Shown here: positions 1-5,861 of the stretch, piece after piece
Layout: every line of letters starts with the position of its first letter
How positions within the stretch are numbered: position 1 is the stretch's first letter
Source of the DNA: a virus
Taxonomy: Duplodnaviria > Heunggongvirae > Uroviricota > Caudoviricetes
Direction: 5' to 3' (one strand)
Virus record (IMG/VR): IMGVR_UViG_3300029711_000171
Coordinates: 1-5,861 of that record
Length of the DNA stretch: 5,861 nt
Translations under genes and position numbers: made by a program
The notes under the pieces: generated by a model
Database searches by the model: none
Told to the model about the DNA's origin: nothing
The model's input: the letters and a program-made list of their open reading frames with translations, nothing else

Positions 1-181
1 GTGGGTATCCACAGAAGGTCGACTGTCAGCCTCAACCTTAACCCGCGTGCGCTGAGCCGCATTCACCACAACGCTAAGGATTCTCTCAGGTTGAAAATAC
101 TTAGCTGTTATGTGCCTGTCTTTTCACCACTTCAGGCTCGGTGGTATCCTTTTAAGCCCGTATACATAAAAGGAAAATCAA

Positions 182-427
182 ATGACTTTTGATGAAAAAG
201 AACTTGATAATGCAATTAATAAAATCATCGTAACGTCGCTCTTTTCCTGTCTCAGCGACACTCAGCAAAAACAGTTCTACGAATCGGCTTTCAACATGAT
301 CGAGCGTTGTTGTTTCTGCGATGCCGACGAGTTACCTGAAAAAATCAGGAAACAGTTGGCTGATGCTCTTCGAGTGCGACTTTCTGACCAATTTTCTGAA
401 ATGTACTCTCCGAATTTGGACAAATAG
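182..427 (+). CDS. Hypothetical small protein (81 aa), no recognisable domain
   Basis: ORF with ATG at 182 preceded by AAGGA (170..174) at about 7 nt spacing; the translation looks protein-like. Its 3' end overlaps the convergent minus-strand ORF 345..620 by 83 bp, so one of the two may be spurious. Confidence 0.4.
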   Translation: MTFDEKELDNAINKIIVTSLFSCLSDTQQKQFYESAFNMIERCCFCDADELPEKIRKQLADALRVRLSDQFSEMYSPNLDK

Positions 428-620
428 AAAAAGGCCATTTCCATTCAGGGTCTGATGGAAAGACTTCAGCCTGTTCCAAAGCACGGCGTAAAGAGAATAC
501 AACTCCAGCCATAATCTGATGTTTCCCATTGGTCCAGCTATCGCCGCTCTGATCTACAGGAGCGGCTATGTCGCATGACCAAACGACTTCACCACTATTG
601 TTTAAAATCTGGACTTTCAT
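345..620 (-). CDS. Hypothetical protein (91 aa), second gene of the leftward operon
   Basis: Minus-strand ATG at 618..620 with a GGAGG Shine-Dalgarno (complement of 633..637) that lies inside the last codons of the upstream gene 629..850, a typical operon arrangement. No domain recognised. The C-terminal third overlaps plus-strand ORF 182..427. Confidence 0.45.
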   Translation of the reverse strand: MKVQILNNSGEVVWSCDIAAPVDQSGDSWTNGKHQIMAGVVFSLRRALEQAEVFPSDPEWKWPFSICPNSESTFQKIGQKVALEEHQPTVS

Positions 621-628
621 TTTGTTCT

Positions 629-850
629 TTAACCTCCAGATTTCCGCGCATCTAAAGGCGCATTCTCATTTGGTGTGAACCGAATAGTTGTGCTGCTATT
701 GATTAATGCCCCGACACACAAGACTACGCACTCAGAGCAGATAGCAACTTCATCTTTTCCGCCTTTGGCGATGATTTTTTTTGCCTGCAGCTCGTTTGCG
801 CCACAAAACGAGCATGTGAAATAACGGTTCATTTGCGCTCTCTTACACAT
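629..850 (-). CDS. Small ClpX-type C4 zinc-finger (ClpX zinc-binding-domain-like) protein; possible alternative start at the internal Met (ATG complement of 830..832)
   Basis: The translation contains CSFCG-x19-ICSECVVLC, which closely matches the N-terminal zinc-binding domain of ClpX as I recall it ([31 protein letters not shown]). The internal Met has an AGAGAG purine-rich stretch upstream; the first ATG has no clear SD. Confidence 0.65.
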   Translation of the reverse strand: MCKRAQMNRYFTCSFCGANELQAKKIIAKGGKDEVAICSECVVLCVGALINSSTTIRFTPNENAPLDARKSGG

Positions 851-930
851 AGTATTTAACGAATCATCCGGTCATTCATACGCCACCGGCGGCTACTTCG
901 TGGGCGTCCTGCCTGTTTGTTGTTTCTCTT

Positions 931-964
931 GGGTACATTATGTATCTCATAGGTACATTGTCAA
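931..964 (-). promoter_or_regulatory. PL-like sigma70 promoter candidate overlapped by two direct GGTACATT repeats (putative left operator)
   Basis: On the minus strand: -35 TTGACA (complement of 959..964), 16-bp spacer, -10 CATAAT (complement of 937..942). GGTACATT occurs at 932..939 and 952..959, 20 bp apart, overlapping the -10 and the -35/spacer. The GTACA core is shared with the palindromes between the repressor and cro. Confidence 0.45.
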
Positions 965-968
965 GTAT

Positions 969-990
969 AAAAAAACCTGCCGAAGCAGGT
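969..990 (-). terminator. Rho-independent terminator of the repressor transcript
   Basis: Minus strand reads ACCTGC-TTCG-GCAGGT followed by TTTTTT (stem 975..980 with 985..990, loop 981..984, T-run from the complement of 969..974), about 14 nt downstream of the repressor stop at 1004..1006. Confidence 0.6.
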
Positions 991-1003
991 TCATAAACAT
1001 TGA

Positions 1004-1678
1004 TTAGGCTTTGATTTTGTATCTTCTTGGTTTTCCTGAGAAAATCACAGTTCCAATTATAGAGCAATTACCGTTGATCTTAATGTAAGGCTCAGGCCAG
1101 TTTGGGTTTAACGCTTTGAGATAACGCTGTGTCCCATCTTCTATCAACCTTTTGAAGGTGGTTTCACCTGTATCGTGCATCAATGCAATAACGTCGTCAC
1201 CGTGGCAGGCAGGTACTTCAGGATCGACAAAAATCATGTCTCCCGGGCGGTACTCATCAATCATTGAATCACCTATCACCCGCAAGATATAAGTCATTTC
1301 CCCACAGGGTACAGGGCAGGGATACGTTTCTGCTGTGCTCAAATCAACCTCAGAATATCCAACTTCTTTCCATGCTCCGGCCTGTACCCATGATATGACA
1401 GGGACTAATGTGATTTGTTTATTAGTGATTGAAACATCAGGTTTTTTTGTGATGTTCGTTGTCTGGTGTTCTTGATCGAGCCATCCGACAGGCAGGTCGA
1501 AACATTTTTCGATGTGTCGTGCCATGCTGTCACCGATATTTTTAGTAGCACCATCTCCCATAAACCTGCTGGTCTGGGTTGGCTCGCGATCAATCATAGT
1601 GGCAAAGGAAGAATTCCCGCCAACACCATCTCTCAGTTTTCTGGCGTTAGACCGCCGGATGTCATGGATTGTTTTCAT
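1004..1678 (-). CDS. Phage CI/LexA-type repressor with N-terminal HTH and C-terminal S24 peptidase (autocleavage) domain
   Basis: 224-aa ORF. The C-terminal half has the S24 hallmarks: an Ala-Gly cleavage-site candidate (VQAGAW), a serine nucleophile in the GDSM motif and a lysine in TFKRL, at LexA/lambda CI-like spacing. The N-terminal 70 aa are basic with a helix-turn-helix character. Divergent from a Cro-like gene. Confidence 0.9.
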   Translation of the reverse strand: MKTIHDIRRSNARKLRDGVGGNSSFATMIDREPTQTSRFMGDGATKNIGDSMARHIEKCFDLPVGWLDQEHQTTNITKKPDVSITNKQITLVPVISWVQAGAWKEVGYSEVDLSTAETYPCPVPCGEMTYILRVIGDSMIDEYRPGDMIFVDPEVPACHGDDVIALMHDTGETTFKRLIEDGTQRYLKALNPNWPEPYIKINGNCSIIGTVIFSGKPRRYKIKA

Positions 1679-1694
1679 AACGAAATTAAAACCC

Positions 1695-1713
1695 TTGTAC
1701 CGTTAAGGTACAA
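1695..1713. promoter_or_regulatory. Operator-like perfect palindrome TTGTACC-GTTAA-GGTACAA
   Basis: Perfect 7-bp inverted repeat with a 5-bp spacer, 17 bp upstream of the repressor start codon, in the repressor/cro intergenic region. Confidence 0.5.
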
Positions 1714-1742
1714 GTATCTTGAAGGTTCATTTTAATCATGTA

Positions 1743-1765
1743 ATATGTACACTGGAGGTACATAT
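1743..1765. promoter_or_regulatory. Operator-like perfect palindrome ATATGTAC-ACTGGAG-GTACATAT overlapping the cro promoter and RBS
   Basis: Perfect 8-bp inverted repeat with a 7-bp spacer. It overlaps a candidate -10 (TAATAT, 1741..1746; candidate -35 TTGAAG, 1719..1724; 16-bp spacer) and the GGAGG SD of cro (1754..1758). The GTACA core is shared with 1695..1713 and with the repeats at 932..959. Confidence 0.5.
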
Positions 1766-1768
1766 TGT

Positions 1769-1978
1769 ATGAAAGCGTATTGGGACTCTTTAACCAAAGA
1801 ACAGCAGGGCGAGTTGGCCGGAAAAGTTGGCTCAACACCTGGCTACTTACGGCTGGTTTTCAATGGCTATAAAAAAGCCAGTTTTGTGCTGGCTAAAAAA
1901 CTTGAGCAATGCACGTCAGGTGCAATTACGAAATCTGACTTAAGACCGGATAAAGAAACCGATTATCGCTCATGGTGA
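1769..1978 (+). CDS. Cro/YdaS-like small HTH DNA-binding protein (lytic-side regulator)
   Basis: ATG at 1769 with GGAGG 10 nt upstream. The ORF track starts at 1745, but that upstream ATG lies inside the palindrome and has no SD. The translation has the small-HTH pattern and a GAITKSDLRPD motif like Cro/YdaS-family proteins. Divergent from the S24 repressor. Confidence 0.7.
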   Translation: MKAYWDSLTKEQQGELAGKVGSTPGYLRLVFNGYKKASFVLAKKLEQCTSGAITKSDLRPDKETDYRSW

Positions 1979-2353
1979 GACACTCTCCGTACTGGAGTTT
2001 GATGAACCCACCGGGAAGGATGTCCGCGAGCTGGGGTATCCCTACCAGATGAATCAGGATGAGTCCGTCAGACTTCTGGCGCATGTGGTGTCGAAATACA
2101 TTGTGCGGCTGGCGAAAGTGCCGCAAAGCTCTGTCGACCAGATGTCTCCGGCAGACCTGAATGCAGCGGCGTGGCTTGTGGCTGGTTTTTTCCTCCAGGC
2201 CTGACGGCTGAATACCTCACTGATCGCTTCTTTGACTGCGCCAGCTACTGGCGCATTAATCCCTTCGAATTGCTGAATATGCCGATCAGTGAAATTCCCT
2301 TGCTGGTCAGTCAGGCAAACAGGATAGAGCAGGAGAAACGCACACATGGCTGA
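1944..2353 (+). CDS. Tail assembly chaperone (lambda G/GT, P2 E/E+E' type) made by programmed -1 frameshift; apparently 5'-incomplete with no in-frame ATG/GTG/TTG before codon 36
   Basis: Zero-frame open reading 1944..2204 (stop TGA 2202..2204) and a -1 frame continuing to 2353, overlapping the tape measure start at 2346 by 8 nt. The slippery heptamer T TTT TTC (2186..2192) sits 10 nt before the zero-frame stop. Position immediately upstream of the tape measure gene is the conserved chaperone location. The first in-frame ATG is at 2049 and has no SD. Confidence 0.55.
2186..2192 (+). promoter_or_regulatory. Candidate -1 ribosomal frameshift slippery heptanucleotide T_TTT_TTC
   Basis: X XXY YYZ pattern in the zero frame (TTT 2187..2189, TTC 2190..2192). 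Slipping back 1 nt gives the FFPPGLTAEYL... extension that is open to 2353. Confidence 0.5.
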
Positions 2354-4178
2354 ATTTGAGCTTAAGGCGTTGATCACCGGTGTCGACAGGCTTTCTCCCG
2401 CGCTGTCGAAAATGCAAAAGAAAATCCGGGGATTTAAACGCCAGGCGGAAGAGGCGTCACAGGGTGGGCTGGCGCTTGGTGGCGGATTGGCAGCGGGGCT
2501 GACGCTTTCCCTGAAATCTTATGCCGATCAGGAAAACGCCGCTACCGGGCTGAAAGTCGCCATGATGGATGCGAACGGCGAGGTTGGAAAGAGCTTTCAG
2601 GACATCAATAAACTGGCTATTGGCCTGGGTAACCAGCTACCCGGTACAACGGCTGATTTCCAGAACATGATGCAGATGCTGGTGCGTCAGGGGATCCCGG
2701 CAGAAAACATTCTGGGTGGTGTGGGTAAAGCGACAGCTTATCTTGCGGTACAACTGAAAAAAACACCGGAAGCGGCTGCCGAGTTTGCCGCAAAGATGCA
2801 GGATGCTACCGGAACGGCCTCAGAAGACATGATGGGGCTGTTCGACACAATTCAGAAGGCGTTTTATCTGGGCGTTGACGACACCAACATGCTGTCATTC
2901 TTCACTAAAACCAGCTCTGTTCTGAAGATGGTGAATAAGGACGGTCTTCAGGCTGCACAGAGTCTTGCCCCCATCAGTGTCATGATGGATCAGATGGGGA
3001 TGAACGGGGAGTCGGCAGGTAATGCCCTGCGAAAAGTTATCCAGTCCGGATTAAGCGTTAAGAAAATCAGGGACGTCAATAAAATCATGGCCCGCCAGAA
3101 ACTCGGGGTACAGCTCGATTTTACTGATGGCAAAGGGAGTTTTGGCGGTCTTGATAACATGTTCGGGCAACTGGCAAAGCTGCGAAAACTGACCGACGTT
3201 AAGCGAACCGGTGTACTTAAGGCAATATTTGGTGATGATGCCGAAACCCTTCAGGTGGTCAATGCACTAATCGATAAAGGAAAGGATGGCTACGATCAGA
3301 TCCAGCAGAAGATGAATAAACAGGCCAGCCTGAATAAACGTGTTCAGGCACAGCTTGGTACGCTGTCCAACCTGTGGGAGGCAATGACAGGGACCGCAAC
3401 TAACGGCCTTGCGGCTATTGGCGGCGCATTTTCTGGTGACGCTAAAAATATCACGCAATGGCTGGGGGAGTTGGGGGAAAAATTCACGAAGTTTGCGGAT
3501 GAAAATCCCCGGGTTATTCGCGGCGTCGTCGGGCTTGCTGCCGGTCTTGCGATTCTGAAACTGGGATTGATGGGCGTGGGCAGTGCCATCAGTATTGTCA
3601 GCAGGATTATGTCGATGACGCCGATTGGCATGATTGCGACGGCGATTGCTCTGGCTGCGGGATTAATTATCACTAACTGGGATGTTGTCGGACCTTATTT
3701 TAAGAAGCTCTGGGAAACCATTGGTCCTTATTTTGAGGCTGGCTGGGAACTTCTGAAGAAGGTTTTTGCCTGGTCGCCGCTGGGGATGGTGATCAATAAC
3801 TGGGGACCGGTTGTTAAGTGGTTTCAGGATATGTGGGATAAGCTGAAGCCAATTATTGAGTGGTTTACCGACAGTTCCGGTGACACGGTCGATGCCATTA
3901 ACTCTGCGCAGTGGGGCGCGGGTGCTTATGATGCTTATGGGACGGGAATACCGGCGCGGGGATACACACCTTATCCGGCGGTAGATCTGGCTCAGTCAAA
4001 CAACGCCTCCGATGCCACAGGCCCGAATCCCTTCATGATTAACAAAGCTTCTGCGCCAAAAGTTGATGGTGAGATCAAGGTATCATTTATAAATATGCCA
4101 CCAGGTATGCGGGTTACGGAAACACGCTCCAGTGGCATTGATATAAATCACGATGTTGGCTATACCCGATTTTGGTAG
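2346..4178 (+). CDS. Phage tail tape measure protein (610 aa)
   Basis: ATG at 2346 with AGGAG (2331..2335) upstream. Long Ala/Gly/Gln/Met-rich, largely helical-looking N-terminal region, a hydrophobic membrane-like segment (VIRGVVGLAAGLAILKLGLMGVGSAISIV...IGMIATAIALAAGLII), then Trp-rich repeats (GPYFKKLWETIGPYFEAGWELL...NNWGPVVKWFQDMWDKL). Sits directly after the frameshifting chaperone. Confidence 0.88.
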   Translation: MAEFELKALITGVDRLSPALSKMQKKIRGFKRQAEEASQGGLALGGGLAAGLTLSLKSYADQENAATGLKVAMMDANGEVGKSFQDINKLAIGLGNQLPGTTADFQNMMQMLVRQGIPAENILGGVGKATAYLAVQLKKTPEAAAEFAAKMQDATGTASEDMMGLFDTIQKAFYLGVDDTNMLSFFTKTSSVLKMVNKDGLQAAQSLAPISVMMDQMGMNGESAGNALRKVIQSGLSVKKIRDVNKIMARQKLGVQLDFTDGKGSFGGLDNMFGQLAKLRKLTDVKRTGVLKAIFGDDAETLQVVNALIDKGKDGYDQIQQKMNKQASLNKRVQAQLGTLSNLWEAMTGTATNGLAAIGGAFSGDAKNITQWLGELGEKFTKFADENPRVIRGVVGLAAGLAILKLGLMGVGSAISIVSRIMSMTPIGMIATAIALAAGLIITNWDVVGPYFKKLWETIGPYFEAGWELLKKVFAWSPLGMVINNWGPVVKWFQDMWDKLKPIIEWFTDSSGDTVDAINSAQWGAGAYDAYGTGIPARGYTPYPAVDLAQSNNASDATGPNPFMINKASAPKVDGEIKVSFINMPPGMRVTETRSSGIDINHDVGYTRFW

Positions 4179-4206
4179 CCAGGATTCCCCTCACAGGTAT
4201 TGCTGG

Positions 4207-4234
4207 TTGTAAGTCATAAATAGAGTGATAGAAT
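4207..4234 (+). promoter_or_regulatory. Candidate sigma70 promoter for the moron gene
   Basis: -35 TTGTAA (4207..4212), 16-bp spacer, extended -10 TGaTAGAAT (4226..4234), about 35 bp upstream of the ATG at 4270. Confidence 0.35.
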
Positions 4235-4269
4235 TAATGCACATTTAGAAAAATGTTAATAGGCGAAAA

Positions 4270-4800
4270 ATGAAAGGCTATATCACAGCAAGTGTAATTC
4301 TTGGAGCAGCGGCTATTTTTTCATCTCTCATAATCTCTGGCAACATCTCCTTTAAAGATGAACATATTATTCAGTTATCTGGAGGAGCCATAAAACTTGG
4401 TGATGTTTATAAAGAAAATAAATTGATAAGTGCAAAGATTATTTTTCCAGATAATCAGGGTGAACAGATTCTTGTTGTCGACGGCAATCCTGAAAACTTT
4501 AAGGAGGATTTTCAGGAGAAATTAAATAAAGTAATAAAAACTTTAAATGCGTCAAAGAAAAAAGATGAAGAGAAAGTTAGCCTGGATAATTTAAGTGTTA
4601 TTGAAGAGTCTAAACTAGAGCTCGTTTCTGCGGTGCGTTACTCTGCTCAGTATGTTCCTATGTTTACTCTGACGCTGGACAAAAAAGAAATTACCATGCC
4701 TAAAAATACGGTAATATTTCCATTTGCCAGCGATGAAACAGCTAAGTATTTAAATGAACAACAGCAAAAGTATAAAGATTCGTTGTTTCTGACTCGCTAA
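4270..4800 (+). CDS. Hypothetical membrane-anchored or secreted protein (176 aa), moron inserted in the tail operon
   Basis: Clean ORF, markedly more AT-rich than the flanking tail genes by eye. N-terminal hydrophobic segment (SVILGAAAIFSSLIISG) without a lipobox cysteine; the rest is Lys/Glu/Asp-rich. Flanked by its own promoter candidate and a strong intrinsic terminator. Confidence 0.7.
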   Translation: MKGYITASVILGAAAIFSSLIISGNISFKDEHIIQLSGGAIKLGDVYKENKLISAKIIFPDNQGEQILVVDGNPENFKEDFQEKLNKVIKTLNASKKKDEEKVSLDNLSVIEESKLELVSAVRYSAQYVPMFTLTLDKKEITMPKNTVIFPFASDETAKYLNEQQQKYKDSLFLTR

Positions 4801-4818
4801 TTAATAAAATTCATTACA

Positions 4819-4851
4819 AGGCCACCTTCTAATAGGTGGCTTTTTTATTTT
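4819..4851 (+). terminator. Rho-independent terminator after the moron gene
   Basis: GCCACC (4821..4826), 8-nt loop, GGTGGC (4835..4840), then TTTTTTATTTT (4841..4851), about 20 nt after the stop codon at 4798..4800. Confidence 0.75.
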
Positions 4852-4861
4852 CGGAGTGTAT

Positions 4862-5861
4862 ATGACGTGGAAAGACAGGCTTCAGGATGCGTCATTTCGA
4901 GGTGTGCCGTTTAAGGTTGAAGAAGAAAGTGCGGGAACCGGCCGTCGTGTGGAAACACACGAATATCCGAACCGCGACAAACCCTATACCGAAGATCTGG
5001 GAAAAGTCACTTTCCGCCCGTCCATCACGGCTTATGTGGTGGGAGATGACTGCTTTGACCAGCGCGATCGCCTGATTGACGCGCTGAATAAACCCGGTCC
5101 CGGCACGCTTGTCCACCCGACATACGGTGAGTTGAAAGTCTGTGTTGACGGGGAAGTTCGGGTCAGCACATCGAAGAGTGAAGGGCGTATTGTCCGCTTT
5201 GACCTGAAGTTTGTCGAAGCGGGAGATCTCTCTTACCCCACATCAGGCGTGGCGACGGCGCAGACGCTGATGTCATCCTGTTCTGCACTGGATGACTGCA
5301 TCAGTGACAGCTTCAGCGGTTTCAGTATCGATGGCGTGGCGGATTTTGTGCAGAACGACGTTATCGGTAATGCCAGCACAATGCTTGGGTATGTTTCTGA
5401 TGCGATGAAAGTGGTGGATTCTGCCGTATCGGATGCCGCCAGGCTGTTGCAGGGTGATATCTCGGTACTTCTGCCGCCGCCATCGTCAGGCAAAAATTTC
5501 GTTGAGCAGGTGCAGAAAATGTGGCGTACCGGNNNNNNNNNNNNNNNNNNNNNNNNNNNNNNNNNNNCTTTCCGGTGTCAGCCTCGGCAGCGATCTGCAA
5601 CCGCGCGGCGTCTGGAAAACGGACAGTAAAACCACCGCCACGGCGACGCAGCAGCGTAACGTGGTTGCCAGCACCCTTCGTACGACCGCAATCAGCGAAG
5701 CGGCGTATGCCGTCATCCGATTGCCTGCGCCAACAACTTCCGCGGTGATGCAGAATGCCACAGTGGGGCAGGCAACAACACCTGCGCAGAGCACCGGTTG
5801 GCCTTCCGTCACGCATCCGGCACTGAACAATGCACCGGCGGTGAAAAACACGGTTGACCTG
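4862..5861 (+). CDS. Mu gpN-like DNA circulation protein (tail/baseplate component); 3' end beyond the window; interrupted by the N-run
   Basis: ATG at 4862 with GGAG (4853..4856) upstream. N-terminus MTWKDRLQDASFRGVPFKVEEE matches, from memory, the conserved N-terminal motif of the Mu N / DNA circulation protein family. An open frame resumes after the N-run in a different frame and stays open to 5861. Follows the tape measure as in Mu-type tail operons. Confidence 0.75.
5533..5567. other. Run of 35 N (assembly or scaffold gap)
   Basis: Literal n characters in the sequence, inside the gpN-like gene. Confidence 0.99.

Follow-up and report, generated by a model that had tools for sequence, protein, structure and literature searches.

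Conserved convergent genes and an optional ClpX-type zinc finger in a predicted cassette slot of an e14/SfV-type prophage immunity region

Repressor-flanking genes of temperate phages include exclusion genes such as lambda rexAB and BTP1 bstA. The 5,861-nucleotide stretch of phage DNA analyzed here (hereafter the window, to which all positions refer) carries two leftward genes beside its repressor gene, one for a small zinc-finger protein and one for a 91-residue protein (p91), the latter overlapping a convergent 81-codon frame (p81). The locus thus raises the question of which of the overlapping frames is translated, of whether the two leftward genes belong with the repressor or are controlled separately from it, and of which partners are in fact inherited together.

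By its gene content, the window is an immunity region, belonging to an E. coli lambdoid prophage of the e14/SfV type (Table 1). Its LexA/S24-type repressor is identical over all residues to CohE (YmfK) of the K-12 prophage e14 (224/224, 100%), and the window's first 1000 bases are matched end to end, at 99.5%, in strain STEC309, where the prophage is located at thrW, adjoining proBA. PGAP annotates two genes here in STEC309, a 'ClpX C4-type zinc finger protein' corresponding to 629-832 and a hypothetical protein corresponding to 345-620. About one-third of complete E. coli genomes match some part of bases 1-1000, mostly in the flanks of what is described below as a cassette slot.

Table 1. Features of the immunity region, in window positions
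Feature	Position	Strand	Remarks
Conserved 38-nt element upstream of p81, candidate extended -10 promoter	114..151	+	TTCACC 123-128, TG 142-143, TATCCT 145-150
Shine-Dalgarno motif of p81, AAGGAAA	170..176	+	5-8 nt upstream of ATG
p81, 81-aa convergent gene	182..427	+	phrog_3311; absent from the RefSeq annotation seen
p91, 91-aa gene	345..620	-	SfV orf33; phrog_3195, E=1.6e-62
Stretch coding in both frames, 38 nt	366..403	.	p91 aa 73-85 = p81 aa 62-74
GGAGG within the last codons of the finger gene	633..637	-	12 nt upstream of p91 ATG, read directly
ClpX C4-type zinc-finger gene	629..832	-	67 aa from ATG 832; longest ORF 629-850
Shine-Dalgarno-like AAGAGAG of the finger gene	844-838	-	5 nt upstream of ATG 832
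Conserved pL leader	860-924	-	Behind at least 4 different promoter and repressor contexts
Stem-loop in early-left leader RNA	868..889	-	5-bp stem, 12-nt loop GGCRUAYGAAKN; covariation
Early-left (pL-like) promoter	937..964	-	TTGACA, 16-nt spacer, CATAAT; 11/12 consensus positions
Intrinsic terminator 3' of the repressor gene	973..992	-	8-bp stem, then TTTTTATACTT
LexA/S24-type CI repressor	1004..1678	-	Peptidase_S24, E=1.5e-26
Cro/YdaS-type partner	1769-1978	+	Pfam and PHROGs matches

Coding evidence for p91 and p81

Both leftward frames of the original prediction, 629-850(-) and 345-620(-), are present, and p91 does overlap the convergent frame, by 83 nt (345-427). The coding arrangement had been left unresolved at this point, and one way to settle it would be to take a single frame, either 345-620(-) or 182-427(+), as translated and the other as its antisense shadow. 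Antisense frames of genes often remain open, and the existing annotations are of just this kind: PGAP calls p91 alone, with a single 'hypothetical protein' under this stretch in RefSeq (our view of which comprised one fully annotated locus and five listed matches), and the RAST-type annotation of vB_EcoM-720R4 has p81 instead of p91. The substitution pattern argues against a shadow on either strand. In the part that only p91 covers (428-620) its frame has the lowest pN/pS of all six (0.34), and in the part that only p81 covers (182-344) the same is true of the p81 frame (0.28), while the opposite gene's frame reaches 1.55-1.74 in each. Variable columns fall on the third codon position of the resident gene, 48/64 for p91 and 46/54 for p81, and this pattern changes frame exactly at the boundaries, with 345-365 following p81 only and 404-427 following p91 only. 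Each gene further has a conserved ATG and Shine-Dalgarno motif, the AAGGAAA of p81 being kept in all p81 homologues (seven diverged loci) and in cassettes of other types, and five diverged sequences can be aligned gap-free over the 439 nt that run from the ATG of p91 to that of p81. Judged by these signals of selection, p91 and p81 are both genuine protein-coding genes, and the arrangement can be considered resolved in favor of both frames; on evolutionary grounds the shadow reading, which we give next to no chance, has already been refuted.

Between the two single-frame boundaries lie 38 nt that are constrained in both frames. Mean nucleotide identity rises there to 84%, compared with 72-73% in the single-coding parts, and variable columns are evenly low at all codon positions of both frames. 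The annotation conflict, in which RefSeq calls p91 alone and some phage records p81 alone, is settled by the finding that both are conserved, and a real small gene, p81, is missing from the RefSeq annotations seen of a stretch present in 503 of the 5,426 complete E. coli genomes.

The relatives of p91 were checked for loss of the 91-aa frame, and the frame proved to be retained, with 58-68% identity in diverged loci and still 34-53% in those most remote, a degree of conservation beyond chance that marks the ORF as a real gene. The family is narrow: an exhaustive profile search of 1.84 billion proteins returned 20 matches, all within one family of about 17 cluster representatives. The earlier statement that the 91-aa protein has no recognizable domain is confirmed by searches of Pfam, NCBIfam and PADLOC, none of which returned anything for it, and in PHROGs both p91 and p81 matched only families without functional assignment (phrog_3195 and phrog_3311). 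PADLOC likewise gave no match for the finger protein and only a chance-level SspC match for p81 (E=0.035, 10 bits). Sequence-profile searches of the PDB with p91 and p81 gave no significant match, and structure prediction for p91 reached a pLDDT of 48.7 from an 8-sequence alignment and 62.8 from a 15-sequence one, both below usable confidence; a Foldseek search with the model against PDB and BFVD produced no match below E=0.8. Both proteins are small, soluble and acidic, with pI values of 4.95 (p91) and 4.56 (p81), and neither contains a transmembrane-like segment on the Kyte-Doolittle scale (maximum 19-residue hydropathy 0.8-0.9), the finger protein showing only its own hydrophobic helix. The GC content of p81 is 40%, as against 45-51% in the neighboring genes. 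A type II toxin-antitoxin pair was considered and rejected, as p91 and p81 are convergent rather than co-directional and neither has a Pfam or NCBIfam domain.

Who travels with whom was examined in contigs fetched by their p91 homologues, in which the p81 frame was then located by tblastn. Among 72 loci with p91, p81 is also present in 71, the lone exception being cut by an IS element, and the p81 homologues, at 60-65% identity in the diverged loci L006-L012, are always convergent with p91. Among the most distant loci fetched the convergent arrangement persists at 45% identity for p91 and 47% for p81 (L135), at 42% and 33% (L134) and at 53% and 33% (L144), so that, one exception aside, eight lineages keep the pair together at protein identities as low as 33-53%. 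In another contig (L143) a p91-like domain, with a frameshifted N-terminal part, stands beside a YmfI-like partner and not p81. The finger follows a different course. It is absent from SfV and vB_EcoM-720R4, where p91 and p81 are present, and among the complete E. coli genomes this finger allele occurs in 98 and the full arrangement in 83. These distributions show that p91 and p81 form a convergent pair inherited as a unit, with p81 and not the finger as the constant partner, although their co-inheritance could reflect mere linkage through physical overlap and not function.

The ClpX-type zinc finger and its junction with p91

The zinc-finger identity given in the original prediction can be sharpened: the protein belongs with the ClpX C4-type fingers of Pfam PF06689, which it matches over profile positions 2-34 of 39 with 41.3 bits (gathering cut-off 27, E=1.4e-10). 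Its CxxC...CxxC pattern consists of CSFC at residues 7-10 and CSEC at residues 32-35; these cysteines align to Cys14/17/36/39 of ClpX in 2DS5, and the protein as such is alignable to the E. coli ClpX N-domain structures 2DS5/1OVX. The likeness to the N-terminal zinc-binding domain of ClpX (PDB 1OVX, 2DS5-2DS8) includes the flanking residues, with CSFCG...K(K/L)IA...ICSECV in the finger and CSFCG...KLIAG...ICDECV in ClpX. In contrast to ClpX, however, the window's finger is free-standing, 67 residues long, phage-encoded and without an AAA+ module, and its relatives occur fused to unrelated C-terminal domains, that of p91 included. Identity with the ClpX unfoldase was ruled out, since the NCBIfam models (TIGR00382 / PRK05342) score 24-27 bits against cut-offs of 359-371 and the match is confined to the first ~50 profile positions. 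Although the frame is open to 850, the start of the gene is most likely the ATG at 832, because an AAGAGAG lies 5 nt upstream, PGAP makes the same choice and all finger homologues share the N-terminus MN(R/N/S)Y(F/Y)TCSFCG.

The finger gene is present in 20 of the 72 fetched loci with p91 and absent from the other 52, and with the finger missing from ~80% of cassettes it cannot be essential to the function of p91 and p81. In one of the most distant loci (L134) the frame is open upstream of the called start, and a single reading frame specifies an entire ClpX-type finger (VSELTCSFCG...ICAGC) followed by the p91 domain; P0064 and P0066 combine the finger with other C-terminal domains, and P0072 and P0073 carry another N-terminal domain (MEFKDLP...) joined to the p91 domain. 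We therefore read the finger as a separable mosaic insert, an optional N-terminal module of 'first-gene' proteins that can be absent, separate or fused, and the window's copy as a split-off separate cistron 8 nt upstream of p91. A functional link between finger gene and p91 is supported by the fusion in L134 as a Rosetta-stone case.

Whether the two cistrons are also coupled in translation was part of the original prediction. A GGAGG does lie inside the end of the finger gene, in its last codons (637-633, minus strand); the gap had been given as 9 nt and is in fact 8 nt (621-628), between the TAA stop at 631-629 and the ATG at 620-618. The genes are co-oriented, with no promoter- or terminator-like site between them, and to this extent the coupling claim holds. 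Its ribosome-binding part is weaker, as a distance of 12 nt from GGAGG to ATG is long for a Shine-Dalgarno site, and diverged p91 homologues have a GAGGA 6-7 nt upstream of the ATG instead. Translational coupling of the finger gene and p91 can thus be called plausible.

Promoters, leader and the cassette slot

GGTACA half-sites at 932-937 and 952-957 overlap the predicted pL-like promoter and match those in the cI-cro spacer (1696-1762), and the window holds 10 such half-sites compared with 1.7 expected by chance. From the repressor-gene terminator (992-973), which has an annotated counterpart at the equivalent position of SfV, together with the promoter (964-937) and its half-sites, we infer that a repressed early-left operon begins with the finger gene and p91; given a repressor-type promoter upstream, their expression would be expected after derepression. 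The region of the zinc-finger gene and p91 accordingly reads as the promoter-proximal end of a pL-type operon that holds a swappable accessory cassette. This alters the status of the original prediction in several respects. That the pair adjoins the repressor is correct as to neighborhood and strand but does not extend to transcription, as the terminator and the pair's own promoter intervene and make it a separate unit. The idea of an accessory region fares well, the pair being situated in a variable accessory slot. The reading as exclusion cargo associated with the repressor does not, as the predicted repressed promoter places both genes outside the repressor's prophage-state unit. The finger/p91 pair is thereby shifted from 'beside the repressor' to 'first switched on at induction', which alters the phenotypes that matter.

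Downstream of this promoter, the conserved leader contains a stem-loop for which covariation speaks: of all cells 92.6% are paired, and the covariation score amounts to 0.396, values that 0/500 shuffles reached in either case, and the pair types include CG, UA, GC and UG. Single-sequence folding of the leader and the 38-nt element gave z-scores of -1.3 to +0.8 and thus no energy support for structure, and an Rfam search of window positions 1-1100 returned nothing near the gathering score. A rightward terminator considered at 900-916 was dropped, as its T-run is not conserved.

The other flank of the slot is formed by the 38-nt element upstream of p81, which is near-invariant in 133 loci and remains so where protein identity has fallen to 33%; scanning viral contigs for the pattern located it at no fewer than 119 loci. 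As a promoter it would consist of TTCACC, a 16-nt spacer and TGgTATCCT, with 8/12 consensus positions plus the TG, and the promoter scan made no call here. A pseudoknot or hairpin reading was downgraded when variants turned up in targeted scans, two of them compensated and three uncompensated. Because the variants preserve TGnTATCCT and the evidence for stems is mixed, the element is better read as a candidate extended -10 promoter serving the rightward gene than as two interleaved stems.

Behind the 38-nt element lie at least 17 unrelated sequence clusters, each with a rightward ORF that has a Shine-Dalgarno motif and starts 29-36 nt past the element; most cassette types further have a leftward ORF overlapping the 3' end of the rightward one by 4-167 nt. 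Pfam domains were found in 2 of the 20 cluster ORFs scanned, a rightward BssS-family protein and a leftward ORF with a ClpX-type finger, and one locus (L132) contains two tandem cassettes, with a separate copy of the element for each. On this comparative evidence the interval between the pL leader and the 38-nt element is a swap site for at least 17 unrelated cassettes.

A tentative model and its alternatives

We propose, tentatively and with a little less than an even chance for the model as a whole, that the window contains a pL-operon cassette in which CohE-type control separates p81 from finger and p91 by phase, the two sides forming a matched antagonistic pair. In the lysogen, the CohE-identical repressor would shut off pL and keep finger and p91 silent, and p81 would be made from its own conserved promoter-like element (114-151). 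Cleavage of the repressor during the SOS response would then permit pL transcription and production of finger and p91, and readthrough from pL, antisense to p81, would shut p81 down by collision and antisense pairing in an excludon-type toggle. With no terminator-like site found on either strand between 182 and 850, pL transcription must run antisense through p81, and p81 transcription into p91. In the most speculative steps, p81 and p91 would act as a prophage-state protein and its lytic-phase neutralizer or replacement, with either as the possible effector, and the ClpX-like finger would be a dimerizing module that docks a p91 complex to ligands of the ClpX domain or, alternatively, would compete with ClpX's own N-domain and so protect phage proteins from ClpXP.

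Support for such a model comes in part by analogy with e14. There ymfJ, in the same position, is upregulated by 4-4.8 log2 late in the SOS response and YmfJ protein is seen only then (PMC11002266), and ymfI-ymfJ is listed by ExcludonFinder as a convergent excludon with overlapping transcripts (PMC12288877); together with the identity of the repressor to CohE, these data are consistent with the proposed timing. The 71/72 pairing, its persistence at 33-53% identity in L134, L135 and L144, and the finger-p91 fusion would fit a matched pair, whereas the partner swap in L143, YmfI-like for p81, counts against it.

The main alternatives concern when the genes act and whether they act together. According to the original prediction, finger and p91 would constitute a prophage-state module (superinfection exclusion, toxin-like or anti-defense) expressed alongside the repressor, which their position in a variable region, next to the repressor gene and on its strand, could suggest, the more so since comparable positions hold the exclusion genes named at the outset. 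We consider this quite improbable: the repressor transcript should end at the intrinsic terminator, the promoter upstream of the pair is covered by repressor half-sites, PADLOC had no match to offer, and p91 and p81 are without transmembrane-like segments. The positional analogue ymfJ, under an identical repressor, is moreover silent until late SOS (PMC11002266). Exclusion by finger and p91 expressed in a lysogen is argued against by their expected expression after derepression.

Three independent functions would be a further possibility, with finger and p91 serving early lytic host takeover or anti-defense, p81 an unrelated moron, and the pairing a consequence of linkage by overlap. The dual-coding overlap would enforce physical linkage, the slot is hypervariable, with its at least 17 cassette types, as in an arms race, the p91-like domain of L143 has a different partner, and the acidity of p91 recalls that several known DNA-mimic anti-restriction proteins are acidic. 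Set against this are the recurrence of the 3' overlap in most of the unrelated cassette types, which suggests that the convergent arrangement itself is selected, the survival of the pairing to 33% identity in eight lineages and the fact that neither p91 nor p81 matches the defense-system models of PADLOC. Independence appears unlikely, though with an appreciable chance of being right. The matched-pair model can also be taken further, to a cassette-exchange slot in which every cassette is a matched two-gene switch, its rightward gene a prophage-state effector, its leftward gene an induction-state counter-protein locked to it at the 3' end, and the finger a generic N-terminal adaptor that hands its partner to ClpXP or shields it from ClpXP; such a generalization is improbable as it stands, with a small chance of holding.

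Known systems resemble the locus in part. The closest, ymfJ/ymfI of K-12 e14, shares the slot, its conserved flanks, the fully identical repressor protein and the conserved promoter region, and has a leftward first gene and a rightward gene with a 3' overlap of 63 nt compared with 83 nt here; it differs in having no zinc-finger gene, and in sequence YmfJ showed no similarity to p91, nor YmfI to p81. The layout is that of excludons, with convergent ORFs whose coding ends overlap (345-427), no terminator between them and the p91 side behind a strong regulated predicted promoter. Unlike excludons whose overlap involves untranslated regions alone, the p91/p81 overlap includes dual-coding sequence, and it is known here from sequence.

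Accessory genes beside the repressor also recall lambda rexA/rexB and sieB. Lambda rexAB is co-transcribed with cI in the lysogen, however, and finger and p91 lie behind a predicted repressed promoter. RexB has been reported to limit ClpP-dependent breakdown of the lambda O protein, a parallel to one of the ideas for the finger. Lambda N is the first pL gene and has an N-terminal arginine-rich RNA-binding motif; finger and p91 occupy its position, and of the features of an N-type antiterminator position is the only one they share. Acidic p91 starts MKVQILNNSGEVVW and, like the finger protein, lacks an arginine-rich motif, and an N-type identity was rejected. Searches of Pfam, PHROGs, PADLOC and NCBIfam detected no similarity to Rex, SieB or N. 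Finally, p81 resembles phage morons as a small extra gene of low GC content in a variable slot with its own conserved upstream element, but it has no terminator of its own, lies antisense within an operon and is linked to a partner gene. A literature search on these families, on free-standing ClpX zinc fingers and on phage ClpX inhibitors found nothing relevant.

The components themselves are already catalogued, as PHROG families and under a PGAP name, and variable slots, morons and excludons are known as kinds. What appears to be new is the dual-coding overlap with its unannotated gene, the near-obligate convergent pairing, the finger-p91 fusion and a cassette slot with two conserved flanks. 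The fusion in L134, together with free-standing copies of the ClpX N-domain, provides a testable lead toward temperate phages that interfere with or exploit ClpXP, and the slot, flanked by two conserved non-coding elements, readily supplies candidates for functions in conflicts between phage and host or between phages. If each cassette were indeed a matched two-gene switch, the slot would define a new class of very compact, phase-specific effector/anti-effector modules, such as defense with built-in self-immunity, and would supply dozens of uncharacterized small protein pairs.

A variable cassette slot between conserved flanks

Among the related loci compared here (L005 and L017-L133), the slot between the early-left leader and the 38-nt element, equivalent to window 152-860, holds at least 17 unrelated cassette types between two conserved flanks, and most of these cassettes consist of a small rightward ORF and a small leftward ORF whose 3' ends overlap. 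A Pfam scan of 20 cluster ORFs returned a domain in two only: one encodes a member of the BssS family, the other a fusion containing a ClpX finger.

On the left, the slot is bounded by the 38-nt element upstream of p81, the 81-aa rightward gene. Across the 133 loci listed, conservation of the element far exceeds that of the adjoining genes, with the rightward ORF beginning 29-36 nt past it in every case. By its sequence the element reads as a candidate extended -10 promoter (TTCACC, a 16-nt spacer and TGgTATCCT), and it further contains two interleaved inverted repeats, the covariation support for which is mixed. On the right, the leader of the early-left transcript (window 860-924) is kept behind at least four different promoter/repressor contexts; its stem-loop presents a conserved 12-nt loop, GGCRUAYGAAKN, and an Rfam search gave no match for either the leader or the stem-loop. 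The leader may serve in antitermination, RNA processing or the binding of a protein.

Features mapped in the window
Feature	Position	Strand	Remarks
ymfH-like gene, 5' end	1-69	-	remainder extends leftward beyond the window
38-nt element GCCTGTCTTTTCACCACTTCAGGCTCGGTGGTATCCTT	114-151	+	near-invariant across the 133 loci listed
Leader stem-loop	868-889	-	5-bp stem; covarying pairs CG, UA, GC, UG
176-aa ORF, phrog_5485 (PHROG family without assigned function)	4270-4800	+	low GC (34%)
Run of N	5533-5567		

Genes and junction outside the slot

In STEC309, an E. coli genome that matches window 1-1000 end to end, the ymfH-like gene is annotated as a frameshifted pseudogene. Further right, the phrog_5485 ORF is an insertion that separates the tape measure gene from a DNA-circularisation-type tail gene; followed by a hairpin (aggccaccttctaataggtggcttttttatttt, ~4821-4848), it looks like a moron inside the tail operon. 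Around position 1951 a cro-like ORF directly abuts a truncated gene for a tail assembly chaperone, behind which comes the tape measure gene, with replication, lysis and head genes absent. This junction stems from one of two events, a large deletion of internal sequence or a join made when a draft genome was assembled, and it is absent from all complete E. coli genomes: none of 5,426 covers 80% of window 1700-2400.

The p81-p91 pair and possible cassette gain

Annotation by the RefSeq pipeline PGAP, in those E. coli genomes that were examined, places a single hypothetical protein, the 91-aa leftward p91, under window 182-620, and the conserved p81 gene (182-427, + strand) thus appears to lack annotation in RefSeq. 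At three related loci (L008, L011 and L012) the p91 homologues reach 122 aa, their ORF running about 30 codons further and crossing the conserved core of p81. Since substitutions in the equivalent of window 345-365 follow the p81 frame only, this extension looks, from the sequence comparison, more like antisense read-through free of constraint than like a tail with a function.

A further locus, L132, carries two convergent pairs in tandem (7500-8900) between its zinc-finger gene and left flank. Accompanying the inserted pair are a 38-nt element of its own and a stub duplicated from the 5' end of p91. This arrangement suggests that cassettes are gained by recombination within the conserved flanks.

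Follow-up and report, generated by a model that had tools for sequence, protein, structure and literature searches.

Positions 920-964 of the window (the 5,861 nucleotides of viral DNA that we analyzed) probably hold PL/OL, the early promoter for leftward transcription and its operators, in a lambdoid immunity region of the e14/SfV type. We put the probability of this reading, which derives from sequence, at roughly 85%. Such a PL/OL is ordinary rather than new in kind: the GenBank record of phage Ayreon annotates the promoter, and the locus is known from E. coli K-12 and from phage SfV. It does complete the map of regulatory sites for an immunity type that is very common (e14, SfV, SfIV, and several Stx2c and cdt phages). 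PL/OL is of little weight in itself, and its interest comes mainly from the leader RNA that PL would transcribe. This strongly covarying, unannotated RNA is the more useful outcome of the analysis.

The immunity region and its closest relatives

Four genes around the promoter are needed to follow the argument:

1004..1678, minus strand: repressor gene cI (e14 YmfK/CohE type), with a C-terminal Pfam Peptidase_S24 match (E = 1.5e-26)
1769..1978, plus strand: cro (e14 YmfT/CroE type), divergent from cI, in phrog_35 (transcriptional repressor)
629..850, minus strand: first leftward ORF, 73 amino acids, ClpX C4 zinc finger-like (Pfam zf-C4_ClpX, E = 1.4e-10), in phrog_5259
345..620, minus strand: second leftward ORF, 91 amino acids, homologue of SfV orf33 (phrog_3195, E = 1.6e-62)

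The repressor protein is identical to YmfK/CohE of E. coli K-12 e14 at all 224 of 224 positions (100%). Its C-terminal domain matches the structures of lambda cI, UmuD, and LexA, and its N-terminal part (residues 1-76) has a weak match to a phage repressor DNA-binding domain (5d50, E = 0.0018). The residues predicted to carry out self-cleavage are the Ala-Gly in VQAGAW, the Ser in GDSM, and the Lys in FKRL.

At the DNA level, window 300-1952, which includes cI, cro, and orf33, shares 98% identity with phage SfV of Shigella flexneri, and cI and cro are 95-99% identical to those of SfIV, PhiR29, PhiR49, 2H10, cdtI, Ayreon, and a series of Stx2c phages. The near-identical repressor and cro, together with an operator region of SfV that maps to window 1695-1763, place the window in the e14/SfV immunity group. 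The terminator, the PL hexamers, the candidate operators (OL1, OL2, and OR1-3), and the leader RNA are all the same in e14 and SfV as in the window, and the PL region of e14 differs from ours by one base, in the spacer of OL2.

The window departs from e14 and SfV on both sides of this region. On the right, about the first 61 codons of cro are native, and the 3' end was replaced at about 1951/1952 by tail-chaperone sequence: homology to SfV stops at 1952 and homology to tail genes begins at 1951. In other words, cro is cut at about codon 61 and joined to tail genes, unlike in e14 or SfV. On the left, the gene after the leader is ymfJ in e14 and orf33 in SfV, while in the window it is the ClpX-zinc-finger ORF, which is then followed by the orf33 homologue. 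(The first leftward ORF is annotated in strain 14EC007.) PADLOC and Pfam searches with the small ORFs and the low-GC ORF found no match to a defence system.

A probable promoter next to the terminator of the repressor gene

A promoter scan and a terminator scan identified these elements just beyond the 3' end of cI:

959..964, minus strand: -35 hexamer of PL, TTGACA
937..942, minus strand: -10 hexamer of PL, CATAAT, with a 16-bp spacer to the -35 hexamer
966..992, minus strand: intrinsic terminator of the repressor gene, with the stem GAACCTGC-TTCG-GCAGGTT followed by a run of seven T

A preliminary description of this DNA had proposed a minus-strand promoter (TTGACA, 16 bp, CATAAT) right after the repressor's intrinsic terminator, and we found both where it had placed them. 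The hexamers (964-959 and 942-937) match the consensus at 11 of 12 positions, and PL is the top promoter-like (sigma-70) site within window 1-2400. The stem of the terminator (992-973) and its T-run (972-966) lie directly 3' of the repressor's stop codon at 1004, and the T-run adjoins the -35 hexamer, with about 2 bases or less between them. PL thus lies beyond the 3' end of the repressor gene and is directed away from it. Judging by spacing alone, transcription from PL is predicted to start at A930, on the minus strand.

GenBank records for related phages contain some of these features. The "promoter" feature of Ayreon maps to window 938-965, which is PL. A terminator is annotated in Ayreon as well, and the terminator feature of SfV maps to window 967-991. 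In SfV, the annotated control elements are limited to this terminator and the OR region; PL and OL are not marked.

Might the promoter, and the sequence repeats that overlap it, have arisen by chance 3' of the repressor gene and have no function? By themselves, neither is significant: among dinucleotide shuffles of the window, 9% contain a promoter that matches 11 of 12 positions, and 84% contain some 8-mer that is repeated within 30 bp. What makes a chance resemblance extremely improbable is the rest of the evidence. Both hexamers are invariant in all 8 homologous regions that we compared (described below), down to 70% DNA identity, while adjacent bases change. The dyad motif of the operators is enriched 50-fold. 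A promoter is found at the equivalent position in dozens of unrelated immunity regions, and this one was already annotated in Ayreon.

Candidate operators on both sides of the repressor gene

The candidate operators, which are defined by sequence and have no strand, are:

920..938 (17-bp core 921-937): OL1, TTGTTTC-TCTTG-GGTACAT, 2 mismatches, holds the first GGTACATT
940..958 (17-bp core 941-957): OL2, ATGTATC-TCATA-GGTACAT, 1 mismatch, holds the second GGTACATT
1695..1713 (core 1696-1712): OR3, TTGTACC-GTTAA-GGTACAA, a perfect dyad with 0 mismatches
1712..1730 (core 1713-1729): OR2, a weaker candidate, AAGTATC-TTGAA-GGTTCAT, 3 mismatches
1745..1763 (core 1746-1762): OR1, ATGTACA-CTGGA-GGTACAT, 1 mismatch

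Two identical octamers overlapping PL had been described as direct repeats. The octamers are present, with GGTACATT at 932-939 and 952-959 of the plus strand (20 bp apart), and GGTACAT occurs just once more in the window, at 1757. We rejected the idea of a direct-repeat operator: the octamer repeat alone is not significant, and the flanking bases complete 17-bp dyads that are in register with OR. Each GGTACATT is instead the conserved right half-site of an imperfect dyad of 17-19 bp, TGTAyC-N5-GGTACA.

These dyads are far more common than expected. With at most 2 mismatches to TGTACC-N5-GGTACA, the window contains 5 sites versus 0.10 expected (the 50-fold enrichment mentioned above), and none of 200 shuffles reached 5 sites. 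If 3 mismatches are allowed, there are 7 sites versus 1.4 expected. Four of the five best dyads (921-937, 941-957, 1696-1712, and 1746-1762) are in the control regions that flank the repressor gene.

The positions of the dyads relative to the promoters are also suggestive. OL2 fills the spacer between the -35 and -10 hexamers of PL, and OL1 covers positions +1 to +10 together with the end of the -10 hexamer. Their centers are 20 bp apart, so both sites are on one face of the helix. PL is therefore overlapped by two dyads whose consensus is shared with the dyads between cI and cro. On the other side of cI, OR3 adjoins the start of the gene and overlaps the presumed PRM; OR1, just 5' of cro, overlaps the start and the presumed -10 hexamer of PR (TAATAT, 1741-1746); and OR2 sits between these two, overlapping the presumed -35 hexamer of PR (TTGAAG). 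The left limit of OR3 and the right limit of OR1 are exactly the ends of what the SfV record calls the "putative operator region." The preliminary description had linked the GTACA core of the octamers to palindromes beyond the repressor gene. The link is sound, as the same dyad occurs on both sides, but we count three OR sites instead of two.

We then compared the DNA on the cI-distal side across 8 regions: the window, e14, SfV, Ayreon, Hafnia phage yong2, Edwardsiella phage EPP-1, and the viral contigs L076 and L129. The DNA of yong2 is 74% identical to the window and that of EPP-1 is 70% identical (74% for the repressor protein). The invariant columns are the T-run of the terminator, TTGACA, ATGTACC, the distal half-site G-TACAT, the last three letters (AAT) of the -10 hexamer, and the start of the second ATGTACC. 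The 5-bp centers of both OL dyads vary freely. For example, the centers of OL2 (minus strand) are TATGA, TTTGA, CATGA, CTTGA, ATTGA, CATGC, CCATA, and CTCAA. At the sequence level, fixed half-sites around free 5-bp centers are the signature of dimeric helix-turn-helix operators. Both L076 and L129 have a perfect ATGTACC-N5-GGTACAT at OL2. On the OR side, EPP-1 keeps all three sites with different spacers, and the deviant half-sites of OR2 are kept in SfV, Ayreon, yong2, and EPP-1.

The distal half-site of OL1 is poor (TGTTTC vs. TGTACC), so OL1 may be a weak or half-occupied site. In EPP-1, OL1 is more symmetric (GTGTATC-TTATA-AGTACAT), with a distal half that is nearer to the dyad consensus.

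In the Stx2c phages, cdtI, Ayreon, and 2H10, homology to the window breaks off on the left at about 907, which is just outside OL1. Because the breakpoints are there, we conclude that OL/PL-cI-OR-cro moves as a single module. The operator consensus TGTAyC-N5-GGTACA, with two sites on the left and three on the right, could be used to predict superinfection immunity groups.

Proposed control of both outward promoters by one repressor

The proposal that the same repressor controls both outward promoters, which the preliminary description had also made, agrees with the dyads on both sides of cI, with their conservation pattern, and with expression data for e14. In E. coli K-12, the e14 genes ymfJ (the first leftward gene) and ymfM (rightward) are switched on together at a late stage of the SOS response (PMC11002266). 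The log2 changes after DNA damage were 4.05/4.83 and 4.00/4.77 for ymfJ and ymfM, and the authors ascribed the delayed induction of e14 to slow cleavage of its CI-like repressor (PMC11002266). Similarly, intE-xisE-ymfH-ymfJ and ymfT-ymfL-ymfM belong to the same co-regulated iModulon in K-12 (PMC12132413). Such expression is consistent with a leftward promoter, under repressor control, that lies between ymfK and ymfJ, but does not locate it.

An alternative is that PL is a real promoter that is not controlled by CI, and that the GTAC sequences were kept for binding by Cro only, for the needs of the spacer and discriminator, or for another factor. OL1 is, after all, a poor dyad, and the PL region of HK022 also contains GTAC-rich sequence, so the motif is not unique to the e14/SfV immunity type. 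However, fixed blocks of 6-7 bp with free 5-bp gaps follow the pattern of dimeric helix-turn-helix operators and are in register with OR, the dyads at OL2 are perfect in two relatives, and the left and right genes of e14 share their delayed induction kinetics (PMC11002266). We consider this alternative very unlikely.

If PL is controlled by the CI-type repressor, then in the prophage state, repressor dimers would bind OL2, between the -35 and -10 hexamers, and OL1, from the -10 hexamer to +10. Together, the two occupied sites would exclude RNA polymerase from PL (cooperative occlusion). The OR sites would control PR and PRM in the same way, with OR1 and OR2 acting at PR and OR3 overlapping the presumed PRM. 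Upon DNA damage, activated RecA would lead the repressor to cleave itself at the Ala-Gly bond by means of its S24 domain. Both outward promoters would then fire, with the leftward transcript starting near A930. This transcript would contain, in order, the 68-nt leader RNA, the ClpX-zinc-finger-like ORF, and the orf33-like ORF, and it would neither encode nor use N.

The last point bears on the comparison to phage lambda. The region had been likened to lambda's cI-terminator-OL/PL-N, and much of the parallel stands: as in lambda, an outward sigma-70 promoter lies 3' of the repressor gene, after a terminator, and is overlapped by multiple dyads with an OR-like consensus. The repressor's S24 domain is homologous to the C-terminal domain of lambda's cI, which is of the type that undergoes RecA-stimulated self-cleavage. 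The number of left operators differs (three OL sites in lambda vs. two in the window), and the operator is TGTACC-N5-GGTACA, not lambda's 17-mer. The parallel fails at N. By Pfam and PHROG matches, the first ORFs after PL are the ClpX-zinc-finger-like and orf33-like ones and not an N-like gene, and there is no boxA on the minus strand of the window, nor a nutL in the leader. In place of lambda's N leader, the window has a structured leader RNA. Similarly, phages of the SfV group (SfV, SfIV, and SfII) were reported to lack N, cII, and cIII (PMC3851460). Some relatives of the leader (loci L033 and L115) are found behind lambda-like OL/PL sequence and share lambda's CATCAGCAG start context.

A structured leader RNA

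The start of the predicted PL transcript contains one more feature:

856..923, minus strand: structured leader RNA of 68 nt at the transcript's 5' end, a three-way junction identified from covariation

In the window, stem P1 pairs 921-916 with 863-858, P3 pairs 913-911 with 905-903, and P2 pairs 889-885 with 872-868. The junction, GCCCACGAAGUAGCC, is invariant, and so is P3, which is a short hairpin. P1 and P2 vary in sequence while preserving the pairing. Across an alignment of 87 distinct sequences, P1 may be GCGAA/UUCGC, CCACC/GGUGG, UCAUC/GAUGA, or GGAAC/GUUCC, and P2 may be CCGGU/ACCGG, CCUGG/CCAGG, CUACC/GGUAG, CCGAC/GUCGG, or others.

To quantify this, 95% of the cells in the alignment are paired, versus at most 43% in controls with slid partners, and double changes occur in 10 of the 14 pairs. 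Covariation scores 0.556, versus 0.138 in shuffles, and none of 500 shuffles scored as well. A covariance model built for the leader gives the window 88 bits. True members score at least 70 bits, while sequences that carry the 16-mer core by chance score at most 24 bits. It is nearly certain that the leader is a genuine structured RNA. Thermodynamic z-scores for the fold are near zero (as they are for putL of phage HK022), so the structure is deduced from covariation alone.

The leader has no match among the curated RNA families. Searching window 1-2400 against Rfam 15 gave nothing that overlaps 856-923 at E ≤ 10, and in six related loci, Rfam 15 had no match at the leader at E ≤ 1. A full-text search of a literature library for the invariant core sequence found no paper.

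The leader occurs in many unrelated phages

Taken by itself, window 860-924 matches many otherwise unrelated phages at 85-97% identity. These include ST64B, SfII, Yersinia phages YeP1 and YeP3, Pantoea phage AH07, a Klebsiella phage, Pectobacterium phage ZF40, Aeromonas phage pAEv1818, SPN3UB, and the T5-like Providencia phage PSTCR5. Among the matches listed, either nothing was annotated at the match or the feature was a hypothetical protein. In ST64B, ZF40, and pAEv1818, the leader is in the equivalent place, just 3' of repressor genes that are unrelated to ours. Conversely, Ayreon, yong2, and EPP-1 have cI and OL/PL in common with the window but lack the leader, so the leader is a separate module.

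Scanning viral contigs with a 15-mer from the core of the leader identified at least 120 contigs, and 104 of the extracted sites passed our filter for the element. The leader is also present in 1,738 of 5,426 complete genomes of E. coli (about a third), and none of the 40 records listed annotate it. In K-12 it lies within e14, between ymfJ and ymfK, which makes a standard laboratory strain suitable for testing it. A scan of bacterial genome contigs with a 16-mer from the core was swamped by chance matches in GC-rich genomes; the only true members that it found were from Kosakonia, Leclercia, Xenorhabdus, and E. coli, and the loci L218 and L222.

The leader is usually at a fixed distance from a promoter. 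In 36 of 49 cases with a good promoter, the invariant core of the leader is 28-31 nt from the end of the -10 hexamer. These sigma-70 promoters carry at least 10 different types of operators, including the lambda-like OL. Because promoters on the same (minus) side occur at a fixed distance across so many operator types, we conclude that the leader is the 5' end of PL transcripts. The promoters at a fixed distance 5' of the leader in other immunity types are also independent support for identifying PL in the window. A few G-T pairs and a weak terminator-like site on the plus strand at 900-916 had hinted at antisense transcription of the leader, as a small RNA from the plus strand. We rejected this because of these promoters and the strand on which boxA is found (see below).

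What lies 3' of the leader is much more varied. The first ORFs belong to over 30 unrelated families, and none of the contexts that we examined encodes an N-like protein there. Of 98 other contexts, 18 have a canonical boxA (GCTCTTTAA(C/A)AA) 9-31 nt 3' of the leader, on the same strand. By comparison, boxA is upstream of the leader in 0 cases and antisense to it in 1. The leaders that are accompanied by boxA include that of the T5-like Providencia phage. In another 22 contexts, 24-25 nt 3' of the leader, there is a different conserved motif, which ends in a small hairpin.

Possible roles of the leader

Our leading guess, which we hold to be less likely than not, is that the leader represents a new class of cis-acting RNA. 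In lambdoid phages without N, it would make transcription of the early-left operon processively antiterminated, by acting on RNA polymerase during elongation or on the polymerase's complex with Nus factors. We guess at this role, which resembles that of put, because the leader is at the 5' end of the nascent RNA, is independent of the proteins encoded downstream, is often accompanied by boxA, and is found in phages without N. The put RNAs suppress downstream terminators in a factor-independent way, and their action is blocked by mutations in the zinc-binding domain of the beta' subunit of RNA polymerase. To our knowledge, put is the only put-type RNA antiterminator.

The leader and the putL of HK022 have some things in common. 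Both are structured RNAs of 63-68 nt that come directly after PL, in phages without N, so the leader shares with the put family its location in the nascent transcript. The annotated start of putL is 15 nt past the -10 hexamer, and P1 of the leader starts about 10-12 nt past it. However, the leader has no detectable similarity to put in sequence or structure. BLAST with the leader gave no match in the PL region of HK022, and the covariance model had no match at E ≤ 1 in the put loci of HK022 or O276. Also, put consists of two adjacent stem-loops with conserved bulges, while the leader is a closed three-way junction. The put family comprises a separate set of 21 phage records, with no overlap with the phages that have the leader among the matches listed. 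We did not see a second copy of the leader that might correspond to putR. As for boxA/nut and the rrn-type sites for Nus factors, the leader resembles neither boxA nor boxB. If the leader is an antiterminator, it would be a functional analogue of HK022's put with an unrelated fold.

If the leader does modify elongation, this would explain how the distal genes of the early-left operon (xis and int) are expressed in a large group of lambdoid phages without N. It would also be a second and structurally unrelated example beside the put-type RNA antiterminator.

Other potential roles for the leader are as a 5' stabilizer or processing signal, a trans-acting small RNA, an antagonist of Rho, or a ligand sensor. 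Some of these imply another reading of the locus, in which PL is real but serves mainly to make a short non-coding RNA from the 68-nt leader (a trans-acting small RNA or sponge, or else a stabilizer or processing signal at the 5' end), rather than to drive a long early-left operon. This reading requires the same promoter and operators as that of PL/OL, so the two partly overlap. Conservation of the leader far exceeds that of any gene downstream of it, its neighbors on that side come from more than 30 unrelated ORF families, and it has a structure with strong covariation, all of which would suit a non-coding product. Small RNAs from the PL regions of prophages are known in pathogenic E. coli (PMC4104026). 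And one group of loci has, within about 30 nt of the 3' end of the leader, a hairpin that is followed by a U-rich tail. But base pairing in that hairpin is better on the opposite strand (U-G vs. C-A on the leader's strand), and the window has no terminator 3' of the leader. Instead, the window's next ORF begins just 6-24 nt past the leader and has a phage protein family of its own. In e14, genes as far away as intE are co-regulated with ymfJ (PMC12132413), which also argues against a short transcript. We think it unlikely that a short RNA is the main product of PL, and we favor a leader at the 5' end of a longer early-left transcript.

A conserved leader RNA and the motifs downstream of it

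The transcript from PL (the predicted leftward early promoter, next to the repressor gene cI) begins with a structured leader:

856-923, minus strand: conserved three-way-junction RNA of 68 nt (5' end of the transcript)

This element is present in over 100 viral contigs and in 1,738 of 5,426 E. coli genomes, and it is also found in e14, the cryptic prophage of E. coli K-12. Its covariation is strong. It had no match in Rfam, and none of the records listed has an annotation for it.

We compared what follows the leader in other loci that carry it (designated by L-numbers). In 18 of 98 contexts, there is a canonical boxA, GCTCTTTAA(C/A)AA, on the same strand as the leader and 9-31 nt downstream. 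These loci include L015, L048, L104, L105, L064, and L005, as well as PSTCR5, a T5-like phage of Providencia. Where boxA is present, a run of six A's and a hairpin, GCGCCCTACAGGACGC, precede it in most cases; the pairing of this hairpin is better on the opposite strand. The window lacks boxA, the A6 run, and the GCGCCCTACAGGACGC hairpin after its leader.

A second conserved motif, AAACGTTCCGC or ACGTTCTGACA, lies 24-25 nt downstream of the leader in L013, L016, L029, L043, and about 18 more loci; in L003, a motif of this type is 91 nt downstream. On the 3' side of this motif is a small hairpin whose loop is GAAAGA or GGCGAUAA. Its stem is GCCG/CGGC in one locus and GCGG/CUGC in another, so the pairing is kept. 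Together, the second motif and its hairpin look boxB-like. In four loci (L021, L042, L113, and L123), a motif similar to AAACGTTCCGC/ACGTTCTGACA is found upstream of the leader element.

Genes and candidate RNAs of the leftward operons

Beyond the leader, the left end of the window contains:

629-850, minus strand: first gene of the leftward transcript; its 73-amino-acid product is essentially a C4 zinc finger of the ClpX type (Pfam, E = 1.4e-10)
~470-425, minus strand: hairpin with a T-run
182-427, plus strand: ORF of 81 amino acids (phrog_3311, E = 3e-55, unknown function)

The zinc-finger protein belongs to phrog_5259, which is of unknown function, and similar ORFs also come after the leader in L030, L057, L061, and L119. 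The plus-strand ORF overlaps the end of a leftward ORF (345-620) on the opposite strand.

Further down the left operons of loci related to the window, we found matches to STnc100, a family of prophage sRNAs, at 2132-2355 of L015, 1091-1209 of L002, and 1582-1803 of L131 (which is e14; the match is near ymfH). These matches score 29-42 bits, which is below the gathering score of 47 in every case. There is also a weak DicF-like match in e14. An Rfam scan of positions 1-2400 of the window gave no STnc100 or DicF-like match.

Additional operator-like sites

In L064, a viral contig with the same immunity type as the window, the unit ACACAATGTACCCCATGG is repeated in the PL region, upstream of the leader. 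This gives three ATGTACC half-site units, spaced by about 21 bp, instead of two, which looks like an expanded OL. Within the repressor coding sequence of the window, there is another match to the operator dyad (TGTACC-N5-GGTACA) at 1297-1313, TTTCCC-CACAG-GGTACA, with two mismatches and a perfect right half.

The junction between cro and the tail genes

To the right of the immunity region, the window contains a Mu-like tail module:

1951 onward: fragment of a tail assembly chaperone
2346-4178: tape measure
4862 onward: DNA circulation protein
5533-5567: run of N, inside the gene for the DNA circulation protein

Homology to cro of e14 and Shigella phage SfV stops at 1952, and homology to a phage tail assembly chaperone starts at 1951. 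The cro gene lacks its last codons and directly adjoins the tail module. This junction was found in none of the 5,426 complete E. coli genomes. It could reflect either a deletion within a prophage or a misassembly. The run of N shows that the source is a scaffolded draft, which bears on whether the junction is real.

Between the tape-measure and DNA-circulation genes are two more features:

4270-4800, plus strand: low-GC ORF of 176 amino acids
~4812-4850: terminator-like hairpin and then a T-run, 3' of this ORF

The ORF, an insertion between these two genes, had no match in Pfam or PADLOC. Its GC content is 33%, versus about 50% in the flanking sequence, and its product has a hydrophobic segment at the N-terminus. 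With the hairpin and T-run, this looks like a moron-type arrangement.

Follow-up and report, generated by a model that had tools for sequence, protein, structure and literature searches.

Two palindromes between divergent repressor and cro-like genes are predicted operators of an e14/SfV-type lysis/lysogeny switch

A 90-bp spacer separates the start codon of a repressor gene (ATG at 1678, minus strand) from that of a divergent cro-like gene (ATG at 1769), and two perfect inverted repeats lie within it. What these repeats bind, and which promoters they control, is the question addressed here for the window, the whole stretch of 5,861 nucleotides that was analyzed. Palindrome a, TTGTACC-GTTAA-GGTACAA, occupies 1695–1713, and its perfect arms grow to 8 bp (CTTGTACC/GGTACAAG, 1694–1714). 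Palindrome b, ATATGTAC-ACTGGAG-GTACATAT, occupies 1743–1765; its perfect arms grow to 9 bp (1742–1766), and a repeat search revealed an imperfect extension with 15-nt arms of 87% complementarity (1736–1772). The sequence agrees with the initial annotation on the presence and place of both palindromes, and TGTAC-N(3–11)-GTACA was found twice in the window against 0.03 expected, a count reached in none of 200 shuffles. The different spacer lengths reported earlier (N5 and N7) do not hold, because the arms had been drawn to different depths: the shared 5-bp half-sites lie 7 bp apart in both sites, and 1696–1712 and 1746–1762 aligned as in-register 17-mers in the repeat search. The effective operator consensus is TGTAC(C)-N5-(G)GTACA, since conservation in site a extends to C at position 6 and G at position 12.

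A search for further copies of the motif across the window revealed 921–937 and 941–957 at up to two mismatches. At this threshold, TGTAC-N7-GTACA gave five matches against 1.39 expected, four of which lie in two regulatory spacers, and no match was found in the 4,981 window bases outside 900–1800. A match at 1297–1313, with two mismatches and within the repressor gene, was taken as a chance match.

Window positions 1–1952 are 98–99.7% identical to the ymfK(cohE)–ymfT(croE) region of E. coli e14-type prophages and to the cI–cro region of Shigella phage SfV. Identity was 99.7% with E. coli STEC309 and 98.1% with SfV; at the protein level, SfIV encodes a 100% identical repressor. The region was matched in 2,315 of 5,426 complete E. 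coli genomes (about 40%), 101 of which cover at least 80% of the query. In the SfV record (GenBank U82619.2), the two genes are annotated as cI and cro, a 'putative operator region' feature maps onto window 1695–1763, and a 'putative rho-independent terminator' is placed at the position homologous to window 973–992. The spacer differs from that of e14, a cryptic prophage of E. coli K-12, by two bases, T1753 (C in K-12, within the spacer of the second site) and 1733. SfV and e14 share with the window both palindromes, a pair of leftward sites, the terminator, and both genes, whereas the 3' end of cro is replaced in the window by a junction to tail genes. These data indicate that the palindromes are almost certainly repressor-binding operators of an e14/SfV-type lysis/lysogeny switch. 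In the accessible literature, the SfV and e14 sites are annotated or assumed rather than experimentally mapped: footprinting, EMSA, ChIP, or reporter data for them were not found in the searchable literature, a full-text search with the operator sequences gave no match, and the accessible texts on ymfK, ymfT, cohE, and croE contain indirect statements only. The kind and location of the palindromes were already known, and the explicit five-site map and family-wide geometry given here are a modest refinement. The predicted features are as follows.

1004..1678, minus strand: repressor gene of the YmfK/CohE type (224 aa), N-terminal HTH domain plus LexA/lambda-CI-type S24 autocleavage domain
1769..1978, plus strand: Cro-like gene of the YmfT/CroE type, 69-aa ORF, YdaS-family HTH
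1696..1712: operator ORa (OR3-like), TGTACCGTTAAGGTACA, perfect dyad; at -18 to -34 of PRM
1713..1729: probable, weak middle operator ORm (OR2-like), AGTATCTTGAAGGTTCA, three mismatches; abuts ORa
1746..1762: operator ORb (OR1-like), TGTACACTGGAGGTACA, perfect dyad; at about -7 to +10 of PR, contains the cro SD
941..957: operator OL1, TGTATCTCATAGGTACA, one mismatch; between the -35 and -10 of PL (-27 to -11)
921..937: operator OL2, TGTTTCTCTTGGGTACA, two mismatches; at about -7 to +10 of PL
1685..1713, minus strand: PRM, -35 TTGTAC (1713–1708), 17-bp spacer, -10 TTTAAT (1690–1685)
A1678, minus strand: PRM transcription start, the A of the start codon (leader length 0 for K-12 ymfK, hence a leaderless mRNA)
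1719..1746, plus strand: PR, -35 TTGAAG (1719–1724), 16-bp spacer, -10 TAATAT (1741–1746)
about 1753, plus strand: putative PR transcription start
937..964, minus strand: PL, TTGACA (964–959), 16-bp spacer, CATAAT (942–937), 11/12 consensus match
973..992, minus strand: intrinsic terminator from a terminator scan, 3' of the repressor gene; parts PRM transcription from PL

The repressor has the domain composition of a self-cleaving regulator. Pfam recognized Peptidase_S24 (E = 1.5e-26), the autocleavage residues Ala100–Gly101, Ser138, and Lys176 were all found, and the C-terminal domain has its closest solved relative in the corresponding domain of lambda CI (E = 2e-9), so that the protein is predicted to be LexA-like and SOS-cleavable. 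The N-terminal 72 residues gave no Pfam match. A profile of the N-terminal domain matched PDB 5d50_A, 'Repressor', over residues 1–72 at full length (E = 1e-6), and a low-confidence model from a four-sequence alignment contained five predicted helices (pLDDT 58). The recognition helix is REPTQTSRF (residues 31–39). We take 5d50 to be the Rep–antirepressor complex of the Salmonella temperate phage SPC32H; Rep is the closest solved relative of the N-terminal domain, with the recognition helix RSQNLVNRW in place of REPTQTSRF; it also differs in its C-terminal part and is presumably inactivated by an antirepressor rather than by autocleavage. The Cro-like protein gave a weak YdaS-family/HTH_3 match in Pfam. 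Its gene is native through codon 61 of 66; owing to the junction at 1950–1952, the final 8 codons have a foreign origin. Among its relatives in all taxa, a GYLR(L/Q)V helix and the C-terminus LRPD(I/L/V)Y are conserved; the co-conservation of this helix with the operators across genera is consistent with, though not proof of, Cro reading the same sites.

The promoters were then placed relative to the sites. K-12 ymfK is one of five leaderless E. coli mRNAs listed by Romero et al. (2014; PMC4681348, Table S3), its transcription starting with the first base of the start codon, and the window is identical to K-12 over 1679–1732. Enteric relatives share a TNTAAT-like hexamer at a distance of 6 nt from the repressor ATG; the assignment of the PRM hexamers is putative, and the -10 (TTTAAT) is without the usual A at position 2. 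With a leaderless ymfK mRNA, site a falls within the repressor promoter, which suggests autorepression. Site b then covers both the cro ribosome-binding site and the -10/+1 of the cro promoter. As ORa spans -18 to -34 of PRM, a dimer bound there must occlude PRM, as at lambda OR3. PR scored under the threshold of a promoter consensus scan. However, the relatives carry -35 TTGACG and -10 TATAAT or CATAAT in the same columns, and we therefore read PR as TTGAAG-N16-TAATAT with a start near 1753. With this putative placement, ORb covers the cro -10 candidate, as the initial annotation had proposed; its further statements that the cro SD (GGAGG, 1754–1758) falls within the second palindrome and that the first lies just upstream of the repressor start (its 17-mer begins 17 nt from the ATG) were likewise confirmed.

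On the other side of the repressor gene, PL is the best promoter match of its region, lies just past the terminator of that gene, and has hexamers that are essentially invariant in 32 haplotypes. Because 921–937 and 941–957 lie 20 bp apart over this PL-like promoter, we read them as an OL/PL arrangement. As placed from the map, PL drives a ClpX-type zinc-finger ORF (850–629) and an ORF at 620–345; the start sites of PL, near 930, and of PR are predictions from consensus and alignment. The first gene after the PL-like promoter (629–850, minus strand) encodes a 73-aa protein whose C4 zinc finger is of the ClpX type (Pfam E = 1.4e-10). The proposal that the palindromes are operators of a divergent repressor/Cro switch was strongly supported by the homology to e14/SfV, the conservation across genera, and the tie between motif and repressor domain described below, whereas a switch of just two sites was not, as a degenerate middle site (1713–1729) and the pair at 921–957 are also present.

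The middle site was accepted on comparative grounds and is probable. At three mismatches, 17 matches were found in the window against 15.2 expected, and ORm alone is not significant. Its copies in relatives are better: a metagenomic relative, L086 (N-terminal domain 78% identical), has three sites, TGTACCAAACAGGTACA, AGTACCTTGTGGGTACA, and TGTACCCAGGAGGTACA, the second of them abutting the first at the place of ORm, and GGTACA right halves occur at the same place in Pseudomonas, Salinicola, Proteus, Morganella, and Amphritea loci. ORm contains the -35 hexamer of PR and has its centre at -43 of PRM. In an alignment of the relatives, the ORm half-sites had 1.18 bits against 0.75 in other columns, a conservation that is confounded by the overlap with the PR -35. 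The centres of ORa and ORm are 17 bp apart, so adjacent dimers would lie on different helical faces, which is a poor fit to lambda-style pairwise cooperativity.

To measure conservation, loci were collected in two ways. In a protein-first scan, an alignment of the N-terminal domain was searched against one genome per species, which yielded 29 loci in about 19 genera (Escherichia, Atlantibacter, Leclercia, Pantoea, Enterobacter, Pseudocitrobacter, Klebsiella, Trabulsiella, Phytobacter, Kluyvera, Entomohabitans, Limnobaculum, Rahnella, Serratia, Proteus, Symbiopectobacterium, Edwardsiella, Salinicola, Morganella, Pseudomonas, and Amphritea). All 29 loci contained two 17-mers (up to two mismatches) exactly 50 bp apart, the second of which always overlapped the GGAG of a cro-like gene, and ORa began 17–21 nt from the repressor start in 28 of them. 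In the 27 distinct spacers of this set, from which information content (including that of ORm) was calculated, the half-sites of a and b had a mean of 1.83 bits against 0.75 for other columns, and positions 7–11 of site a had the lowest values of the region (0.22–0.52 bits).

In a motif-first scan, viral contigs were searched for two perfect 17-mers 28–38 bp apart, and 119 loci were obtained. The DNA-binding domain of the repressor (55–100% identical, with an invariant I(D/E)REPTQ(T/V)SR segment) was encoded at 114 of these, and one more was cut by the contig end; the other five were unrelated repeat arrays with other spacings (match lengths 63, 66, 70, 70, and 71 bp). In each of the 52 distinct spacers, site a started 17 nt from the start codon of the repressor gene. 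The OL pair, for which the motif-first search had not selected, occurred in every enteric relative with a constant 20-bp spacing and fully diverged central bases, and OL1 is a perfect TGTACC-N5-GGTACA in most of the diverged ones. Among relatives found through the protein, Pseudomonas phage CF79a (59% identical, helix REPTQVSRL) shows this OR layout although its spacer is otherwise unrelated, and the motif was not found in Ralstonia phage Hennie, whose 41% identical homologue has a different recognition helix. A search with the 88-aa N-terminal domain returned mostly fragments, three of which were used for context. In one IMG/VR contig (L101), three rather than two OL 17-mers follow at 20-bp steps 3' of the repressor gene, an arrangement that looks like a local duplication of an operator unit.

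Variation among close relatives was examined in 80 viral-contig loci encoding a 100% identical repressor, a scan that was used for polymorphism only and that contained 25 OR and 32 OL haplotypes. Polymorphic positions numbered 5 of 40 in half-sites, 13 of 28 in the N7 spacers, and 22 of 135 in other non-coding DNA. Over all four sites, half-sites were less polymorphic than spacers (Fisher p = 0.004), more clearly so for non-singleton variants (1/40 vs 11/28, p = 1e-4), and at OL1 none of the 10 half-site positions but five of the seven spacer positions varied among the 32 haplotypes. For the OR spacer alone, the depletion in half-sites was not significant (2/20 vs 17/70). Moreover, the half-sites were no less variable than other non-coding positions (p = 0.8), because the latter are mostly promoter and terminator and are constrained too. 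The central spacers themselves (926–932, 946–952, 1701–1707, and 1751–1757) were more polymorphic than other non-coding DNA (p = 0.0016), and across genera their columns show the least conservation. This excess could reflect affinity tuning, hairpin-loop mutagenesis, or constraint on everything else.

Three other readings of the palindromes were weighed against repressor-bound operators. GTAC is itself a 4-bp palindrome around which short dyads arise easily, and GGTACA occurs three times in the tape-measure gene, so that clustered GTAC restriction or methylation sites, or another non-regulatory origin, might be considered. Nevertheless, an exact TGTAC-N7-GTACA has a probability of 1.0e-6 per position, two exact 17-mers inside 90 bp are expected only about 1e-8 to 1e-9 times, and their position and 50-bp spacing were kept in every protein-first locus across different hosts. 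The initial annotation had noted that a similar motif density elsewhere would speak against an operator function; 1.05 Mb of flanking phage DNA contained no exact copy, where about 1.07 were expected. Chance, to which we gave negligible weight, is excluded. The suggestion that each protein has a site of its own, the repressor beside its own gene and Cro beside cro, accounts for some differences between the sites: ORa always reads TGTACC...GGTACA (1.5 bits at position 6), whereas position 6 of ORb is variable (0.81 bits); the flanks differ as well, with extended outer arms at ORb in enteric relatives (AATATGTAC/GTACATATT); and the recognition helix of the repressor, REPTQTSRF, does not resemble that of Cro, TPGYLRLVF. 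However, the 5-bp half-sites and the N7 geometry are the same in ORa, ORb, and the OL pair, the 17-mer recurring at the leftward promoter, and the outer arms of ORb coincide with the PR -10 and are not conserved in distant relatives. A repressor unable to bind ORb could not repress PR. To our knowledge, both proteins share operators in every characterised lambdoid switch (lambda, 434, and P22), which also disfavours separate targets. We consider this division of sites unlikely.

The palindromes might instead act as RNA hairpins, one of them terminating or attenuating transcription upstream of the repressor gene and the other sequestering the cro SD and start codon. A terminator scan did flag 1714–1694 on the minus strand, hairpins of -11.4 to -13.4 kcal/mol (z-scores -3.2 to -5.7) were predicted, and a hairpin, too, would be expected to keep its stem and vary in its loop. 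In contrast, the ymfK transcript begins at the ATG, and ORa is therefore absent from that RNA; the predicted PR start lies inside ORb, so that only half of palindrome b would be transcribed. ORm and the OL copies, which are asymmetric, do not fold (-3.4 kcal/mol, z -1.0), yet they keep half-site and register. The arms are invariant over about 19 genera without compensatory changes, a pattern of a protein-binding site rather than of an RNA stem, and the tie of the motif to one DNA-binding domain also argues against hairpins. An RNA function is thus very improbable, even less likely than separate targets for the two proteins. The candidate intrinsic terminator at 1694–1714 was rejected, as its tail (GGUUUUAAUU) is a weak U-run and the hairpin lies upstream of the mapped ymfK start.

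The locus is very probably a lambdoid immunity region of the e14/SfV type with 17-bp operators bound by the repressor. As in lambdoid CI/Cro switches, divergent repressor and cro genes are separated by the 90-bp spacer, the repressor combines an HTH domain (N-terminal model of low confidence) with S24 autocleavage, several dyad operators of one family lie over divergent promoters whose positions are partly putative, and a second operator cluster lies at OL/PL. The near-identity of repressor, cro, and spacer places it in the e14/SfV type, of which the complete prophage early region (cro followed by ymfL-type, replication, and late genes) is not found in the window. In the mechanism that we propose, a dimer of the YmfK/CohE-type repressor would bind the 17-bp operators, with the two palindromes as the outer operators of a tripartite OR. 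Occupation of ORb would cover the PR -10/+1 and the cro ribosome-binding site and shut off lytic transcription. Occupation of ORa would block PRM between -10 and -35 and limit repressor synthesis at high concentration, ORm at -43 may provide a place for PRM activation, and binding of OL1 and OL2 would repress the leftward early promoter PL. Most likely, the YmfT/CroE-type Cro-like protein binds these operators too, in another order of preference, as in lambda. We infer actual binding, the order of occupancy, activation from ORm, cooperativity, and the Cro targets.

Lambda CI at OR2 activates PRM from -42, and the present switch resembles that of lambda in its middle site near -42/-43 of PRM, divergent cI/cro genes, 17-bp dyad operators, tripartite OR with outer sites over PR and PRM, leaderless cI mRNA from PRM, second operator cluster at PL, and an S24 autocleavage domain homologous to the CI C-terminal domain. 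It differs from lambda in that the operator sequence is unrelated, the centre-to-centre spacings in OR are 17 and 33 bp rather than 23 and 24, and OL has two sites rather than three. In addition, the N-terminal domain has no Pfam HTH match and is closest, among solved structures, to 5d50 rather than to lambda CI, and Cro belongs to the YdaS family, unlike that of lambda. The 933W Shiga-toxin phage switch reportedly has three OR and two OL operators; it is likewise a lambdoid switch with only two OL operators, and its repressor specificity and operator sequence differ from those described here. The ORa–ORb distance of 50 bp is invariant and ORa and ORm adjoin without a gap from E. coli to Pseudomonas and Amphritea, and variability is higher in the central spacers than in the non-coding DNA around them. 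On this basis, we put forward, tentatively and as a doubtful possibility, that the operator family works by a non-lambda geometry, in which repressor dimers would cooperate between ORm and ORb over 33 bp, or bridge OR and OL, instead of pairing with their nearest neighbours. Spacer variation may also tune the induction threshold between otherwise homo-immune prophages.

The main value of the analysis lies in the correct annotation of an intact, SOS-responsive e14/SfV-type switch on a truncated tail module. It adds an operator consensus, a map of five sites, and assigned promoters for a switch also found in E. coli K-12, where it controls the cell-division inhibitor YmfM/SfiC. The consensus could serve to predict immunity groups and to design reporter and derepression experiments; no new kind of system was revealed.

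At the junction (1950–1952), cro breaks off after codon 61 of 66, and codon 6 of a tail-assembly-chaperone gene follows, with TA as a 2-bp microhomology; from 1951 onward, the window continues from a point 16 nt inside that gene, which comes from the same prophage type. In intact SfV-like prophages, the tail-assembly-chaperone gene lies about 20 kb away, and about 20 kb are missing at the junction by comparison. The junction was absent from the 5,426 complete E. coli genomes, the viral contigs, and the metagenome contigs searched. It stems either from a deletion private to the source strain or from chimeric assembly. The intact switch now stands beside a partial tail module. A locus of E. coli SCPM-O-B-8794 (L208) leaves the e14 cro at exactly the same base as the window, after ...GACCGGATA, and continues with other downstream sequence; the shared point of divergence at the cro 3' end (1945–1952) may be a recombination hot spot or the boundary of a mosaic module.

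Four further features were observed in the window. A 35-N run, masked or unresolved, lies at 5533–5567 within the DNA-circularization gene. At 4270–4800, an AT-rich ORF (GC 0.33 vs 0.51–0.54 in the flanks) between the tape-measure and DNA-circularization genes looks like a moron; it encodes 176 aa with a hydrophobic N-terminus and without a Pfam match, and is hypothetical in E. coli genomes. A terminator-like hairpin lies beside it, near 4822–4850. Finally, a slippery heptamer, T TTT TTC (2186–2192), occurs at the end of the tail-assembly-chaperone ORF (1980–2204), with a -1 frame ORF extending to 2353, which by its sequence is the programmed frameshift usual in tail chaperone genes.

Follow-up and report, generated by a model that had tools for sequence, protein, structure and literature searches.

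How did a phage immunity region come to lie directly against a tail operon whose first gene lacks a start codon? The question is raised by the window, that is, the whole 5,861-nucleotide stretch of the virus record IMGVR_UViG_3300029711_000171 that was analyzed here. Read by its open reading frames (ORFs), the window carries from left to right three small early-left ORFs, a repressor gene, a control region, a cro gene (cro'), a tail assembly chaperone gene, a tape measure gene, a moron, and a DNA-circulation gene (Table 1). The initial annotation proposed that a large internal deletion or recombination had brought the start-less chaperone next to cro, and this was borne out, with ~19 kb lying between the breakpoints in intact relatives. 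The alignments show directly that the window is an e14/SfIV-type immunity region joined to an SfV/SfII-type Mu-like tail module by a large internal deletion. The element is almost certainly a defective prophage of the e14/SfV group in Escherichia coli, in which one deletion of ~18.9 kb, from codon 62 of cro through nucleotide 16 of the chaperone gene, joined the end of cro to the sixth chaperone codon.

Table 1. Features of the window, with coordinates counted from its first nucleotide
Feature	Positions	Strand	Basis
cI-type repressor, 224 aa, LexA-like S24 autopeptidase, e14 YmfK/CohE homologue	1004..1678	-	Pfam PF00717
Divergent cI/cro control region	1696..1762		Repeat families D7 and I7; promoter read from sequence
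Chimeric cro', 69 aa	1769..1978	+	SfIV Cro comparison; PHROG 35 (transcriptional repressor) on residues 1-62
Deletion junction, dinucleotide TA	1951..1952		BLAST blocks and base-level alignment
5'-truncated tail assembly chaperone (Phage_TAC_7, Mu gp41 / P2 gpE type)	1951..2204	+	PF10109; ECZP248 comparison
Slippery heptamer and -1 frame extension ORF	2186..2353	+	Sequence reading; phrog_32181
Tail tape measure protein, intact, 610 aa	2346..4178	+	Pfam PF10145
Low-GC moron, 176 aa, then intrinsic terminator 4818-4843	4270..4843	+	phrog_5485
DNA circulation / baseplate hub protein (Mu gp43-like), runs past window end	4862..5861	+	phrog_184

Two parental blocks meet at a shared dinucleotide

Queried by megablast against two collections, 5,426 complete E. 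coli genomes and 50,697 phage records, the full window fell in both into two clean blocks, 1 to 1952 and 1951 to 5861, and no single record among these genomes and phages covered the two. Over positions 857 to 1952, the left block has 98.5% nucleotide identity to ymfK-ymfT of the K-12 prophage e14 and 98.6% to the cI-Cro region of SfIV. The right block has 96.5 to 99.1% identity to the tail module of SfV, SfII, SfI, and E. coli prophages, and the GC content rises from ~41% left of the junction to ~55% right of it. Base-level alignment locates the parental switch at the TA of 1951 to 1952, the sole overlap of the two blocks (with a slash at the switch, the parents read ...CCGGATA/TCTAT in cro and ...TTGAGTTA/AAGAAACC in the chaperone gene). 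Alignment to intact related prophages, as first suggested, has therefore placed the breakpoint to the nucleotide. A cro gene directly beside a chaperone gene in intact relatives would speak against a deletion; neither the E. coli genomes (5,426) nor the phage records (50,697) contained this arrangement.

The deleted segment holds replication, lysis, head, sheath, and tube genes

What was removed can be read from E. coli CAVP776, whose intact prophage has the ymfK/ymfT immunity type and the same kind of tail module, moron included, and is bordered by the same genes as the remnant on L004, a longer sister contig of the window. On the CAVP776 locus (L012), the breakpoints fall at 34699 and 15783, 18,917 bp apart; the distance is ~19.3 kb in ECZP248 and ~19.9 kb in phage SfIV, and the gene order is alike. 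Between them, CAVP776 encodes ymfL/ymfM, replication and Nin-type genes, Q, holin, lysin, spanin, HNH, and terminase, followed by portal, protease, capsid, connectors, tail terminator, sheath, and tube. The earlier observation that replication, lysis, head, sheath, and tube genes are missing between cro and the chaperone is thus upheld, and all of them can be assigned to these 18,917 bp. Since the full gene set of a viable phage is missing, the element is a defective remnant and not a functional member of its group. On the virion map of SfIV, the lost segment runs from 29,486 to 39,758 and then from 1 to ~9,640, crossing the genome ends; it is therefore unbroken only when the genome is circular or integrated, consistent with a deletion from a resident prophage.

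The intact SfV group (SfV, SfII, SfI, and SfIV, and the prophages of CAVP776, ECZP248, and 2022CK-00450) shares the gene order of the window on both sides of the scar. Its members differ in having ~19 kb between cro and the chaperone, devoted to replication, regulation, lysis, packaging, head, sheath, and tube, as well as a 66-aa Cro and an 89-aa chaperone.

Both genes at the scar are truncated

The cro' ORF starts at ATG 1769, with a GGAGG ahead of it at 1754 to 1758, and stops at the TGA of 1976 to 1978. The end at 1978 originally given to the Cro-like gene is correct, and comparison with an intact Cro adds a refinement: cro is truncated as well, its last eight codons being out-of-frame chaperone DNA. 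The intact Cro of SfIV has 66 aa and ends in RPDIYPKD, whereas Cro' has 69 aa and ends in RPDKETDYRSW. Native residues 1 to 61 (YmfT/CroE type) are kept, and the last five residues, IYPKD, have been exchanged for eight, KETDYRSW, read from chaperone DNA in the wrong frame. The helix-turn-helix domain is still present, followed by this new tail of 8 residues. A Cro-chaperone fusion was also considered and is ruled out, the chaperone frame being +1 relative to the cro frame and cro' ending at its own stop codon.

The chaperone frame is open from 1944, after a TAA at 1941 to 1943, to a TGA at 2202 to 2204, and it matches PF10109 (Phage_TAC_7) in Pfam at 53.1 bits against a cutoff of 25, over profile positions 4 to 78 of 79. 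The 35 codons in 1944 to 2048 include no ATG, GTG, or TTG; a canonical start first appears at ATG 2049 (codon 36), and no Shine-Dalgarno-like sequence lies ahead of it (agctggggtatccctaccag) or of any other candidate chaperone start. The near-cognate codons in this stretch are solely ATA 1950, ATT 1962, ATC 1965, CTG 1992, and CTG 2031. All coordinates first reported for this frame, from its opening at 1944 to the unaccompanied ATG at 2049, are correct. By our own arithmetic, however, 35 codons free of a canonical start have a chance of ~19%, (61/64)^35, so that the absence of a start proves nothing by itself and the case rests on homology to relatives.

That homology is clear-cut in extent. 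The intact chaperone gene of ECZP248 has 270 nt, begins MKELELKKPITAHGE..., and encodes 89 aa with the N terminus MKELELKKPI. The window matches it from nt 17 onward; the first 16 nt, comprising the ATG, four more codons, and 1 nt of codon 6, are gone. With them went the overlap with the tube gene stop codon upstream, and 83 of its native 89 codons are left. The description of the chaperone as start-less therefore stands, but its loss amounts to the first 16 nt rather than 35 codons. Stripped of its start codon, ribosome-binding site, and coupling to the tube gene, the chaperone is very probably not translated.

A programmed frameshift is conserved in tail chaperone genes. A slippery heptamer, T_TTT_TTC, is present at 2186 to 2192 near the 3' end of the truncated gene, and a -1 frame extension ORF that ends at 2353, overlapping the tape measure start, matches phrog_32181 at E = 4e-40. 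The G/GT-type arrangement (P2 E/E+E') is retained although the chaperone start is gone, and frameshifting itself is predicted from its conservation in such genes.

The immunity region is intact

The repressor and its operators are intact. The repressor matches PF00717 (Peptidase_S24) in Pfam at 92.8 bits, with a cutoff of 23.3, and carries what we take, by eye and from knowledge of LexA, to be the Ala-Gly site (VQAGAW), the serine (GDSM), and the lysine (FKRL). With this domain, the Ala-Gly site, and the Ser/Lys dyad all present, it belongs by sequence to the LexA-like S24 type and is predicted to be cleaved in the SOS response. Two 17-nt operator-like palindromes of the form TGTAC-N7-GTACA, TGTACCGTTAAGGTACA (1696 to 1712) and TGTACACTGGAGGTACA (1746 to 1762), lie in the divergent control region. 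Degenerate copies occur at 921 to 937 and 941 to 957, downstream of cI, and adjoin a strong minus-strand promoter-like site at 964 to 937 (11/12 matches). The palindromes are probably the O_R-like and O_L-like sites of an e14-type repressor.

The candidate cro promoter, read by eye, consists of TTGAAG (1719 to 1724), a 16-nt spacer, and TAATAT (1741 to 1746), and the palindromes flank or overlap it. It is absent from the consensus scan list because its score of 8/12 lies under the scanner threshold; it would serve as the promoter of cro'. A terminator scan found no convincing plus-strand terminator between cro and 4818, and its matches from cro into the tail genes were weak and intragenic, two of them within native cro sequence. 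That the tail genes now stand under an SOS-inducible cro promoter, as the initial annotation had it, is plausible and a reasonable reading of this architecture. For e14, the CI-like repressor CohE is described as resembling phage repressors that respond to SOS, and ymfM, which lies downstream of cro, brings about SOS-inducible filamentation (bioRxiv 10.1101/2020.11.19.390815).

On the far side of the repressor lie the small early-left ORFs, to which PADLOC, NCBIfam, and Pfam assigned no function. Two of them, 182 to 427 (plus strand) and 345 to 620 (minus strand), are convergent, with 3' ends overlapping by ~80 nt, and are full-length matches of phrog_3311 and phrog_3195 (function unknown). 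The third, at 629 to 850 (minus strand), adjoins the repressor and is located in a segment, ~150 to 857, that e14 and SfIV do not have; its 73 aa are essentially one ClpX-type C4 zinc finger (PF06689 in Pfam, 41.3 bits, cutoff 27). A stand-alone mimic of the ClpX N-domain in a phage early-left region could interfere with substrate recognition by ClpXP.

The retained tail genes form a mosaic

To the right of the scar, the Mu-type tail order of chaperone, tape measure, and DNA circulation is kept. The tape measure gene matches PF10145 at 93.8 bits, has its own AGGAG upstream, and encodes a protein equal in length to that in intact prophages. The moron has a GC content of 33%, a hydrophobic N-terminal segment, a promoter-like site at 4207 to 4234, and a strong terminator behind it; it matches phrog_5485 (function unknown) at E = 4e-108 and has no match in Pfam, NCBIfam, or PADLOC. 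It lies between the tape measure and DNA-circulation genes and is present in ECZP248, 2022CK-00450, and CAVP776 and absent from SfII and SfIV, and the 55% query coverage of the hits suggests that it is absent from SfV and SfI too. The DNA-circulation gene matches phrog_184 (baseplate hub) at E = 1e-95 and corresponds to the gene annotated "DNA circularization protein" in ECZP248. It is interrupted by a run of N at 5533 to 5567, which measures 35 nt, versus 49 nt at the same place in all relatives; the reading frame across this gap is therefore unreliable, and the stop codon at 5629 is an artefact.

The tail module itself is mosaic. Positions 1951 to 3592 are identical to the 2022CK-00450 prophage and to contig L004, and positions 3480 to 5861 are nearly identical to ECZP248 (1 mismatch), with the crossover at ~3480 to 3593, within the tape measure gene.

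The junction is real but rare

The junction is real but rare. As a junction-specific marker we used the 69-aa Cro' in exact-protein look-ups, which recovered it on 6 contigs from human-gut assemblies; the junction contigs seem to come from one cohort (PRJEB9576 / XIEH16), so that the independent hosts are few and their number is partly uncertain. In the cluster table of a 15-billion-protein collection, Cro' occurs on 5 contigs (JGI/IMG, Logan, and ENA) and in 0 NCBI genomes, and a 77-aa form of Cro' starting from ATG 1745 was not found in that collection. Exact nucleotide patterns did not recover the junction, which came through the Cro' exact-protein look-up only: the exact junction 29-mer had 0 occurrences in the GTDB species-representative genomes, and the exact junction 21-mer had 0 in the JGI metagenome contigs.

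Across the junction, contigs L005 and L006 match the window at 100% identity, and L004 (20.7 kb) is identical to it over 555 to 3592. In L004, the remnant is set in E. coli chromosomal sequence, with a sucrose (scr) gene island on one side and AraC / CP4-6-like genes (ykfI/yafW) on the other, the same setting as in CAVP776. The stretches examined around the L004 and CAVP776 sites showed no tRNA, and the ECZP248 copy lies at tRNA-Thr beside proA; thrW is the integration site described for SfI and SfV (PMC3636060) and is likewise that of SfII. Two extra deletions mark L004. One, at 8787 to 8788, fuses an integrase pseudogene with the early-left region at window position 555; the second, at 15136 to 15144, begins in the middle of a baseplate gpP-like gene and ends inside an IS5 element, the overlap there being 9 bp. 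These two further deletions indicate ongoing decay. Host genes follow directly after the truncated gpP-like gene, and the downstream baseplate and fibre genes are deleted. The check proposed at the outset, a search of the rest of the contig for sheath, tube, and baseplate genes, can be approached through this sister contig: the window has neither sheath nor tube, and the further-reaching L004 lacks both and has its gpP-like baseplate gene truncated. Its DNA-circulation gene is an intact ORF of 442 aa. Independently of these contigs, a second SfV-like prophage elsewhere in the genome could hold sheath, tube, or other phage genes.

Between the window and L004 there are 40 base differences. All fall within 3593 to 5455, over 1.6 kb rightward of the junction, and they follow two prophage alleles, 2022CK-00450-like on the left and ECZP248-like on the right. 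That the same junction arose twice was considered and is ruled out, since all differences are distal and their pattern is one of allele swapping between known prophage variants. The mosaic instead suggests that recombination with another SfV-like prophage came later, or that strains were mixed during assembly.

Comparison with known systems

The closest known element is the cryptic prophage e14 of E. coli K-12, which shares its phage group and its immunity region with the window and is likewise a defective SfV-like prophage resulting from internal in-line deletions; morphogenesis modules are common to SfI, SfV, and e14 (PMC3636060). The scars of e14 are different ones. The e14 gene ymfN is annotated as a replication protein/terminase chimera, and the portal fragment beeE abuts the baseplate J fragment jayE. 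The site also differs, being icd in e14 and the scr island / CP4-6-like genes for the element studied here. Moreover, e14 keeps ymfL/ymfM, the distal baseplate, and the fibre genes and has lost the region from sheath to baseplate, whereas the window element has lost everything from cro to tube and keeps the 5'-truncated chaperone, tape measure, and DNA-circulation genes. R-type tailocins, which are domesticated contractile tails, resemble the window in having tail genes without head genes downstream of a LexA-like repressor, but they retain the sheath and tube, a complete baseplate, fibres, and a lysis cassette, and the window and L004 have none of these. The element is a new instance of a well-known kind, the defective e14/SfV-type prophage, and not a tailocin.

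Proposed history and alternative explanations

The history that we propose starts from a phage of the e14/SfV group, in which lambdoid early genes are combined with a head of the HK97 type and a contractile tail of the Mu type, resident in the E. coli chromosome. With this genome integrated, or at least circular, a single illegitimate recombination at the 2-bp microhomology TA would have taken out ~18.9 kb. The late promoter and Q would have been lost with the deletion, which would leave the repressor-controlled cro promoter as the sole upstream promoter. The tail remnant would then be silent in the lysogenic state and, once the LexA-like repressor is cleaved in the SOS response, would be transcribed as a cro' read-through message. 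Its products cannot build a tail, because sheath and tube are gone and the sister copy is also without most of the baseplate. Most likely, the element is non-inducible and decaying, and the repressor, which would give immunity against e14-type phages, and perhaps the moron are the parts likeliest to be still functional.

Could the junction be an artefact of assembly, the contig wrongly joining the early and tail regions of one or of two co-resident prophages? The window does contain a run of N, its source is apparently metagenomic, and strain mixing could yield a tail part that is a mosaic of two known alleles. The identical junction nevertheless recurs in at least two sequencing runs and in a third assembly with a different naming scheme, and in L004 it is linked on either side to chromosomal sequence whose order and orientation are as expected. 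The contig names indicate de Bruijn assembly at k = 127, and the parents have only 2 bp in common, an overlap that a k-mer assembler cannot bridge without junction-spanning reads; an artefact is therefore very unlikely, and we give it next to no credence. If translation began at a non-canonical codon (ATA 1950 or ATT 1962), or gave a shortened 51-aa product from ATG 2049, the chaperone gene would not be dead, and its long open frame with most native codons, together with the intact frameshift site and extension ORF, is compatible with this. ATA and ATT are very poor initiators in E. coli, though, and the missing Shine-Dalgarno-like sequences and the lost coupling to the tube gene stop codon weigh against any such start; without tube and sheath, moreover, the chaperone would have nothing to assemble. 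We regard its production as highly unlikely.

Of the two fates first envisaged, decay of a prophage remnant or domestication of a tail fragment, the evidence favors decay: the junction is rare, L004 has suffered two further deletions, and sheath and tube are missing. A domesticated module would keep the tape measure, moron, and DNA-circulation genes under repressor and SOS control for the benefit of the host, as a tail-derived weapon, toxin, or defence. In its favor are the intact ORFs of the tape measure (610 aa), the moron (176 aa), and the DNA-circulation gene of L004 (442 aa), the intact repressor and operators, and a junction old enough for the distal tail region to have turned mosaic between two carriers. 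The ORFs, however, are intact because the event is recent, the sequence beside the junction being 100% identical to intact prophages, and there has been no time for selection to show. The element is also extremely rare (0 of 5,426 complete E. coli genomes and 0 GTDB representatives), the window and L004 are without sheath, tube, and lysis genes, the chaperone start is lost, and L004 has in addition lost its downstream baseplate and fibre genes behind a truncated gpP-like gene. Domestication is thus not supported, and we consider it very improbable. Equally improbable is the more specific version in which SOS read-through from the cro promoter yields the tape measure protein, the membrane-anchored moron product, or the two together, and the remnant is kept because the host uses them, for example to exclude related phages or to affect the envelope; if true, it would make the locus a minimal repressor-controlled "tail fragment" module and not junk.

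Implications

For annotation, the chaperone should be recorded as a 5'-truncated pseudogene and the 69-aa "Cro" as a chimeric truncation product, and the tail genes here should not be taken as evidence for an inducible phage or a tailocin. Beyond annotation, the importance of the locus is small. It is nonetheless a clean example of prophage decay, in which a single microhomology deletion strips the replication, lysis, and particle genes but leaves the immunity module in place, with additional deletions following in a sister lineage.

What the first reader, a model, noticed from the sequence alone, without database searches (positions are those of the whole stretch)
4179..4851. AT-rich moron with its own promoter and terminator inserted between tape measure and gpN
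Mu-type tail operons place the N gene directly after the tape measure. Here a self-contained cassette intervenes: promoter candidate, 176-aa ORF, strong terminator, all visibly more AT-rich than the neighbours. The product has an N-terminal membrane anchor or signal and a charged, probably coiled-coil body, with no recognisable domain. Such cassettes commonly encode lysogenic-conversion functions (exclusion, immunity, virulence or anti-defence) expressed from the prophage.
Basis: partly seen in the sequence, partly recalled or inferred. Interest (0 to 1): 0.6.

Follow-up and report, generated by a model that had tools for sequence, protein, structure and literature searches.

The report
Prophage tail-operon moron encoding membrane-anchored protein
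A small, AT-rich, swappable gene cassette sits between two tail genes of a common E. coli prophage and encodes an uncharacterised inner-membrane-anchored periplasmic protein, most likely a host-protecting (phage-exclusion) factor; it is a good but unsurprising example of a phage "moron".

Summary
Window 4179-4851 is a 673-bp, 34% GC cassette between a tape-measure gene (51% GC) and the Mu-N-type DNA-circulation gene (54% GC) of an SfV/SfII-like E. coli prophage. Phages SfV, SfII and SfI lack it. About 1,090 of 5,426 complete E. coli genomes carry this junction. It is empty in roughly half of them. Otherwise it holds one of at least five unrelated low-GC cargos, and ORF176 is the commonest (about 175 genomes). 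One alternative cargo matches a PHROG annotated "superinfection exclusion Sie-like".

ORF176 is a real gene under purifying selection (dN/dS about 0.03-0.17). It belongs to an unnamed family of at least 77 clusters, with no Pfam, NCBIfam or PADLOC match. The protein has one N-in/C-out transmembrane anchor and a periplasmic alpha/beta domain (AlphaFold pLDDT 92). It is not a coiled coil and has no PDB fold relative.

Homologues occupy the same site in Leclercia and Edwardsiella prophages. One survives alone beside icd in Lelliottia, and distant ones sit in Pseudomonas integrative islands.

The terminator slot also exists at empty sites, and the promoter is only a candidate. The best reading is a moron whose product acts at the envelope, probably by excluding superinfecting phages. 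That function is inferred, not shown. Ordinary kind, uncharacterised family.

The parts
2346..4178 (+). Tail tape-measure gene (610 aa). It forms the left flank of the hotspot and its stop codon TAG lies at 4176-4178.
   Evidence: Pfam PhageMin_Tail, E = 1.7e-26. Annotated as tape measure in E. coli EC1515 and in phages SfV and SKA5.
4179..4851 (+). The exchangeable cassette (moron), 673 bp and 33.9% GC.
   Evidence: GC values. Absent in SfV. 99.3-99.9% identical between prophages whose flanks are 95-97% identical.
4207..4234 (+). Candidate sigma-70 promoter: -35 TTGTAA, 16-nt spacer, extended -10 TGaTAGAAT.
   Evidence: Consensus scan, 9 of 12 matches with TG, not above chance for the region. 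A TTGnnA hexamer is kept at the same aligned position in the Leclercia and Lelliottia copies. Function is inferred.
4270..4800 (+). ORF176 (WP_000679479.1, phrog_5485), a bitopic inner-membrane protein. A weak Shine-Dalgarno AGG lies at 4261-4263.
   Evidence: Family of at least 77 clusters. dN/dS 0.03-0.17. AlphaFold pLDDT 92.
4273..4338 (+). Codons 2-23: the single N-terminal transmembrane helix, a signal-anchor with the N-terminus in the cytoplasm.
   Evidence: Helix 2-23 in the model. 55 of 57 family members have one hydrophobic segment and none has a second. The N flank has net charge +1.9 and the C flank -0.6. Some members carry 45-117-aa extensions before the helix, which argues against a cleaved signal peptide.
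4351..4416 (+). Codons 28-49: the most conserved motif of the family (FKDEH..L.GG.(I/V)KLG.VY.E), a beta-hairpin directly after the membrane anchor.
   Evidence: G39, L43, G44 and E49 are invariant or nearly invariant across 57 sequences of 17-52% identity.
4366..4782 (+). Codons 33-171: the periplasmic alpha/beta domain (beta-beta-beta-beta-alpha-beta-beta-alpha).
4818..4851 (+). Intrinsic terminator: a 10-bp stem with a 6-nt loop (4818-4843) followed by a T-run.
   Evidence: Equivalent hairpins with different stems and the same T-run occur at the empty site and after the other + strand cargos.
4853..5861 (+). Right flank: GGAG (4853-4856) and the gpN/DNA-circulation gene starting at ATG 4862. 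It runs off the window and contains an N-run at 5533-5567.
   Evidence: Pfam DNA_circ_N, E = 9.5e-35. Annotated start in EC1515. The start context is conserved in all variants. N-run located.

Best explanation
Window 4179-4851 is a moron, an accessory cassette that occupies a recombination hotspot between the tape-measure gene and gpN of SfV/SfII-like (Mu-type tail) prophages. It is not part of the virion.

Its single gene encodes a 176-aa bitopic inner-membrane protein. A short cytoplasmic N-terminus is followed by one transmembrane anchor and a compact periplasmic alpha/beta domain. The most conserved motif of that domain sits against the outer face of the inner membrane.

The proposed mode of action is as follows. 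The gene is transcribed in the lysogen from its own weak promoter, and also by antiterminated late transcription during lytic growth. The protein sits in the inner membrane and interferes, from the periplasmic side, with the step in which an incoming phage tail tip or tape-measure conduit reaches and crosses the inner membrane. That is superinfection exclusion at DNA entry, in the manner of HK97 gp15, P22 SieA or lactococcal Sie2009.

Shown here: cassette status, hotspot, horizontal exchange, a real protein under purifying selection, and (in silico) topology and fold. Inferred: expression from the repressed prophage, and the exclusion function and its target.

I put about 0.9 on the moron/hotspot-cargo reading and about 0.4 on the exclusion mechanism. 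The figure below is for the whole statement.
For: Presence/absence and replacement at one site. SfV, SfII and SfI have none. E. coli genomes carry ORF176 (175), a secreted 164-aa protein (84), a TM-anchored OB-fold protein (75), a 225-aa lipoprotein (54), a bPH_1 protein (28), or nothing.

The cassette is more conserved than its flanks. It has low GC in every host.

Purifying selection acts on the gene. The family has at least 77 clusters of constant size and architecture.

N-in/C-out topology is supported. The fold is confident.

The family is not tied to tails. An orphan copy with its own promoter-like site and terminator survives beside icd in Lelliottia after loss of the prophage. Homologues of about 23% identity lie in accessory regions of Pseudomonas-type integrative islands.

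Guilt by location. Four of five alternative cargos are envelope proteins. The OB-fold cargo matches phrog_8545 'superinfection exclusion Sie-like' at E = 1.3e-49.

ORF176 evolves faster (41-59% identity) than neighbouring gpN (68-72%) between genera, as expected for a gene in an arms race.

Precedents exist for membrane proteins encoded by tail-operon morons or prophages that block DNA entry: HK97 gp15 (PMC3594210), and SieA, Tuc2009 and TP-J34 (PMC10883804).

Against: No expression data are available. The promoter match is at chance level for the region, and one Leclercia copy has no match at threshold.

The 'Sie-like' label of the neighbouring cargo type is an annotation, not a tested function.

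Envelope location fits other roles equally well, such as bacteriocin or T6SS-effector immunity, or stress tolerance.

AT-rich DNA in E. coli is often silenced by H-NS (general knowledge), so expression may be conditional.
Confidence: 0.4

Rival explanations
1. The cassette is a moron, but its product is an envelope lysogenic-conversion factor unrelated to phages. One possibility is an orphan immunity protein against a periplasm-acting bacteriocin or T6SS effector. Colicin M immunity protein, for example, is also anchored by an N-terminal helix and faces the periplasm (from my own knowledge). Another possibility is a factor for stress tolerance or colonisation.
For: The architecture and location evidence is the same as for the best explanation. 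The gene is retained as an orphan chromosomal gene in Lelliottia. Distant homologues lie in integrative islands beside other secreted or membrane proteins. Nothing ties the protein to phage components.
Against: No similarity to any immunity family was found. No toxin or effector gene lies nearby in any context examined. The only occupant of the site with a functional label is 'Sie-like'.
Confidence: 0.25
2. The product is a non-essential helper of the phage's own lytic cycle that is made from the late operon. It could be an inner-membrane factor that aids tail tip or tape-measure assembly or the phage's own DNA injection. It could instead prevent wasteful re-adsorption or injection of progeny into the lysing cell, or act as an i-spanin-like lysis accessory.
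For: The gene is on the same strand as the late tail operon and within it. In three genera it stays at exactly this site next to the tape-measure gene. Late antiterminated transcription would read through it (inference).
Against: Closely related functional phages lack it, and others carry unrelated genes, one of them on the opposite strand. Family members occur with no tail genes nearby. It is not a spanin: the periplasmic part is an alpha/beta domain rather than a coiled coil, and no lipoprotein partner ORF is present. The prophage already has a lysis cassette containing a DUF2570 protein and an Rz1-like LysC.
Confidence: 0.12
3. The cassette is functionless hitch-hiking DNA, or a decaying ORF that merely fills a permissive intergenic site.
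For: No function is known and no expression has been shown. The site clearly tolerates anything, including nothing.
Against: dN/dS is 0.03-0.17 with saturated synonymous sites. Length, transmembrane helix and motif are conserved across at least 57 sequences down to 17% identity. The predicted fold is confident. The ORF stays intact after loss of the surrounding prophage.
Confidence: 0.05

Closest known systems
HK97 gene 15 moron (gp15 superinfection-exclusion protein)
   Same: Both are single-gene cassettes of deviating GC content with their own transcription signals, lying inside the tail operon next to the tape-measure gene. Both encode a small protein that inserts into the inner membrane. 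HK97 gp15 blocks genome entry of incoming phages in a way that depends on their tail and tape-measure region (PMC3594210, PMC10883804).
   Different: There is no sequence relationship: PHROGs and Pfam show none. The gp15 cassette lies upstream of the tape-measure gene, between the chaperone and tape-measure genes. It is related to YebO and is much smaller. ORF176 lies downstream of the tape-measure gene, in a contractile-tail (Mu-type) module, and has a 140-residue folded periplasmic domain. No phenotype is known for ORF176.
P22 SieA and lactococcal/streptococcal Sie proteins (Sie2009, Ltp)
   Same: All are prophage-expressed membrane or surface-anchored proteins of about 140-170 aa that block DNA injection after adsorption. 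Escape mutations map to the ejection or tape-measure proteins (PMC10883804, PMC3952083).
   Different: SieA is predicted to have three transmembrane segments, and Ltp is a lipoprotein. ORF176 has a single anchor, shows no homology to either, and has an unrelated fold. Their genes lie in the early/lysogeny region, not in the tail operon.
phrog_8545 'superinfection exclusion Sie-like' OB-fold proteins (PF12869 tRNA_anti-like), e.g. WP_024250676.1
   Same: They occupy the same tape-measure/gpN site in sister E. coli prophages. They share the architecture (an N-terminal transmembrane anchor plus an extracytoplasmic domain of about 120 aa) and the low GC content.
   Different: The sequence and fold class are unrelated. 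The gene is on the opposite strand, and that variant lacks the + strand terminator.
'Lipoprotein' of Pseudomonas phage ventosus (UniProt A0A2H4P829)
   Same: It is the only significant structural match found: Foldseek E = 7e-7, probability 1.0, TM-score 0.66 on the target. It is also predicted to be tethered to the envelope.
   Different: Sequence identity is 16%. It is 144 aa long and, by its annotation, has a lipid anchor rather than a transmembrane helix. Its function is uncharacterised, so the match gives no functional transfer.

Membership tests
Moron (as described in PMC3594210, which cites Juhala et al. 2000) | An extra gene present in one genome and absent between the same two adjacent genes in close relatives | tested here: met
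   SfV, SfII, SfI and 689R6 lack it, with a 45-bp gap in SfV. About half of the sampled E. coli junctions are empty.
Moron (as described in PMC3594210, which cites Juhala et al. 2000) | Base composition different from the neighbouring genes | tested here: met
   33.9% GC against 51-54% in the flanks, and GC3 0.30 against 0.56. The same holds in Leclercia, Edwardsiella and IMG/VR copies.
Moron (as described in PMC3594210, which cites Juhala et al. 2000) | Its own promoter | tested here: inconclusive
   One extended -10 candidate lies at 4207-4234, but the scan is not above chance. The -35-like hexamer is positionally conserved in some homologues and no match reaches threshold in L004. The orphan copy in Lelliottia lies downstream of the icd terminator, so it needs its own promoter if it is expressed.
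Moron (as described in PMC3594210, which cites Juhala et al. 2000) | Its own terminator | tested here: met
   The hairpin at 4818-4843 plus T-run folds at -15.6 kcal/mol, z = -4.4. Caveat: the empty site and the other + strand cargos also have a hairpin with the same T-run.
Moron (as described in PMC3594210, which cites Juhala et al. 2000) | Expressed from the repressed prophage and beneficial to the host | not testable with these tools
   No transcriptome or phenotype data could be reached. A search for the accession in the paper library found nothing.
Characterised superinfection-exclusion families (Imm, Sp, SieA, SieB, Cor, Llp, Sie2009, Ltp, gp15, Sim) | Sequence or profile homology to a family member | tested here: not met
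   PHROGs at E <= 1 gives only phrog_5485 and phrog_34391, both of unknown function, plus one marginal hit to phrog_15137 'endonuclease' (E = 0.014), which is not an exclusion family. Pfam, NCBIfam and PADLOC give nothing. A PDB profile search gives nothing.
Characterised superinfection-exclusion families (Imm, Sp, SieA, SieB, Cor, Llp, Sie2009, Ltp, gp15, Sim) | Envelope location of the protein | tested here: met
   By prediction only: a single N-in/C-out transmembrane anchor in 55 of 57 members.
Characterised superinfection-exclusion families (Imm, Sp, SieA, SieB, Cor, Llp, Sie2009, Ltp, gp15, Sim) | Blocks infection after adsorption, at DNA entry | not testable with these tools
   This needs plating, adsorption and DNA-entry assays.
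i-spanin (Rz-type) | An N-terminal transmembrane anchor followed by a periplasmic coiled-coil, with an o-spanin lipoprotein gene embedded or adjacent, inside the lysis cassette | tested here: not met
   The anchor is present, but the periplasmic part is an alpha/beta domain. There is no embedded or adjacent lipoprotein ORF. The lysis cassette, with a DUF2570 protein and an Rz1-like LysC, lies elsewhere in the prophage.
Core Mu-type tail module gene | Conserved in all related tail operons | tested here: not met
   The gene is absent or replaced in most related operons. Family members also occur outside tail operons.

The most novel reading that the evidence does not exclude
ORF176 may found a previously unrecognised, widespread family of bitopic periplasmic proteins. 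The family has at least 77 clusters at 50% identity, spans gamma-proteobacterial prophages and integrative islands, and has no Pfam entry and no PDB fold relative. On this reading the family blocks genome delivery by contractile- or long-tailed phages at the outer face of the inner membrane. The tape-measure/gpN junction of SfV-like prophages would then be a dedicated hotspot that shuffles at least five unrelated envelope-acting exclusion genes.
Probability: 0.3. Interest if true: 0.6.

Novelty: new member of a known kind. Interest (0 to 1): 0.4.

Why it matters
SfV/SfII-like prophages are present in about a fifth of complete E. coli genomes, and they are the serotype-converting phages of Shigella.

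This analysis defines a precise cargo hotspot in their tail operon with at least five alternative low-GC genes, most of them envelope proteins. That gives a compact, testable set of candidate exclusion or conversion factors.

ORF176 is the commonest occupant. It represents an unnamed protein family with a confident predicted fold that has no solved relative. If it blocks phage entry, it would add a new family to the short list of mechanistically studied injection blockers in Gram-negative bacteria, and it would be relevant to phage-therapy host range in E. coli and Shigella.

If it does something else at the envelope, it is still a widespread lysogenic-conversion gene of unknown function.

Tried and rejected
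1. Structural tail gene. Rejected because the gene is absent or replaced in close relatives.

Rejected on the alpha/beta model and the lack of an o-spanin partner.

3. Cleaved signal peptide or lipoprotein. The protein has no cysteine and so no lipobox. Some members carry long cytoplasmic extensions before the helix. It is therefore an anchor.

5. Known defence systems. PADLOC is negative for ORF176 and for all alternative cargos.

6. Non-coding RNA in the cassette. Rfam gives only a sub-threshold 'Phe_leader' hit, which is the terminator.

7. Flanking repeats, att sites or IS ends at the cassette borders. None were found.

9. afdb50 Foldseek was unavailable.

10. The search for related loci with the diverse alignments failed for lack of a conserved stretch. 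The genome-contig scan with the close alignment returned only one locus.

11. tblastn against GenBank phages found no homologue.

12. Literature searches found nothing on this protein or hotspot.

Full report
**Setting.** The window is E. coli prophage DNA. Positions 1951-5861 are 97% identical to the tail region of Shigella/E. coli phages SfV, SfII, SfI and vB_EcoM-689R6. Positions 1-1952 match the cI/cro region of SfIV/PhiR29-type phages. The tape-measure gene (2346-4178, PhageMin_Tail) and the DNA-circulation gene (DNA_circ_N, true start ATG 4862) flank the finding. In a complete genome (EC1515) the same three genes lie in an intact SfV-like prophage next to ssrA.

**Checking the observation.**
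- The 176-codon ORF at 4270-4800 is there, and nothing of 40 aa or more lies on the opposite strand.
- The cassette 4179-4851 has 33.9% GC, against 51.3% and 53.6% for the flanks. GC3 is 0.30 against 0.56 and 0.57.
- The hairpin at 4818-4843 plus T-run is a good intrinsic terminator: -15.6 kcal/mol, z = -4.4.
- The promoter candidate, TTGTAA-16-TAGAAT with an upstream TG (4207-4234), is the only + strand match in the intergenic gap. The scan finds no more sites than shuffled sequence does, so it stays a candidate.

**It is an insertion at a hotspot.**
- SfV goes from the tape-measure stop to the gpN start in 45 bp.
- Phage SKA5 carries an unrelated 170-aa ORF at the same place.
- About 1,090 of 5,426 complete E. 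coli genomes carry this junction.
- Queries made of each cargo plus its flanks count 175 genomes with ORF176 and 84 with the SKA5-type secreted protein. A further 75 carry a transmembrane-anchored OB-fold protein on the opposite strand, 54 a 225-aa lipoprotein and 28 a bPH_1 protein.
- In an evenly spaced sample of the ranking, about half of the sites with both flanks were empty.
- All cargos have low GC (31-42%), and four of the five alternatives have a signal peptide, lipobox or transmembrane anchor.
- In two prophages the cassette is 99.3-99.9% identical to the window while the adjoining 480-550 bp are only 95.4-96.7% identical.
- No flanking repeats or mobile-element ends are present.

**The terminator is not private to the cassette.** The empty SfV site has its own hairpin plus T-run. 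Every + strand cargo is followed by a different stem but the same TTTTTTAT..GGAGTTTATATG context. The minus-strand OB-fold variant lacks it. A terminator between the tape-measure gene and gpN is thus a standing feature of this operon, presumably read through by antiterminated late transcription (inference). Cargos sit upstream of the shared T-run.

**The gene is real and belongs to a wider family.**
- ORF176 equals WP_000679479.1 and phrog_5485, with no Pfam, NCBIfam or PADLOC match.
- The word-indexed search found homologues of 50-59% identity, some of them named by their sources as Leclercia or Lelliottia.
- The exhaustive profile search found 77 cluster representatives at E < 1e-3, nearly all 166-203 aa.
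- A 57-sequence alignment (17-52% identity) keeps the N-terminal hydrophobic helix and the motif N.I...G.V.LG.VY.E just after it, and Y124 and L134 further along.
- None of the 57 members hits a Pfam family convincingly, and no PDB sequence matches.
- Nei-Gojobori estimates give dN/dS of 0.03-0.17. The least saturated pair has dS = 1.16 and dN/dS = 0.08.

**Architecture.**
- With the deep alignment, AlphaFold gives pLDDT 92.1 and pTM 0.77. The model has helix 2-23, a beta-hairpin at 33-42, strands 46-58 and 65-72, helix 74-93, strands 114-126 and 132-143, and helix 149-171. This is an alpha/beta domain, not a coiled coil.
- 55 of 57 members have exactly one strongly hydrophobic segment. The N-terminal flank has net charge +1.9 and the C-terminal flank -0.6, which points to N-in/C-out.
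- Members with 45-117 extra residues before the helix show that it is an anchor rather than a cleaved signal peptide.
- The only significant BFVD match is an uncharacterised 'lipoprotein' of Pseudomonas phage ventosus (E = 7e-7).

**Contexts elsewhere.**
- In Leclercia adecarboxylata, L. pneumoniae, Edwardsiella anguillarum and two IMG/VR contigs, the homologue (41-59% identity) sits at the same tape-measure/gpN site. It remains AT-rich (35-39% against 47-56%). It has diverged more than gpN, which is 68-72% identical.
- In Lelliottia amnigena an intact copy lies alone beside icd. About 100 bp of tape-measure 3' end lies upstream, with a promoter-like TTGTCA-17-GAAAAT, and its own terminator follows. 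No other phage gene lies within 8 kb.
- Homologues of about 23% identity in Pseudomonas-type genomes lie in accessory regions of small integrative islands (integrase or serine recombinase, DUF5906), next to a small resolvase and other secreted or membrane ORFs.
- The family is therefore not bound to tail modules and can persist without them.

**Function.** Nothing links the protein to a characterised family, so function is inferred from architecture and company. It is a prophage/island cargo gene whose product faces the periplasm from the inner membrane. It shares a hotspot with other envelope proteins, and one of these (the OB-fold cargo) matches phrog_8545, annotated 'superinfection exclusion Sie-like', at E = 1.3e-49.

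Precedents are HK97 gp15, a tail-operon moron whose inner-membrane product blocks genome entry in a tail/tape-measure-dependent way (PMC3594210), and P22 SieA, Tuc2009 Sie and TP-J34 Ltp (PMC10883804). I therefore favour exclusion at the DNA-entry step, at about 0.4. The alternatives are another envelope conversion function such as toxin immunity (0.25), a dispensable lytic-cycle helper (0.12), and no function (0.05).

**Verdict.** Three corrections apply: the terminator slot is shared with empty sites, the promoter is unproven, and the protein body is a folded alpha/beta domain. The kind of element is well known. The protein family is uncharacterised and structurally unmatched, and the hotspot is a useful find. 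Interest is moderate.

Noticed in passing
window 1940-1965 (junction at about 1951): The cI/cro region (1-1952, SfIV/PhiR29-like) is joined directly to the tail assembly gene and tape-measure region. The join cuts the last codons of cro and the first 16 nt of the tail assembly gene. No complete E. coli genome (0 of 5,426) and no IMG/VR contig contains this junction, so it is either a rare large deletion or an assembly chimera.
   Followed up: partly
window 5533-5567: A run of 35 N lies inside the gpN coding sequence, suggesting a scaffolded draft assembly.
   Followed up: no
window 629-850 (-): A 73-aa ORF in the immunity region matches the ClpX C4 zinc finger (PF06689, E = 1.4e-10). A free-standing ClpX-type zinc-finger protein next to cI is unusual and might interfere with ClpXP.
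   Followed up: no
window 1951-2353 (+): The tail assembly chaperone gene (annotated to end at about 2204) is overlapped by a second-frame ORF at 2171-2353 that ends 7 nt after the tape-measure start codon (2346), so the two overlap by 8 nt. This looks like the usual programmed-frameshift chaperone pair (P2 E/E' type).
   Followed up: no
L008 7850-8570 (Lelliottia amnigena, beside icd): An orphan, intact ORF176 homologue lies here with about 100 bp of tape-measure 3' end upstream and its own terminator. The rest of the prophage is gone. icd is a known lambdoid/e14 attachment site (from my own knowledge).
   Followed up: partly
L017 812-1258 (-), L018 953-1330, L019 877-1371, L020 810-1487: These are the alternative cargos of the same hotspot. 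They are a transmembrane-anchored tRNA_anti-like OB-fold protein (phrog_8545 'Sie-like') on the opposite strand, a bPH_1 protein, a secreted 164-aa protein (phrog_8976) and a 225-aa lipoprotein (phrog_1353). None has a PADLOC match.
   Followed up: partly
L012 5634-7534 and L016 5935-7531: Distant family members (about 23% identity) in Pseudomonas-type integrative islands always follow a divergently oriented small resolvase/invertase gene. They are preceded by a secreted 180-aa protein or a 66-aa two-transmembrane protein. Whether the resolvase controls expression by inversion was not examined.
   Followed up: no
L004 10013-11808 (also L005-L007): Leclercia prophages carry two extra ORFs (about 503 aa and 94 aa, no Pfam match) between gpN and the gpP-like baseplate gene. 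These ORFs are absent from the E. coli and L. pneumoniae relatives, so this may be a second cargo site in the same tail module.
   Followed up: no
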